Positions 1-64,000 of a DNA stretch of 64,000 nt are shown piece after piece. The number at the start of each line of letters is the position of its first letter. The first letter of the stretch is position 1. The position numbers were made by a program, and so were the translations under genes. The DNA lies in the NCBI GenBank assembly GCA_963662405.2, contig CAXXKT010000001.1, positions 1,376,001-1,440,000 on the forward strand, in the 5' to 3' direction. Source of the DNA: Syntrophales bacterium (lineage in GTDB: Bacteria; Desulfobacterota; Syntrophia; Syntrophales; UBA2210). Below the pieces are notes generated by a model, which was not told the origin of the DNA, did no database searches, and saw only the letters and a list, made by a program, of their open reading frames with translations.

Positions 1-1
1 G

Positions 2-109
2 GAGGTCCTCCGGGAGGACGACGATGTCAAGGAATTTTATCTGGGTATCGCCACCGAGGAATCGGTGAAGGGATATAAACGGTATCGGAGAAAGGTCCGG
101 TTCCGTTAG
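2..109 (+). CDS. C-terminal end of a LivF-type ABC transporter ATP-binding protein (partial)
   Basis: Frame 2 reads EVLREDDDVKEFYLGIATEESVKGYKRYRRKVRFR*. DVKEFYLG is the typical LivF C-terminus, and the gene sits directly upstream of an acyl-CoA ligase. Confidence 0.7.
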   Translation, partial: EVLREDDDVKEFYLGIATEESVKGYKRYRRKVRFR

Positions 110-156
110 TCTGAAGCAGGCGCTCATGAGTGAACTGTCCTGAAGGGGGAAGATAG

Positions 157-1959
157 ATGGCAAGTAATACGTTGCCCACGGCGTTGGTAGCTATGGCTGA
201 AAAGCAGCCCAAACGGGTTGCGATGCGCAATAAGGACTTCGGTATCTGGCACGACATTACCTGGGCCGAATACCTGGAAAACGTGAAGAACGTGGCTCTG
301 GGCCTTCACGCCCTGGGCGTGGAATATGGTGATCATGTGGCGATCATCGGTGAGAACCGGCCTGAGTGGCTCTACTCGGCCCTAGGAATCGTCTGCGCCG
401 GTGGCGCCTGGGCGGGGGTCTACACGACGAATCCGGCCGCAGAATGTGAATATGTGGTGGGGCATTCCGATTCGGTCGTCTATCTCTGCGAGGATGAGGA
501 ACAGCTGGATAAGGCCCTGGTCTTCAGGGAAAAGACCCCGAAATTGAAGAAGCTGATCGTCTGGGATATGGAGGGGCTCAAGCATTTCAAAGATCCCATG
601 TTTATGAGCTTCGACCAGCTCCTTGAGCTGGGGAGGAAGGAAGACGAGAAAGACCCCGAGCTCTTCGGCCGGCTGATCACCCTGGCCAAGCCGGAGGACA
701 TAGCGGGGATCATTTATACCTCGGGGACCACCGGGCCGCCGAAGGGGGCTCTTTTGACCCATGAGGGGTACCTGTGGGTCGGCAGGGCGTCTCAGCAGGT
801 GATAGAGATGAAGAAGGGCGATGAGAGCATCTCCTTTCTGCCACTCAATCATGTCTATGAGCAGATCTTCGATATCATGAACCACCTCACCGTGGGTCAG
901 ACGGTGAACTTTACCGAAAACACCGATACCGTCATGGCGGATATGCGCGAAGTCTCCCCGACATTTTTTCATGCCGTACCGCGGATCTGGGAAAAATATT
1001 ACTCCGCCATCGTCCTGAAGATGGCCGATGCCACCTGGTTCAAGCGAACGGTCTATAATCTGGCCGTGAAGATCGGGGACAGGTATAACACGATGAAGCT
1101 TGCCAAGGAGAAGATCCCCCTGTGGCTTAACCTCGCCTATAACCTGGCCTACTTCTGTGTCTTCTGGAAATTGAAGGAGCGTCTCGGCTTTGATAAGATC
1201 CGCCTGGGGTTCTCGGGCGCCGCGCCGATTTCAGGCGAGATACTGAAATTTTTTCAGAGTATCGGTATCCCGATCCGTGAGGGGTACGGGATGACGGAAA
1301 CGACGGGGGTCACCCATATGTCCGATGAATTTCACTTCAAGCTGGGAACGGTGGGGAGGGCCCTCCCCGGAACGGAGGTGCGGATCGCCGACGACGGAGA
1401 GATCGTGGTGAAACACAAAGGGATCTTCAAGGGCTACTATAAGGACGAAGAAACCACCCGGGAGGTTCTCGTTGACGGCTGGATGCACACGGGGGATGTG
1501 GGGGAGATCGACGAAGAGGGGTATCTCAAGATCACGGACCGGAAAAAGGATCTCATCATCACCGCGGGGGGAAAGAATATTGCCCCCCAGTATATCGAGA
1601 ATCTGTTGAAGTTTTCCCCCTATATCAATGACTCCGTCGTCATCGGCGACGGCAGGAAATACCTCTCGGCCATCATCGTCATCGACGAGGAAAACGTCAC
1701 CAAATTCGCCCAGGACCACAAGGTCCAGTACACCACCTTTGCCACCATGACCAGGACGGAAGAGGTCATCAATCTTATTCAGGGTGAGATCGACAAGGTG
1801 AACAAGCAGGTCGCGCGGGTGGAGAATATCCGAAAATTCCGAATCCTCGACAAGAAGCTGTACACCGAGGACGGCGAAGTGACGCCGACCATGAAGGTCA
1901 AGCGGAAATCGATCAACGAACAGTTCGCCGACGTGATCGAATCGATGTACCGGGATTAA
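157..1959 (+). CDS. long-chain fatty acid--CoA ligase (AMP-dependent synthetase)
   Basis: 600 aa with AMP-binding motifs IYTSGTTGPPKG, EGYGMTET, GWMHTGDVG and DRKKDLIITAGGKNIAP. Confidence 0.93.
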   Translation: MASNTLPTALVAMAEKQPKRVAMRNKDFGIWHDITWAEYLENVKNVALGLHALGVEYGDHVAIIGENRPEWLYSALGIVCAGGAWAGVYTTNPAAECEYVVGHSDSVVYLCEDEEQLDKALVFREKTPKLKKLIVWDMEGLKHFKDPMFMSFDQLLELGRKEDEKDPELFGRLITLAKPEDIAGIIYTSGTTGPPKGALLTHEGYLWVGRASQQVIEMKKGDESISFLPLNHVYEQIFDIMNHLTVGQTVNFTENTDTVMADMREVSPTFFHAVPRIWEKYYSAIVLKMADATWFKRTVYNLAVKIGDRYNTMKLAKEKIPLWLNLAYNLAYFCVFWKLKERLGFDKIRLGFSGAAPISGEILKFFQSIGIPIREGYGMTETTGVTHMSDEFHFKLGTVGRALPGTEVRIADDGEIVVKHKGIFKGYYKDEETTREVLVDGWMHTGDVGEIDEEGYLKITDRKKDLIITAGGKNIAPQYIENLLKFSPYINDSVVIGDGRKYLSAIIVIDEENVTKFAQDHKVQYTTFATMTRTEEVINLIQGEIDKVNKQVARVENIRKFRILDKKLYTEDGEVTPTMKVKRKSINEQFADVIESMYRD

Positions 1960-2013
1960 TAGGGGCTACAACCACGACGTCGGTCGACTCCTTACCCGCA
2001 GAGATCGACGTTT

Positions 2014-3393
2014 TCAAAATATCGGGGGCGCGGGATTGAAGGGCTCGCGCAGCAGTGTTGACACGAGATCCAGCCCCCGTTCCAGCGTGGTCGCTGTATC
2101 GGGTCCGGAAAGGGAAATCCGTACGGCACCGGGCGGCACACTGCCCCCGACCGCAAATTTTTCCGCGCTGAAGAGATTCACCCCCACCTGACGGCTCCGC
2201 ACCTCAAAATCAAATCCGGTCCAGGGTTTGGGTAACTCAAGCCAGACAAAGTAGCCGGCGGGCATTCCCGTGTAGGTGAACCCGGCCAATCTCTCCGAGA
2301 CCAGCCTGTTGCGAAGGACGGCCTCTTTTTGCTTGGCGTCAATGGCTTTTTCAATCGCGCCGGAATTGATGCACTCCGCGATAATGGCGGCATTGAGGGT
2401 CGGGGCCATCCAGAGTGTGTTGAGGATGGCCCTGACCAGGAGGTCGCGATACCGGTTCCCGGTAACAACGTAAGCGGAGCGCAGACCCGCGTACAATATT
2501 TTAGACAGCCCCGCGATGAAGATACTGTTATCCGGCACCATCACGGAGATGGCCGGCGACCGCTCCGGACCGGTGTGGGCGTACGCATCATCCTCCAGCA
2601 GCAACAGCCGGTGGGTCATGATCATACGGGCCAGCTGCTCGCGACGAGCCTGGGGGATATGGATGGCCATGGGATTCTGGACGCCGGGCATGAGATAGAT
2701 GCCCGTGATCTCATCGCGGCGGCAGGCCGTATCCAGTGCCTCTGGAACCATTCCGTACTCATCCGCAGGGATTGCCACGAGCCGGATTCCCAGCATCCCC
2801 GCCAGCGTTTTGAACCCCGGATAGGTCAGCTCATCGACGGCGATACGGTCTCCCGGTTTAAAGCAGGAGAGGAGGCTGCAGGCCAACGCATGCTGCGCCC
2901 CGGCGGTCACCACGATCTGTTCCGGCCGGACATTCAGGCCAAAACGCCTGACCCAGTGTGCTCCTGTCGCCCGATGCTCCGGAAGCCCTGACGGGTCGGT
3001 ATATGTGAGATACTCTTCCAGCCGACAGGTACGGTTCAGCCGTTTGAGAATCTCCATCAGATTTTCATCTTTATCGTACAGTGGCAGGACCAGTCCCATT
3101 TCGATCAGTTCCGGGTGCATGCCGTCCGGACGCACCAGATCGAGCGCCGCGCAGGCATCCGCAGCGACAAACGTTCCCCGGCCGACGATGGCGGCGACGA
3201 GCCTTCTCCGCTCCGCTTCTTTGTACGCCCGTGTTACCGTGCTCACATTGACCCCGATCATATCCGCCAGTTCGCGATGGGTTGGCAACTGGTCTCCGGG
3301 GCGCAGCAGGCCGTTGCGGATGTCCCGCTCCAATTGATCGGCTATCGCGCTGTATCGGGGTTGGTCGGTTTCGTCCAGGGCTGGATTCCACAC
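2014..3393 (-). CDS. MocR/GabR-family transcriptional regulator (GntR wHTH plus PLP aminotransferase domain)
   Basis: N-terminal LRPGDQLPTHRELA...VNVSTVTRAY...GRGTFV, followed by class I aminotransferase motifs (EDDAY, GLSKILYAGLR). Start moved to GTG 3393, behind a GGAGG RBS. Confidence 0.92.
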   Translation of the reverse strand: MWNPALDETDQPRYSAIADQLERDIRNGLLRPGDQLPTHRELADMIGVNVSTVTRAYKEAERRRLVAAIVGRGTFVAADACAALDLVRPDGMHPELIEMGLVLPLYDKDENLMEILKRLNRTCRLEEYLTYTDPSGLPEHRATGAHWVRRFGLNVRPEQIVVTAGAQHALACSLLSCFKPGDRIAVDELTYPGFKTLAGMLGIRLVAIPADEYGMVPEALDTACRRDEITGIYLMPGVQNPMAIHIPQARREQLARMIMTHRLLLLEDDAYAHTGPERSPAISVMVPDNSIFIAGLSKILYAGLRSAYVVTGNRYRDLLVRAILNTLWMAPTLNAAIIAECINSGAIEKAIDAKQKEAVLRNRLVSERLAGFTYTGMPAGYFVWLELPKPWTGFDFEVRSRQVGVNLFSAEKFAVGGSVPPGAVRISLSGPDTATTLERGLDLVSTLLREPFNPAPPIF

Positions 3394-3411
3394 GGGGACA
3401 CCTCCATAAAT

Positions 3412-3483
3412 ATTGTCATGCATACAATAATAGAATTGACTGCATACAATCACTCCGTATATGGTTGTCTTCTACCATACAAT
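3412..3483. promoter_or_regulatory. probable MocR operator: three CATACAAT direct repeats plus an ATTGT...ACAAT inverted repeat
   Basis: CATACAAT at 3421-3428, 3443-3450 and 3476-3483, in the divergent intergenic region between the MocR gene and the decarboxylase. Confidence 0.6.
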
Positions 3484-3504
3484 ATGCCAGGGGGGCAACA
3501 GCAT

Positions 3505-4905
3505 ATGGACGCGCTTCAGGAAAAACTGAAACAGCAGGTTGAAGAGAAAGAGATATTCGAACTGGCACGGCGCTGCGCCTACGACTACATGGATACGGTG
3601 GCGGAACGGGAAGCCTTTCCCACGGAACAGGCACTGCAATCGCTGGCCCTTTTCAGAGAAGCACTGCCTGAAGAAGGGGAAAATCCATTGGAGATCCTGG
3701 ATCAACTCCACCGGGTCGGTTCGCCGGCGACCGTCGCCCAGACGGGAGGACGGTATTTCGGGTTCGTCAACGGTGGTGCAATCCCTGCGGCGGTGGCGGC
3801 ACGATGGCTCACCGATGTCTGGGACCAGAATACCGCGCTCTCCGTGATGTCCCCGGTGGCGTCGGAACTGGAGACCCTGTGCGAAAGGTGGCTGGTGCAC
3901 CTCCTCGGTCTTCCGGAAAAAACGGCGGCGGGATTGGTGAGCGGCACATCCACTGCCATCCTCTGCTCCCTGGTGGCGGGACGGAATCATCTCCTCTCGC
4001 GGATGGGATGGGATGTGAACGGCAGGGGCCTGTTCGGCGCTCCTGAAATCCGCGTGATTGTTGGCGAACAGGCCCATGCCTCGATCTTCAAGGTCCTTTC
4101 GTTTATCGGTCTGGGCAGGGATCGCGTCGTCACCGTTCCGGCGGACGGCCAGGGGCGCATGATCCCCGGACAAGTTCCCCGGCTGGACAATACAACACTG
4201 CTGATCCTGCAGGCCGGCAATGTGAACTCCGGGGCGTTCGACCCCTTTGAGATCCTGTGCAATAGTGCACGGGAGGCTGGCGCCTGGGTTCATGTGGACG
4301 GGGCCTTCGGTCTGTGGGCGGCGGCCTGCCGAAACCGGGCCCATCTGACACGGGGCATGGAACAGGCGGATTCTTGGTCTGTCGATGCCCACAAGACGTT
4401 GAACGCCCCTTATGACTGTGGCATTGTGCTCTGCCGCCGTCGGGAGGCCCTGGCTGCGGCCATGCACTCATCGGGTTCGTACATTCTGTACAGCGAGCAT
4501 CGGGACGGGATGCATTATACGCCGGAGATGTCCCGGAGGGCACGCGCCGTCGAACTGTGGGCGACGCTGAAAGCCCTGGGCCGCGAAGGGATTGATGCCC
4601 TGGTGGAAGGCCTGTGCCAGCGGGCCCGGGAATTCGCCGAGGGCTTGCAGTCACGGGGGTTCCGCGTTCTCAACGATGTGGTGTTCAATCAGGTGCTTGT
4701 CGCCTGCGAGACACCGGAACTCACACAGAAAACGCTGGAGGCGATTCAGGAGTCCGGAACCTGCTGGTGCGGCGGGTCCGTCTGGGGGGATGAACCGGTT
4801 ATCCGCATCAGTGTCTGTTCCTGGGCGACGACGCCGTCCGATATCGAGTGTTCCGTGGAGGCATTTGTTGAAGCGCGGGCCGCGGCGTCCGGCAATCGCC
4901 GGTGA
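3505..4905 (+). CDS. group II PLP-dependent decarboxylase (aromatic-amino-acid/glutamate decarboxylase family)
   Basis: Motifs RYFGFVNGG, WVHVDGAFG and ADSWSVDAHKTLNAPYDCG (PLP lysine). Start set at ATG 3505 because the longer ORF would overlap the MocR gene. Confidence 0.9.
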   Translation: MDALQEKLKQQVEEKEIFELARRCAYDYMDTVAEREAFPTEQALQSLALFREALPEEGENPLEILDQLHRVGSPATVAQTGGRYFGFVNGGAIPAAVAARWLTDVWDQNTALSVMSPVASELETLCERWLVHLLGLPEKTAAGLVSGTSTAILCSLVAGRNHLLSRMGWDVNGRGLFGAPEIRVIVGEQAHASIFKVLSFIGLGRDRVVTVPADGQGRMIPGQVPRLDNTTLLILQAGNVNSGAFDPFEILCNSAREAGAWVHVDGAFGLWAAACRNRAHLTRGMEQADSWSVDAHKTLNAPYDCGIVLCRRREALAAAMHSSGSYILYSEHRDGMHYTPEMSRRARAVELWATLKALGREGIDALVEGLCQRAREFAEGLQSRGFRVLNDVVFNQVLVACETPELTQKTLEAIQESGTCWCGGSVWGDEPVIRISVCSWATTPSDIECSVEAFVEARAAASGNRR

Positions 4906-4944
4906 ACACATGACGGAAAGGACACCCATGAGAGGAGCTAAAAC

Positions 4945-5829
4945 ATGAAGACATATCCATTCAGAAAACTGGATGCCTTTACAACCGGGGCGTCCCCGGG
5001 TAACCCGGCCGGGTGTGTTCTCTTGGATTCGCCTCATGACATCAGTGCTGGGGAGATGCAGCGCATTGCTGCTGAACTGGGAGATTTCGTTTCGGAGGTG
5101 GGGTATGTGTGGCCCACACCCGGAATGAAGTGGGATTTTGAGCTGCGGTATTTTTCACGGGAGCGGGAGATCGATTTCTGCGGGCACGCCACGGTGGCGA
5201 TCATGTACGACCTCCTCCGGCGCAGACCGGTGACAGACGCCCGTACGGTGACGATCAAGACACCCGCAGGACTTTTGGAGGTGGAGGATCAGACCCACGA
5301 CAGGGATCTCGTCTTCATTCACGCGCCGGATCCGCGGTTCCTCGACATAACGACCTCCCCGGAAGATGTTGCCGGGGCGTTAAACATTCGGAATGCCGCG
5401 CTGGATGAAGCGCATCCCGTAGCGTCCGTCAATGCCGGTCTGAACACGCTTTTGGTGGCGGTGAAGACCCTTCCGGACTGTATCGAATGCCGGCCGGATT
5501 ATGAGACGCTCCGCGGATTCTGCCTGGATCATGGGATAGAGATCATCACCATCTATACCTTCGATACCGCCTTCGAGGATTCCGGTGTTCGCACGCGGGT
5601 CTTCGCCCCGCCCTTCGGATATCTGGAGGATCCGGCAACCGGTTCCGGCAATGCGGCGCTTGGATATCTGCTGGCGTCAGACGGCTACTGGGGCGAAGAG
5701 ACGCTGAAGGTCGAGCAGGGGCAATCCTGCAGGCGGCCGAATACCGTTATACTGAAAAAAGCGGGAGACCGGGTGCAGATCGGGGGGCAGAGCGTCTGCC
5801 GGATCGAGGGTACCTATTTTCTTCCATAG
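4945..5829 (+). CDS. PhzF/PhzC-family isomerase-epimerase
   Basis: Motifs LDAFT..GNPAG, SEVGY, EIDFCGHAT and EDPATGSGNAALG. Confidence 0.9.
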   Translation: MKTYPFRKLDAFTTGASPGNPAGCVLLDSPHDISAGEMQRIAAELGDFVSEVGYVWPTPGMKWDFELRYFSREREIDFCGHATVAIMYDLLRRRPVTDARTVTIKTPAGLLEVEDQTHDRDLVFIHAPDPRFLDITTSPEDVAGALNIRNAALDEAHPVASVNAGLNTLLVAVKTLPDCIECRPDYETLRGFCLDHGIEIITIYTFDTAFEDSGVRTRVFAPPFGYLEDPATGSGNAALGYLLASDGYWGEETLKVEQGQSCRRPNTVILKKAGDRVQIGGQSVCRIEGTYFLP

Positions 5830-5835
5830 GGAGGG

Positions 5836-6437
5836 ATGATGAATATCACCATACGGACCGCACGCGCGGATGATGCGCCGTTTCTGGCCCGGGTCATGTT
5901 GACGGCTTCGTGATCCCACCGGCCGTACGGACTCTGGGATCACTTTGTCGGCGGCACCGCATCTCTTTCACCATCATCTCTTTCTGATCGCCGAAAGAGA
6001 CGGCGAGCAGGTCCCTGGGCTGGGCGGCTACGACCCCGTTGCGCATGGCATGAAGGCCTTTTATCGGATCGTCCCGGCCGTGTGTGAAGAGATCGGCTGG
6101 ACCAACGAGGATCTCAGGGCCGCATCCAGACGCATGAGCTCGTATGCGGCGTGTATGCCCGAAGAGGTTCCGGGGATCCGGATCGTGGAGAGCGTGGCGG
6201 CCATGCCCCCAGCCAGAAGGCGGGGCGTCATGAATCGGCTGCTCACGGAAATCCTTGCCAAAGGCAGGACCGGGGGGGTACGGGAAAAGCCGGATCAGCG
6301 TCCTGGCCGGTAACACCCCCGCCCGGATGGCCCATGAAAAAGAGGGCTTTCGTTCTGTCGATGAGAAACGCCATCCTGCATTCGAGGCGACATACGGCGA
6401 TGATGGCATCACCCGCATGATAATGGATCTCCGGTAA
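5836..6437 (+). pseudogene. GNAT N-acetyltransferase pseudogene
   Basis: MMNITIRTARADDAPFLARVMLTAS ends at an in-frame TGA (5911). Later frames give IVESVAAMPPARRRGVMNRLL (motif A) and ISVLAGNTPARMAHEKEGF (motif B). There are two frame changes, one at the G-run near 6272-6278. Confidence 0.75.
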
Positions 6438-6575
6438 TGATATGCATCTCTCCAAGAGGAAAAAGATGACACCGACGATACTGATCGGCGCTACCGCTGC
6501 CGCAGGAGATTACGAGACGGGTGATCAACGGGCAGTGGACCGATCCGATCGAATCGATCTATCGGGATTGGCGGG

Positions 6576-7502
6576 TTAGAGGTCTTCCGGCGTGAAGGTC
6601 ACCACGTCGTCGATTGATTCTTTGTCCGCAAAGATCATCGCCAGGCGGTCGACCCCCAGCGCGATCCCCGCTGCTTCGGGCATGGTGGGGAGTGCCTCCA
6701 GGAATTTCTCCGGCATGGGATAGAGGATGCTGCCGGATGCGCGGCGGTTTCTTATCTCTTCCTCAAACCGTTCCCGCTGTTCTCCCGCATCGGTCAATTC
6801 CGAAAAGGCGTTGGCCAGTTCGAGCCCCCCCATGTACAGTTCGAAGCGTTCCGCTACCGACGGGTCCGCCCGGTTGATGCGGGCGAGCGCCCCGAGCGCT
6901 GCCGGATAATCATACAGGAATACGGGTCCTTCCGTTCCGATATTGGGTTCGATCTCGGCCACCATGATCTCGTCGAAGCGGTCCTGTTCCAGGGCCTGGT
7001 CCATCGATCGGGAGGCATAACGGTTGAAGGCATCTTTCACCGAGAGACGCTCCCAGGGGGTGCGCATCGCAATGGGTTGCCCCCGGTATGTCAGATCCCC
7101 TTCGTGGCCGAGTTTATGTGCAACGGAGACGATCATTGTCTCGCACACCTCCATCATCCGGTGGTAGTCGATACCGCTCTCGTACCACTCGAGGAGGGTG
7201 AATTCGGTCATATGGCGCGATCCCCGTTCCTTACTGCGGAAACAATGGGTGATCTGGAATATGCGGGGGTAACCGGCGGCCAGGAGACGCTTCATGCACA
7301 GCTCGGGGGAGGTATGGAGAAACCAGCCGTCCGCAGGGATGGCATCGATATGAACCTCCGGGGCGGGAGCGGGGATCCGAGTCGGGGTCTCGACCTCGAG
7401 AAAGTCCCGTTCGATAAAAAAGCCGCGAATCGCACGGATCATCGCGGCTCGGACTCCCAAGGCTTCTCGTTTCCGGGTGAATTTCCAGCCTGAATCCATC
7501 AT
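6576..7502 (-). CDS. epmA: EF-P lysine aminoacylase (EpmA/GenX/PoxA)
   Basis: LysRS-like catalytic core with no anticodon domain (FLHTSPELCMKRLLAAG, ELANAFSEL, GIALGVDRL), translationally coupled to efp. Confidence 0.93.
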   Translation of the reverse strand: MMDSGWKFTRKREALGVRAAMIRAIRGFFIERDFLEVETPTRIPAPAPEVHIDAIPADGWFLHTSPELCMKRLLAAGYPRIFQITHCFRSKERGSRHMTEFTLLEWYESGIDYHRMMEVCETMIVSVAHKLGHEGDLTYRGQPIAMRTPWERLSVKDAFNRYASRSMDQALEQDRFDEIMVAEIEPNIGTEGPVFLYDYPAALGALARINRADPSVAERFELYMGGLELANAFSELTDAGEQRERFEEEIRNRRASGSILYPMPEKFLEALPTMPEAAGIALGVDRLAMIFADKESIDDVVTFTPEDL

Positions 7503-8062
7503 TCCTTGACACGGGTGAGGTATTCGCCGGTACGCGTGTCGATCCGTATCTTCTCCCCTTCTTCGATGAAGGGGGGTGCCTGGAGCGCATAGCCCGTCTC
7601 AACAACGATCGGTTTTGATTTTCCCGTGACCGAATCCCCCTTCGCCCATGGCTCGGCGACGGTCACCGTGAGGTCGACGAAGTTGGGCAGGGTGATCCCG
7701 AGCGGCTCCTCTCCGAAAAAGAGGATCTCAACATCCAGGTTATCGGACAGGAAATTTTTCGCATCCCCGACTTGGTCTTCGGTGAGGTAGACCTGCTCGT
7801 AGGTTTCGGCCTCCATGAAACAGTATTGTCTGTCTTCCTCGTAGAGGTACTGCATCTTTTTTTCCCGGAGATTGGCGGGCGCGAAGGTGTCTCCGGACCG
7901 GTAGGTTCGTTCGAACTGGTTTCCATTGATCATGTTCTTGAGCTTGCATCGATAGAGAGACTGACCCTTCCCCGGTTTTGTAAAGGTAAAATCGACGATT
8001 ACATAGGGATCCCCGTCGATCTGTATCTTCAGGTTTTTCCTCAGGTCGCTTGCGGAATACAT
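7499..8062 (-). CDS. efp: translation elongation factor P
   Basis: 187 aa with the KPGKG loop, PPFIEEGEKIRIDTRTGEY. Confidence 0.97.
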   Translation of the reverse strand: MYSASDLRKNLKIQIDGDPYVIVDFTFTKPGKGQSLYRCKLKNMINGNQFERTYRSGDTFAPANLREKKMQYLYEEDRQYCFMEAETYEQVYLTEDQVGDAKNFLSDNLDVEILFFGEEPLGITLPNFVDLTVTVAEPWAKGDSVTGKSKPIVVETGYALQAPPFIEEGEKIRIDTRTGEYLTRVKE

Positions 8063-8164
8063 GGCTTCCTCCTGTGCGTTTTCGAATTGAAGATCAAACC
8101 TTCTAATCTATTTGCCGGCATATGTCAAAAGATTGTTGGTTCCTTCAGGAGGGGAAGAATGAGG

Positions 8165-9862
8165 TTACATCCTGGTGACACGGAAGATCTCCTCGATGGT
8201 GGTAATGCCGCTGAGGACCTTGCGCGTGCCGTCTTGGAGAAGGGTGATCATCCCGTCTCTGATTGCCTCTTTCCGTATCTGGTTTGAGTCCGATGTCTTC
8301 AATATCAGGTTCTTCAGATGGTCGTTCAGGACCATCATTTCAAAGATGGCGGCCCTTCCCCGGTAGCCGGTATTCATGCACGCAGGGCACCCCCTTCTCC
8401 GGTAGACGGTGTGTCCTTCAAGCTGTGCCCTGTCGAGGCCCGTTTTCGCCAGGGATTTTTCGTCCGGGGTGTAGGCCTCTTTACAAGCGGGGCACAGGAC
8501 CCGGATAAGCCGCTGGGCGATGATGGCGACGACGGATGAGGATACCAGAAACGGCTCGACACCCATATCGATGATACGTGTGATCGCACTGGCCGCATCG
8601 TTGGTATGGAGGGTAGAGAAGACCAGATGGCCGGTGAGGGATGACTGGATGGCTATTTCCGAAGTCTCTCTGTCCCGGATCTCACCCACCAGAATCACGT
8701 CGGGGTCCTGTCTCACGATGGAACGAAGCCCCTTGGCGAAGGTCAGATCGATCTTGGAATTGACCTGTATCTGCCCGATCCCCTCCATCCGGTATTCGAT
8801 CGGATCCTCGATCGTGATGATATTGATCTCGGGATTGTTGATGGTCGAAAGGGCTGCATACAGGGTGGTTGTCTTGCCGCTCCCCGTCGGCCCGGTAACG
8901 AGGATGACTCCATGGGGAGATTGAATGAGATCATCGAAGAGCGCAAAGCGCTCCTGGTCCAGCCCCAGATCGTCAAGTTTCAGTATCGCTCCGGTCTTGT
9001 CGAGGAGCCGGAGCACGACCCGTTCACCGAAGGCCGTGGGGATCACGGATACCCGGATGTCGATCGCCTTGTCGCCGATCTTGATGTCGATCCTTCCGTC
9101 CTGGGGGAGGCGTTTTTCCGCTATGTTAAGCTTGGCCATTACCTTGACACGCGATATCAGAGCGGACTGGATCTGCTTCGGGAGCTTCAGGATGTTGTAC
9201 AGAATGCCGTCTATCCGGTATCGAATGGCAAGGGAACCTTGATAGGGCTCGATATGGATATCGCTTGCCCGATCTCTGACGGCGCGCGCGAGGGTCAGAT
9301 TCATCAGCTTAATGATCGGTGCGTCGCTGGTGTCATCCAGGAGATCGGCGGTTTCTTCAATTTCGGAGAGAATCCTGTCCGGTGTTTCGTCGTCACTCAT
9401 ATCTTGGATAAATGCTTCGGCTGAGTCGGTTTCCTGGTTGTATGCCGCATTGATGGCGGAGAAGATGGCCCCCTGAGGGGCTAGAACGATACGGGCATCC
9501 TTCCATCCCAGGATATGGATGATGTCATCGAGGGGTTGAAAATCGAAGGGATTGTGAACCGCCACGAATCTGCCGTCCGATGTCTCCAACGGAACCATTT
9601 TGTGCCGCCTCAGATATTGGATAGGCAATGCCTGGGTGAAATGCACATCGACGCCATCGGTGGGGAGGGAAGGCCAGAAAGGCAGGTCGAGGCGGGTACC
9701 TATCGCTTCCAGAAGAGCGGTTTCATCGATATCTTTTCTATGAACCAAGTTGTCGATGATGCCCTGTTCCGGAGCGCGAGGTGTCGAGAGTACATCGGCG
9801 ATCGCCTCATCGGAGAGGCCGTATCCTGCAAGGAGGGATTCTCTGCTCATGGTTGTCGTCAC
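8165..9862 (-). CDS. gspE: type II secretion ATPase GspE
   Basis: ASDIHIEP, Walker A GPTGSGKTTT, RQDPDVILVGEIRD, tetracysteine CPAC...CPAC motif; lies within the gsp cluster. Confidence 0.93.
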   Translation of the reverse strand: MTTTMSRESLLAGYGLSDEAIADVLSTPRAPEQGIIDNLVHRKDIDETALLEAIGTRLDLPFWPSLPTDGVDVHFTQALPIQYLRRHKMVPLETSDGRFVAVHNPFDFQPLDDIIHILGWKDARIVLAPQGAIFSAINAAYNQETDSAEAFIQDMSDDETPDRILSEIEETADLLDDTSDAPIIKLMNLTLARAVRDRASDIHIEPYQGSLAIRYRIDGILYNILKLPKQIQSALISRVKVMAKLNIAEKRLPQDGRIDIKIGDKAIDIRVSVIPTAFGERVVLRLLDKTGAILKLDDLGLDQERFALFDDLIQSPHGVILVTGPTGSGKTTTLYAALSTINNPEINIITIEDPIEYRMEGIGQIQVNSKIDLTFAKGLRSIVRQDPDVILVGEIRDRETSEIAIQSSLTGHLVFSTLHTNDAASAITRIIDMGVEPFLVSSSVVAIIAQRLIRVLCPACKEAYTPDEKSLAKTGLDRAQLEGHTVYRRRGCPACMNTGYRGRAAIFEMMVLNDHLKNLILKTSDSNQIRKEAIRDGMITLLQDGTRKVLSGITTIEEIFRVTRM

Positions 9863-9892
9863 GCTTGGCCGGGTACCTTCATCGCTCTTCTT

Positions 9893-11899
9893 TTAATGGT
9901 TCCGTTTCTGCTCGTAGGTCTTGATGACCCCCCCCCGGACCTCGTTTATGTGCTCTTGTTTTGCGTCGTATATCGTTTCTGCCTCTTCCGGGTTTTCGAC
10001 GATATGGGGGGTGATGAATATAAAGAGGTTCTTTTGATTACTCGACTCGCTCTCATACTTGAAGAGCCAGCCGAGGAGGGGGATATTCCCAAGGCAGGGG
10101 ACCTTGTATGTGGTGTAGGTGATGTCCTCTCCTATGAGTCCCCCGATGACGATGGAGTTCTTGTCCTTGATCGTGACCGCCGTCTTGGCGGTGCGCTTCA
10201 GCGTGGTGGGGCGTACCGTCTGTTGCCCCGCTTCGGTGACCAGCTTCGTTACCTCCTGGAATATATTGAGCCTGACGAACCGTCCCTGGCTGATCTGGGG
10301 GGTGATGCGTAGGGTCACCCCCACATCCTTATACTCATAACTGCTGTAATCGATGTCGGTGGAAGAGGTCTCCGCCCTCGTCTGATAGGGAACGTTTTCT
10401 CCGACGTATATCTCGGCTTCTTCGTTGTCCAGGGTCAGTATCTGGGGAGTGGACAGTATGTGGACGTTTTCATCCTTTTCATATGCCTGAATGATTGCCC
10501 CCAGGTTGGGAAATTCGATCCCGCCGATGTTAATCGTCTCGCTGAATACACCGAGTGACAATCCCTCCGGGAAGGATGCCGCTCCCGTGGTCGCATTAAC
10601 CGTCGGCATAATATCCTTTCCCACGAACCCGCCTCCGTAGTACTTGTTCCCGCCACTGAAGCTGTCTCCCGCCATCCACTCCACCCCTATGTTCAGTCCC
10701 TTGGCGACGTTGACTTCCATGATGAGGGCCTCGATGTAAACCATGGGGCGGGGGATGTCGAGTTGTTTGATGACCCCTTCGAGGACGTTGTAGTCGTCCC
10801 GTTCCGCCGTGATGATCAGGGTATTGGTGGCCTTGTCCGGTATGATGTTGATATCTTTCGAAAGGAGAGGCGCTGTACCCTTGCCCGTGGTTTTTGTTTC
10901 CTGTGATGGAAGATTCATCAGGACCTTTGCCAGCTCTTCGGCATCGGCATTTTCAAGGCGGTAGACACGGAGACGTTCCTCCCCCCGCGGGACGTCCCGG
11001 TCCAGCAGGTCGATCAGTTGTCTGATACGCGCCGTGTCGTTCTCGCTGGCCAGGGTGATGATGGTGTTGGTCCGCTCATCGGAGACGATCTGCATGTCGG
11101 ATGCAGCCGTTGCCCCTTTTCGCGGGGCCGATTTCTGAAATATCTGGCTCAGGGATTTTGCGACCGTTGCGGATGATGCCCTCTCCACCGGAATGACGGA
11201 GATCTGCTCTTCGATCCCTTCGGTATCAAGCGCATTGATGATTTTCAGGAGTCGTTCGATATTGGAGAGGAGATCCGTGACGACCAGCATCCCCGTGGGG
11301 GGATAGGAGAGGATGACGCTCGATTTGGATACCAGGGGGGTAAGCATCTTTTTCAGCTCGTCCGAATTGGCGTAATTCAGGGATACGATCTGGGTAATGA
11401 TCCGATCGTCCGGGGTGATGGCCTCTCGCTTGAGGCGTGTTTCGACATTCCGGGTCTTGGCTTCCCGTGAAGGGACGATCTTGATGATATTCCCCGACGG
11501 GATCGCACTGAAGCCGTGTACCTCCAGGACGGATTCGAATACCGTGTACGCCTCCCGAACGGAGATTTTCCGGGGAGAAATGACCGTTACGTTTCCTCGG
11601 ACGGCCTTGTCGACTACAAAATTCTTCCCGGTCAATTCACTGATGAACTTGATAAAAACGGCTATATCGACATTGTCGAAATCGATGGTGATGAATTGAT
11701 CCCCCGATGGTTGGGTGGGCGCGGGATTTTCCGTTTCAGAGAGAGGGGATGTTTTTGTTACATCCGTTGTTGTTGTGACAACAGCGTTGTCTCCTCCCGA
11801 CAGACGGGCGGCGTTGAGACTGTCGGGTGCGGCGAGGAAGGCGAGTGATACCAGGAGAAGAAACATCACAAGCAGGTTGTTCGTCAGTTGTGTATTCAT
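9893..11899 (-). CDS. gspD: type II secretion secretin GspD
   Basis: Signal peptide, N0 ITIDFDNVDIAVFIKFISELTGKNF, secretin motifs ILSTPQILTLDNEEA and KVPCLGNIPLLGWLFK. Confidence 0.94.
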   Translation of the reverse strand: MNTQLTNNLLVMFLLLVSLAFLAAPDSLNAARLSGGDNAVVTTTTDVTKTSPLSETENPAPTQPSGDQFITIDFDNVDIAVFIKFISELTGKNFVVDKAVRGNVTVISPRKISVREAYTVFESVLEVHGFSAIPSGNIIKIVPSREAKTRNVETRLKREAITPDDRIITQIVSLNYANSDELKKMLTPLVSKSSVILSYPPTGMLVVTDLLSNIERLLKIINALDTEGIEEQISVIPVERASSATVAKSLSQIFQKSAPRKGATAASDMQIVSDERTNTIITLASENDTARIRQLIDLLDRDVPRGEERLRVYRLENADAEELAKVLMNLPSQETKTTGKGTAPLLSKDINIIPDKATNTLIITAERDDYNVLEGVIKQLDIPRPMVYIEALIMEVNVAKGLNIGVEWMAGDSFSGGNKYYGGGFVGKDIMPTVNATTGAASFPEGLSLGVFSETINIGGIEFPNLGAIIQAYEKDENVHILSTPQILTLDNEEAEIYVGENVPYQTRAETSSTDIDYSSYEYKDVGVTLRITPQISQGRFVRLNIFQEVTKLVTEAGQQTVRPTTLKRTAKTAVTIKDKNSIVIGGLIGEDITYTTYKVPCLGNIPLLGWLFKYESESSNQKNLFIFITPHIVENPEEAETIYDAKQEHINEVRGGVIKTYEQKRNH

Positions 11900-11948
11900 A
11901 TCAGTTATGAGACCGGCTGTGGGATCAGGGCTCGTTCCCCGGGGGATA

Positions 11949-12983
11949 TCACCGGGGTGGGAAGGCCCTCCCCACCTCTTTGTTGCCGGGGAGCGTGAGA
12001 CGCCGCCCCGGATAGATCATGTTTGAATCTTCCATTGTGGGATTGAGTTGCTTTATCCGTTTTAATATCCGATATGCCTCGCTCCCGGAAGACCCGAATT
12101 GTCTCCCGATGATGTCATAGATCCGATCACCTTCACGCACGATGTAGATGGGGCGGTCCGTCTGTGTGGATGCCGGGTCTTCCCCCATGACCCGTTCATA
12201 GCGGTCTGATCCGCGTAAACTGCTCAAGTCTCTATCATCTTTCGCCCAGTTTTTCACGTCATTATTTAACCGGATGGCCTGTTCCAGGTAATCGAGGGCG
12301 CGAACGGTGTTCCCTTCTCGTGCGTGGAGGCAGGCCAGGTTGTAGTACGGATCGACGTAATCGGCCTTGCTTTTGATTGCTCGCTGAAACACAGCCGCGG
12401 CGGCGTCACTGTTGCCGCGGAGCAGGTAGATGACCCCGAGGTTGTTGAGGGAGAAGAGGTGCCCAGGCTCCCTGCGCAGGATCTGGTTGTATGCCGTTTC
12501 CGCTCGCCCTGTCTCGCCCTTTTGCTGATATGCCATGGCGCGCTGATACAAGGAGTCGATCCCGGTGGTGTCCTTCTGTCGCCGCTCGCCGGTTTCGGTG
12601 GTGTTCACCGTTTCGCCGCTAGGGGCCCTGTGTATCGGATTTGTCCCCGGCTTGTTGTATCTGTGTGGGATGGTTGAGTCCTGCCGCGCAACGGCTGTCG
12701 TACCGGCAAGGGATGGGGGCAATCTTTTCTGTGGAGATGCCGCGTCCTGTCGGTCTGCAACAGCAGCACCGTTCCTGTTCTCGAAGAGTGAGCGATCTCG
12801 AAGCACGAAGAGGGAGAGCGTAACGCAGAGAACCGCAACGACAATCACGGCGGCACTGATACCCCACCGTCTTCTCCGATGGGTATCGGTGGAGGGGACA
12901 ACCGGCATGACGGGGGCGTAGCGGTTGTCCTTGCCGTCTCGCTCCTTTTGGGCCTTGATGAGGGCATTATCAATATAACTCAT
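11949..12983 (-). CDS. ExeB/GspB-like membrane protein with TPR repeats and a C-terminal LysM domain
   Basis: ExeB-type N-terminus MSYIDNALIKAQKER, one TM helix, TPRs (SLNNLGVIY, YYNLACLHA), and LysM-like YIVREGD...QLNP...IYPGRRLTLP. An alternative GTG start lies at 12992. Confidence 0.72.
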   Translation of the reverse strand: MSYIDNALIKAQKERDGKDNRYAPVMPVVPSTDTHRRRRWGISAAVIVVAVLCVTLSLFVLRDRSLFENRNGAAVADRQDAASPQKRLPPSLAGTTAVARQDSTIPHRYNKPGTNPIHRAPSGETVNTTETGERRQKDTTGIDSLYQRAMAYQQKGETGRAETAYNQILRREPGHLFSLNNLGVIYLLRGNSDAAAAVFQRAIKSKADYVDPYYNLACLHAREGNTVRALDYLEQAIRLNNDVKNWAKDDRDLSSLRGSDRYERVMGEDPASTQTDRPIYIVREGDRIYDIIGRQFGSSGSEAYRILKRIKQLNPTMEDSNMIYPGRRLTLPGNKEVGRAFPPR

Positions 12984-12988
12984 TCGGT

Positions 12989-13954
12989 TCACCCGATACG
13001 ATTCGTCTGTGAGATGAAAAACTCGATGAGTGGCTCTTTGTTTATCATAACAATCACCGAAAAAATAATAATAAGGAAGGCGAGAACGACCAGCCGGATT
13101 ATCTTTCCATCAGCGGAGCCCGGTTTGTCGCCCGCATAGTTGATGCCGATATCCGTTGTCCCCTCTTTGACGATTTGCGGGTTGATGCTGCTGTTGTCCC
13201 TGCTGAATGCGATGAGGAGGGCACGATCGCAGATGGCGTTGATACGCCGGGGGATTCCCCGTGAATACCGGTAGATCAACCGACAGGCCCGGTTGGTGAA
13301 GTGAACGGAACCGTTGTCGCCGGATCCTGCGATCGACAGTCGGTGCCGTATGTAGTCTTTTACCTGCGGAAGGTCAAGCGGTGTCAGGGTATATCGGACG
13401 GGAATCCGTTCGTTGAGTTGCCTCAGTGCGGGAGATGCGAGGATTTCTTCCAGCTCCGGTTGCCCGATAAGTATGATCTGGAGGAGTTTTTCTCGTTCCG
13501 TTTCAAGGTTGGAGAGCATCCTGATCTGCTCCAGGACGGAGGGGGCGAGGTTCTGCGCCTCGTCGATCAAGAGAACGGCGTTTCTCCCGGCGGTAAAGTT
13601 TGCCAGAAGGAACCGGTTGAGGTCGTCGATATATCCCTTCTTGCTTTGTCTCCCCGCCCTCAGGGGGATCCCGAACTCCTGATTGATGGTTTCCAGGAGT
13701 TCAATCTCCGATACGGCTGAATTGAGGATGAGGGCAGCATCGGTAGATTCATCAATGAGAGAGAGAATCTTTCTGCAGAGGGTGGTCTTGCCGGTCCCGA
13801 TCCCTCCCGTAATGATGATGAACCCCTTTTTCTCGTTGATTCCGTACAGCAGGTGGTTGAGCGCTTCACTGTGTTGCCGGGAGAGAAAGAGGTATCGAGT
13901 GTCGGGTGTCACATTGAAAGGATTTTCGCGCAGGCCGAAATGTGATGTGTACAT
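12989..13954 (-). CDS. gspA: ExeA/GspA-family AAA ATPase
   Basis: MYTSHFGLRENPF, GGIGTGKTT, LLIDEAQNL, LIGQPEL, GIPRRINAICDRALL and a C-terminal TM segment. Confidence 0.88.
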   Translation of the reverse strand: MYTSHFGLRENPFNVTPDTRYLFLSRQHSEALNHLLYGINEKKGFIIITGGIGTGKTTLCRKILSLIDESTDAALILNSAVSEIELLETINQEFGIPLRAGRQSKKGYIDDLNRFLLANFTAGRNAVLLIDEAQNLAPSVLEQIRMLSNLETEREKLLQIILIGQPELEEILASPALRQLNERIPVRYTLTPLDLPQVKDYIRHRLSIAGSGDNGSVHFTNRACRLIYRYSRGIPRRINAICDRALLIAFSRDNSSINPQIVKEGTTDIGINYAGDKPGSADGKIIRLVVLAFLIIIFSVIVMINKEPLIEFFISQTNRIG

Positions 13955-13966
13955 GTTTCTCCCGGT

Positions 13967-14809
13967 TTACTCAAAAACGTATTTCAGATCCTGTTCTTTC
14001 CCCCGTCTCTTGATATGGAGGGTTATCCCCGACCCGGATTGCAAGTCTTTATACAAATCCATCATTTGAGTCGGGCTTTGAATCGGTTGGCCGTTCACGT
14101 CCTGAATGATGTCACCGTTCTGCATCCCCATTTTCTGGAATATGCTTCCCTTCTGGATCCTGCTTATGATGAACCCGTTTGCCGTTCCACCGGCAGAAAA
14201 GAAGGGATGAATCTTGGCCTGGGTAAGAAACTGACTCATGTTGCTCATGGCTTCGTCTATTTCAGCCTTGCTGACGGTCACGGTGTGATCCGCCTGAGGG
14301 GGCGTGCCCTCGCCGATTCCCTGTCCTCCCCCACCGGCCTTTTCCTCCATTCGCAACATGGTGTCCTTCCCATTGGCACGCAGGACGACCATCCCGCGCA
14401 TGATCTTGACAATGGTCGCGGAGGCAACGGTATCACCCAGCCGGAGGAGTTCCTGTTCCCTTGAGCCCGTTTCCTCGATGATGGCATAATCGAACCCTTC
14501 ACTTCCTGCGACTGTTCCCAGTAGTCTCAGCCTGAGCGTGGTCGGTTCGAGTTCTTCGATGTCGATCCGATCCTTGAGCATGATGGCACCGGTTGTCCCG
14601 AAGAGATTCCGCTCCTCGATGGGAGTATAGAATGCCAGGGGTTGTTTCATGGCCACCGAGGGAGAATGCGTTTTCCCCATCGCTATCTTTTCTTTTCCCG
14701 ACCCTCTCTCGGTATGCGCACTCAGTACCCGGTATACTATTCCCACCGATAGGTACGACAGGATGGTTATTGCCAAAACGATAAGGAATGGTCGAATCTT
14801 GTTCATCAT
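13967..14809 (-). CDS. gspC: type II secretion protein GspC (with PDZ domain)
   Basis: N-terminal TM, ERNLFG, LRLLGTVAG HR domain and C-terminal PDZ (GMQNGDIIQDVNG). Confidence 0.87.
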   Translation of the reverse strand: MMNKIRPFLIVLAITILSYLSVGIVYRVLSAHTERGSGKEKIAMGKTHSPSVAMKQPLAFYTPIEERNLFGTTGAIMLKDRIDIEELEPTTLRLRLLGTVAGSEGFDYAIIEETGSREQELLRLGDTVASATIVKIMRGMVVLRANGKDTMLRMEEKAGGGGQGIGEGTPPQADHTVTVSKAEIDEAMSNMSQFLTQAKIHPFFSAGGTANGFIISRIQKGSIFQKMGMQNGDIIQDVNGQPIQSPTQMMDLYKDLQSGSGITLHIKRRGKEQDLKYVFE

Positions 14810-14814
14810 ACCGA

Positions 14815-15631
14815 TTACCTGATCCTATGCCTCGGACGGGCGAGCGTTCCGCTGAGAGTGACGGAAAAATTCTTTTCAAGGGGGAGGAGACGCATACGAC
14901 CCTTGACCGCAATTCTGCTGAGGGGCAGATTATGGTTGAGGAATACCACCCCATTAAAGGAACCGTCGAGTTTTTTCCCCTCAATCACCGCCTTTTTGAT
15001 CTTGAGTGTCCGGTCTCGCAGGACGATCGAGGCAACCAGAGTATCGAAATCGAGTGCGTTGATGCCCAGCACGGGTCGTCGGAGTTCCATGCTCCCATCG
15101 AGGAGCGAGAGGTTTACATCAGCCGCTCCGTTGATCATATCGCCCATCAGCCCGTGGTAGGTAACCGTGCCCGTCAGTCGCCCCGTTACGCCCTGATTGA
15201 GGGTAGCCGTGAGATAGGAACAGGCCCCCACATCGATAGTCTTCAGCCGGGCATTGAGATTAATGGGAGATTCGGCGGTAAAACGATCGGTAAAACCGAC
15301 ATCCCCGGCCACTATCCCACCGTACATATCCGCCTCCCAGTTGCACGATACGATTCCCCGAAGGAGCTTGCCCCATGCAAGGTCGGCCTGTAAGTGATCG
15401 ATTACCACCGCCCCTGATTGCCTCTTTGTCCCGATGCTGAGATCCTCTATCTCCACGGAGAGAGGAAAGGTGAGCGCGGCCGAAGCCAGGGAGACCTCGA
15501 TAGCGGGATTGCCTTTCGCGATCGCCGATCGGATCCCCTGCTCAATAAGGGAATTGGGGGAAACGGCAGTACAGAAAGATAAGGGTTATCAAAATGCCGT
15601 AGGCGATGTATCCTGCCGGTTTTTTTTTCAT
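14815..15631 (-). pseudogene. gspN: type II secretion protein GspN, frameshifted
   Basis: ATG 15631 gives MKKKPAGYIAYGILITLIFLYCRFP. One extra C in the C5 run (15556-15560) shifts the frame; removing it continues as NSLIEQGIRSAIAKG into the 213-aa ORF. Position between gspM and gspC fits. Confidence 0.75.
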
Positions 15632-15649
15632 CCTCACGTGCGGCCTCTC

Positions 15650-16177
15650 CTACTGGTAGGTGACGACGTGTATCAGTGCCGTCAAGTATTCGGTATTCCC
15701 CTTGCTCTGTTTCACTGACATTCGCTTGATTCGCACGAGGTTTTCCGGTGATTCGACGAGGTACAGATATCCGACAAGCTCTTTGAGCGTGATCCCCTCC
15801 AGACTCATTTCTACGGATGACTCCTTATAGGGGGTCCCTTCCGTTGACAGGGAGGGCTTCATATACTTTATCTTTGTTTTGATCCCCGCCCGTCCGGCTT
15901 GTTCTTCGAGAAAGGAGAAGAGGGTAAAGTCAGTTGAACGGTTGGCGAGGACGGCACCGATATTTCCGGAATCAATTCGCAGCCGTTGGTATTCGGTCCT
16001 GAGGGCGATGACCTCCTCCAGTGCCTTTTCCTGGACCGTGATCGAGTGCCTGAGCTTTTCATGTGCGTTCACAAGGGGCAGGAGGATAAACTGGAAGGCG
16101 ACGAAACCCGTTACCAGAAGTCCCCCCAGGGTGACATAAATTCGTTCTCTCCTTGTCAGTTTCAGGCCGATGTTCAT
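15650..16177 (-). CDS. gspM: type II secretion protein GspM
   Basis: KLTRRER followed by a TM helix, a coiled coil, and VEMSLEGITLKELVGYLY. Confidence 0.85.
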   Translation of the reverse strand: MNIGLKLTRRERIYVTLGGLLVTGFVAFQFILLPLVNAHEKLRHSITVQEKALEEVIALRTEYQRLRIDSGNIGAVLANRSTDFTLFSFLEEQAGRAGIKTKIKYMKPSLSTEGTPYKESSVEMSLEGITLKELVGYLYLVESPENLVRIKRMSVKQSKGNTEYLTALIHVVTYQ

Positions 16178-17694
16178 CACTGGCGCAGTTCCATCCTCAG
16201 GTTCACTTCAACCCGATTTTCCTTTTTCATAAGATTCGCGGAGCTGATTTTGACGTTGGTGAATATCTCCGATTTGTCGAGGGCCTTTGTAATACTGTCG
16301 ACCGTATTGAAGGTGTCGGTTTGACCCTTGATGGTGACAGTTTCTCCTTCATACTGAAAACTCGTTATGAGGAAATCGACGGATCGTGGCAGGAGCAGGG
16401 AGAGGTCATGCAGGATTTCCAACACCCGTATGCCTCGGTAACCGGGTTTCCCCCCCGTGGACGGGTTGCGGAGCCGTGCCACCTCCGTTCTCAACTGGTG
16501 CACCGGGTCGACGATCCGTGTCACCCCGGGGAGTGTTTCATGGAAGACGGCCCGTATCTCCTCCCTCAGGGTATCTCGTCGCGCCGTGTCGTAATGATAT
16601 TTCAGAGAGGAATCGATCCCGAAGACACCCAGGATGACGAAGAGAAGGATGGCTATCCACCGGACGTTTTTGCTGAATTCGGCATCTTTTCTTTTCAGTC
16701 TGAACTCACCCGTCCTGAAGTTGAAATTATCCTTCACGCGGGCATCCCTGGTTGCGAGGGCAAGTGCTTGGTTCATCAGTGCGGGGTGCCCCCCGTCCGC
16801 TTGGAGCTTGTCGGATCCTGATATGTCGGCCATTGCCACCGGAAGGGAGAAGAAGGATTCCATTTCCTCCTTGAGTGGGGCGTACAGTGCCCCCCCGCCG
16901 GTGAGATAGATCATCGTCGGCATCGGATCCAGGCCCTGGTTGAGCGCGAGGGCGGAGAGGGTATTTTTGACATCGGCACCAAAGGCGGCACATCGTGCGT
17001 GGATCTTTTCGCGCGCTTCCCCCGCATTCCCCATTCGCTTTCTCTCCTCGGCGGCCGATTGGTCGCAGCCGAAGGTTTCCCTGATTGCGGAGGTTATAGT
17101 GTCTCCCCCGAACCCGAAGTGCCGCATCTGGAGTATCGTATTTCCCCTGAAGAAGGCGGCTTGCGTGCCTCGCTTCCCGATGTCCAGGAGGAGGATGTAT
17201 TCCTCGGGGTCACAGTGGGCCATCAGTTTCCGAGCCACCGGGGCGGGGCCGATATCAATGGCGGATATCTCCGTCCCGTACGGCGCGAGGAGATTGATCA
17301 GATCGGCGACAGCCGATTTGATCACGGACGTCGCCAATACCTCCGACTTTTCGTGCCGGGCGGTTATCGTATAGTCGGCGATGATGTCGTCAAGAGGAGT
17401 GGGGATGAGCGGCTCAAGTTCATAAGCGAGGACTTGCTCGATCTTCTTACGACTCTTGAAGGGGAGGGTGAGGTTTCGGAATGACACCTGCCATACGGGG
17501 AGAGCGGTCACGCATACGTCGGCCCTGAAGGTGTCGTCAGAAAAGAGTTTTCCGAGCGCCGTTTCCGTGCTTCCCCCCTCCGGGATGTGGACCAGTGCCG
17601 ATTTCAGGATATGGCTCTCCCTGAGGCCAGCGGCAAGCAGGACCGCTTTGATGCTCTCATCACCGATGTCGAGTCCGAGAATCTTTTCGGGCAT
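16177..17694 (-). CDS. gspL: type II secretion protein GspL (PilM/PilN-like fusion)
   Basis: ILGLDIG, LLDIG and YLTGGGA actin-like motifs, NFRTGEF, a TM segment and a periplasmic PilN-like domain. Confidence 0.87.
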   Translation of the reverse strand: MPEKILGLDIGDESIKAVLLAAGLRESHILKSALVHIPEGGSTETALGKLFSDDTFRADVCVTALPVWQVSFRNLTLPFKSRKKIEQVLAYELEPLIPTPLDDIIADYTITARHEKSEVLATSVIKSAVADLINLLAPYGTEISAIDIGPAPVARKLMAHCDPEEYILLLDIGKRGTQAAFFRGNTILQMRHFGFGGDTITSAIRETFGCDQSAAEERKRMGNAGEAREKIHARCAAFGADVKNTLSALALNQGLDPMPTMIYLTGGGALYAPLKEEMESFFSLPVAMADISGSDKLQADGGHPALMNQALALATRDARVKDNFNFRTGEFRLKRKDAEFSKNVRWIAILLFVILGVFGIDSSLKYHYDTARRDTLREEIRAVFHETLPGVTRIVDPVHQLRTEVARLRNPSTGGKPGYRGIRVLEILHDLSLLLPRSVDFLITSFQYEGETVTIKGQTDTFNTVDSITKALDKSEIFTNVKISSANLMKKENRVEVNLRMELRQ

Positions 17695-18668
17695 CAATCC
17701 GATCTCCAGGATAGGATTTTGATTCTTTTTTTCGAGCTGTCTCTTTTCACCACACCCCGTATCGTTTTGCTCATCCGGTCCAGCATGCCGGTGGTGGTAA
17801 TCGCGAAGATCGTGCTCTTCGTTGTTATCAGTGACGTGGGTATCGTAATCCCGTCCATGCCCGGCACCTCTTTATACCATGACGTGTGAGAGAGGTCGTT
17901 ATTCTCATTTCTCCTGTACTCCTCCATCTTCGAGACCATCTCCTCGGTGATTCCGTCCGCGAGGGCCATCAAAACCGGGGGGGGCGCGGTGTTGATATTG
18001 ATGGTGCCGGTGTTCTGCACCGTCATATAATGTCTGATGCCGGGATTATTTTCGGTCCCGTCGTAGAGATCACGGGTGATTCCCTTTATCAGCAGCAGTT
18101 CTTCGATGCTGTCGAGCGGTCCGTTCTTGCAGGGATAGGGCTGTTCCAGGATCCCGTAATACGGGTTCTCGGCACCGAACCCGGTCACCTCGTGATCTTC
18201 ATCGATCCAGTCCTTGATTGCGTCCACAATATCCCCGGCCTCCTGAACATCGAGGCCGAATCGCGCGAGCGTCAGGAAACGGATCAGCAAATCTTCAATA
18301 TCGCTGTTGAATGTGTGATCCTTAAAGAGACAACTGATCGGTATCATACCAGATTCATCCGTAATATCCAGTCTGAAATATCCCTCATCAAAAAGAGAGG
18401 ACGATTGGGCGGAGAGCAGCTCCGCCTTTGCCCACTCCTCATTCAGGGAGTCGAAGGCGTTGGTATCTTCCATCAGGAGAGCTGTTCCCCCATAGAAACC
18501 GGATTTTGCAATGTAGGAGAGTCGGATCGTATCCCTGAGATTCGCCGCCTCGTACAGTTCCGATCTCGACAGGAGATTGAACTGCAAGGTGAGCGCTATG
18601 AGGATGCCCGTTATCATGATCACCAGGATCAAAGCCACGCCCCGGTTATTCGACAGTATCTTCGTCAT
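17694..18668 (-). CDS. gspK: minor pseudopilin GspK
   Basis: Prepilin G|VALILV without E5, DAIKDWIDED, ELLLIKGIT, ININTAP. Confidence 0.9.
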   Translation of the reverse strand: MTKILSNNRGVALILVIMITGILIALTLQFNLLSRSELYEAANLRDTIRLSYIAKSGFYGGTALLMEDTNAFDSLNEEWAKAELLSAQSSSLFDEGYFRLDITDESGMIPISCLFKDHTFNSDIEDLLIRFLTLARFGLDVQEAGDIVDAIKDWIDEDHEVTGFGAENPYYGILEQPYPCKNGPLDSIEELLLIKGITRDLYDGTENNPGIRHYMTVQNTGTININTAPPPVLMALADGITEEMVSKMEEYRRNENNDLSHTSWYKEVPGMDGITIPTSLITTKSTIFAITTTGMLDRMSKTIRGVVKRDSSKKRIKILSWRSD

Positions 18669-19312
18669 TGACTTTTCACCATGGGCAGATACACCTTCGT
18701 GGCAAACCGGTACGGGCTTTCGTCGTCATTCGGGTTTGCAAAGGAGAGGTGGATGGCGACGATCGCGGGGATGGTATCTTTGTGGGTATGGGTTCGGGAA
18801 TCCCACGAATCGTATTCCTCACCGTCCCGGTTGTAGAATGTGTATGTGATCGAGCGGAGGCCCTCACACAGGAGAAAGCCTTCATTTGTGAAGAGTTCAT
18901 CACCGGTCTCCTGACGGTGATACAACCGGTCTTCCCTCATCAGCGTGCATCCTGCCTCTTCGTCTTCCCTGATATAATACCCGATGGAGGCGATCCCTTC
19001 CGCGTTTCCCCGGTACGGATCGAGATGTGCCGATGAGAGAAAGGAGAGGTTCATGAACCGCTGGCCCCGGATGTCCTGTTCCTCGGAGATAAAGCGAAAC
19101 GCATCGGCGTACCGCGAGACGGATTCCAGATCGGCAATCATTCGTTTCAGGGAACTGCGGGCCATTCCATAGACGCGGGTTCCATCTGCCGTTTCGTCGA
19201 TGAGGGTCAGTGTCCCGGTGTAGGCGGTATACACGGTGGTCAGGACCACGGCCAGGATGGTCATGGCGATCAGTATCTCGACGAGGGTAAATCCGCTTTT
19301 TCGTTTCGGCAT
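18665..19312 (-). CDS. gspJ: minor pseudopilin GspJ
   Basis: Prepilin motif G|FTLVEILIAMTIL; lies between gspI and gspK. Confidence 0.85.
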   Translation of the reverse strand: MPKRKSGFTLVEILIAMTILAVVLTTVYTAYTGTLTLIDETADGTRVYGMARSSLKRMIADLESVSRYADAFRFISEEQDIRGQRFMNLSFLSSAHLDPYRGNAEGIASIGYYIREDEEAGCTLMREDRLYHRQETGDELFTNEGFLLCEGLRSITYTFYNRDGEEYDSWDSRTHTHKDTIPAIVAIHLSFANPNDDESPYRFATKVYLPMVKSQ

Positions 19313-19372
19313 CACGACTTTTCCTGAAGCGGTTGGATGTATCGATGTATTCTCCCGGTCCCTGAATATGGC

Positions 19373-19765
19373 CTAATCCGTGCTCACCCGGTACAGGACG
19401 AGGGCATACTGGTTGTTTCTCTTCATGGTGGTGTTTATCACCGTCAGGGTGATCTTTTTCAGATCTTCCATCTGTGTTTCCGCGATATCGAGACGCCACC
19501 TGTAATCGAGGAAGGCGTCGCCGAAGTCCCCTTCACCGGATGATAAATCCGAAAGAGGGGCCGCCTCGATACGTGCCATTTCGGCCTGCGCGAGGAGGGG
19601 CGCCGTCGTATCGAACCGCGATCCGCCGATCATGGATATACTCTGAGACTGGGATTGGAAAACCGCCGTAAAGGCGATCGCGAGGATGGCCATGGCCAGC
19701 ATGATCTCGAGGAGGGTGAATCCCCGGGGAGAATCCCCCGATACCGTTTTGCTGCGGATGCGCAT
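19373..19765 (-). CDS. gspI: minor pseudopilin GspI
   Basis: 130 aa with prepilin motif G|FTLLEIMLAMAIL and EGDFG...YRW. Confidence 0.83.
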   Translation of the reverse strand: MRIRSKTVSGDSPRGFTLLEIMLAMAILAIAFTAVFQSQSQSISMIGGSRFDTTAPLLAQAEMARIEAAPLSDLSSGEGDFGDAFLDYRWRLDIAETQMEDLKKITLTVINTTMKRNNQYALVLYRVSTD

Positions 19766-19905
19766 ATGCCGTTCTCCCTACCAGGATTCTTGATTCCTCC
19801 CGAAGATTCAAATGCTTATCATACCGAGTTGCATTGTTCAATATCGGATTTGAAAAATCGGATCTCTGCGTTGGCGTTGCGCGAGAAATGGAAGTCCTGC
19901 CGACG

Positions 19906-19934
19906 AGCATCGTGTGGGGGGGTGAAAGTGTCAA
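19906..19934 (-). promoter_or_regulatory. putative sigma-70 promoter of the gsp operon
   Basis: Minus strand reads TTGACA-17 nt-GATGCT; the spacer contains a C7 tract. Confidence 0.45.
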
Positions 19935-19938
19935 TGAA

Positions 19939-19965
19939 GGGGTGCTGTCGTGATGACAGCACCCC
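19939..19965 (-). terminator. stem-loop, probable terminator of esterase gene 1
   Basis: Perfect 11-bp inverted repeat GGGGTGCTGTC/GACAGCACCCC, 25 nt after the stop codon. Confidence 0.6.
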
Positions 19966-19990
19966 CCCCATTGGGTGATGTGTATCCGTC

Positions 19991-22900
19991 TCAATCTTCG
20001 CAGTCGCAGGTCCAGATATCCGGCGTTGCCGGATTGCCGTCGTGATCGATCGCGGGATCTTCTGCAGGCCGTTGTGCCCGAGTGAAATTACAACCGAAAT
20101 CACCGGCGGACACCACATCGGGGTCGAGGATATTATCGCCTGCGGGAACGGTCCCGTTTTCCACCCAGGCGACCAGGTCGTCGAAGGCCTCGGCTGTTTC
20201 CTCGGCGTTCATGCCGCAGTGGGTGACGCTCCGTATGATCCGCGTGCGGAGAAGATCGCTTCTTCCCGCATCACGCACCCGTTGGGCATACAGCTTTTCA
20301 TGCGAGAAGGGGACGAAGAAATCGCCGATATCATGCATGGTCAGGACGGGGATGGTAATGTTCCCGTATACCGGATACATGATATCCTCGAAGTCGAAGA
20401 TATCACTGATTTGCACCCGCTGGATGGTGTTATTGAGGGCCACCTCCTCGGCGCTCTGGATGTCGAAGTCGTCATCGAGATGGTACTCATAATCCCCGTT
20501 GTCTATCGCGCTCCCGCGGCCGGCTCCCGCCCCCGGATCCATGGCAAACATGAGCCCCTGTGAGTTGATCTGGAAGTAGGCCATGTTCGAAAATGCGGCG
20601 TGGTAGATGGGCCTCTTTCCGCCCGAACGATACATGGATGCATCCTTGAAGGTCTCTCCGACGGCGTTCAATACCGCCGATTTGGCCGGAGTATACGCCG
20701 GGACTGGCGAAGCCGAGATCCATCCGAAACAACCATTGCCGGTTCGTACCAAGCCATCGAGGGGACCGAATACCGTTTCGAGAAATGTTCCGGCTTCAGG
20801 GAAACCGAAGGGAACGTCATAATTCAGTCCTGAGAAATAATTGGCCAGGAACGCCATTTCGGCGGAGAAACTGAACTGTTCCTGTCCGCCGCCCACGACA
20901 CCGCACAGCGGAAGCGCCCCGTCGTAGGCGTCGGGGTATTGGGTGACCGAACGGGCCGTGACATGACCGCCCATGGAGTGTCCCATGATATATGCCCGGT
21001 CGGCCGTGCCGAATCGGGTGTTGAACAGCCTGAGGAGTTCATGGGTGCCGATCACGCCGGTGGCGACGTTGTAGCCGTTTTCTCCGTAGGTCGATGATGC
21101 CCAGGCATACCCGTTTTCAACGAGGTGTGCCCTGATCGGGTCCGGGTTTGAAGCGCTCAGCTCGGGGACATCGCCCCGGTAGCCGTGGCAGTAGAGGACC
21201 AGATCGCCGCTCCAGTTATCGGGGATCTCGACCCGGTACCCGGCGATCTGATAGCCCGACCACGGATCCACGTAGTAGCCGTAGGTGCCGTAATAGGAAG
21301 TGGCGCCATCAAGGGCGTCGAATTGCAGGTGATCCCGCGCAACGAAGCGAAGCGTTTCCGCTGTCTGGGTCACCTGAGAGGCGGGGACGGCGCCCCACAC
21401 AGCGCTGAATGCGGGATCCCAGGTTGCGAGTTCCGCGGCAAGACCCGCGGTGACCTCATCGAAGGTCCATACGTCCGTTTCCATGGCGAGAAGCGCGTCA
21501 TTTGCATCGGCGTCGAAGGTGATGGTCTTGGCCTCGCCCTCTTCGTTCGACCAGGCTTCCCAGGCGAATCCGTCGTACGTGCCGGGATCGCCCGTTTGGA
21601 TGAAGTTCATCAGATAGGTTCCCATTGCGTTCTGCAGGGCCTTTCTTCCGGTTTCATTTGCGGGGATAAACGAGTAGCCGAAGAGAGAATCATCCGCCCC
21701 GAAGAAGAAGGGGATTTCCATGGCATGGGCCGCGCCGAAGATCTTGCGAAAATCTTCCATCGCGGGGATACCCCCGCCGGCCCACTGGAAGAGGTAGGCA
21801 TAGACATCTTCCTGGTTCTCGCGCAGCTCGGTCGTCAGCTCGGTGAGATACTTGGCCCTGAAACTGAGGGAACCGAACCACCCCGTTGCCTCATACAGTT
21901 GTTCCTCATTCTCGTTCGGGAATATGTCGGCATAGGTCCATTCGTTAGCCGGATCAAAGGTAGGATCGAAAATATCATAGACGTTGCTCCAACTCGCTTT
22001 ACCGAAAAGGGGCCCGTACAGGGGAACAAAATCGTTCCACTCGTTTTCGTTGAATCCGATGATGATCGGGACTTTATTGTAGATCCCCTGATGAAGGGCG
22101 TTGATCACGGTGTCGGGAAGGACATATCCGTCGGCGAAGGCGTTAAAGGTGGATACGGCGGCCGTTGCCCGGATCGTCACCAAAGGTGGTGATATTGTTT
22201 TTCACCCATTGCAGGGCCTGGATCTGGTCCAGGGTTCCGAAATTACCGGAATTGCTCATGTCGGTGATGTCGTCGTTTCTCAGATCGGTATGACGAAACC
22301 ATCCCATGGGACCGAGGCGGTATTGGATCTGGACCACAACGACATTTTGCTTCCCCGCCATGGTCATAGCGTATGCGTTGTAGGCTGCGGCGCCGCCGAA
22401 CTTGTTGGAGCCGCCGTGTATCCAGCAATACACGGGAAGGTCCGTGTCATCGGTATCAGGACGGAAGATATCGAGGGTCAGGCAATCCTCGCTGCCGATG
22501 ATCCGGCCGGACTGGTGCCAGGTTTGGTCCATCTCAAACTGGACGGAAGGGTATCCGCTGTCGATCGCCCACCGCGTTCCCGTCCATGGCTCGGGATCCT
22601 GAGGTGCTCTCCAGCGAAGATTTCCCACGGGCGGTTTTGCATAGGGGATGCCCCGCCATGCCGCGAAAGCGCCATCGGCATACCCACGAAGTTCGCCGCT
22701 TGTTACGGTTGCAAGCCGTACGGGTTTAAGTGAATTCTCAAGATGGGCCTGGGCGTCCGCAGCGTTCCGCAGGGCGCGGTCACCTGCGACGTCCGTATTC
22801 TCGAATGCATCGGCTGCATTGAGTGTGACAAGAATCTCTGCGACACCGGTATTATCCGAAAAGACATCGGGTGTCTGGTTGAAGTTGATGGCACCATTTG

Positions 22901-23360
22901 CATCGACGTAGGATGATATCGCATCGGTAATAGCGGCGGTGATCTGAATACCGTTGTTGAGATCACCATCGGCGTCGAGTGACTGGAGAAACCGGGCCAT
23001 GTTGATGACCGACTGGTCTGTCGCATCGGTGGCGCCGGGGACGAGATCGATAGGGGACAGGGTTTCACTGCCGGTTGCCGATCCCAGGGCAAGTGAACCA
23101 ATAAAGAAGCTCACCACCTCCCCGGTATAGTAGTGAAAGGTTCCCTCGGCATCGGTTGTCCCCGAAAGGGTCTCCCCCTGATAGGTGAGTCCCGAGACCG
23201 GGCTGTCTATAAAAACCCCGGACAATGGCGTTTTCCCGGAGCTGCTTCCGCTCCCGCAGCCGGTCAGGCCTGCGAGTCCCATGGCGAGGACAAAGAGGAT
23301 AAAAACGTACCCATTTTGTTTGAAAAACACTGATCGCATCTTTCCCATCGTGACTTTCAT
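19991..23360 (-). pseudogene. lipoprotein double hydrolase (N-module + type B carboxylesterase + second alpha/beta hydrolase), broken by an internal deletion and frameshift
   Basis: The 5' piece (ATG 23360, AAGGAGG RBS) has lipobox LTGC, GIPYAKPPVGNLRW, SEDCL, WIHGG and GNFGTLDQ, and stops after FGDDPGN. The GESxG nucleophile segment is absent. The 3' piece resumes in another frame at FADGYVLP, keeps AHAMEIPFFFG, and ends in a domain with HGY, GHSMGG, D and H. Confidence 0.8.
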
Positions 23361-23586
23361 ACCTCCTTTGCGTGATGTTGTGTTGTCAAAACCAACGCCG
23401 GCCACCCCCTCCGCGACGATCTACGTCTCCCCATGAGGATATGTCTCTGCATGGAGGGTAACAGGTGTAGACAGACCCCTCACTGCCTCTCGCGGCGCGA
23501 CGTTCTTACGCTGTACCGTTGTACGTTCCTATGGATACGAATGAAACTGAAGCTGTTATGTAAAGCTAATTGTTGTGGCGGAATCA

Positions 23587-23602
23587 GGCAAATACCTTGC
23601 CG
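23587..23602 (-). promoter_or_regulatory. possible sigma-54 (-24/-12) promoter upstream of esterase gene 1
   Basis: Minus strand CGGCAAG-GTAT-TTGCC has the GG-N10-GC spacing. The site is palindromic, so it also matches on the plus strand. Confidence 0.35.
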
Positions 23603-23767
23603 TATGGCGGGCACAGAGGCTGCCTGCGTTCCATGTTTCTTTCAGAATGAAATGAGGCTGAGAACAGCCAAGTGTTGATGCGCAGATTGATAATATACAT
23701 GACCGGTAATGTCAATGTTTTTTTAGAACAAATTCCCTGTGAGATTCAGTAAGATGATACTTTCCCC

Positions 23768-23796
23768 TTGCCGGGAAGAATGCCGGCGGCTATGAT
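23768..23796 (+). promoter_or_regulatory. putative sigma-70 promoter of the LhgO-family gene
   Basis: TTGCCG-17 nt-TATGAT, exactly conserved in the duplicate copy at about 32382-32410. Confidence 0.55.
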
Positions 23797-23807
23797 GCGC
23801 CGGTACG

Positions 23808-24938
23808 GTGAATGACGAAATGATCCAAACCACCTTTGACATAACGATCATCGGGGCGGGTGTTGTCGGGCTCGCCGTGGCGGAAGAACTCGCCGGCCGG
23901 TACGGCGCTGTGCTGCTCCTGGACAAGAACCCGAACTTCGGGATGGAGACCAGTAGCAGGCACAGCGGTGTCATCCACGCCGGGATCTACTATCCTCCCG
24001 GTTTCCTGAAGGCCGATTTATCCCGGGAGGGAAACCGTCTCCTCTACGAGATCTGTGAGCGGCGAGGTATTCCCCACCGGAAAACGGGAAAACTGATCGT
24101 GGCCGTGGATGATACGGAGAGCGCCGCCCTCCTGGAGATACACAATCAGGCGACCCGGAACGGCGTCGGCGATCTCTCCTTCATCTCGCGGAAACAACTT
24201 CACACATTGGAACCCGAAGTACGGGCACGTGAGGCCCTCTTCTCCCCTTCCACCGGGATCATTGATTCCCACGCCCTGATGAACTCCTTCTTGGTTACGG
24301 CCCGGTCCGCCGGTGCCGTCATCGTCTTTCGCTCGGAGGTCACCGGTATTGAACGTGCCGCAGACACCTATGACGTGCAGGTCAACGGCGGAGAATACCG
24401 GTTCGGGACACGGGTCCTGATCAACTGCGCCGGTCTGTACGCCGACCGGATCGCCGCGCTCGCGGGGATCGACATCGACGAGAGCGGCTACCGCATTCAA
24501 TACTGCAAGGGGGACTACTTTGCTGTATCTCCCGCTCCGAGACTTTCACACCTCGTCTATCCGGTACCCCAGGATCGGCAAGTGGGGCTCGGGGTGCACG
24601 CGACCCTTGACCTGGCCGGCCGGGTCAGATTCGGGCCGGACACGGAATATGTGACCAATTTGGCATATGCCGTTGACGAAACGAAGAGGAACGCCTTTTG
24701 GAAATCCATCAAGAGGTACCTGCCCGGTGTGCGAAGGGAACGGCTCCAGCCCGACACGAGCGGGATACGGCCGAAGCTCCAAGGACCGGAAGACCCCTAC
24801 CGGGACTTCGTTGTTACCGAGGAGAGCGGCAGGGGGTGTCCCGGCCTGATCAACCTGATCGGGATAGAATCCCCCGGTCTGACGGCATGTATACCGATGG
24901 CACGATATGTGGCACGACTTGTCGGTTTACATCTCTAA
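23808..24938 (+). CDS. FAD-dependent oxidoreductase, L-2-hydroxyglutarate oxidase (LhgO) family
   Basis: IIGAGVVG, ETSSRHSGVIHAGIYY, INCAGLYAD, GIRPKL, GIESPGLT. An alternative ATG lies at 23820. Confidence 0.9.
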   Translation: MNDEMIQTTFDITIIGAGVVGLAVAEELAGRYGAVLLLDKNPNFGMETSSRHSGVIHAGIYYPPGFLKADLSREGNRLLYEICERRGIPHRKTGKLIVAVDDTESAALLEIHNQATRNGVGDLSFISRKQLHTLEPEVRAREALFSPSTGIIDSHALMNSFLVTARSAGAVIVFRSEVTGIERAADTYDVQVNGGEYRFGTRVLINCAGLYADRIAALAGIDIDESGYRIQYCKGDYFAVSPAPRLSHLVYPVPQDRQVGLGVHATLDLAGRVRFGPDTEYVTNLAYAVDETKRNAFWKSIKRYLPGVRRERLQPDTSGIRPKLQGPEDPYRDFVVTEESGRGCPGLINLIGIESPGLTACIPMARYVARLVGLHL

Positions 24939-24992
24939 GGTGTAAGATAAAACAGACCCAGGCCCACCTTGAAAAATGTTGGTAATTTCGAT

Positions 24993-25313
24993 GGTAGTGT
25001 AAATAAAAGTTCGCAAATTGAGTTGTTGATGGAGGCCACCGATGTATACGATGCTCCAGTGGTCGAAACAACGAATGATGGAAGTTAAATCGGAGATGAA
25101 AGTGTGAGCGATCAAGGGAAAGCATAGTGATGAACGGACGACGCATTTTTCAGGGGCCCGTGTTCAGCGGTTTGATACCCGTTTGGGGACCTTGTATCTG
25201 TTGGTTCCGAAGCTTCGCCAGGGTGGGTATGTTCCCTTCTTTGTCGCGGAGAAGAAACGCTCCAGGCAGGCCCTGACCCAAGTAGTACAAGAGGTATGTA
25301 TCAATGGAGTCAA
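24993..25313 (+). mobile_element. IS256-family (mutator) transposase remnant
   Basis: Frame from 25042 reads MYTMLQW...KV*AIKGKHSDERTTHFSGARVQRFDTRLGTLYLLVPKLRQGGYVPFFVAEKKRS...EVCINGV, with an in-frame stop at 25105 and a truncated 3' part. A TIR-like GGTAGTGTAAATAAAAGTT lies at 24993. Confidence 0.75.
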
Positions 25314-25540
25314 ACCCAGGTTCACAGCCCTGCACGCCCGAGAAGTGGATCTATGAAACGTACACGATACAACACCCCTTGTCTCGCATATTAGAAAATA
25401 GAATTCTTGTCAAAAGATTTCAGGGCAATATATCTTCACAATCGGGCACATTTTGATCACAGACCAGACCGGAACTCTGTATCGAGGAATCTCTTCAAAT
25501 TCTTTTTCTTTGTGCTCCTGAAAAAGGAGTCACAGAAATC

Positions 25541-25578
25541 CAAGAGGGGCTCTCGCTGATCGGCGAGAGCCCCTCTTG
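25541..25578 (-). terminator. stem-loop terminator after esterase gene 2
   Basis: Perfect 16-bp inverted repeat CAAGAGGGGCTCTCGC/GCGAGAGCCCCTCTTG. Confidence 0.7.
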
Positions 25579-25608
25579 CGAAATATTACTGGATGTGGGT
25601 CGGTTTTC

Positions 25609-27603
25609 TTACGGGAAAACCGTTCCGTATCCGGCCTTCAGCTCCAATGTGTTTCCAAGGTCGAGGTATGTATCATTTGCCGTGGTATAGGGGGTCCAGT
25701 CGAGGACTCCCGGTATGCTCGGATCACCGGTCTTGGCGAAGTTGGTCCAGATCGTCATCGCAGTGTCTGCAACGTCCCAATCGGCGGCAGACCACCCGCA
25801 GGATAGAAATATGTCCGTGGGATCTCCCTGCGACCCCGTTACACCGTTGCCGTTTATGTCTCCGATGACCAGCGAGTTCCCGGTGGCCGGGTCGATCACC
25901 AGACCGAGGAGGTAGTGTGTGATCACACTTGTCGGAGAGTTGAACACATAGGCCAACTCACATCCATGGTAGGTCAAGACCCCCCTGGCCGCCCAGCCGT
26001 CAGGAACTTCGGTAAAGAAACAGGCATAGTGATTCTGGACACTAAAATCAGTCATCCAGGGAAAGACATTCTTCCAGGTCGCAATCGGCTCTTCTGTATC
26101 ATTCGTATTGGCAACAATCATGAAGGGGACGTCGTTGTGCGCACCGGTCTCTATGAGTTCCCGCTCGGTAGTGGTGAGATACCATCCGTCGACGTTGGTA
26201 TAGGGAACCACGGTTGTTGCCGAGGCGTAGTACAGGGACTGCCAGTCTATGGCACGCAGCTCCTCAAGGGTGGTAACGCCCAGGCTGTTCGACAGGGCCG
26301 TACCATACGCTTCTGCGGCTGCAAGGCTGCGAGTGTCCGGCCTCAGAGTCCCGCTTTGACTGATGGCCTTGTGGAAGAGTCCCGCGGCCTGAGGCGAAGC
26401 AAAAAGCGAAAAGGTCTTCCTGCCGCCTCCGGACTCACCGAAGATGGTCACGTTATCCGGGTTGCCACCGAAAGCTGCGATGTTGTCTTGGACCCATTCG
26501 AGCGCCGCGATCAGGTCCATCTGACCGTAGTTGCCCGAACCGCCGTACCCCGATTCTGCGGAGAGGAGCGGATGGGCCATGTACCCAAAGATATTCAGCC
26601 GGTGATTGACGGTGACGACGACGACACCCTTGGTGGTGAGCGCGGCAGGGTTATTAAAGGGTTTCGTGTTGCTGGTCAGGGCCGTGAAGCCGCCCCCGTG
26701 GAACCAAACCATGGTCGGGAGGTTCGAGGCACCCTTCGGCGTTGTGACATTGAGATAGAGACAGTCTTCGCTCATCCCTCCCTCACCATATTTTTGCAGG
26801 CCCGGATGCTGTGCGGCCTGGTCTCCCCAGGCGATGGCTTCACGCACACCTGTCCAGTCCTCGAGGGATTGTGGTGGTTGCCAGCGCAGATTGCCGACGG
26901 GCGGCTGGGCATAGGGGATCCCTAGGTATTGCCAGGTGGTCTCGTTCGCGGCATACCCCCTGACAGACCCGTACATTGTCTCCACCGTGTTGCGTTCGCT
27001 CAGGGAACGGGCGAGATGGTCCTGTGCATCACCGGCACTTTGCAGTGTCCGGTCCCGTGGATCAAGGTCTGTAAAGACCCCGGCCGCGTTCAGGTCGTCG
27101 AGGAGACCCGTGACGTTCGGATCCGCGGCAAAATCGGCCGTGGTCTGATTGAAATCGATTTGATAACGGCTGACGATGTCGGCGATGGCAGTAGTGATCC
27201 GGATCCCGTTGTTCAGATCCCCGTCCTGATCGAGGGTCTGCAAGAGGACACAGATGTTGGTGACCGTCGAATCTGTTCCATCCACAGCCCCCGCCACGAG
27301 GTCGATGGGGGAAAGCCGATCGTTCCCGGTGGCGGTACCCAGGGCACAGGTGCCGATGGAGAAGCTCACCGTCTCGCCGATGAAATACTTGAAGGTCCCG
27401 TCGGTATCGGTTGTACCGGAGAGGGTGTCACCCTGATAGGTGAGACCCGATACCGCACTGTCCGTAAAGGTCCCCGACAGCGGCGTCTTCCCCGCACTGC
27501 TCCCGCTCCCACAACCGGTGAAGGATGCAAGTGTCAGCACCAGAACGAACAGGATGCCGGCGTACCTGATCCCCGTAAAAAATGTCTTGCGCATCTTTTT
27601 CAT
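25609..27603 (-). CDS. lipoprotein type B carboxylesterase with N-terminal accessory module (esterase 2)
   Basis: Lipobox FTGC, GIPYAQPPVGNLRW, SEDCLYLNV, WFHGGG, GESGG nucleophile, HGCELAYVF, WTNFAKTGDP. Confidence 0.9.
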   Translation of the reverse strand: MKKMRKTFFTGIRYAGILFVLVLTLASFTGCGSGSSAGKTPLSGTFTDSAVSGLTYQGDTLSGTTDTDGTFKYFIGETVSFSIGTCALGTATGNDRLSPIDLVAGAVDGTDSTVTNICVLLQTLDQDGDLNNGIRITTAIADIVSRYQIDFNQTTADFAADPNVTGLLDDLNAAGVFTDLDPRDRTLQSAGDAQDHLARSLSERNTVETMYGSVRGYAANETTWQYLGIPYAQPPVGNLRWQPPQSLEDWTGVREAIAWGDQAAQHPGLQKYGEGGMSEDCLYLNVTTPKGASNLPTMVWFHGGGFTALTSNTKPFNNPAALTTKGVVVVTVNHRLNIFGYMAHPLLSAESGYGGSGNYGQMDLIAALEWVQDNIAAFGGNPDNVTIFGESGGGRKTFSLFASPQAAGLFHKAISQSGTLRPDTRSLAAAEAYGTALSNSLGVTTLEELRAIDWQSLYYASATTVVPYTNVDGWYLTTTERELIETGAHNDVPFMIVANTNDTEEPIATWKNVFPWMTDFSVQNHYACFFTEVPDGWAARGVLTYHGCELAYVFNSPTSVITHYLLGLVIDPATGNSLVIGDINGNGVTGSQGDPTDIFLSCGWSAADWDVADTAMTIWTNFAKTGDPSIPGVLDWTPYTTANDTYLDLGNTLELKAGYGTVFP
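26982..27576 (-). repeat. about 595-bp near-identical 5' module, copy in esterase 2
   Basis: Aligns by eye to 29137-29731 with about a dozen substitutions. Confidence 0.9.
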
Positions 27604-27686
27604 TATACCTTCTCCTTTTTGGATAGATTACAGAATTTCTTTATCGGGATGTATCGCTCCTTTCGTGACAGTGGGAGCGGTCAGAA

Positions 27687-27720
27687 GAGTGGGCCTGAGC
27701 CGGTCGGCACGGGCCCACTC
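27687..27720 (-). terminator. stem-loop between esterase 3 and esterase 2
   Basis: GAGTGGGCC...GGCCCACTC with an inner GCCG/CGGC stem. Confidence 0.5.
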
Positions 27721-27757
27721 GTTTCCTGCGGCAGATGGTGTCCTCGCTGGTGGACCG

Positions 27758-29758
27758 CTACCAGGCGGATATGCCGGTGTTGACTGTCGGTGTCACATCG
27801 ATCTCGACGTAGGTGTCGTTGGCCGTTGTGTAGACCGGCCAATCGAACCCGGTGATGCTGGGATTCCCCGTCTTGGCGAAGTTCGTCCACATGGTCATGA
27901 TGGTGTCCACCACGATCTCATCATCGGCATTCCACCCCATGGAGAGATAGATATCCACCGTATCTCCGGCAACCCCGTTGCCATTGAGATCGCCGATCTC
28001 AGGTATGGTGCCGGCCGGAGTCAGGACCAGACCAAGCGCAAAGTTGCTGACCAGACCCATCTTATAATTGAACAGATAGGGGAGTTCACCGCCGTGCCCG
28101 CTCAACAGGCCCATCGCTTCCCAGCCGGGAGGAACGCGCCTGAAGTCATAGACAAACATGTTGGATTGGTAAAACGGCTCCAGCTGGGCGACAAAAATCG
28201 GCAGTGCCGCCCGTAAATGGGGATAGTCGCCCGAGGTGACGCCGACCATAAAGGGTACGTCACCGGGGACGCCGTCGAGCATGTTCTGATAGTACGGTTT
28301 CGGCAGATAATAGTAGTCACAATTCGGCCGGTAGGTTTCCCGGGGGATCCCGGCGGCCAGTTCGGCCTGAATAATAGCCGTCCACGGTAAGGAACGAGCC
28401 TCTTCCAGTGTGGTCGCTCCCATCCCCTCAAACATGGCGGTTCCAAGGGCCTCCGCGGCCGCAAGGGACGCGGCGCTGGTGCTGGCCGGCGAGGTCGGGC
28501 TGGCGCCGCTCTGGCAGACGGCCTTGTGGAAGAGTCCCTCGGCCTGGGGGGACATCATCAGGCAGTACGTCTTGCCTCCGCCCCCTGACTGGCCGAATAT
28601 GGTGACGCTGTCCGGGTTGCCGCCGAAAGCTGCGATGTTGTCTTGGACCCACTCAAGCGCGGCCACCAGGTCCATCTGGCCGTAGTTGCCGGAACCGTTA
28701 TAACCCGATTCCGCGGTCAGAAGCGGATGGGCTATGTACCCGAACGGTCCCAGGCGGTGGTTGACGGTAACCACCACAACACCTTTGGTCGTCAGACCGG
28801 TGGGGTTGTTATACTGTACGGAGTTGTTCGACAGGATCGTGAATGCGCCCCCGTGGAACCAGACCATGACCGGGAGGTTCGAGGCACCCTTCGGCGCCGT
28901 GACATGCAGGTAGAGGCAGTCCTCGCTCATCCCCCCTTTGTTGATCGATTGATACGCCGGATTCTGGGGTGCCTGGTCTCCCCAGGCGATGGCGTCCCGC
29001 ACGCCTTCCCAAGCCTCGGGTGGTTGCGGTGGTCTCCAGCGAAGATCACCGATGGGCGGCTGGGCATAGGGAATACCAAGGTACTGCCAGGTATTCGCGT
29101 TCGCGGCATACCCCTTCACGGAACCAGAGGTGGTCACCACCGTGTTGCGTTCGCTCAGGGAACGGGCGAGATGGTCCTGTGCATCACCGGCACTTTGCAG
29201 TGTCCGGTCCCGTGGATCAAGGTCTGTAAAGACCCCGGCCGCGTTCAGGTCGTCGAGGAGACCCGTGACGTTCGGATCCGCGGCAAAATCGGCCGTGGTC
29301 TGATTGAAATCGATTTGATAACGGCTGACGATGTCGGCGATGGCAGTAGTGATCCGGATCCCGTTGTTCAGATCCCCGTCCTGATCGAGGGTCTGCAAGA
29401 GGACACAGATGTTGGTGACCGTCGGATCCGTTCCGTCCACAGCCCCCGCCACGAGGTCGATGGGGGAAAGCCGATCGTTCCCGGTGGCGGCACCCAGGGC
29501 ACAGGTGCCGATAGAGAAGCTCACCGTATCGCCGATGAAATACTTAAAGGTCCCGTCGGTATCGGTTGTACCGGAGAGGGTGTCACCCTGATAGGTAAGA
29601 CCCGATACCGCACTGTCCGTAAAGGTCCCCGACAGCGGCGTCTTCCCCGCACTGCTCCCCCCTCCACAACCGGTGAAGGATGCAAGTGTCAGCACCAGAA
29701 CGAACAGGATGCCGGCGTACCTGACCCCCGTGAATAATGTTTTGCGCATTTCTCTCAT
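27758..29758 (-). CDS. lipoprotein type B carboxylesterase with N-terminal accessory module (esterase 3)
   Basis: Lipobox FTGC, SEDCLYL, WFHGGA, GQSGG nucleophile, HGGELPYLF, WTNFAKTGNP. Start set at ATG 29758, behind AAGGAGG. Confidence 0.9.
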   Translation of the reverse strand: MREMRKTLFTGVRYAGILFVLVLTLASFTGCGGGSSAGKTPLSGTFTDSAVSGLTYQGDTLSGTTDTDGTFKYFIGDTVSFSIGTCALGAATGNDRLSPIDLVAGAVDGTDPTVTNICVLLQTLDQDGDLNNGIRITTAIADIVSRYQIDFNQTTADFAADPNVTGLLDDLNAAGVFTDLDPRDRTLQSAGDAQDHLARSLSERNTVVTTSGSVKGYAANANTWQYLGIPYAQPPIGDLRWRPPQPPEAWEGVRDAIAWGDQAPQNPAYQSINKGGMSEDCLYLHVTAPKGASNLPVMVWFHGGAFTILSNNSVQYNNPTGLTTKGVVVVTVNHRLGPFGYIAHPLLTAESGYNGSGNYGQMDLVAALEWVQDNIAAFGGNPDSVTIFGQSGGGGKTYCLMMSPQAEGLFHKAVCQSGASPTSPASTSAASLAAAEALGTAMFEGMGATTLEEARSLPWTAIIQAELAAGIPRETYRPNCDYYYLPKPYYQNMLDGVPGDVPFMVGVTSGDYPHLRAALPIFVAQLEPFYQSNMFVYDFRRVPPGWEAMGLLSGHGGELPYLFNYKMGLVSNFALGLVLTPAGTIPEIGDLNGNGVAGDTVDIYLSMGWNADDEIVVDTIMTMWTNFAKTGNPSITGFDWPVYTTANDTYVEIDVTPTVNTGISAW
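29137..29731 (-). repeat. about 595-bp near-identical 5' module, copy in esterase 3
   Basis: Aligns by eye to 26982-27576 at an offset of 2155. Confidence 0.9.
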
Positions 29759-29893
29759 AGCCCTTGTTTCCTCCTTCACATGTAGCAGTATTTTTTAGAT
29801 GATGAAAACGGTGAGAATCACTTTCATATTTGTTGTCGGTTCCTCTGAATCGTTGAAGCAGCATGACGTAAAAATGCAAAAAACCATTTCATG

Positions 29894-30214
29894 TTAATTG
29901 GTTGTGATGAAATGCATCAGCGTCTCTTCGTCGGCAAGCCCCAACAGCCGATTTCGTTCCTCTCCTTTGACCAGGATCAGGAATGTTGGAGTTCCGAAAA
30001 CACCATACCGCTCTTGAAATGGTCTTATGAACCCTTCTTCCAGTAGGCACACCTTCAATTTCTGCCCACACCTTTTTGCTATTCTCTCAACAATCCGTAA
30101 AACTTCGAAAAACTGTTCATTGCGGGGCACGCACACGAGAAGGACCGGTTTTTCTTCGGTTGTGATTTCCCGTTCAAAATTTTCGGGTCCCACGAAGCGA
30201 ACCGGACTCTCCAT
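29894..30214 (-). CDS. thioredoxin-fold protein lacking CxxC
   Basis: ENFEREI...KPVLL...KLKVC...RYGVFGTPTFLILVKGEERNRLLG follows the Trx pattern, but WCGPC is replaced by VCVPRNEQF. Start set at ATG 30214. Confidence 0.72.
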   Translation of the reverse strand: MESPVRFVGPENFEREITTEEKPVLLVCVPRNEQFFEVLRIVERIAKRCGQKLKVCLLEEGFIRPFQERYGVFGTPTFLILVKGEERNRLLGLADEETLMHFITTN

Positions 30215-30251
30215 TATGTAACCCCGCGTGAAGGATTTCAGAGAATGCAAA

Positions 30252-30313
30252 GCACTAAGGCACTAAGGCACCAAGGCACCAAGGCACCAAGGCACCAAGG
30301 CACCAAGGCACAG
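30252..30313. repeat. 8-bp tandem repeat (GCAC[T/C]AAG) x7 plus a partial unit
   Basis: Two GCACTAAG, then five GCACCAAG, then GCACAG. Confidence 0.95.
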
Positions 30314-30340
30314 ATCTGCCTTCCCCTGCAATCCTTAGGA

Positions 30341-30356
30341 AACAATAAACATGCCA
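30341..30356 (-). promoter_or_regulatory. putative sigma-54 -24/-12 promoter
   Basis: Minus strand TGGCATG-TTTA-TTGTT versus consensus TGGCACG-N4-TTGCW; lies directly downstream of a sigma-54 activator gene. Confidence 0.6.
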
Positions 30357-30422
30357 GGGGCGCAAAAAATGATAACCGTTGGTAATCTAATCAATTAGTG
30401 CTTGGGGGGTGGCATCAAGAAA

Positions 30423-30468
30423 TGTGACATGTCACACATATGTGGCGCACAGTAGTGTGACATGTCAC
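30423..30468. promoter_or_regulatory. paired palindromic enhancer (UAS) candidates GTGACATGTCAC
   Basis: Perfect palindromes at 30424-30435 and 30457-30468, 33 bp apart and about 70-110 bp upstream of the -24 element. Confidence 0.65.
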
Positions 30469-30473
30469 TCTCG

Positions 30474-32237
30474 TCAGTGAGGTTCGGTGATCTGAAGTTT
30501 GTTAATTTTTCGGTAAATGGTTCGCCGGTTAATTCCCAACAGTCGGGCCGCCTTGGCTTTGTTCCAATCGGTTTTATTCAGGACATCGATGATTTCTTGA
30601 TCTTGTTTTGGTTTATTGCCGTTGATTGCGCGGGTAGTGCCGTTCTCCGTCCCCTTGTATCCTCTAATCTCAGGGGATAAATGCTCGGTCTTTATCTCCC
30701 GTCCATTGCACAGCACAAATGCATGTTCCAGGGCATGCTCCAATTCCCTGACATTCCCTGGCCACGGGTAGTTCATAAACTTTTCGAGGGCCTCATGTGA
30801 AATACCTTTGATATTCTTCTTGAATTTTTCATTAAATGAACGACAAAAATGGGTTGTCAACAGGGGCACATCTTCCAGTCGGTCTCGAAGAGGGGGCAGT
30901 GTAATCTCAACAACCTTCAGCCGGTAATACAGATCTTCCCGGAATTCACCTTTCGTTACCTTTTCTTTTAAATCCTTGTTCGTGCACGCAATGACTCGGA
31001 CATCCACTTTCTGAGGATTTGACTCACCGACCCGTTCAAATTCCTTTTCTTGCAAGACCCTCAGGAGTTTCAATTGGATAAGAGGCGAGATGTCACCTAT
31101 TTCATCGATCAGGATCGTTCCTTCATTGGCTGTCTGGAATCGACCGAGCCGATCTCTGATCGCCCCTGTGAAGGCCCCTTTAACATGACCAAATAACTCG
31201 CTCTCCAGCAGATTTTCCGCCAGGGCGGAACAGTTGACCGTTACGAAGGGCTTAAAGGCCCTCTCTCCCCCGTAATGAAGTGCTCTGGCAACGAGTTCCT
31301 TCCCCGTTCCACTTTCTCCGGTGATCAGAACCGTGGTTTGCAAATTTGCAAGATTCTCAAGAAAACTATAGATATCCTGCATTTTCCTGCTTTTGCCGAT
31401 GATTTGTTGAAACTGATATCTCCCTTGTAACTCTTTCTCAAGACCACGCAACTTGGTTACGTCTCGTATCACGAGAACGGCCCCCTTGAACTTGCTCTGT
31501 GAGTCAATAAGAGGAGAACTGGTAATGACAACGACCTGTTGCGGCTTATCATGCCGATGGCATTCAATCTGGTATTCCCTGATTGTTGCTTGTTTTTCCA
31601 GGGTTTCTCGCAAGATATTTTGACATGCCATACTGCATAAGGGGCGCGTTTTCGCGAAGGGTGACCCGGTGATGTCTTCGGAACGTACGCCACAAATTTT
31701 TTCAATGGCCGTGTTCGCGTCGATCACCTTGCTGTCGGTGTCAACGGCAATGATGCCTTCCCTTACACTCCCGAAGATGGCCTCCAACCGGCTTCGATGG
31801 TTTGCCAATTCTTCTTCAGTTCTTTTGCGGTCTGTAATATCGTGCCATATCTGCCGGAACCCCGTTGCCTGACCGTTTGTTTCTTTTAAAGAAATCGAGC
31901 ATTCGATAATCCTCCTTTTCCCGTCCTTTCGTACCATGTCATGGATAAATCCTTTACGGGTGGCCTTTGTGGTGTACACCTTGGAGTAGACTCGCTTGAT
32001 TTGTTTGCGGGTCCCCTTATCAAGCAGCTTTTTATAGCTTATACCGATGATCTCATCTTTGGAACGGCTGCTCCAGTCAAGAGAGGCCTTGTTGGCGAAA
32101 GTAACATTCCCCGCAAGGTCATATTCTACGTAACAGTCCGGCATTGCATCGAGCATCTGTCGATATGCCTCTTGGGATTCTTTGAGGGCTGCTTCAATCC
32201 TCTGGCGTTCATCGAATTCGTGGTTACCTTCCTTCAT
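30474..32237 (-). CDS. PAS-PAS sigma-54-dependent activator (bEBP, Fis HTH)
   Basis: Two PAS domains, GESGTGKELVA, GAFTGA, WPGNVRELE, NKAKAARLLGINRRTIYRK. An alternative ATG lies at 32258. Confidence 0.93.
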   Translation of the reverse strand: MKEGNHEFDERQRIEAALKESQEAYRQMLDAMPDCYVEYDLAGNVTFANKASLDWSSRSKDEIIGISYKKLLDKGTRKQIKRVYSKVYTTKATRKGFIHDMVRKDGKRRIIECSISLKETNGQATGFRQIWHDITDRKRTEEELANHRSRLEAIFGSVREGIIAVDTDSKVIDANTAIEKICGVRSEDITGSPFAKTRPLCSMACQNILRETLEKQATIREYQIECHRHDKPQQVVVITSSPLIDSQSKFKGAVLVIRDVTKLRGLEKELQGRYQFQQIIGKSRKMQDIYSFLENLANLQTTVLITGESGTGKELVARALHYGGERAFKPFVTVNCSALAENLLESELFGHVKGAFTGAIRDRLGRFQTANEGTILIDEIGDISPLIQLKLLRVLQEKEFERVGESNPQKVDVRVIACTNKDLKEKVTKGEFREDLYYRLKVVEITLPPLRDRLEDVPLLTTHFCRSFNEKFKKNIKGISHEALEKFMNYPWPGNVRELEHALEHAFVLCNGREIKTEHLSPEIRGYKGTENGTTRAINGNKPKQDQEIIDVLNKTDWNKAKAARLLGINRRTIYRKINKLQITEPH

Positions 32238-32421
32238 GCACGTTTCCCCCTTCTTCATTGTTCAGTGCACCGCAACATAAGAAAAGCAATCGGTATGGAC
32301 ATGCATCTTTGAATGGTAATGGTTTATTACAGCGGGAAGGACCATTAGTCAAGGGAATGCCGCGTATGCGCTATTTTCCCCTTGCCGGGAAGAATGCCGG
32401 CGGCTATGATGCGCCGGTACG

Positions 32422-32832
32422 GTGAATGATGGGATGATCCAGACTATCTTTGACGTAACGATTGTGGAAGCGGGTGTTGTCGGGCTCGCCGTGGCGGAAG
32501 AACTCGCCGGCCGGGTCAGATTCGGGCCGGACACGGAATATGTGACCAATTGAGCATATGCCGTTGACGAAACGAAGAGGAACTCCTTCTGGGAGTCCGT
32601 GAAACGATATATGCTTGGCGTGCGAAGGGAACAGCTTCACCCCGACACGAGCGGGATACGGCCGAAACTCCAGGGACCGAGCGAGCTCTACCGGGACTTT
32701 GTGATCACCGAAGAAAGCAGCCGCGGCTTTCCCGGCCTGATCAACCTGATCGGGATAGAATCCCCCGGTCTGACATCGTGCGTGCCCATAGCGCGGTATG
32801 TCGCACAACTTGCCGGGGCAGTGTTGCACTGA
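32422..32832 (+). pseudogene. degenerate internally deleted duplicate of the LhgO-family gene at 23808
   Basis: Homology starts at 32375 (equivalent to 23761). The 5' and 3' parts are joined at GCCGGCCGG (32506-32514), there is a TGA at 32551, and the first Gly of GxGxxG has become Glu. Confidence 0.9.
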
Positions 32833-32937
32833 TTGTTCAAGGTCTTCTGTTTGCATTGATTTCATGCCGAAGAAAGTGTTTAATCAGACAATCATAACTC
32901 CCCGTTTCCTGGGAGACCCCAAAGAGGAGGTGTGATC

Positions 32938-34353
32938 ATGTCCGGAACCGATGAGTTGGCCTTTCTCGATGCCACGGCACAGGCGGAACTGGTGCGCACA
33001 AAGGAAGTTCACCCCCGTCAACTGGTCGATGCGGCCATCGAGCGCATCGAACGGATAAATCCGGCTCTGAACGCGGTGGTGACCCCCCTGTTCGATCTGG
33101 CGCGTGATCTGGCGCGGGGCACTCTGCCGGATGGCCCCTTTTCCGGGGTGCCCTTTCTTCTCAAGGACCTGCTGGCCTCCTGTGCGGGAGTCCGCATGAC
33201 CTTCGGATCGAAGCTTCTGCAGGATTTTATCCCCGATCATGACAGCGAGCTGGTTTCCCGGTATAAACGGGCGGGATTCATCATCTTGGGAAAGACGAAC
33301 ACCCCTGAGTTCGGTATCCTCCCCACCACGGAGCCGGCCCTTCACGGCCCGTGCCGTAATCCATGGGATACGGGACGGACCACCGGCGGTTCCAGCGGCG
33401 GTTCGGCCGCGGCCGTCGCCGCTGGTATGGTGCCGGCGGCGCACGGGAATGATGGGGGTGGTTCCATCCGTATCCCGGCGTCGTGTTGCGGCCTCTTCGG
33501 ACTGAAACCGACCAGGGGGAGAAATCCCCTCGGCCCCGACTTTGGCGATCTCATGAGCGGCCTTGTTGCCGAGCACGTCCTCACGCGCTCGGTCAGGGAC
33601 AGCGCGGCGATCCTCGATGCGACGGCGGGACCGGGTGTCGGTGATCCCTACTGGGCGCCGCCCAAAGAGCGCCCCTTTGCGCAGGAGGTCGGCGCCCCCG
33701 CCGGACGGCTTCGGATCGGCTTCACCACGGGAACAGATGCCGGGATGCCGATCCACGACGACTGCATCAGGGCGGTTCAGGAAGCCGCGGCGCTCTGCTC
33801 GGATCTGGGCCATGATGTCGAGGAGAGTGCGCCGTCGATAAACAGGGATCAGGTGACAGAGGCCTTTGTCGTTCTCTGGTCGGCGGGAATCGCGGCAACG
33901 ATAAAGGCGCTCGGCGTTCGGAAAGGTCAGGTCGAGCCGCTCACCTGGGCGCTTGCCGAGATGGGATTGCACTACGATGCCGCTGATTATCTCAACGCCG
34001 TGCTGACGATACAGCGCCTGGCCCGGGACATCGCTTCCTTCTTCACAGAGTATGATATCTTCCTCACGCCGACACTCGCCGAGCCGCCCGTGCCGCTGGG
34101 GACCTTCGATTCCCCACCGGACGATCCACTCAGGGGCTTTATCCGGGCGGGGACGTTTGTGCCCTTCACCCCTGTCTGTAACGCGACGGGACAGCCGGCG
34201 ATGTCCGTTCCCCTCTTCTGGAATGATGACAACGTCCCGGTGGGGACCCATTTTGTCGGACGGTTCGGGGACGAAGCGACCCTCTTTCGTCTCGCGGCAC
34301 AGCTCGAAGAAGCACGCCCCTGGGCCGGGAGACGCCCGCCCATATCGGCATGA
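32938..34353 (+). CDS. amidase-signature family hydrolase
   Basis: [56 protein letters not shown]. Confidence 0.93.
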
Positions 34354-34379
34354 AGACGCGGTGAGAGGACTTGTGTCGT

Positions 34380-35405
34380 TCAGGAGAAGTGCGGTCTCAC
34401 CCCTTCGGCCACGTACTCCGGGCTTCGGATGGACATGAAGGTGTCACCTAGGAGGGTCGCGTTGGCCCCGTCGGAGATGTCGATGTAGGGGATCGGCCCG
34501 CGCTGGATGATCCGGGCCTGGGTCCGGAAGCTGTCATCCCCCTCCAGCCCCGAATAGAGGAAGAAATTGAAGCTGTAATAATACTGCTCGGCCATGTAGG
34601 CAAAGAGACGGGTCAGCCCCTCCGCCAGATCCCGGAGGTCGCTGTCCGCGAGTGATATGATCGTTGCTCTTCGCTGAAACACCACCCGGATGTCCATCTG
34701 GAACGAACGCGGGACGAAGCTGGTCATCCAGACCGTCTGTCCGATCTCGCCGATGTATCGCGCTCCCCGTTTTTTTTCTTCCCGAATGAGCTCGTCCCAG
34801 TAGGAGGTACCCTCTTTCCGGAAGAACCGTTTCGAGCTTGCCAGCAGCTTCTTGTGATAGGCGAGGGGAAAAGGCCCGGCAAAGGGCTGTTGATGAGGGT
34901 GAATCTGGCTGGCATTGGCGGGGGGGAAATAGTTCCACATGATCCCGCAGTACTTCGCCTTTGGATCGTACGCACTGACGGTCTTCAGATATTCCCGGGA
35001 GGCCCGGAAGGCGTCCGTGAGCATCGGTACCGTAAAAGAGGAAAGCCCCACATAGTGTTCCCGGGAGATCACCGTGACCGCGCCATACTGATTATAGGGG
35101 TAGAGGTTGGGAAAGACTCGCGCCTCTCCCGCCTGTATGTGACCTTCTTCCCGAAAGGCGGGGATGAATCGAGGGGTTGTCTCCTCCACTGCGCCGGGGC
35201 AGAAGGGGCACCTCTCACGTGACTTTTCGATCAACGATGTCAGATCGGGGGCGGGGGGATTGGGGTATCGCAGGTCCCTCACCATTCCCATCTCTCCGGT
35301 CAAGGGGTCGATCCGGTATTCAATCCCCCGCTCTTTATCCGCGAAGCCATCGGTCGGGTCGAGGAATCGAGCCGTTACCTTCTTGATTGTGAAGTCGATT
35401 GCCAT
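34380..35405 (-). CDS. GalT-like (HIT superfamily) nucleotidyltransferase
   Basis: YRIDPLTGE, CPFCPG, VFPNLYP and ASQIHPHQQ (HxHxQ). Start set at ATG 35405, behind GGAGG. Confidence 0.8.
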   Translation of the reverse strand: MAIDFTIKKVTARFLDPTDGFADKERGIEYRIDPLTGEMGMVRDLRYPNPPAPDLTSLIEKSRERCPFCPGAVEETTPRFIPAFREEGHIQAGEARVFPNLYPYNQYGAVTVISREHYVGLSSFTVPMLTDAFRASREYLKTVSAYDPKAKYCGIMWNYFPPANASQIHPHQQPFAGPFPLAYHKKLLASSKRFFRKEGTSYWDELIREEKKRGARYIGEIGQTVWMTSFVPRSFQMDIRVVFQRRATIISLADSDLRDLAEGLTRLFAYMAEQYYYSFNFFLYSGLEGDDSFRTQARIIQRGPIPYIDISDGANATLLGDTFMSIRSPEYVAEGVRPHFS

Positions 35406-35548
35406 ACATGCACCTCCGTCGCGAGGGCACGATAGCACAAAAAGGGCCCGCATTGCCACAACGAGCTGTGACAAGCGATTCTTTTGTAACGATGAAAGGT
35501 TTCTATGATAAAAAGGGTGAAAGTTCAGGCGGGAAAGGAGGCGCCTCC

Positions 35549-35860
35549 ATGGGAAAATGCAGGATTACGGTATTGGAAACCCAATTTAACGAAAAGCTTG
35601 CCAGGGAGTACGGGGTTGCCGGCATTGACCCCTGTCCTTTCCACAAAGTCGGCGATGTATTCGTGGCGGGATACGCGAAGCCCGAAGGCTTCTGCGACGA
35701 AGCATGGAAAGCAATCCAGCATTATGTCTTCGCCCTGGTACACGGAACAACGGGGACGTTTTTCGGCGATCGATGGGTCCGGCAGGAAGGCGTCTCCATC
35801 AATAGCTGTAATGACGGGCTCCGCCCCGTCATTTTCAAGCTGGAGCGGATGAACGAGTGA
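35549..35860 (+). CDS. small Cys-motif protein, TIGR04076-like family
   Basis: CRITVL...CPFHKVGDVF...KPEGFCDEAW...SCNDGLRPVIFKLER, with a GGAGG RBS. Confidence 0.75.
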   Translation: MGKCRITVLETQFNEKLAREYGVAGIDPCPFHKVGDVFVAGYAKPEGFCDEAWKAIQHYVFALVHGTTGTFFGDRWVRQEGVSINSCNDGLRPVIFKLERMNE

Positions 35861-35886
35861 GATACCCCTTGCAGGAGGGCTGAGCT

Positions 35887-36462
35887 ATGAAAATCCTCAA
35901 CGTGTACGGAAGCATGGTCGATGGCTCCAGCGCCGCCATCGCCACCCGGTTTCTCGAAAAAGCCGGCCTTCTCTGTGCGCAGATTGAAAGCTTTACGCTC
36001 GGAGGCCTGCAGATCAACGGGTGCAAACGGTGCTTGTCCTGCAAAACCACAACCGACCGGTGCGCTATCCGGGACGATATCACCACGATATTTGACATCC
36101 TCGTTACCTGTGATGTCCTCGTCCTCTCCACGGGGGTCTATGAGGGAGATGTCACGGGGAATCTGTACCTCTTCGAATCGCGGCTGTTTTCATTCCTGAA
36201 GCCGGACTTCGAGACACGCCCTGACCCGTCACGGCTCCCCCCCCCCCCCCGCAAGATACTCGTATTCATCCAGACGCAGGGTGGCGTGAAAGAGTGGCAT
36301 GCCGACATCTACCAGCGGTACGAGTCGCTCTTCTGGAGGCTCGGGTTCGGCGAAGTCTTTGTCATTCAGGCGGACTGCGTCGACCATCCCTATGACATCG
36401 GCGACGATGTCATGAACCGGGCGGAAGAGATCGCCGCGTCGGTCATCGAGCTGGCTAACTGA
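35887..36462 (+). CDS. flavodoxin-family / iron-sulfur flavoprotein (FMN reductase-like)
   Basis: MKILNVYGS, CxxCxxC...C (CKRCLSCKTTTDRC), LVFIQTQG. Contains an in-frame C14 run. Confidence 0.8.
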   Translation: MKILNVYGSMVDGSSAAIATRFLEKAGLLCAQIESFTLGGLQINGCKRCLSCKTTTDRCAIRDDITTIFDILVTCDVLVLSTGVYEGDVTGNLYLFESRLFSFLKPDFETRPDPSRLPPPPRKILVFIQTQGGVKEWHADIYQRYESLFWRLGFGEVFVIQADCVDHPYDIGDDVMNRAEEIAASVIELAN

Positions 36463-36673
36463 CCCCGTGCCCCAAATGTCTGCTTGATTTCTTTTATCAA
36501 TTATGAGAGGTTGCAAAACGATGTAACGAAATTTGTCTTGGGTGATCATACCCGGCCCCACTGTATACGAATTACTGAACAGAAGAATCGATCCGTCCCT
36601 TTTACGGTTTGAAGCAAGGGACTGGTAGCGGGATTTTTTGGTTAAAAAATACGACCTGTGAAGGAGCCAGCCC

Positions 36674-37981
36674 ATGCACGCGTACATTGACGAGTATAAG
36701 CGCAAGTTGACCGCCCCTGCGGACGCCGTCGCGTCGATCAAGAGCGGTGATACCCTGATCCACGGCATGACCATCGCCGAGCCTCCGGCCCTCCTCGCCG
36801 CCCTTGCCGACAGGGCGGAGGCGGGGGAACTGCGGGACATCAAGGTCTATTCCTTCAACCCCCTCAAGTATGTGACCGAAACGATCTGCCGGCCGGACCT
36901 GAGCGATGTCATCGAGTCATATTCATGGTTTGTCAGCGGCCATTCACGGGGATTGGTCTCGGTCGGGCTGACGCAGTACATCCCCGTCTACTTCCATCAG
37001 GTCCCGCGGCTGATCCGGGAAGAGATGACCGTCGATGTCACCATCACCACCGTTTCGCCCATGGACCGGTCCGGGTTCTTCAGCTTCGGGACCAACAACG
37101 ACTATACGTCGGTGGCGTCCAAGGCGAGCAAGAAAGTCATCGTTGAAGTGAACGAACACATGCCCCGTGTCTTCGGGAGCGGAATGATCCACATCTCCGA
37201 CGTTGACGCCATCGTGGAAAACACCGTCCCGCTGCTTGAATTGCCGCCGCCACCGCCGAAACCGGAAGACGCCCTGATCGGGAAACATATCGCCGAGGTT
37301 ATCCCCGACGGCGCCGTCCTGCAGCTGGGGATCGGGAATGTCCCCAACGGTGTCACTCCCTACCTGACCGGGCATAAAGACTTGGGTATCCATACCGAAC
37401 TCATCGGCCCCGGAATGGTGGACCTCATCAGGCAGGGGGTGATTACGGGACGCAGGAAGAATTTACACGCGGAAAAACATGTCTACACCTGCGCATACGG
37501 GACACAAGACACCTATGATTTCATGAACGACAACCCGAGCATGGCGAGTTATCCCTCTTCCTACGTCCTGGACCCGGCCGTAATCAGCAGAAACGACAAT
37601 ATGGTTTCCATCAACGCGATCCTGGAGGTCGACCTTTTCGGGCAGTGCAACGCGGAATCGCTCGACCAATCCCAGTTCAGCGGTGTGGGCGGGCAACTTG
37701 ATTTCGTGCGGGGGGCATGTAATTCCAAAGGTGGTAAATCCATATTGGCATGCTACTCCACGGCCAAAAAGGGGCAGTTCTCGCGGATTGTTTCCCGTCT
37801 CCCGGAGGGGACGATGGTGACGACGCCCCGGATGGATACCGACTACCTGTGCACGGAGTATGGCCTCGTCAAGATCCAGGGGAAAACCACTCGTGAACGG
37901 GCCCTGGCCATCATCAGTATCGCCCACCCCTCCTTCAGAGACGACCTGCTGCGGGAGGCCGAGAGCATGATGCTCTTATAA
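36674..37981 (+). CDS. acetyl-CoA hydrolase/CoA-transferase (4-hydroxybutyrate CoA-transferase family)
   Basis: LQLGIG, DLGIHTE, SINAILEVDLFGQ, SGVGGQLDFVRGA, RERALAIISIAHP. Confidence 0.92.
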   Translation: MHAYIDEYKRKLTAPADAVASIKSGDTLIHGMTIAEPPALLAALADRAEAGELRDIKVYSFNPLKYVTETICRPDLSDVIESYSWFVSGHSRGLVSVGLTQYIPVYFHQVPRLIREEMTVDVTITTVSPMDRSGFFSFGTNNDYTSVASKASKKVIVEVNEHMPRVFGSGMIHISDVDAIVENTVPLLELPPPPPKPEDALIGKHIAEVIPDGAVLQLGIGNVPNGVTPYLTGHKDLGIHTELIGPGMVDLIRQGVITGRRKNLHAEKHVYTCAYGTQDTYDFMNDNPSMASYPSSYVLDPAVISRNDNMVSINAILEVDLFGQCNAESLDQSQFSGVGGQLDFVRGACNSKGGKSILACYSTAKKGQFSRIVSRLPEGTMVTTPRMDTDYLCTEYGLVKIQGKTTRERALAIISIAHPSFRDDLLREAESMMLL

Positions 37982-38053
37982 GTGATGTCGGCACTTCGGA
38001 TAAGGGAAAGATGAAATGGAAATATTAAAGAGAACTCTCTGAAATCGGGAACT

Positions 38054-38084
38054 TATAAAAAATGGGCGCTGTCCCCATTTAATG
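38054..38084. repeat. 31-bp direct repeat, copy 1 (REP-like hairpin)
   Basis: TATAAAAAATGGGCGCTGTCCCCATTTAATG, identical to 39327-39357. Confidence 0.9.
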
Positions 38085-38225
38085 TTAATGGTATTTTGTC
38101 AAGAAATTTTGCTGTAAGGCAATAGGTAGTCAGCAGAAGCTGGTGTTGCTCACTCAAAAAAGGAAAAGCCTTGCCGTTGTGACTTTTTGGTGTTAAGGCT
38201 ACATAACAACAGGGGAGGTGATAAT

Positions 38226-38459
38226 ATGGGATCGGCAGCAATACGGGCCACGGTGTACCTGGACCCGGAATTACATAGAGCTCTTCGTCTGAAGGCGGTT
38301 GAAACATCCCAGTCCTTGTCGAAATTAGTGAATGATGCCATCAAAGAATCCCTGGCTGAAGACGCTGAAGATATTGCAGCCTTTGAGGAAAGAATAAGAG
38401 AGCCCTTAATCAGCTACGAAACGATGATCAAGAGGCTGAAAAAAGATGGCAGAATATGA
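38226..38459 (+). CDS. CopG/RHH-family antitoxin
   Basis: RATVYLDPELHRALRLKA...SLSKLVNDAIKESLAEDAED; overlaps the downstream toxin gene; GGAGG RBS. Confidence 0.82.
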   Translation: MGSAAIRATVYLDPELHRALRLKAVETSQSLSKLVNDAIKESLAEDAEDIAAFEERIREPLISYETMIKRLKKDGRI

Positions 38460-38703
38460 GATTTGTTTCAAAGAGTCCGTTGAAAAAGACTTCCGTGCAA
38501 TCCCCAAAAAAGATTTAAGAAAGATTCTCGATCGCATTGAGGCGCTTTCTCAAGATCCGAGACCACCGGGCCACGAAAAGCTTACAGGGCAAGAGAGATA
38601 TCGTGTTCGCCAGGGGCTGTACCGGATCATCTATTCCATTCAGGATAAAGAGCTTACAATCTGGGTAATAAAGGTAGGACATCGAAAAGATGTTTATCGA
38701 TGA
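38446..38703 (+). CDS. RelE/ParE-family toxin
   Basis: 85 aa with DPRPPGHEKLTG, YRVRQGLYRIIYSI and VIKVGHRKDVYR. Confidence 0.9.
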   Translation: MAEYEICFKESVEKDFRAIPKKDLRKILDRIEALSQDPRPPGHEKLTGQERYRVRQGLYRIIYSIQDKELTIWVIKVGHRKDVYR

Positions 38704-38745
38704 CCCGAACAGGTCAATCTTCTATCCGGGAAAGGAGGAACGGTC

Positions 38746-39225
38746 ATGATAAAGCAGAAAGTCTACAAAGCTGTTCTTTATATTGTTGTGATCACGATGG
38801 GGGTCTTTTGGGGGGGCGGCGCGTCGTTCGCGGGAAATGACGAGGCTGCCATCGATAGCGTCCGCCTTGCCTTTAACGCCGCCTACAACGCGGGCGATGC
38901 AAAGGCAATGGCCGCGCTCATTGACCGAGACGCCATCTGGATGCCGCCGACGGGGGAGAAGGCGATTGTCGGGGCGGACCGGATCGTCGCCCGTTATGAG
39001 GCCTTTTTCGGCAAGACGCGTTCCACGTTCGAGTTGAAGGCCGGTACCATTGAGGTATGTGGCGGGTGTGCCTATCTCAGCGGTGAATGGCAGCGGTCGG
39101 ACACCGTCAGCGCGGGAGGAACGGCCACGCCTCACGGCGGTTTCTATCTCATGGTGTTCAAGAAACAGCCGGACGGGAGCTGGAAGATCGCCCAGGATAT
39201 CTGGAACGACGGGATCAAACCCTGA
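38746..39225 (+). CDS. secreted NTF2-like (DUF4440/SgcJ-type) protein
   Basis: Signal peptide, AYNAGDA...DAIWMPP...VGADRI, VFKKQPDGSWKIAQDIWN. Confidence 0.82.
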   Translation: MIKQKVYKAVLYIVVITMGVFWGGGASFAGNDEAAIDSVRLAFNAAYNAGDAKAMAALIDRDAIWMPPTGEKAIVGADRIVARYEAFFGKTRSTFELKAGTIEVCGGCAYLSGEWQRSDTVSAGGTATPHGGFYLMVFKKQPDGSWKIAQDIWNDGIKP

Positions 39226-39326
39226 ATTTCACTTGGCCGTCATTTTTGAAAGGATATTGATAAAAGATTGTGCAGTTAATTTGTATACGAGCAGGCCTAA
39301 AATAGGGTAACTCTCCAATGAGCATG

Positions 39327-39357
39327 TATAAAAAATGGGCGCTGTCCCCATTTAATG
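39327..39357. repeat. 31-bp direct repeat, copy 2 (REP-like hairpin)
   Basis: Identical to 38054-38084. Confidence 0.9.
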
Positions 39358-39562
39358 CCGAGTTATTTTTGATAGATAGGGAACTAAATAAGATGCAAGT
39401 ATCTCATCCTTTAACTTTGACCAAGTACGTTTTGACGAAAAGAAGTTATAGGTTGCTTTCATATTTCTATAGCAGAACGGTGTTTGGTTGGTTCTATACA
39501 AAAATTCAATTTGTCTATGCTTGAAGTCAATAAGGAGGTCTAAATGTTATCTTAGGTTACGC

Positions 39563-39601
39563 AAAAAAAGCCCCATCTCTCTTTTTAAGAAACAGGGCTT
39601 T
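39563..39601 (-). terminator. intrinsic terminator-like hairpin with no adjacent gene
   Basis: Minus strand AAAGCCC...GGGGCTTTTTTT. Confidence 0.55.
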
Positions 39602-39793
39602 AGATGATCAGACCATAATCCCCCCCCGGTTACAGCTGCTCAAAAGCATAGATAATACGTTCAAGATCAATAATGTACTAAACCACTAACTCCATCATGA
39701 TATATTGTCAAGAGATTTTACCGTGAGACTTTCAATCAGTAATCATCGATTTTCTTCAGGAATTATCCTGAGCAGTTGTAGATACCGTTCTTG

Positions 39794-40762
39794 TCAAGCG
39801 AAAGCTGGTTTATAATTTGGGTCATACTTTTTGCCGGATTTCAGGATTCCAAAGATAAGGTGCACCAGCTTCCTCATTATCGCACAGACAATCACTTTCC
39901 CGTTTTTTCCTTTCTCTTTAAGGCGATTATAAAAAGCAATCATAACGGGATTACATTGGATCGATACCAGTGCCGGCATATACAGAGCTTTTCTGAGCCG
40001 CGCATGTCCGATTTTGCATAACCTGGGTTTGCCTTTAATAGATGATCCTGAAAGTGTTTCCCGTGGCGCAAGCCCGATGAACGCCACCAGTTCCCGCACA
40101 TGACTGAATTTGTCCAGATCATCCAATTCTGCCAGGATGTGAGGAATGGTTGCCGTGCCGATACCTGGAATGGAAGCCAAGAGCCCTTTCTTGTTTTTCA
40201 GGTTCGGATCCCGATCAATTAGATCAGCAATCTGTTCCCTGATTTTCTCTATTTCCTTATCAAGATAGTTAATGTGTTCTCTGATCAATGGAATAACTGA
40301 TTCATGAGCTGCACTTATTCGATTCTTCTCCTGACTTCGCATGTTGATCAGACTGTCAACTCGCCTGACCAACGCCCTCAGGGCTCTGATCTCCGGTGAG
40401 GGTGGACTCCAGGGATCTGGTCTCATAGCCAGACAGAATCTGGCAATCAAGGCTGCATCAATCTTATCCGTCTTGGTGCGAATCAACTCGCTCTGGCCAA
40501 ACCCTTTGATGCGAGCGGGATTGACAACACTGACCACATGGCCGGTTTCATGGAGATAGATCGCCAATTCCTCTCCATAGTTGCCGGTCGCCTCAAGGCA
40601 GGCATGTACCTTATGAACTCCCTGTCTCTCCAGCCAGATCGTCAGTGTCTCAAAACCTTCCACCGTATTTTTGCAGGTTTTGTGTTTTGTCTTCCCCTCT
40701 ACAAGAAGTGCAACGTCGAATTTCTGTTTTGCGATATCTATCCCAAGAACCGATACTGACAT
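39794..40762 (-). CDS. IS110-family bridge recombinase/transposase
   Basis: GIDIAK, LEATG and KTDKIDA (DEDD), SIPGIG, SGSS catalytic serine loop, LRKALYMPA, AIMRKL. Confidence 0.95.
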   Translation of the reverse strand: MSVSVLGIDIAKQKFDVALLVEGKTKHKTCKNTVEGFETLTIWLERQGVHKVHACLEATGNYGEELAIYLHETGHVVSVVNPARIKGFGQSELIRTKTDKIDAALIARFCLAMRPDPWSPPSPEIRALRALVRRVDSLINMRSQEKNRISAAHESVIPLIREHINYLDKEIEKIREQIADLIDRDPNLKNKKGLLASIPGIGTATIPHILAELDDLDKFSHVRELVAFIGLAPRETLSGSSIKGKPRLCKIGHARLRKALYMPALVSIQCNPVMIAFYNRLKEKGKNGKVIVCAIMRKLVHLIFGILKSGKKYDPNYKPAFA

Positions 40763-40809
40763 ACTACAATACTCCCTCGTACATTAATCTAATCTCCAGT
40801 AAAATAGCT

Positions 40810-40990
40810 TCGTTCGAATCAACCTTGCAAGTGCAAACTCATTCCCATCTGAGAAGGTTTATGATACCGTACGAGTTATTGAACAAAGCTGTGGGAAGAG
40901 GATCTACTCTACAAATCATGCTCTCTGGCATCAGGTGAAACACAGATTCACTCTCCCCATTTTACCCCAGTGTCTCAAGATCTCTTATAT
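40810..40990 (-). ncRNA. IS110 bridge RNA (ends approximate)
   Basis: The target loop holds TTTCACCT (40933-40940) and TTGTAG (40909-40914) inside a TGGGGAGAG/CTCTTCCCA stem. The donor loop holds ACGGTATC (40863-40870) and TGCAAG (40824-40829). The target guides match the flanks and the donor guides match the element ends. Confidence 0.82.
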
Positions 40991-41162
40991 CTCCTAATCC
41001 CCTTCTAGAACACAAGGTGAAAAAAATAACGAGTCCGAAGCTTGTTTCGCCGGTGGATATGAGAGAATATATTCGGATGGGCGCGGGACGAAACAACCAG
41101 GTCTTTGTACTTTCTGAAAACCGTGATATGTTGGTTCGGTAAATATTTCAAGGGAGGGTCCT

Positions 41163-41948
41163 ATGTTTACTTTTCATGATGTTTTGCTGGACACAACCGA
41201 CAGAATCGCAACCGTGACGCTCAATCGCCCCGAGGCGAGGAATGCCTTTAACGGTGGAATTCTCAGGGGATTGTATGACGCCGCGGCCCATATCCTGGGC
41301 GACCCGTCCATCAGCGTGGTCATCCTCACCGGCGCGGGAGAACAGGCGTTTTGCGCCGGGACGGACCTGAAGATGATTTCTTCGGGTGAGGACATGACCG
41401 GCGGGATGGAACGGCATGACCGCTTCGGGCATATACAGATCTATCGGGACTGCTTCACGGCGTACGAGAAGCTTCCGGTTCCGGTCATCGCGGCCATTAA
41501 CGGCTATTGTTTCGGCGCCGGCCTGGAGCTGATTCTGGGGTGCGATATACGATTAGCCGATGAAACGGCGATGTTTTCCATCCCCGAGGTTCAGCTGGGG
41601 ATTATGCCCGACGGGGGCGGGACGCAGAGGCTTCCCCGAATCGTGGGCGTCGGCAAGGCCAAGGAACTCATCTATACCGGGCGGAAGATCGATGCCCCGG
41701 AGGCGCTACGCATCGGGCTGGTGGAACATGTCTATCCCAAGGCAGACCTGATGGGCGAGGCCCAAACGCTGGCGCGCGAGATCGCCGACAACGGCGATCC
41801 GGTAATCGGGTGCAAACGGGCGATCAATATCGCCGCGAACTATTCCACGGATGTGGGACTCCTCTTTGAATCCACCACGCAGCAGTCCTATCTGGAGGCG
41901 TTTCAAAAGGGCGCCGGCAAGATGCTGGAGAAGGTGAAGAAGAAATAA
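41163..41948 (+). CDS. enoyl-CoA hydratase/isomerase family protein
   Basis: TLNRPEARNA, AFCAGTDL, PVIAAINGYCFGAGLEL, PEVQLGIMPDGGGTQRLPR. Confidence 0.92.
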   Translation: MFTFHDVLLDTTDRIATVTLNRPEARNAFNGGILRGLYDAAAHILGDPSISVVILTGAGEQAFCAGTDLKMISSGEDMTGGMERHDRFGHIQIYRDCFTAYEKLPVPVIAAINGYCFGAGLELILGCDIRLADETAMFSIPEVQLGIMPDGGGTQRLPRIVGVGKAKELIYTGRKIDAPEALRIGLVEHVYPKADLMGEAQTLAREIADNGDPVIGCKRAINIAANYSTDVGLLFESTTQQSYLEAFQKGAGKMLEKVKKK

Positions 41949-42037
41949 GCAGATAATGATAGTGGATCGGGCGTGCCGCAAGGGTGAAGAAACGGCGCGC
42001 CCGTATTCCTCAGAAGATACCTTGAGAACCCCGGAAG

Positions 42038-42071
42038 AAGATGGCAGGATCAGGAATGGTCCTGCCATCTT
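42038..42071 (+). terminator. stem-loop downstream of the enoyl-CoA hydratase
   Basis: 12-bp inverted repeat AAGATGGCAGGA/TCCTGCCATCTT. Confidence 0.55.
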
Positions 42072-42816
42072 GTATGTGCATTGCGACCAATGGCTGAGCT
42101 CGTTGACCGCGACACCGTCTGGATGCCGCCGCCGGATGCCGGGGCGACATCCTATTCACTGTTGAGGGGACGCGTCAATCGGAATGCCGCCCATTTTTAC
42201 AGATACCACGCATCTCAATAATTTTGTCTTGCCGTTGGTGTTCTCCTGCGTATCCGCATCTATCCCGGTACTCCCCCTGCCAAAGCAGCCATAGATGAAA
42301 GGTTGGTCCGACCGGGAGACCATCTCCTCCTGTTGTTCAGGGAGTGGTTGTATGGGACAACTCACCTCCGGATGGCTGATCGGTTGCACGGGGGTGATCC
42401 AAGAGCGGTGTTTTTTTCTAAAACAGACCCTGCACCGGTAGGTGCAGGGCGGATTTTTCCTGCTCGCCATCGAGGTGACCAGTTTCACTATCATGGAGTG
42501 AGTGGAATCATTGAACCTGTCCTGTGTTTCTGGGATAGTGATCCAACATTTTGAAATACGGATGTCCAATCATTGCATGCACGATAAAGCGCACGTTCGC
42601 GGTTTTTTTCTTTCGTGTAGGCGGAAAAGATGACCGCTGGGGTCCTCGAGCTTGTTGCGTTGAAGCCCTCTGAAAACGCCGTCGGGCTGCCCTTTGTGTG
42701 GGGAATGAAAGGGATGTGATACAGAGAGAAAACGATTGGGAAGGTGGGGGCAGTGTTGTTTTCCAGTGGCTGTTTTTGATAAAGAGCCAATTAAATCAAA
42801 TGATAAGGAGGAAGGT

Positions 42817-43338
42817 ATGCTCAGGAGGTTTGGAACCGTAACAACTATTGCCGTTATAATGGGGTTACTGGTCGTCCCCGTACTCGCAAAAAGTCCCACC
42901 GGTCCGTCGGGAAAATCGAACGTAGGACATGTGTATCTGTATGAAAAAGACGCGGAGTGGACACTTGTTGAGGGTGGCGCGTGGGGGAAAATGAAATATA
43001 ATCTGTCCGGATCGACATTCGACTTCGTGTTCAATGGGCATGACCTGCCCATCGGACAGGATTATACCCTGATCTACTACCCTGATCCCTGGCCGGGAAC
43101 CGGTCTGATCTGCTTGGGCTCCGGTGTCGTCAATGAATACGGAGACATCCATATCAAGGAATCCGTGGATACCGGTGACCTGCCGATTGAGACCGACGAA
43201 AACGGTGGAGCCAAAATCTGGCTGGTACTGTCCGATGACGTAAGCTGTTCCGGCGAGAGTGAGATGGTCGCGTGGGATCCCACAGCTTACCTCTTTGAGG
43301 GCGATCTGATTCTCTTTGACGACGAAGACGAAGAATAG
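42817..43338 (+). CDS. hypothetical secreted acidic protein
   Basis: Strong TAAGGAGG RBS, Sec signal peptide ending VLA|K, beta-rich 173 aa, followed by a terminator. Confidence 0.75.
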   Translation: MLRRFGTVTTIAVIMGLLVVPVLAKSPTGPSGKSNVGHVYLYEKDAEWTLVEGGAWGKMKYNLSGSTFDFVFNGHDLPIGQDYTLIYYPDPWPGTGLICLGSGVVNEYGDIHIKESVDTGDLPIETDENGGAKIWLVLSDDVSCSGESEMVAWDPTAYLFEGDLILFDDEDEE

Positions 43339-43413
43339 ATGATGGGAAAAGACTTCAAGGTTGTCGGCAGGTAATCGCCGGTTCTCACATCCATTTTCTT
43401 GATGAATGTTTAC

Positions 43414-43450
43414 AAGGCAGGGCAGCAATGCCCCTGCCTTTTTCATTTTT
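43414..43450 (+). terminator. intrinsic terminator
   Basis: AAGGCAGGG...CCCTGCCTT followed by a T-rich tail, between convergent genes. Confidence 0.65.
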
Positions 43451-43457
43451 GAATTGT

Positions 43458-44150
43458 CTATTTGATCAGCATACTGGACGCGTCCAGGGCGAGCCGGGAG
43501 AGACCGGAGATGATATCTTCCGGTCCTTTCAGCGGCTTGATCCGGATGTTGGTTTCCTCCGGTTCGAGTTTGAGCGCCACATCAAACAGATCCTGGATAT
43601 CCGCTATCGATGTCGGAAATGCACCGGAGGAGGCGTTTTCGTGGCGGTGGGTATGCACGCTGAACCATACCTGTAGCGATTGCTCTCCGGCCAGCATCTT
43701 CATTTCTTCCAGACAATTCCGTGCTGATTCGTCGAATCTGAGGCCGTCCACAATGATCATGTCGGGACGAAAAATGTTCTGCTCGTCGAGATCCATAAGC
43801 CGTTCTCGCAATTTCGGCACGCTGAACCCGGCGATCCTGAAGGTCATGATAAAGCGGTGCGGGAGCAAAGATTCCAGGGAAATGTCACCCTGCTCGACCC
43901 CGTCCCTCTGGCTCAAGTGATGGAACAGCTCTTCATACCAAAGGGTTACCTTGTCGACCGGATCAATCATACTGATATGCAGGACATTCTGGTCCCTCAG
44001 CATGGTGTTCAGGGCAAGTTGTACCAGGAGGGCGGTCTTGCCGACACCGGCCCGTGAAAGGACGGCTCCGAACTGTCCCCCGGCAATAATATCGGGGACC
44101 CCGCCCTTAATACCAAAGGGATGCCTATTGATGAGATCGCTTTTAACCAT
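43458..44150 (-). CDS. RecA/KaiC-like P-loop protein of unknown function
   Basis: GQFGAVLSRAGVGKT Walker A-like and MIIVDG Walker B-like motifs; directly downstream of fusA. Confidence 0.7.
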   Translation of the reverse strand: MVKSDLINRHPFGIKGGVPDIIAGGQFGAVLSRAGVGKTALLVQLALNTMLRDQNVLHISMIDPVDKVTLWYEELFHHLSQRDGVEQGDISLESLLPHRFIMTFRIAGFSVPKLRERLMDLDEQNIFRPDMIIVDGLRFDESARNCLEEMKMLAGEQSLQVWFSVHTHRHENASSGAFPTSIADIQDLFDVALKLEPEETNIRIKPLKGPEDIISGLSRLALDASSMLIK

Positions 44151-44194
44151 CGGTGTACTCCTTCATACGTTGTACCGGATCCGGTTTCAGATTG

Positions 44195-46273
44195 TTATTT
44201 ACCCTTTTTGGCTTGTGCTGCTTTATCGGCGAGTTCTTCGGCGATTGACTGGGGGACCAGTTTGTAGAGAGCGAACTCCATGGTGAACTGGGCTTGTCCC
44301 TGCGTTGCCGACCTCAGGACGGTCGAAAAACCGAACATCTCCGCCAGCGGAACCTGCGCCTCGATGACGCACACGGGACCGTCATCCTGCGTGCCGACGA
44401 TCATACCACGCCGTTGATTGAGAAGGCCCATACAGGCACCCTGAAATTCAGTCGGTGTCTCGACGACGACCTTCATCACCGGTTCGTGGATAACGACGCC
44501 CGCCTTGGCGTAGGCCTCCAAAAATCCCCCTCGCGCCGCAGCCTGAAAGGCCATCTCCGAAGAGTCGACGCTGTGTGCTGCTCCGTCATTGATGACTGCT
44601 CGAACGCCGGTCACGGGGAATTCCAGTTTGGGACCCTTTGCCATGCAGGCCTGGAATCCCTTCTCACATGAGGGGATAAACTGTGTGGGGATGGCCCCTC
44701 CCACGATTTTGTTGACGAATTCGAATTCCCCTTCCGTAATCGGCTCGATATATCCCGCGATCCGACCGTATTGTCCGGAACCACCGGTCTGTTTCTTGTG
44801 CGTGTAGTTGAAATCCGCCTTGCGGGTAATGGTTTCGCGGTAGGCGACGCGGGGGTTGCCGGTCTCGACCTCTGCCCCGTACTCACGTCGCATGCGCTCC
44901 ACGTAGATCTCCAGGTGCAGCTCGCCCATCCCTTCGATGATCGTCTCTTTTGTTTCATCATCGACATGGGTCTTGAATGTCGGATCTTCTTTCGTGAAGC
45001 GGTTCAATGCCTTGGACATGTTGATCTGTGCCTTGTTGTCCTTGGGGGTGATCGCCAGGGAAATCACCGGATCGGCGACGAACATTGAACTCATGGCGAG
45101 GGATGTGCCGGGAGAAACGAATGTGTCTCCCGACGCGCAGTCAATCCCGAAAAGGGCGCCGATGTATCCTGCCGGGATTGCATCGATATCCTCCATCTGA
45201 TCGGCATGCATCCGGACCACCCGCCCGATCTTTACCTTCTTTTCCGTGCGGGCGTTGACGATTGTGTCTCCTTTTCGGACCGAACCCTGGTACACGCGGA
45301 TGTAAGTCAGCTGGCCGTAAGCGCCGTCTTCCAGTTTGAACGCGAGCGCGACCGTGGGGGCATCGGGGTTGGAGGAGAGGATGACGGGTTCTTCCCCCTT
45401 GCTCAGGTCGAGGGCCTCGTTTTTCATCTCCGAGGGGCAGGGGAGCAATCGGGTCACGGCATCGAGCATAGGCTGAACCCCCTTGTTTTTATAGGCCGAG
45501 CCCATAAATACCGGTGTCATCGCTCGGGTCAGCGTTCCCATGCGCAGGGCGTTGATCAGCAGCTCCTCGGGGATGTCTTTCTCTTCGAGAACGGCTTCCA
45601 TCAATTCGTCTGAAAACATGGTGGCCGCCTCGACCAGCGCTTCCCGTTTGACCTTGGCTTCGGAGGCAAGGGCGGCTGGAATTTCCTCAACGCGGACGAT
45701 TTCCCCGTTATTCCCGTCGAAATAGACCGCTTTCATTGTGATCAGGTCGACAACCCCCTGAAAATCATTTTCGAGTCCGATGGGGATCTGGACGGCGACG
45801 GCGTTATGCCCGAGTTTCGTTCTGAGCTGGTCGATGACCCGGGAAGGGTTCGCGCCGCTCCGGTCGCACTTGTTTATGAAGGCGATACAGGGGACTTTAT
45901 ATCGCTTCATCTGTTGATCGACGGTGATCGACTGTGATTGGACGCCTCCCACCGCGCACAGAACGAGGGCCGCCCCGTCGAGGACCCTGAGGGAGCGTTC
46001 AACCTCGACGGTGAAGTCGACATGGCCGGGAGTATCGATAATGTTGATCTCATGTCCCCGCCATTGGCAGAATGTGGCCGCCGAGGCGATGGTAATCCCG
46101 CGTTCCTTCTCGAGTTCCATAGAATCCATAGTCGCTCCGACGCCGTCTTTCCCCTTGACGTCGTGAATCGCATGGATCCTCTTTGTGTAAAAGAGTATCC
46201 GTTCCGTCAGTGTCGTTTTCCCTGAATCGATGTGCGCACTGATCCCGATATTCCGTACTTTTTTGTCATCCAT
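44195..46273 (-). CDS. fusA: translation elongation factor G (stand-alone paralog)
   Basis: [39 protein letters not shown]. Start set at ATG 46273. Confidence 0.95.
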
Positions 46274-46540
46274 CCTACTTTTCCTATGGGTAAATATAAA
46301 AGAAGATACGATCAATACGATTATATCAATTAAATAACCCCCTCGCAATCTTTCACTGCAGGGGGTATCGTCATATCTCAACTCAATGCGAAAAGGCGGG
46401 TTTTATAGTCAATTCGTCTCCGCCTGTCAAGAACTATTTTAGCGAATCGACCGGCAAGAAATACCACCTTGACTTTTATGGGGCGAGTTGGCATAATCGA
46501 ACCAAAACAAGATATTGTCAGATAAAAATAGAGGTTAGGC

Positions 46541-46765
46541 GTGGAATTAGAACGATTTGGTGAACTTGAACGAAAGATTCGGGAGATTGTAGAAGGGTGT
46601 TCCACGCTAAAAAATCGGAACCAGGAATTGGAACGATTGCTGGAAGAATCAAACGCCCGGCTGGAAGAGGCAGAAAGGAAAACACACACGTTAAGCGAGC
46701 AAAAGGATGCGGTACGTACGAAGGTGGATACGCTCCTTGATATGCTGCGCGATATCGAGATGTAA
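46541..46765 (+). CDS. ZapB-like coiled-coil cell division protein
   Basis: 74-aa coiled coil directly upstream of zapA; GAGG RBS. Confidence 0.7.
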   Translation: MELERFGELERKIREIVEGCSTLKNRNQELERLLEESNARLEEAERKTHTLSEQKDAVRTKVDTLLDMLRDIEM

Positions 46766-46790
46766 AGGTTGAAACACAGGGGAATCGCCT

Positions 46791-47102
46791 TTGAAAAAGC
46801 GTTTCGACATAGTGGTGATGGACCGGCGTTTTTCGGTCCTGAGCGATAAAGGGGATGAGTATGTAGAGAAGATTGTCCGATATGTGAACGAGAGGGCTAA
46901 GGAAATAGGAGAGGCCTCAGAGAATGCAACAGCTTCAGATGTCGCTATTTTGGTTGCTTTAAATATTACCGAGGAGTTGTTTGGAATACGAGAAGAAAAA
47001 GAGAATCTGTCTAACAGGTTTGCAGGTGAAGTTGAGGATTTAATCAGGTATATAGATACAAAAAGCACAGTAATCCCCTGCGATGTGCGTGATGGCCTGT
47101 AA
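46791..47102 (+). CDS. zapA: cell division protein ZapA
   Basis: EYVEKIVRYVNER...VAILVALNITEELF; conserved synteny with 6S RNA and rny. Confidence 0.85.
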   Translation: MKKRFDIVVMDRRFSVLSDKGDEYVEKIVRYVNERAKEIGEASENATASDVAILVALNITEELFGIREEKENLSNRFAGEVEDLIRYIDTKSTVIPCDVRDGL

Positions 47103-47264
47103 ATTTTTTGAACCAACACCTTATGACTGAAGCACCCTTCCTTGCTTGTGGTGTGCATGTCCGCCGTGTCCCGTAAGGGGCGGGGGGGAAAGCCTGAAGC
47201 GGCAACAGGTTGCTAATCCTTTTATGAGGTTCAAAATAATGGTTGTCACGGCATAGGCGGGGGA
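47073..47264 (+). ncRNA. ssrS: 6S RNA
   Basis: About 190 nt between zapA and rny. Long-range pairing TCCCCTGC/GCGGGGGA, GTGATGGCC/GGTTGTCAC and TTTTGAACC/GGTTCAAAA gives a rod with a central bubble. Confidence 0.85.
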
Positions 47265-47450
47265 GACGTATAGCAGAAGCGTTTTTACCCCTCTCAAGGC
47301 CTCGGGCGCGCTTGGTCGTGTCCTTTCTCCGGCGGTTGTGCCTATCCGAACGGCATGCCGTGTCATATCCTTACCCCTTCCTACTTACTAATTTACGAGT
47401 AATATTGTTCCTGTTCCTGCGAAATAATGACGGGGGGGAGGTAGAAGATC

Positions 47451-49016
47451 GTGTTGAATATTAGTTTTGTAATACTGATGGTGTTGGTGGCCACGGCACT
47501 GGGTGTGGCCTTGGGCTATGTCCTGCGAAAGATGATTTCCGACCGGATGCTGGAGTCATCGGAGAAACTGGCCGCGCGGATTACGACCGAGGCCCAGAAA
47601 GAGGCGGAGAATATCAAGAAAGAGGCTATTCTCCAGGCCAAGGATCATCTCCTCAAGGCCAAGAATGAATTTGAAAAAGAGGCGAGAGACAGAAGAACGG
47701 AGATCGAAAAGGTCGAAGAGCGGATCCACCAGAAGGAGATAAATCTGGACAAAAAGACGGATCAGCTTGCCCAGAGGGAAAATTCTTTTGAAAAAAAAGA
47801 AAATAGCCTTCTCGATAAAGAAAACCTCTTGCGTGAAAAGCATGACAAGGTGGACACAATTATCGAGGAGCAACGGGCGCAGTTGGAACGGATCGCCGGG
47901 ATTTCCTCGGAGGAGGCGAAGGAGTCTCTTGTCCAGCTGATGGTGGATGACGCCCGGCACGAAGCGGGTGGTATCATCCGAAAAATGGAGGATGACACCA
48001 GGCGGGAAGCGGAAAAAAAGTCCCGCGAGATCCTGGCCTATGCGGTCCAACGATATGCCTCCGATTTTGTAGCGGAGAACACCGTTTCGGTGGTCAACCT
48101 CCCGTCGGATGAGATGAAGGGAAGGATCATCGGGCGGGAGGGGAGAAACATCCGGGCCATTGAGGCCGCGACCGGTACGGATCTCATCATCGACGATACC
48201 CCCGAGGCGGTGGTTATCTCCAGCTTCGATCCCGTACGGCGGGAAGTGGCGAAGCGGGCCTTGGAAAGTCTGATACATGACGGCCGAATTCATCCGGGAA
48301 GAATCGAAGAGATCGTCAAAAAGATCCGGGCGGAAGTTGATAAGGTGATTCAGGAGACGGGAGAGCGGGTTTCCTTCGACGCGGGGGTTCATGATGTTCA
48401 TGCCGAACTGTTGACCCTTCTCGGGCGGCTTCGGTTCCGGACGAGTTTTTCCCAGAATGTCCTGGAGCATTCCATTGAGGTTTCCCATCTTGCGGGGATG
48501 ATGGCCGCCGAGCTCAAGATGAATGTGAAAGATGCCAAACGGGCCGGCCTGCTGCACGATATCGGGAAGGCGATCGACCATGAGGTGGAAGGACCGCATG
48601 CCGCCATCGGAGCGGAGTATGCCCGAAAATATGGGGAATCCGAGAAGATCGTTCAGGCGATCGCGCAGCACCACGATGACGGGCATAACAATACCGTTCT
48701 CGGTGTCATCATACAGGCGGCGGACACCCTTTCCGCCGCACGACCCGGCGCTCGCAGAGAGATGCTTGCAACCTATGTCAAGCGGTTGGCGGAGCTGGAA
48801 GGGATAGCGACTTCCTTCAGCGGCGTCGATACCTGCTACGCGATCCAGGCCGGACGGGAGATACGCATCCTGGTGGAAAACGAGAAGGTGTCCGACAGTG
48901 ATGCCGTTATGCTCTGCAAAGATATCGTCAAAAAGGTAGAGTCGGAGATGACCTACCCGGGACAGATCAAGGTCACGGTGATCCGGGAGATGCGCGTGTC
49001 TGAGTTTGCGAAGTAG
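47451..49016 (+). CDS. rny: ribonuclease Y
   Basis: N-terminal TM, coiled coil, KH domain ([14 protein letters not shown]) and HD domain (LLHDIGKA). Confidence 0.96.
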
Positions 49017-49034
49017 AACAGGAAGGTCTGAGGC

Positions 49035-49820
49035 GTGAAGGTACTCTTCATCGGAGACATCGTGGGAAAGCCGGGGCGAAAGGCGGTGCGTGCTCTTCTC
49101 CCCGGTATCGTGGGGCGCCGTGGGGTGGATGTCGTTATCGCCAATTGCGAGAATGCGGCCGGCGGGTTCGGCGTCACCAGAAAGGTCGTGGAGGAACTCT
49201 ACGATAACGAAATCGATGCCCTGACGTCCGGCAATCATATATGGGACAAGAAGGATATAGAAGGGTTCATAGATGACTATGACACTCTCCTGCGCCCGGC
49301 TAATTATCCGGTAGGCACCCCGGGGAAGGGGAGCGTCGTCGTGCAGACCGGCCGGGGAATATCCCTGGGGGTCTTGAACCTTGAAGGGCGTGTCTTTATG
49401 AGGCCCCTCGATTGTCCCTTCCGGGTCGCTGAAAAAGAACTCGAAACATTGACGGAACTGACGGATATTGTCATCGTTGATATCCATGCCGAGGCGACCT
49501 CGGAGAAAGAGGCCCTGGGGTGGTTTCTTGACGGACGGGTGAGTGCCGTTGTGGGGACGCATACCCATGTGCAGACGGCGGACGAGCGGGTTCTCCCTCA
49601 TGGGACCGCTTACATAACGGATGTTGGCATGACGGGCTCCTTTGATTCCGTCTTGGGGATCAAAAAGGAGGTGGCCCTTCAGCGGTTTCTGACACTTCTT
49701 CCCAACCGGTACGAGGTTGCGAAAGGGGATGCTCGACTGCAGGGGGTCTTGATAGATATTGATGATCAAACAGGCAAGAGCCTTTCGATCGAAAGACTGT
49801 CTCTTGCCATGGAAAGTTGA
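49035..49820 (+). CDS. YmdB-like metallophosphoesterase (TIGR00282)
   Basis: FIGDIVGKPGR, NCENAAGG, TSGNHIWD, HAEATSEK, GTHTHV. Confidence 0.92.
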   Translation: MKVLFIGDIVGKPGRKAVRALLPGIVGRRGVDVVIANCENAAGGFGVTRKVVEELYDNEIDALTSGNHIWDKKDIEGFIDDYDTLLRPANYPVGTPGKGSVVVQTGRGISLGVLNLEGRVFMRPLDCPFRVAEKELETLTELTDIVIVDIHAEATSEKEALGWFLDGRVSAVVGTHTHVQTADERVLPHGTAYITDVGMTGSFDSVLGIKKEVALQRFLTLLPNRYEVAKGDARLQGVLIDIDDQTGKSLSIERLSLAMES

Positions 49821-49825
49821 CGAGT

Positions 49826-51109
49826 ATGAACGAAAAAAGCGCCTATGATATCTTATACGAGAGGGGATTCGTCGAGCAGATTACGGATGAAGAGCCGATA
49901 CGGAGACTCCTGAAGGACGAGACGGTTACCTGCTATATCGGGTTTGACCCGACGGCGGCGAGCCTCCATATCGGGAGTCTTGTTCCGATCATGTCGCTCA
50001 TGCATATGCAACGTTGCGGACACCGGGTGATTGCCCTTGTGGGTGGCGGTACCGCCTTGATCGGCGATCCCAGCGGAAAGACCGAAATGCGCCGTATCAT
50101 GACGCGGGATGAGATCGACGGCAACGCGGAAGCCATCAAAAAACAGTTATCCCAATATATCAATTTCGAAGAGGGAAAGGCGCTTCTCCTGAACAATGCG
50201 GACTGGCTGGCGCAGCTCAACTATGTCGAGTTTCTGAGGGATATCGGACGGTGCTTCAGCGTCAACCGGATGCTCGCCGCCGAGAGTTATAAAATGCGCC
50301 TGGAGAAGGGGCTCAACTTCATCGAGTTCAACTATATGCTCCTCCAATCCTACGATTTTTACTATCTGAGCAAGCACTACGACTGTGTCCTCCAGATGGG
50401 GGGAAATGACCAGTGGGGAAATATCGTGGCGGGTATCGATCTGACGAGGCGGCTGGAGGAAAAGAAAATCTATGGGATGACCTTTCCCCTCCTTGTCACG
50501 TCTCAGGGGCACAAGATGGGAAAAACGGAAAAGGGAACGGTCTGGTTGGAAGCCGAGCTCACCTCCCCCTATGATTATTTCCAGTACTGGATCAACACGG
50601 AGGATGCCGATGTCGGGAAGTTCCTCGCGCTTTTTAGTCTCCTGCCCATGGAAGAGATCGAGGAATCGGGAAAACTGATGGATTCGGAGCTGAACATGGC
50701 AAAGGCCGTTCTGGCCTTTGAAGCAACACGGATTACCCACGGAGAGGACGCGGCGGTTGCGGCCTGGGGGGCGGCGGTGAATAATTTCGGACTGAGACCG
50801 GTCAGGCCCGACCTCTTCCCGTCAAGTACCATTCCGCGGACCAACGCGACTGATGCGTCGGCGATTCCCACTGTGGAAAAGGCAAGAGGTGAACTGGGAG
50901 AGGGGATCTCGGCCTTCGAGCTTTTCCACGATGCAGGCCTGTGCAAGTCCCGGGGCGAGGCGCGGCGGCTTATCACACAGGGAGGTGCCTATGTCAACGG
51001 TCGTCAGGTGACCGTCTTCGATGAGAAAATCGGAAACGATGATGCCGAAGATGGTGTTATCCGCCTGAGAAAAGGGAAGAAACAGCACGTCCTCATTCGG
51101 GTGGTATAA
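49826..51109 (+). CDS. tyrS: tyrosine--tRNA ligase
   Basis: YIGFDPTAASLHIGS (HIGH), QMGGNDQWGNI, KMGKT and a C-terminal S4 domain. Confidence 0.97.
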   Translation: MNEKSAYDILYERGFVEQITDEEPIRRLLKDETVTCYIGFDPTAASLHIGSLVPIMSLMHMQRCGHRVIALVGGGTALIGDPSGKTEMRRIMTRDEIDGNAEAIKKQLSQYINFEEGKALLLNNADWLAQLNYVEFLRDIGRCFSVNRMLAAESYKMRLEKGLNFIEFNYMLLQSYDFYYLSKHYDCVLQMGGNDQWGNIVAGIDLTRRLEEKKIYGMTFPLLVTSQGHKMGKTEKGTVWLEAELTSPYDYFQYWINTEDADVGKFLALFSLLPMEEIEESGKLMDSELNMAKAVLAFEATRITHGEDAAVAAWGAAVNNFGLRPVRPDLFPSSTIPRTNATDASAIPTVEKARGELGEGISAFELFHDAGLCKSRGEARRLITQGGAYVNGRQVTVFDEKIGNDDAEDGVIRLRKGKKQHVLIRVV

Positions 51110-51148
51110 AGGGGAGTCTGTCTCCCCCGCTCGGATCATATCGGCGGG

Positions 51149-52945
51149 CTATGTACCCGTAGACCCCTTTTTGTCCGTTTGATCGATCCCGATTCCCTCC
51201 GCCAGCGATTTGTTGATCAGTGCCTTGTTATACGCCGAGAAGATATCCCTTCGTGAGAGAATGCCCACTATCTTGCGCGGGTTGTTCTCATCGACCACCG
51301 GAAGCTGTTCTATGTTCTTCAGCCCTATCTTTTTCAGCGCCTCATCCAGGCTTTCACCCTCCGTTATGGTTATGACGCTAGGGATGGCGATATCCTTCAC
51401 CACCACGAGGTCTCCCAGGCCCTCTTCGAAGACCACCTCCTTAAAGTCCTGAAAGGTGATAATTCCGCTGAGTAGGCCGCTCTCGTCGACCACGGGAAAG
51501 CTGGAATACTTGCTTGAGAAGGTGTGTTCCAGCAGTTTGTTGAGATGCATATTTTCCGATACCGTTGCCACGTTCCTTGTCATGGCGTCTCTGACGAGAA
51601 GAGACTTCATGATGTTGATCTCCCTCCCCGCCTTGATGTCGATCCCCCTGCGGAACAGCTTTAAAGTGAAAATCGATTCTCGGGTGAGCTGTGAGGAGAT
51701 CAGGTATCCGATGATGCAGGACAACATCAGAGGAATGATGATCTTATAATCCCCGGTTATCTCAAATATGATCAGGATTGCGTGTAGCGGACCGTGTGTG
51801 GTTGCCGCGAGAACGGCCCCCATCCCCACGAGACAGTAAGCCCCTGGTGGTGCTGTTATGGCGGGGAAGAGAAGGTGCATGGCGTACCCGAATGCTCCTC
51901 CGGTCATGGCCCCCATAAAGAGAGAGGGGGCAAATATACCGCCCGAGCCGCCCGATCCGATGGTGAGGGATGTGGCCGCTATCTTGACGAATATCAGGGC
52001 AACCAGCATATACCAGGCAAGTCCCTCCTGGAGGGCGAGGCCGATAGTGTCATATCCCACCCCGTATACGTAGGGGAGAAAAACGCCGATGCACCCCACT
52101 ATCAGGCCGCCCACCCCCGCCTTCGCATAATCGGGGATCGGTATGATCTTGAAGAGATCTTCCGTTTTGTAAAGGGTCCTGATGAACAAGACACCGACCA
52201 GACCTGCTGTGATCCCCAGGAGCATATAGAAGGGGAGTTCGAGAGGGCTGACCAGGGTGTACGAGGGGACGAGAAAGGCGGGGTAGTCTCCCAGGTATAT
52301 CCTTGATATGACGGTTCCCATGACGGATGAAACGATGATCGGACTGAAGGTGGCGATCCCGTAGTTACCGATAATGATCTCCATGGCGAACATGACGCCG
52401 GCGATCGGTGCATTGAAGGTCGCCGCGATCCCCGCTGCCGCTCCGCACCCGACCAGGGTCCTCATCCGGTCCGCCGAAACCCTGGTCAACTGTCCGACAA
52501 GAGAACCGATTGCCGATCCTATCTGAACGATGGGACCCTCTCTCCCCGCTGATCCTCCCGAACCGATACACAGCGCCGAAGCGAGAATCTTGATGAGGAA
52601 GACCCTCTTTCTGATCATGCCGCCTCTCATCGCCACGGCTTCTATGGTCTCGGAGACACCTGGCCCTTGAGCTTCCCGGGCGAAGAAATAGATGATGGGG
52701 CCGACGAGGATACCGCCGATCATGGGAGGAAAGAGCTTTGCATGCCACGGTAAGGTTGTCAAATGGCTGAGAAAGTTTGTCCCGCCCGTACCAAAAAAAA
52801 GTGACTGGAAGAGATGAATGACCAGTCTGAACAGGACGGCCCCATATCCTCCGAGCGCTCCCACAATCATTGCCAAGAGCATCATGACGACGTGTTCGTT
52901 TGATCTGAATGGAATCTTCAGGATATGAGAAGGATGCTTGTTCAT
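51149..52945 (-). CDS. ClC chloride channel/antiporter with CBS pair
   Basis: GREGPIVQIG, FNAPIAG, GGIFAPSL and two C-terminal CBS domains. Confidence 0.93.
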   Translation of the reverse strand: MNKHPSHILKIPFRSNEHVVMMLLAMIVGALGGYGAVLFRLVIHLFQSLFFGTGGTNFLSHLTTLPWHAKLFPPMIGGILVGPIIYFFAREAQGPGVSETIEAVAMRGGMIRKRVFLIKILASALCIGSGGSAGREGPIVQIGSAIGSLVGQLTRVSADRMRTLVGCGAAAGIAATFNAPIAGVMFAMEIIIGNYGIATFSPIIVSSVMGTVISRIYLGDYPAFLVPSYTLVSPLELPFYMLLGITAGLVGVLFIRTLYKTEDLFKIIPIPDYAKAGVGGLIVGCIGVFLPYVYGVGYDTIGLALQEGLAWYMLVALIFVKIAATSLTIGSGGSGGIFAPSLFMGAMTGGAFGYAMHLLFPAITAPPGAYCLVGMGAVLAATTHGPLHAILIIFEITGDYKIIIPLMLSCIIGYLISSQLTRESIFTLKLFRRGIDIKAGREINIMKSLLVRDAMTRNVATVSENMHLNKLLEHTFSSKYSSFPVVDESGLLSGIITFQDFKEVVFEEGLGDLVVVKDIAIPSVITITEGESLDEALKKIGLKNIEQLPVVDENNPRKIVGILSRRDIFSAYNKALINKSLAEGIGIDQTDKKGSTGT

Positions 52946-53128
52946 GGAATTATTTCATGGTCATTTTTTGACTACCCTTTCTTACTATCGCTGAAAGCCA
53001 TATTTTGCAAGAGAGATTTTATACTTACATGCGGAATTCACGGTGTGAGCAATCTTGTTTTGCCCTCTTTGGATCGTTGTGCTAAACAGGTACCGTATCG
53101 ATGCAATCCGGTTCGAGGAAACGAAAAA

Positions 53129-53719
53129 ATGAAGATTACGTCGGCAGAATTCATAACGAGTGCCGTGACGCCCGCCCAATATCCCGACCCTCTCTTGCCC
53201 GAGGTCGCCTTTGTCGGCAGGTCGAACGTGGGGAAATCTTCCCTGCTCAACGCCCTGGTGGGGCGAAAAAAGCTTGCCAAGACGAGTAATACCCCGGGAC
53301 GGACCCAGCTGGTCAATTTTTTCGTGATCAACAAGGCCCTTTCCTTCGTTGATCTCCCCGGTTACGGATACGCCAGGGTTCCTGTCTCCGTCAAAAAAGG
53401 ATGGCAGGCAATGATCGAGGGGTATCTCGAAGGGCGCGAAAGCCTGCGGCTCGTTGTCATGATCCTGGATATCCGCCGGGAGCCCTCGGAACATGACGAT
53501 ATGCTGATCGAGTGGCTCCGGAGCAGGCAAATCAACGTGGCATTCGTCCTGACCAAGTCGGATAAATTCTCCCGGAGCCGGGCAATCGGAGCCCATCGAA
53601 CAATCGGAGAACATCTGGGGGTTCCCCATGAAGGACTGATCCCCTTTTCGGCAAAGACGCGTGCCGGCGTAGGCGAGGTCTGGCGGGTGATCGAGGCGGC
53701 CTGTCTCCCCGCGTCCTGA
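53129..53719 (+). CDS. engB: ribosome biogenesis GTPase YihA/YsxC
   Basis: GRSNVGKSS, PGRTQ, DLPGYGY, TKSDK. Start set at ATG 53129. Confidence 0.94.
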   Translation: MKITSAEFITSAVTPAQYPDPLLPEVAFVGRSNVGKSSLLNALVGRKKLAKTSNTPGRTQLVNFFVINKALSFVDLPGYGYARVPVSVKKGWQAMIEGYLEGRESLRLVVMILDIRREPSEHDDMLIEWLRSRQINVAFVLTKSDKFSRSRAIGAHRTIGEHLGVPHEGLIPFSAKTRAGVGEVWRVIEAACLPAS

Positions 53720-53927
53720 CCCGCTTTCCCTGATTGTGCGGGATTCAAAAACTTTTACCGGACCCACGCACATTAGTATATGAAGGCTGTAATTAGGTCT
53801 TGACATGGGGTGCAAATCCTGCTACCCAACTTCCCGGTTATTTGTCAGATGACCAATGGTCATAACATGTACTCTAACGGGACCCGCACGGAAGGTCCTT
53901 ACTATCAAATCCGAGGTGCGAAAAGCG

Positions 53928-56900
53928 GTGGTAAAAGATAGCGAAAAGATCGGCGCTGTGATGGTTGTTGGGTCAGGGATAGCCGGAATCCAGTCTTCTC
54001 TGGACCTCGCAAACTCCGGAATGAAGGTCTACCTTGTTGAAAACGACATCAGCATCGGTGGTATCATGGCCCAGCTGGATAAGACCTTCCCGACCAATGA
54101 CTGTTCTGCATGCATCCTCTCCCCCAAGCTTGTCGAGGTGGGGAGGCATCCGAACGTGGAAATCCTAACAAAAAGAACGGTAAAAGGGGTGGACGGTGAG
54201 CCGGGACGCTTCGAGGTGAAGCTCGCAAGTGAGCCTCGCTTTGTCGATGTCGACAAGTGTACCGGCTGTGGTGACTGTGCCAAGGTGTGCCCGGTGACGG
54301 TACCGAACATCTTTAACGAGGGACTGGATGACCGGAAGGCCATCTACCGCAAGTTCCCCCAGGCAATTCCCAGCGCCTTCGCGATCGAAAAGATCGGTGT
54401 GGCCCCCTGTAAGGCGGCCTGTCCGACCCATATCAGCGTCCAGGGTTATGTGGCCCTCATTGCTGAAGGGAAGTACAAGGAGGCCCTGAAGCTGATCAAG
54501 CAGGAGAATCCGCTCCCCGCTGTCTGTGGGAGGGTCTGTAATCACCCCTGCGAGGCCGCCTGTAAAAGGGGCGAAGTGGATGATCCCGTATCCATCATGT
54601 ATCTCAAGCGGTTCGTCGCCGATCTCGACCTGAATGACGAGACGAAATATATCCCCGAAGTCAAGGAAAAAAAGGACAAGAAGGTCGCGATTATCGGTGC
54701 CGGCCCTGCCGGTTTGACGGCGGCTTACTATCTGGCCGTCGAGGGGTACCAGGTCACGATCTTCGAGGCCCTTCCCGTGCCGGGCGGGATGCTGACCGTC
54801 GGTATCCCCGAGTACCGTCTCCCCAAGGATGTCCTGAATGCCGAGATCAAGACGATTGAGGAACTCGGCGTCGAGATCAAGTACAACACGAAGGTGGGCA
54901 CGGATATCACCATGGAGGAACTCCGGAAGGAGTTCGACGCGACCTTTATCGGTGTGGGGGCCCATATCAGCAGTAAACTGGGTGTTCCCGGCGAAGATGA
55001 TCTCGAAGGGGTGGTCCACGGTATCGATTTCCTCAGACGGGTTGCCCTCGGTGAAAAGGTCTTCCTCGGAGAACGGGTCGCGGTGGTCGGCGGCGGGAAC
55101 GTCGCGATGGATGCCGTGAGGACGGCCCTCAGGACCGGTTCCAAGGAGGCGTTTGTCCTGTACCGGAGGACCCGTGCCGAGATGCCCGCAGCCGATGAGG
55201 AGATCGAAGAGGCCCTGCAGGAAGGGATCAAGATGGAATTCCTGGCTGCCCCGGTGAAGGTGCTGGGGAGCGGCGGGAAGGTGACCGGGATTGAGTGCAT
55301 CCGGATGGAGCTGGGTGAGCCCGACGCCAGCGGGAGGAGGCGGCCCGTGCCGATCAAGGGTTCGGAATTCGTCATCGAGGCGGACGCGATCATTCCGGCG
55401 ATCGGTCAGACCAGCGATCTCTCCTTCATTGCCGAAGACAGCGGGTTGGCTATCAATAAGTGGAATACCTTCGATGTCGATGAGGTGACCTTTGCCACGA
55501 ACGTGGAAGGGGTCTTTGCCGGTGGCGATGACGTCACCGGGCCGGCAACGGTGGTCGAAGCGATCAATGCCGGGAAAGAAGCGGCGAAATCAATCAACCG
55601 ATACCTCCTCGGCGAGGACATCAAACTGGGGCGCGAGAGAGACTGGACACGGAATATCGCCGACCAGGCGGATAACAGCTCCGTGAACAAAGAGCTGCGT
55701 CCCTCCATGCCTGAGCTTGAGCCGGCGACCCGGCGGACCAATTTCGAAGAGGTCGTCAAGGGGTACAGTGAGGAAGATATCCTCAGAGAAGCGAAGCGGT
55801 GCCTCAGCTGCGGGGTCTGTTCCGAATGTTACCAGTGCGTCGATGCCTGTGTGGCCGGTGCGATTGATCACGATATGATCGAGCGGGAAGAGACCGTCGA
55901 GGTCGGGGCGATCATCGCCGCGCCGGGGACGGAACTCTTCAACGCCTCCCTCAGAGGGGAATACGGCTTCGGTATCTACGACAATGTCGTCACCAGTATC
56001 CAGTTCGAGCGGATCCTGTCCGCCTCCGGTCCCTACTTCGGGCACGTACAGCGTATCTCCGACGGTAAAGAACCGAAGAAGGTGGCCTTCCTCCAGTGTG
56101 TGGGGTCGCGGGATTCGAACTGCGGGAACAGCTGGTGTTCGTCCGTATGCTGTATGTACGCCACCAAGGAGGCCATCATCGGCAAGGAGCACGCCAAGGG
56201 CTTGGAGCCGACTATCTTCTATATCGATATCCGCGCCTACGGCAAGGACTTCGACCGGTTCGTCAACCGGGCCCAGAATGAATACGGTATTCGGTACATC
56301 CGATCCATGCCGTCAGCGATAAAGGAATTGCAACAGAGCAAGAATCTGCTCCTCACCTACGTCCAGGAAGACGGGACACTGGTCGAAGAGGAGTTTGACA
56401 TGGTCGTCCTTTCCGTGGGCCTGGCTCCGCCGAAGGAGGCACGGGAGCTGGCCGCGAGCCTGGGTATCGAGCTGGAGGAGCACGGTTTCTGCAAGACCTC
56501 TCTTGAAAACCCCGTCCAGACTTCCCGGGATGGTATTTTTGTCTGCGGTGTCTTCGGTGGTCCCAAGGATATCCCGGAGACGGTCATGGAGGCGTCGGGT
56601 GCCGCGGCATGCGCGGAGGGACTGCTCTCATCCCAGCGGGGATCGTTGACCATTGCGGAGCAGCTTCCCGAGGAGATGGATATGCGGGGGACCGGCCCCC
56701 GGATCGGTGCCTTTATCTGCCACTGCGGGATCAATATCGGGGGCGTGGTCAATGTCCCCGAGGTGGTTGAATATGTCAAGACCCTCCCCAACGTGGTCTA
56801 TGCCGAGGACAACCTCTTTACCTGCTCTCAGGATACCGCGGTCAAGATGGGGGAGATGATCAAGGAACATAACTTGACACGGGTCGTTGTGGCCTCCTGT

Positions 56901-58355
56901 TCCCCGCGGACGCATGAGGGACTCTTCCAGGAAAACTGTGAAAAGGCCGGACTCAACCGGTACCTCTTCGAGATGGCCAATATCAGGGACCAGGATTCCT
57001 GGGTCCATATGAACGAACCCGAGGCGGCAACCGAGAAGGCGAAAGATCTGGTTCGCATGGCCGTCGCCAAGGCCCAATATCTCAAACCCCTGAAACCGGG
57101 GCAATTGGGCGTCAACAAGGCCGCCATGGTGCTTGGAGGAGGCCTCGCCGGGATCACCGCAGCCCTCTCGCTCGCCGATCAGGGTTTTGAATCCCACATC
57201 GTCGAGAAAGAAGCCGAGCTGGGCGGGAACTACAAGAAGCTCTACCACACCCTCGAGGGACTCGATACGGTGAAGCATCTGGCCGGGCTCCTGGAACGGG
57301 TGAAGAAGAGCGATCTCATCCACGTCCACACGGGTGCCGAGGTCGAGAAGGTCGAGGGGTTCATCGGCAACTACAAGACGACGATCAAGGCTGGCGGAAA
57401 AGAAGAAGAATTTGGGCACGGTGTTGTGATCGTGGCGACCGGGGCCTATGAGAACGAGACGACCGAATACCTGTACGGGACCAACGACCGGGTCGTGACG
57501 CAGCGAGAGCTGGAGGCCCTGATCCACGGAAAAGACGCGAAGGTGACGGGTGCGGACAGCGTGGTCATGATCCAGTGTGTCGGATCACGGTGTGACGAGC
57601 GGCCGTACTGTAGCCGGTACTGTTGCAGCGAGGCGATGAAGAACGCCCTCGCCCTCAAGGCGGAAAATCCTGACCGCGAGGTGACCATCATTTACCGTGA
57701 TATCAGGACCTACGGTCTGAAGGAGGATTACTACCGGAGGGCCCGCGAGGCGGATGTCAGGTTCATCTGCTACAAGGAAGATCGGAAGCCCGAGGTGAGC
57801 GGCGATGGTTCGAAGGTTCGGGTGAAGGTCTTCGATCCGATCCTCAATCAGCCGGTGGAGATTGAGACCGATATCCTGGCACTGAGTGTGGGTGTGGTTC
57901 CCAACTCGGCCAACGAAGAGATATCAAAGTGGTTCAAGATTCCGGTTAATCAGGACGGGTTCTTCTTGGAGGCCCACGTCAAGCTGCGGCCGGTCGACTT
58001 TGCCACGGACGGCGTCTACATGTGCGGGATGGCGCACTCGCCGAAATTGAGCGAAGAGACCGTCACCCAGGCCAACGCCGCCGTCTCGAGGGCATGCACG
58101 ATCCTGACGAAGGACTTCATCGAGGCGGAGGGGAAGACCGCATACATCAACAAAGATAAGTGCATGGCCTGTGGCCTCTGCGAGGCGAACTGTCCCTTCG
58201 GTGCCGTCGCGGTTGATGCGGTTGAAGAATGTGCCGTCGTCAATGCCGTTCTGTGCAAGGGATGCGGGGTGTGCACGGCATCGTGCCGGATGAACGCGAT
58301 CGATCTCAACGGTTTCAACAACGAGGAAATCTTGGCGCAGATAAGCGCTCTGTAA
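53928..58355 (+). CDS. large HdrA-family flavoprotein with inserted NAD(P)H-binding GltD-like domain (HdrL type)
   Basis: LDKTFPTNDCSACIL, ferredoxin motifs, GltD-like GAGPAG and GGGNVAMD, then two HdrA cores (QCVGSR...CSSVCC and QCVGSR...CSRYCC) and EAHVKLRP. Start set at GTG 53928. Confidence 0.9.
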   Translation: MVKDSEKIGAVMVVGSGIAGIQSSLDLANSGMKVYLVENDISIGGIMAQLDKTFPTNDCSACILSPKLVEVGRHPNVEILTKRTVKGVDGEPGRFEVKLASEPRFVDVDKCTGCGDCAKVCPVTVPNIFNEGLDDRKAIYRKFPQAIPSAFAIEKIGVAPCKAACPTHISVQGYVALIAEGKYKEALKLIKQENPLPAVCGRVCNHPCEAACKRGEVDDPVSIMYLKRFVADLDLNDETKYIPEVKEKKDKKVAIIGAGPAGLTAAYYLAVEGYQVTIFEALPVPGGMLTVGIPEYRLPKDVLNAEIKTIEELGVEIKYNTKVGTDITMEELRKEFDATFIGVGAHISSKLGVPGEDDLEGVVHGIDFLRRVALGEKVFLGERVAVVGGGNVAMDAVRTALRTGSKEAFVLYRRTRAEMPAADEEIEEALQEGIKMEFLAAPVKVLGSGGKVTGIECIRMELGEPDASGRRRPVPIKGSEFVIEADAIIPAIGQTSDLSFIAEDSGLAINKWNTFDVDEVTFATNVEGVFAGGDDVTGPATVVEAINAGKEAAKSINRYLLGEDIKLGRERDWTRNIADQADNSSVNKELRPSMPELEPATRRTNFEEVVKGYSEEDILREAKRCLSCGVCSECYQCVDACVAGAIDHDMIEREETVEVGAIIAAPGTELFNASLRGEYGFGIYDNVVTSIQFERILSASGPYFGHVQRISDGKEPKKVAFLQCVGSRDSNCGNSWCSSVCCMYATKEAIIGKEHAKGLEPTIFYIDIRAYGKDFDRFVNRAQNEYGIRYIRSMPSAIKELQQSKNLLLTYVQEDGTLVEEEFDMVVLSVGLAPPKEARELAASLGIELEEHGFCKTSLENPVQTSRDGIFVCGVFGGPKDIPETVMEASGAAACAEGLLSSQRGSLTIAEQLPEEMDMRGTGPRIGAFICHCGINIGGVVNVPEVVEYVKTLPNVVYAEDNLFTCSQDTAVKMGEMIKEHNLTRVVVASCSPRTHEGLFQENCEKAGLNRYLFEMANIRDQDSWVHMNEPEAATEKAKDLVRMAVAKAQYLKPLKPGQLGVNKAAMVLGGGLAGITAALSLADQGFESHIVEKEAELGGNYKKLYHTLEGLDTVKHLAGLLERVKKSDLIHVHTGAEVEKVEGFIGNYKTTIKAGGKEEEFGHGVVIVATGAYENETTEYLYGTNDRVVTQRELEALIHGKDAKVTGADSVVMIQCVGSRCDERPYCSRYCCSEAMKNALALKAENPDREVTIIYRDIRTYGLKEDYYRRAREADVRFICYKEDRKPEVSGDGSKVRVKVFDPILNQPVEIETDILALSVGVVPNSANEEISKWFKIPVNQDGFFLEAHVKLRPVDFATDGVYMCGMAHSPKLSEETVTQANAAVSRACTILTKDFIEAEGKTAYINKDKCMACGLCEANCPFGAVAVDAVEECAVVNAVLCKGCGVCTASCRMNAIDLNGFNNEEILAQISAL

Positions 58356-58374
58356 AAGGTGGAGTACGGAACAT

Positions 58375-58809
58375 ATGACTGAAAAAGCGAACGAGAACTG
58401 GGAGCCGAAGATCGTTGCCTTTGTGTGCAACTGGTGTACCTACGCGGGAGCGGACCTGGCCGGTATCAGCAGGTTGCAGTATCCCCCGAATGTCAGGCTG
58501 ATACGACTGCCCTGCTCGGGGCGGGTGAATCCTTTCTATGTGATCAAGGCCTTGCAGGAGGGGATGGACGGTGTTCTCGTCTCCGGGTGTCATCCGGGTG
58601 AGTGCCACTATATCAGCGGGAATCTGTCGGCCCGGCGTAAATTTGCCATGCTGAAGAATTTTCTCTCCTATGTGGGGATGGAGCCGGATCGGACGATCTT
58701 TACCTGGGTCTCCGCGTCGGAAGGAGAGAAATTTTCACAGGTCATTAAGGGCGTGACCGAGAAGGTCAAGGCACTGGGCCCGGCGAAGAAACTGGTGAAG
58801 AAACTGTAA
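58375..58809 (+). CDS. mvhD: MvhD/FlxD [2Fe-2S] subunit
   Basis: FVCNWCTYAGADLAG, PCSGR, GCHPGECHY, WVSASEG. Confidence 0.92.
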   Translation: MTEKANENWEPKIVAFVCNWCTYAGADLAGISRLQYPPNVRLIRLPCSGRVNPFYVIKALQEGMDGVLVSGCHPGECHYISGNLSARRKFAMLKNFLSYVGMEPDRTIFTWVSASEGEKFSQVIKGVTEKVKALGPAKKLVKKL

Positions 58810-58843
58810 ACCGTCAAACAACAGGAACGAGGAATCGACAACT

Positions 58844-59854
58844 GTGAAAAATGTAGAAAAACAAGTGCGGGAACACGCAAAGAAGCTGCTTGCCGATGGC
58901 GCGGTGGATGTCGTGGTGGGGTATGAAGAAGGGACACTTCCGTTCCAGACGGCACCCTGCTTCATAACCGATCCCGAGGACACAGAGCGGCTTGTCTGGA
59001 ACCGGTTCTGCTCCGTGAACCTGGCCAAATATGTCCATGATATCATCTTTGCCCACAAGGAATCGCAGAAGAGGGCAAAGCCGGAGGAACGGACGAAGAA
59101 AAAGGTCGCCGTTATCGCCCGGGGATGCACCACCCGGTCCCTGGTCATTCACCTCCAGGAAAAACAGTATGACCGTGATCAGGTCGTCGTTATCGGGGTT
59201 CCCTGTACGGGATTCATCGCCAACAAGAAACTCGCGGCCGCTGTGGGCGGCAAGGAGGTTACGGCGTGCTCCATCTCCGGTGATACCGTTTCCGTGCAGA
59301 CGAAGGACGGGAGCAAGGACATCCCCGTGGGTGAGGTGCTTGCCGACAATTGCCTGACCTGTCGGTTCAACAATCCCGTCATATCGGACGAGATGATCGG
59401 TGACACGGCCCCGGCGATGCCCGGTGCGGAGAAGGAGTATGAGGCGGTTGAGGCCTTTGAGGGCCGGTCGATTGATGAGCGGTGGGCATACTTCACGAAG
59501 GAGATGGACAAGTGCATACGGTGTTACGCCTGTCGAAATACCTGTCCCTCCTGTTACTGCAAGGTCTGTTTTGTCGAGCAGAATCAGCCCCGGTGGGTGG
59601 GGGTCGGCATTGATGAGACCGACACGCAGGTGTTCCAGTTCATGCGCATGTTCCACATGGTGGGTCGTTGTGTCGATTGTGGTTCCTGCTTGGAGGTCTG
59701 TCCCATGGGGGTCGATCTCAGGACATTCCTCAAGAAGCTGGATAAGGACGATTTACAACTCTTTGATCACCGGGCCGGAGAGTCGATGGATAGCATGCCC
59801 TCCCTGAGTGCTTTTGCCGAGAACGATAAAGAAGAATTTATCTTTGAGCCATAG
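58844..59854 (+). CDS. FlxC-like 4Fe-4S protein (FdhB/FrhB-related)
   Basis: KCIRCYACRNTCPSCYC and GRCVDCGSCLEVCP; follows mvhD. Confidence 0.8.
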   Translation: MKNVEKQVREHAKKLLADGAVDVVVGYEEGTLPFQTAPCFITDPEDTERLVWNRFCSVNLAKYVHDIIFAHKESQKRAKPEERTKKKVAVIARGCTTRSLVIHLQEKQYDRDQVVVIGVPCTGFIANKKLAAAVGGKEVTACSISGDTVSVQTKDGSKDIPVGEVLADNCLTCRFNNPVISDEMIGDTAPAMPGAEKEYEAVEAFEGRSIDERWAYFTKEMDKCIRCYACRNTCPSCYCKVCFVEQNQPRWVGVGIDETDTQVFQFMRMFHMVGRCVDCGSCLEVCPMGVDLRTFLKKLDKDDLQLFDHRAGESMDSMPSLSAFAENDKEEFIFEP

Positions 59855-59870
59855 AAAAAACGGAGACAAG

Positions 59871-60395
59871 ATGAGTACCTTTCTAGAAGACGTGAACAAC
59901 AGGATAGGCGGGGTCCCGATACAGAGTTGTTTCCACTGCAGGAAATGCACGGCGGGGTGTCCGGTCGCCTTTGCCATGGAATACAATCCCAATGCCGTCA
60001 TCAAGATGATACAGATGGGGATGAAGGATGCGGTTTTGGGGAGTTCCACCATATGGCTGTGCGCCTCCTGTGAGACCTGCGTGACCCGGTGCCCCAACGA
60101 GGTCGATATCGCCCGGATGATGGATACCCTCAGAGAGATGGCAATTGAGGAAGGCGTAACGGCGGGAGAGAAAAATCTCCTCAAGTTTCACGAGGCTTTT
60201 CTCTCCAACATCAAGTTGGGAGGGAGGATCAATGAGCCGATGATGCTTGTGCATTACAAGCTGAAATCGGGGGATTATTTCTCCGATATGGGACTGGGGC
60301 TCAGCATGTTCATGAAGGGAAAGATCAAGCCCATCTCTCCCCGCACAAAGGATATGGGGTCGGTACGGAAAATATTCAAATCAACGGGTAAGTAG
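59871..60395 (+). CDS. hdrC: heterodisulfide reductase subunit C
   Basis: CFHCRKCTAGCP and IWLCASCETCVTRCP. Start set at ATG 59871. Confidence 0.9.
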   Translation: MSTFLEDVNNRIGGVPIQSCFHCRKCTAGCPVAFAMEYNPNAVIKMIQMGMKDAVLGSSTIWLCASCETCVTRCPNEVDIARMMDTLREMAIEEGVTAGEKNLLKFHEAFLSNIKLGGRINEPMMLVHYKLKSGDYFSDMGLGLSMFMKGKIKPISPRTKDMGSVRKIFKSTGK

Positions 60396-60426
60396 CGGTA
60401 GTGCCCGGTGTTGAAGGAGGCTGTAG

Positions 60427-61275
60427 TTGAAAGTTTCATACTATCCAGGATGTTCGCTCCACGCCACGGGGAAGGAATATGACCAGTCGGTAAAGGCCGT
60501 CAGCGATGCCTTGGGGATCGAGCTGCAGGAGGTCGATGACTGGTCCTGCTGTGGTGCTTCGTCGGCCCATATGACCAATTTTAAACTGTCCGTTGCCCTT
60601 CCGGCGCGCAATATCATCGCCGCTCAGAAGGACAAGCTGGACGTGATGATTCCCTGCGCCGCCTGTTTCAATCGTTTTAAGAGCGCCCAGCACCATCTGG
60701 AAGCGGATAGCGCGTTGAAGAGCGAGATAGAGGAGATTGTCGGCGGTGCGTACGACGGGAGCGTTTCCTTGCGCAACCCGATAGACATTATTTACAACGA
60801 TATAGGACTCGAAAAGCTGAGTGAGGCGGTCACAAAAAAGCTTGAGGGCCTGAAGCCGGTCTCCTATTATGGGTGCCTCCTCCTGCGTCCCCCTGAAATA
60901 TGCCAATTCGATGACTACGAAAATCCCTATATGTTGGACGGCATCATGAATGCGCTGGGGGCCGATGCCCGCAACTGGTCTTGTAAAACGGATTGTTGCG
61001 GCGGGAGTCTGACCCTGAGCAAGACCGATATCGTCGTCCGACTCGTGGATAAGATGATGCAGATGGCTTCGGAGGCGGGCGCGAACTGTATCGTGACGGC
61101 CTGTCCGGTCTGTTTTGCCAACCTGGATACGCGGGCCAGTGAGCAGGGGCGGCTTCCGGCGTTCTACTTTACCGAGATCATTGCCCTTGCCCTGGGTCTG
61201 AAAGGGCCTGAATCGTGGTTCAAGATGCACAATGTCGACCCGATGCCCCTTCTGTCATCGCTGGGGTTGCTGTAG
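60427..61275 (+). CDS. hdrB: heterodisulfide reductase subunit B
   Basis: YYPGCSLH and two CCG domains (WSCCGA, DCCGG, TACPVC). Confidence 0.92.
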   Translation: MKVSYYPGCSLHATGKEYDQSVKAVSDALGIELQEVDDWSCCGASSAHMTNFKLSVALPARNIIAAQKDKLDVMIPCAACFNRFKSAQHHLEADSALKSEIEEIVGGAYDGSVSLRNPIDIIYNDIGLEKLSEAVTKKLEGLKPVSYYGCLLLRPPEICQFDDYENPYMLDGIMNALGADARNWSCKTDCCGGSLTLSKTDIVVRLVDKMMQMASEAGANCIVTACPVCFANLDTRASEQGRLPAFYFTEIIALALGLKGPESWFKMHNVDPMPLLSSLGLL

Positions 61276-61319
61276 GGTCTTTACATTTCATACAATAAAC
61301 GAGGCAACTAAGGGAAGAT

Positions 61320-62345
61320 ATGGAAAAGAGAGTCATAAAGAAAGACGCCTTGGCCGGGATAATCACAAAGATGGCGGAAAGCATGGTGGTATATGCCCCC
61401 GTCCGGGATGAGGACAACGTCCTCTTCAAGGTCCTGGAGGAGGGGATGGAGCCGCTCCTGGATTTCGATAATACGAAGAATGCCCCGAAGAACTTCTTTT
61501 TCCCCCAGACCGAAGTGATGATGCGGTACCTGGGTAAGGAGAGAGGAAAAGAACTTTCCACCGCGGAGGCGGAGGCGTCGGAGGCGGTGCTCTTCGGTGT
61601 CCGTCCCTGCGATGCCAGGAGCTTTGTCCTGCTCGATAATATCTTTAACGATCCGAAATACCAGGATCCCTACTATGTCGACCGCCGGGAGAAGACAACG
61701 ATCGTCTCCCTTGCCTGTGTCCGGCCGCCCTACACCACCTGTTTCTGTACCTCCGTGGATGGCCATCCCTTCTCGTCGGAGGGGGCCGATGTCAGTCTCA
61801 TCGATATGGGAGACAGTTACCTCGCCGAGTTCGTGACCCCCAAAGGGGAAGAGTTCCTGAAGAAGATGGGCGATCTCCCGGCCGCGGATGAGGCCCTTGA
61901 GGCCAAGAAACAGGAACTGTCCACAGCTGCTGAAAAGGAAGTCAACGGGTCGGTGCCGGCCCGTGCGATAAAACCGTGGATGGACGAAAACTTTGAGCAT
62001 CCCTTCTGGGATACGATCCATCAGAGCTGCCTCGCCTGCGGGACCTGTACGTATCTCTGTCCGACCTGCCACTGTTTCGATATCACCGATGAGGTGAAGA
62101 AAGAGGACGGCCGCCGGATTCGCTCGTGGGATTCCTGTATGTCATGGCTCTTCACGATGGAGACCTCGGGACACAACCCCCGTCCTTCTCAGATGCAACG
62201 ATGGCGGCAACGGGCGATGCACAAGTTTAAGTATTTCGCGGACAACTTTGATGCCGTCGCCTGTGTCGGCTGCGGTCGTTGCGTGATGTATTGCCCGGTG
62301 AATATCGATATACGAAAGATCGTAACAGACATTTCTAACCTATAG
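61320..62345 (+). CDS. FlxB-like 4Fe-4S protein (AsrA/HydB family)
   Basis: GVRPCD, CLACGTCTYLCPTCHCF, CVGCGRCVMYCP. Confidence 0.85.
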   Translation: MEKRVIKKDALAGIITKMAESMVVYAPVRDEDNVLFKVLEEGMEPLLDFDNTKNAPKNFFFPQTEVMMRYLGKERGKELSTAEAEASEAVLFGVRPCDARSFVLLDNIFNDPKYQDPYYVDRREKTTIVSLACVRPPYTTCFCTSVDGHPFSSEGADVSLIDMGDSYLAEFVTPKGEEFLKKMGDLPAADEALEAKKQELSTAAEKEVNGSVPARAIKPWMDENFEHPFWDTIHQSCLACGTCTYLCPTCHCFDITDEVKKEDGRRIRSWDSCMSWLFTMETSGHNPRPSQMQRWRQRAMHKFKYFADNFDAVACVGCGRCVMYCPVNIDIRKIVTDISNL

Positions 62346-62360
62346 TTTGTGGAGATACCG

Positions 62361-63200
62361 ATGCAGAACCCATACATACCGATACCCGTAGTTGTGGACA
62401 AGATTATCACGGAGGTAACGACGAAGGACATCAAGACCTTTCGTTTTACCTTTGTGAACAAGGAGGATGAGGAGCGTTTTTCTTACCTGCCCGGTCAGTT
62501 TGGTGAGCTTTCGATATTCGGCAAGGGTGAATCGCCGATCGGGATTGCCTCCTCGCCGACGCAGCCCGGTTATCTGGAGTTTACGGTCCAGAAGGCGGGG
62601 GTGGTGACATCGGAGCTTCACAGCATCGAGGAGGGGTTCCGGATGGGGGTGCGAGGTCCCCTGGGGAACACGTGGCCGATCGACTATCTGAAGGGGAAGA
62701 ACATCGTGATCGTGGGGGGCGGTTTTGCCTTTACGACGCTGCGGTCCCTTCTCAACTACATGATCCACGAGGACAACCGTTCGGACTTCGGGAAGATCAC
62801 GGTGGTGTACGGGGCCCGTGAGCCGGGGCTGTTGATCTACAAGGACGAGCTGGCGGCCTGGGAGGCCCGGGACGATGTGGACATGAACGTGACGGTGGAC
62901 AAGGGAGACGAGGGCTGGACGGGGCGTGAGGGATTCGTTCCGGCGGTCTGCGGGGAGGTAGCTCCCAGTTCGGAGAACGCGGTGGCGGTAATCTGCGGTC
63001 CCCCGATCATGATCCGTTTTACGCTGCCGGTCTTTTTCGACCTCGGTTTTTCGAAGGAGAACATCTACACGTCGCTCGAGATGCGGATGAAGTGCGGGAT
63101 CGGCAAGTGCGGTCGGTGTAACGTGGGGAACAAATACGTCTGCAAGGACGGGCCGGTCTTCTCTCTGGCCGAGCTGGACCAGTTGACGAAAGAGTACTAA
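62361..63200 (+). CDS. FlxA-like FAD/NAD-binding [2Fe-2S] subunit (AsrB/PyrK family)
   Basis: PGQF, RGPLGN, VGGG, ICGPPIM, MKCGIGKCGRC...CKDGPVF. Confidence 0.87.
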   Translation: MQNPYIPIPVVVDKIITEVTTKDIKTFRFTFVNKEDEERFSYLPGQFGELSIFGKGESPIGIASSPTQPGYLEFTVQKAGVVTSELHSIEEGFRMGVRGPLGNTWPIDYLKGKNIVIVGGGFAFTTLRSLLNYMIHEDNRSDFGKITVVYGAREPGLLIYKDELAAWEARDDVDMNVTVDKGDEGWTGREGFVPAVCGEVAPSSENAVAVICGPPIMIRFTLPVFFDLGFSKENIYTSLEMRMKCGIGKCGRCNVGNKYVCKDGPVFSLAELDQLTKEY

Positions 63201-63223
63201 AATATAGTTGGGCACAACGCGAG

Positions 63224-63251
63224 AAAAGCGGAGGTTCCCTCCGCTTTTTTT
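63224..63251 (+). terminator. intrinsic terminator of the hdr-flx operon
   Basis: AAAAGCGGAGG-TTC-CCTCCGCTTTTTTT. Confidence 0.85.
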
Positions 63252-63486
63252 CGTTTATGACACGTACCTTTCGCGGGCCTCACGGGCGGTGCGAGGTACC
63301 CATCGATTTACTCCCGCCGACAGAGTGCATGGACCAGCAGGGGGCGCAAAGCCCGAATCGCGGATCCCCATGGTCTGGATGTGGGGATAATGATTGCATA
63401 CGGTTTGTTGATTCAGTATGATAAGAGGGATTGAGTCCTTGATGGCACGGAATGAAACGGCGGGAGAACGTGAGGGAGATGAATAG

Positions 63487-64000
63487 ATGGCGGGACCGGT
63501 GACACCTTATCTTGAAATATCACAGGCAATCGAAGAGGCCGGTGGAGAGGCGTTGAAAAAGTGCTACCAGTGCGGGACCTGCACCGGGACCTGCCCGTGG
63601 AGCGCACTGACCGATTTCAACATCCGGAAGCTGATCCGGCAGGGACAGTTCGGTTTTGACGGGATCGAGGAGTTCATGTGGGACTGCTCCACCTGTAACT
63701 ATTGCGTGTCACGATGCCCCCGCGGTGTGGAGATCATCGATATCGTCCGGGCGGTACGCCGGGTCTATGCGGAGGGAGGACTTCTTCCCGAGAGTCTCCG
63801 TGTTTTTGTGGGCAGTCTCTCGGCGCGGGGCAATCCCTGGTCGGGCGATGGGAATAAACGAAACGACTGGTGTCAGGACGGCTGTCCCGTCCATGAAATT
63901 GGAATGGAGTATCTCTATTTCACCTGCTGTACGGTCTGCTACGATCCACGGAACATCCGGGTGGCCCGGGCCACGGCAGCCCTCCTCAACCGTGCGGGGA
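63487..64000 (+). CDS. HdrD/BamD-like Fe-S oxidoreductase (partial, runs off the window)
   Basis: Not in the ORF track. Manual translation gives MAGPVTPY...KCYQCGTCTGTCPW...WDCSTCNYCVSRCPRGV...GNPW...LYFTCCTVCYDPR, open to the window end. Confidence 0.85.
   Translation, partial: MAGPVTPYLEISQAIEEAGGEALKKCYQCGTCTGTCPWSALTDFNIRKLIRQGQFGFDGIEEFMWDCSTCNYCVSRCPRGVEIIDIVRAVRRVYAEGGLLPESLRVFVGSLSARGNPWSGDGNKRNDWCQDGCPVHEIGMEYLYFTCCTVCYDPRNIRVARATAALLNRAG

Follow-up and report, generated by a model that had tools for sequence, protein, structure and literature searches.

An intact IS621-like IS110 element with a predicted bridge RNA at the edge of an intergenic repeat in a Syntrophales genome

Introduction

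IS621 of Escherichia coli (Durrant et al. 2024, PMC11208160; Hiraizumi et al. 2024, PMC11208158) is the closest described system to the element reported here. Both elements carry an RNA with two internal loops in the left end, use a CT core and insert into repeated intergenic sequence, and the recombinase studied here aligns end to end with that of IS621 and has the same catalytic residues. The donor junctions are alike, ACGGTAT-CT-TGTG here versus ACAGTAT-CT-TGTA in IS621. The left donor guide has the same form in both (...GTATC-A, the IS621 row of Durrant 2024 Supplementary Data 1 reading ACAGTATC-A), and the right donor guide is the same, with TTGCAAGG at the same place and, in that row, one wobble in IS621 versus two here. 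The targets differ; the present one is TTTCAC-CT-ACAA, whereas the Supplementary Data 1 rows, as read for this analysis, give ATCGGGC-CT-ACGC for IS621. The present right target guide appears to read four bases past the core, whereas PMC11208160 gives four bases including the core for IS621. Unlike IS621, the present element has a host in the Syntrophales and inserts into a repeat other than a REP element.

The recombinase also matches ISCro4 (PDB 9t56), which belongs to the same bridge-recombinase class. ISCro4 and IS622 (Perry et al., preprint 10.1101/2025.05.14.653916) are reported to have been engineered and tested; unlike these and IS621, the present element is known from sequence alone. 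According to a preprint on ISPpu10, an IS110 element of Pseudomonas putida (10.64898/2026.03.19.712850), all insertions lie in one conserved intergenic sequence with a stem-loop adjoining the guide-matched site. That stem-loop is a GC-rich 5' extension and was tested, whereas the candidate feature of the present target is 3' of the crossover and AT-rich.

The IS1111 subgroup is also part of the IS110 family, and its elements insert site-specifically into repeated elements. They carry a seekRNA in the right end, and some of them target integron attC sites. The present RNA lies in the left end upstream of the gene, and therefore the element is not in the IS1111 subgroup; its target is also not attC.

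A close relative is already present in the donor and target covariation input of Durrant 2024 Supplementary Data 1, where it and the IS621 rows are aligned in the same frame. In the two rows compared it has the same right-end-to-left-end junction (TTGACAAGAACGGTATCT-TGTGTTCT), stems, left donor guide and right donor guide, with GTTCCACCT as left target guide and TTGTAG as right target guide. This copy is distinct and comes from another genome, and its left end differs in the first 50 nt. The earlier note had called the class known and the ortholog possibly new; the former is correct, but the latter is narrowed by this relative in the supplementary rows. As the class was already known in 2024 and one close relative has been published, the element is an additional ortholog and brings no new principle. 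It is useful as a clean natural example of a bridge-RNA system.

The element is read here, with a probability of about 0.9, as an intact, recently mobile insertion sequence of the IS110 family, IS110 subgroup, closely related to IS621. This reading draws on the observed anatomy, family membership, copy number and common boundaries, and on covariation within the RNA structure and between guides and flanks.

Results and Discussion

Element anatomy and recombinase

The window, which is the whole 64,000-nt stretch of DNA analysed, contains the element on the minus strand. Its main parts and immediate flanks, in window positions, are:

41016..39780, minus strand: IS621-like insertion sequence, 1,237 bp
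41017..41022, minus strand: left target half (LT), TTTCAC, flanking DNA outside the element (sequence read; other copies)
41015..41016, minus strand: core dinucleotide CT, left copy (sequence read; family alignment)
40763..41014, minus strand: non-coding left end, 252 nt, encoding the predicted bridge RNA (sequence, fold and covariation; a relative's row in Durrant 2024 Supplementary Data 1)
40762..39794, minus strand: gene for the 322-aa recombinase, which combines a RuvC-like DEDD domain with an S238-bearing Tnp domain (open reading frame; domain and structure matches)
39792..39797, minus strand: outward-facing TTGACA, -35-like, in the right end and overlapping the stop codon (sequence read; putative promoter)
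39782..39788, minus strand: left donor half (LD), ACGGTAT, the final bases of the right end (sequence read)
39780..39781, minus strand: core dinucleotide CT, right copy (sequence read)
39776..39779, minus strand: right target half (RT), ACAA, flanking DNA (sequence read; copies)

On the minus strand the left junction reads ...TTTTCAC-CT-TGTGTTC, with CT at 41016-41015, and the right junction reads ...ACGGTAT-CT-ACAAC, with CT at 39781-39780. The right end after the recombinase stop codon is only 12 nt long. Terminal inverted repeats are absent, as the start of the left end (TGTGTTCT) does not match the reverse complement of the right end (ATACCGTT). The CT dinucleotide is present at both ends of all five genomic copies and precedes TGTGTTCT in 46/49 family left ends, and ACGGTATCT is found in 41/43 family right ends. 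On re-reading the sequence, the positions given in the earlier note were confirmed for the four RNA motifs, the two CT junctions and the reading frame. The conserved right flank was considered as a part of the element and rejected, since identical copies differ in the right flank and element-free units exist.

The recombinase frame is intact. The N-terminal RuvC-like DEDD domain matches Pfam PF01548 (1.7e-28), the C-terminal Tnp domain matches PF02371 (1.2e-24), and the NCBIfam model NF033542, "IS110 family RNA-guided transposase", scores 241.8 bits versus a cut-off of 140. Residues 5-316 match the IS621 transposase 8wt6 (E 2e-83) and ISCro4 9t56 (E 3e-82). Residues D9, E57, D99 and D102 align with D11, E60, D102 and D105 of IS621, and S238, in the motif LSGSS, aligns with S241, so that S238-G239 corresponds to S241-G242 of IS621. 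All five catalytic residues therefore align, as expected from the DEDD residues and SGSS serine reported earlier, and the domain, family-model and structure matches agree with the identification as an IS110-family bridge recombinase close to IS621. The protein cluster of the recombinase has six members, none of which is named. The compact size of the recombinase (322 aa) and its relation to the IS621 and ISCro4 proteins make it a candidate for trial as an editing tool.

Predicted bridge RNA

The predicted RNA features of the left end are:

40893..40958, minus strand: stem-loop 1, target-binding loop, with outer stem GGGGAGAG...CUCUUCCC, an internal loop and an inner AUGC/GCAU hairpin (folds and covariation)
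40933..40940, minus strand: left target guide (LTG), UUUCACCU (DNA TTTCACCT), same sense as LT plus core (sequence; flank covariation)
40909..40914, minus strand: right target guide (RTG), UUGUAG, complementary to CT-ACAA (sequence; flank covariation)
40807..40889, minus strand: stem-loop 2, donor-binding loop, with outer stem GCUUUGUUC/GAACGAAGC and an inner UCUC/GGGA hairpin (consensus fold and covariation)
40863..40870, minus strand: left donor guide (LDG), ACGGUAUC (DNA ACGGTATC), reading in the same direction as the final 7 nt of the right end followed by C (sequence)
40824..40829, minus strand: right donor guide (RDG), UGCAAG, pairing with CT-TGTG through G.T and U.G wobbles (sequence)

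Both the single-sequence folds and the family consensus fold place TTTCACCT and TTGTAG facing each other across one internal loop. The second stem-loop has ACGGTATC on its 5' side and TGCAAG on its 3' side. In both loops the 5' side reads like the top-strand sequence of the left half and core, whereas the 3' side complements the core and right half; for the LTG the layout rule is that given in PMC11208160.

Across 36 distinct left ends the consensus fold comprises 41 pairs, and 99.2% of cells are paired. Compensatory changes were observed in 11 pairs versus 2.9 +/- 1.3 in shuffles (0/500 shuffles reach 11), and slid controls gave 0-6. Helix 1, in stem-loop 1, has compensatory changes in 6 of its 14 pairs. 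In stem-loop 2, helix 3 has 9 pairs, of which 2 show compensatory changes and 5 show one-sided G-U changes, and one pair of helix 5 is seen as UG, CG and UA. Helices 4 and 6 of the predicted fold are invariant or vary ambiguously, so that the shape of the donor loop is provisional. The left end thus has two loops with covariation support, in agreement with the IS621-type arrangement of target loop and donor loop that had been proposed from the sequence.

The single-sequence folds of the left end are not stabler than those of shuffles (z-scores of 0.21 and -0.23). A search with the Rfam 15 covariance models gave no match to a bridge-RNA family and three chance-level hits (E 0.34 to 8.7), of which the NsiR1-like hit was rejected as the terminator hairpin of the neighbouring repeat. 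Rfam holds no bridge-RNA family, and the missing match reflects the library and not the element. Of the fold and covariance-model search suggested in the earlier note, the two-loop fold was recovered, but the second part had no bridge-RNA model to search with.

Guides and flanking DNA

To estimate the chance of finding the guides, the 252-nt left end was shuffled 200,000 times at the mononucleotide level. The 8-mer TTTCACCT occurred in 327 shuffles, the 8-mer ACGGTATC in 538, the 6-mer TTGTAG in 26,589 (13%), and the three jointly in one. A second TTGTAG lies at position 246 of the left end, directly before the start codon, and therefore this 6-mer by itself is weak evidence.

Guides and flanks were also compared by permutation across about 40 Syntrophales relatives drawn from 80 of 328 reported; the family members are related and not independent. 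LT and LTG agree at 192 positions versus a shuffled mean of 174.6 (38 distinct pairs), and 3/20,000 shuffles reach this value. The covariation is weak on the right side, where RT and RTG agree at 124 positions versus a shuffled mean of 116.9 (26 pairs; 557/20,000 shuffles). RTG variants are matched by the flank in 6/9 cases at RT+3 and in 2/3 at RT+4. Examples of guides changing together with flanks include TACACCT (L009), TTCATCT (L030 and L040), GTGTCACCT (L035), and GATAAGTAG against CTACTTA(C/T)C (L019 and L021). The fit is poor in some relatives, such as L010, L018 and the right flanks of L008 and L009. Among the copies of the present genome, three of five mismatch the RTG at RT+3, and the LTG mismatches two or three LT positions of L003. 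On the donor side, a G-to-A change in the RDG of L003 and L004 results in an A-T pair, and in L057 the U of the RDG faces an A in the right donor half. The specificity code had been described as fully readable; this is too strong for the right side, given the RT+3 mismatches and the weak covariation.

Genomic copies and target choice

The genome contains five full copies, each with an intact 322-aa reading frame. Two are identical, two others differ from these by the same three substitutions, and one is about 94% identical. All five have the ends CT-TGTGTTCT and GGTAT-CT. The left flanks are TTTCAC/TTTCAC/TAGCAC/CTTCAC/TTTCAC and the right flanks are ACAA/ACAA/ACTA/ACTA/ACTA, which gives a common boundary rule of (T)TCAC/AGCAC-CT-AC(A/T)A. 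The identical copies L001 and L002 differ in their right flanks, and past 6-8 nt the left flanks of the copies are unrelated. The four other copies thus share the boundaries of the present one and sit in related targets. All of the checks suggested in the earlier note that were within reach of computation favored its interpretation. With the five copies and about 40 relatives taken together, the target signal lies at left -5 to -1 and right +1 to +4, and one mismatch at +3 is common.

Five unoccupied TTCACCTAC[AT]A sites are present in the genome, and in four the same right-hand repeat then follows; two of these four are also present in the repeat alignment. The empty target rebuilt in the earlier note is supported by these TTCAC-CT-AC(A/T)A sites in the same repeat family. 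An orthologous empty allele of the present insertion was not found among the 40 relative genomes searched. The left flank is matched in 8/40 of these genomes and well in one only (G014), where the match covers the neighbouring gene only and the intergenic DNA is not homologous to the insertion locus.

The insertion lies at the edge of a multicopy repeat, which is outside the element:

39560..39779, minus strand: target-side repeat unit (repeat alignment)

The upstream region of this unit is conserved and contains GATGATTAC-TGA-TTGAAAG. The unit also has a promoter-like TTGACA, AUG-GUC-UGA preceded by a Shine-Dalgarno sequence, and a terminator hairpin at 39601..39567. Four of the five copies adjoin such a unit, and the preferred target in the present genome is the upstream edge of this multicopy intergenic repeat. 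A profile of the unit has four matches among loci L001-L087, all in the own genome (L001 and L003-L005); from this comparison the full repeat unit appears to be specific to the present genome, with only a short motif shared with relatives.

An element of the same class might have its target set by the guides only in part, with a hairpin and the motif GATTAC-N3-TTGAAAG, 35-55 nt to the right of the crossover, also required. If so, the RNA by itself would not give the whole code, and the requirement would have a parallel in the target stem-loop reported for ISPpu10. All five own right flanks have the motif in some form. Its strict form is found in 13/39 distinct family right flanks versus 0.04 expected from shuffles, a pattern that was chosen post hoc, and most of the remaining flanks have near variants. 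DNA folds of the empty sites show an imperfect hairpin between site and motif, RT mismatches are tolerated, and the ISPpu10 preprint describes a target rule of sequence plus structure. However, a multicopy repeat that holds the guide-matched 11-13 nt would give the same association without any extra recognition. The sole TTCACCTACAA site outside the repeat (C3:37194) is unoccupied, although one site says little. An additional requirement of this kind is therefore possible, with the balance tilting against it.

Proposed mechanism and activity

In the preferred reading of a recently mobile IS621-like element, and by analogy with IS621, a circle whose right and left ends are joined across a single CT would leave the chromosome. 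The junction would set TTGACA 17 nt upstream of a TG-extended -10-like hexamer, from which a bridge RNA of about 175 nt could be transcribed. The first internal loop of this RNA would pair with the target. The second would pair with the donor junction, ACGGUAUC with ACGGTAT-C and UGCAAG with CT-TGTG through wobbles. The DEDD/Ser recombinase would then swap strands at the CT core to give an element with CT on each side.

The idea of a junction promoter follows PMC11208158, and the one proposed here is putative. The hexamer in question, TCTAGA in the left end, is preceded by TGT and is a poor one; the arrangement is kept in relatives with TCTTAT replacing TCTAGA. The four public runs examined consist of contigs, which are uninformative on circles, excision or RNA. 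The contigs stop at 39776-39778 and 41019-41022, breaking at the element ends, and contain neither a right-end-to-left-end joint nor an empty-site joint; public RNA runs gave at most 0.04 of words. Transcription and circle formation are expected by analogy with known systems, and the guides may be reprogrammable for the same reason. Probable activity, as suggested in the earlier note, has one line of evidence in its favor, namely the identical and near-identical copies with intact frames.

The copies could instead be relics of a formerly mobile element that lost its recombinase or RNA expression and persists passively. A simple sigma-70 scan found no minus-strand promoter inside the left end of the chromosomal copy, and the internal TATAAG of the present copy is without the TG that relatives have in TGTTATAAA. 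However, known IS110 elements depend on a promoter found in the circular form alone (PMC11208158), none of the five reading frames is broken, two pairs of copies at separate sites have identical sequences, and the catalytic residues and helices are all kept. It is therefore improbable that the copies are relics. That the guide matches are due to chance or repeat context, and the copies due to segmental duplication and not RNA-guided transposition, is scarcely credible; the frequency of TTGTAG in shuffles, its two occurrences in the left end and the paralogous repeats of the right flanks would fit such an origin, but the joint occurrence of three motifs in 1/200,000 shuffles, the unrelated left flanks, the boundaries that are base-exact in five copies and 46/49 relatives, and the flanks tracked by guide variants would not.

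Left-end fragments and the wider repeat

A tandem left-end fragment that ends at guide-coding DNA is present at two independent loci. An exact pattern for further tandem left-end junctions had 0 matches in metagenomes, and a looser pattern had 12 matches, all unrelated chance matches. The limited literature consulted on self-targeting and tandem IS110 elements holds no description of left-end duplications ending at guide-coding DNA.

One tentative proposal, doubtful as a whole, joins the repeat and the fragments. A repeat of about 75 nt in Syntrophales (guide-matched bases, hairpin and GATTAC-N3-TTGAAAG) would be targeted by RNA pairing plus structure, and the LTG-coding DNA would act as a half-target that recurrently captures the element. 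If true, tandem or solo left-end fragments would be footprints that half-match recombination leaves in nature. The target repeat and the left-end fragments offer natural material on the structural determinants of targets and on half-match recombination shaping IS110 loci. In the present genome the repeat is the upstream edge of a 40-65-copy module (promoter, mini-ORF of start, one codon and stop, and terminator) that lies before many genes and integron attI-like sites. Some of the target repeats in this genome do precede attI-like sites.

Recombinase and element boundaries

In each defining feature that could be tested, the element agrees with the IS621-type bridge-recombinase elements. Its features and those of the adjoining repeat are listed below by window position.

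Features of the element and its right flank
41016 to 39780, minus: element, 1,237 bp, CT at each end
Left junction, minus: TTTTCAC-CT|TGTGTTC
Right junction, minus: ACGGTAT-CT|ACAAC
40958-40893, minus: stem-loop 1; 14-pair outer stem (6 compensatory), internal loop, AUGC/GCAU hairpin
40940-40933, minus: left target guide (LTG), TTTCACCT
40914-40909, minus: right target guide (RTG), TTGTAG
40889-40807, minus: stem-loop 2; 9-pair outer stem and small hairpin (UG, CG or UA at its third position)
40870-40863, minus: left donor guide (LDG), ACGGTATC
40829-40824, minus: right donor guide (RDG), TGCAAG
40762..39794, minus: recombinase reading frame, 322 aa
39797-39792, minus: TTGACA in the right end, overlapping the stop codon
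39560-39779, minus: target-side repeat unit, also at C1:2673146, C1:2644580, C2:288382 and about 60 other places in the genome

The recombinase matches Pfam families PF01548 (1.7e-28) and PF02371 (1.2e-24) and passes the NCBIfam model NF033542, 'IS110 family RNA-guided transposase' (241.8 bits; cut-off 140). Residues 5-316 align with the solved structures of the IS621 transposase (8wt6, E 2e-83) and ISCro4 (9t56, E 3e-82). An earlier note had described the DEDD residues and the SGSS serine as kept, and this holds: D9, E57, D99, D102 and S238-G239 all align with IS621 D11, E60, D102, D105 and S241-G242, which Hiraizumi et al. show to be essential (PMC11208158). The cluster that contains the protein is without a name.

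The genome (3.80 Mb, contigs C1-C3) carries five full copies on the three contigs searched. Two are identical, another two have three substitutions in common, and one is 1,238 bp long with about 94% identity; the 322-aa frame is intact in all of them. The copies bear out the boundaries of the earlier note, each starting with CT|TGTGTTCT and finishing with GGTAT|CT. Their left flanks end in TTTCAC, TTTCAC, TAGCAC, CTTCAC and TTTCAC and their right flanks start with ACAA, ACAA, ACTA, ACTA and ACTA; beyond these bases the left flanks are unrelated. There are five unoccupied TTCACCTAC[AT]A sites in the genome (2.8 expected by composition), four of which run on into the repeat found right of the element, and the right flanks differ between the two identical copies. 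Together, the shared ends, empty sites and differing flanks fix CT|AC as the right boundary and show that the conserved right flank belongs to the target rather than to the element. Among the 40 relatives searched, none had an orthologous empty allele of this particular insertion.

Scanning species-representative genomes gave 328 relatives, 80 of which were kept. About 45 of those kept have a protein identity of 75-90%, in assemblies named Syntrophaceae, Smithella, Syntrophus or 'delta proteobacterium'. Of 49 extracted left ends, 46 have a recognisable left junction; the other three (loci L012, L015, L034) are rearranged or unalignable. The junction is readable in 43 of 49 right-end stretches, and ACGGTATCT terminates 41 of these. 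Both covariation input files of Durrant et al. 2024 already contain a close relative; its junction, stems, LDG and RDG are the same and its LTG is GTTCCACCT. The element may already be among the orthologs listed in bioRxiv preprints, such as those from the IS622/ISCro4 screen. The genome also has nine identical-scoring copies of a second, unrelated IS110-family element (e.g. C1:387975-389006; 25% protein identity) and two partial matches (33% identity).

Predicted bridge RNA structure and guides

All four guide-like stretches are at the exact positions given in the earlier note. When the 252-nt left end was shuffled 200,000 times, 327 shuffles contained the first 8-mer, 538 the second and 26,589 the 6-mer; both 8-mers and the 6-mer occurred together once. 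TTGTAG by itself proves little since it recurs in the left end near the start codon.

With z-scores of 0.21 and -0.23, single-sequence folds of the left end are no more stable than those of shuffles. In these folds TTTCACCT and TTGTAG nevertheless face each other across one internal loop, in agreement with the earlier claim. Aligning 36 distinct left ends gives a consensus fold of 41 pairs, with 99.2% of cells paired. Compensatory changes occur in 11 pairs, compared with 2.9 +/- 1.3 in shuffles (0 of 500 as high) and 0-6 in slid controls. Two more predicted helices within stem-loop 2 are invariant or vary ambiguously; therefore, the detailed shape given for the donor loop is tentative. Rfam holds no matching family for a bridge-RNA covariance-model check.

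The element fits the guide layout rule stated by Durrant et al. (PMC11208160) on all four arms, with the RDG pairing through G.T and U.G wobbles. The IS621 rows in Supplementary Data 1 of that study have an LDG of like form, ACAGTATC followed by A rather than T, and an identical TTGCAAGG at the RDG place; both oddities are therefore family traits. In a two-copy sublineage (L003 and L004), an RDG G-to-A change makes the G.T wobble into A-T, and in L057 the right donor half has an A facing the RDG U. At the sequence level, this natural donor-guide variation agrees with pairing. Among variants of the left donor half or the LDG, a wobble pair is kept in L008, L040 and L057, but not in L031.

Target pairing was assessed by matching each member's guides with its own flanks and then permuting the flanks among members. 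Excluded from the left target (LT) comparison were L002, L023 and L024, where the flank duplicates the element's own left end, and the unparseable L012, L015 and L034. The 38 distinct LT pairs gave 192 matches (shuffled mean 174.6; 3 of 20,000 shuffles as high), and 26 distinct right target (RT) pairs gave 124 (116.9; 557 of 20,000), figures that overstate independence because the sequences are related. The flank matches the variant guide letter at LT-4 in 6/9 cases, LT-3 in 1/1, LT-1 in 2/2, RT+3 in 6/9 and RT+4 in 2/3. L010 and L018 fit poorly, as do the L008 and L009 right flanks.

Possible junction promoter

In the circular form, the right-end TTGACA would lie 17 nt ahead of TCTAGA, itself preceded by TGT. 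The arrangement resembles the junction promoter described for IS621 (PMC11208158), but the hexamer is weak; relatives have TCTTAT in place of TCTAGA. A simple scan of the chromosomal left end found no minus-strand promoter. About 25 nt into the left end, relatives have TGTTATAAA and this copy has GATATAAG. Among public runs, only contigs cover the stretch well; these stop at the element ends and contain neither a circle nor an empty-site junction, a result that counts neither for nor against either form.

Left-end fragments

Since LTG-coding DNA necessarily reads as the core preceded by the left half of a target, every copy has a half-target built in. Directly upstream of the genomic copy L002 (C1:165350-165269), the 82 bp of left-end positions 1-82 are duplicated exactly, and the end of the duplicate is the guide-coding TTTCAC-CT. 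The same architecture is found independently at one locus in two assemblies (L023/L024), where the element has about 77% identity with the present one. Thus, a tandem left-end duplicate ending at LTG-coding DNA occurs in two independent element lineages. The L002 duplicate could instead have come from slippage between 8-bp repeats; at L023/L024 only five contiguous bases are common to the genomic flank and the guide-coding DNA, and slippage is less likely there than at L002. The Xie et al. preprint reports half-match insertion and donor-only excision by IS621, and the Hu et al. preprint reports tandem non-coding repeat units adjoining IS110 transposases. Two metagenome pattern scans gave no more tandem cases. 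A diverged solo left-end fragment (L007, C1:761866-761951; 71% identical) has a proper TTCAC-CT|TGTGTTCT junction, ends near guide-coding DNA and is not followed by a recombinase gene.

Target repeat

The right flank is one member of a repeat family that has 65 profile matches in the genome, and such a unit adjoins four of the five copies. Insertion is at the unit's upstream edge, about 75 nt ahead of the -35, and leaves the unit intact. About 40 repeat copies contain a promoter-like TTGACA-17-TAGAGT. Next comes a predicted transcript, about 110 nt long, that carries a conserved GGAGGGGATTATGGTCTGATCATC, which is a Shine-Dalgarno sequence (GGAGG) and a mini-ORF of AUG, a single codon and UGA. 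A strong terminator hairpin comes after this mini-ORF stretch, and there is a conserved region upstream of the promoter-like part as well. The 3' end is retained in 52 units; diverse sequences come next, often a gene start, and in six units an attI-like ...ATAAACATTGTTRRRY. The module is not in Rfam; it could represent a leader, attenuator or small-RNA family specific to the lineage.

Relatives' loci in other genomes lack the full unit. Their right flanks (many Syntrophales genomes, L008-L084) have in common [GC]ATTA[CT]-N3-5-TTGAAA, 35-55 nt from the crossover. The strict pattern, picked after seeing the data, is in 13 of 39 distinct right flanks compared with 0.04 in shuffles, and most of the others have near variants. 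Paralogous right flanks diverge right after the motif, and by folding, empty sites form an imperfect hairpin between site and motif. Insertion at a repeat edge and the common flank motif therefore suggest that the family targets a conserved repeat of about 75 nt. A contribution of the target repeat to recognition beyond the guides is reported for ISPpu10 and is a possibility for this family.

Several left flanks in the family have AGAATTATTTnTTACAC in common. At C3:390686 (minus), a repeat copy is preceded by ...GTACGGTATCT|ACAA, the element's last nine right-end bases, without an element; these bases could mark the footprint of a deletion. Several units, e.g. at C1:2642376, C1:1831202 and C2:335851, are followed by a further repeated palindromic element (GTATTATACAATTTCTGTATAATAC...CTCATAAAT). 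An 85-aa reading frame about 850 nt from the repeat unit (38446-38703, plus strand) looks by eye like a RelE/ParE-type toxin.
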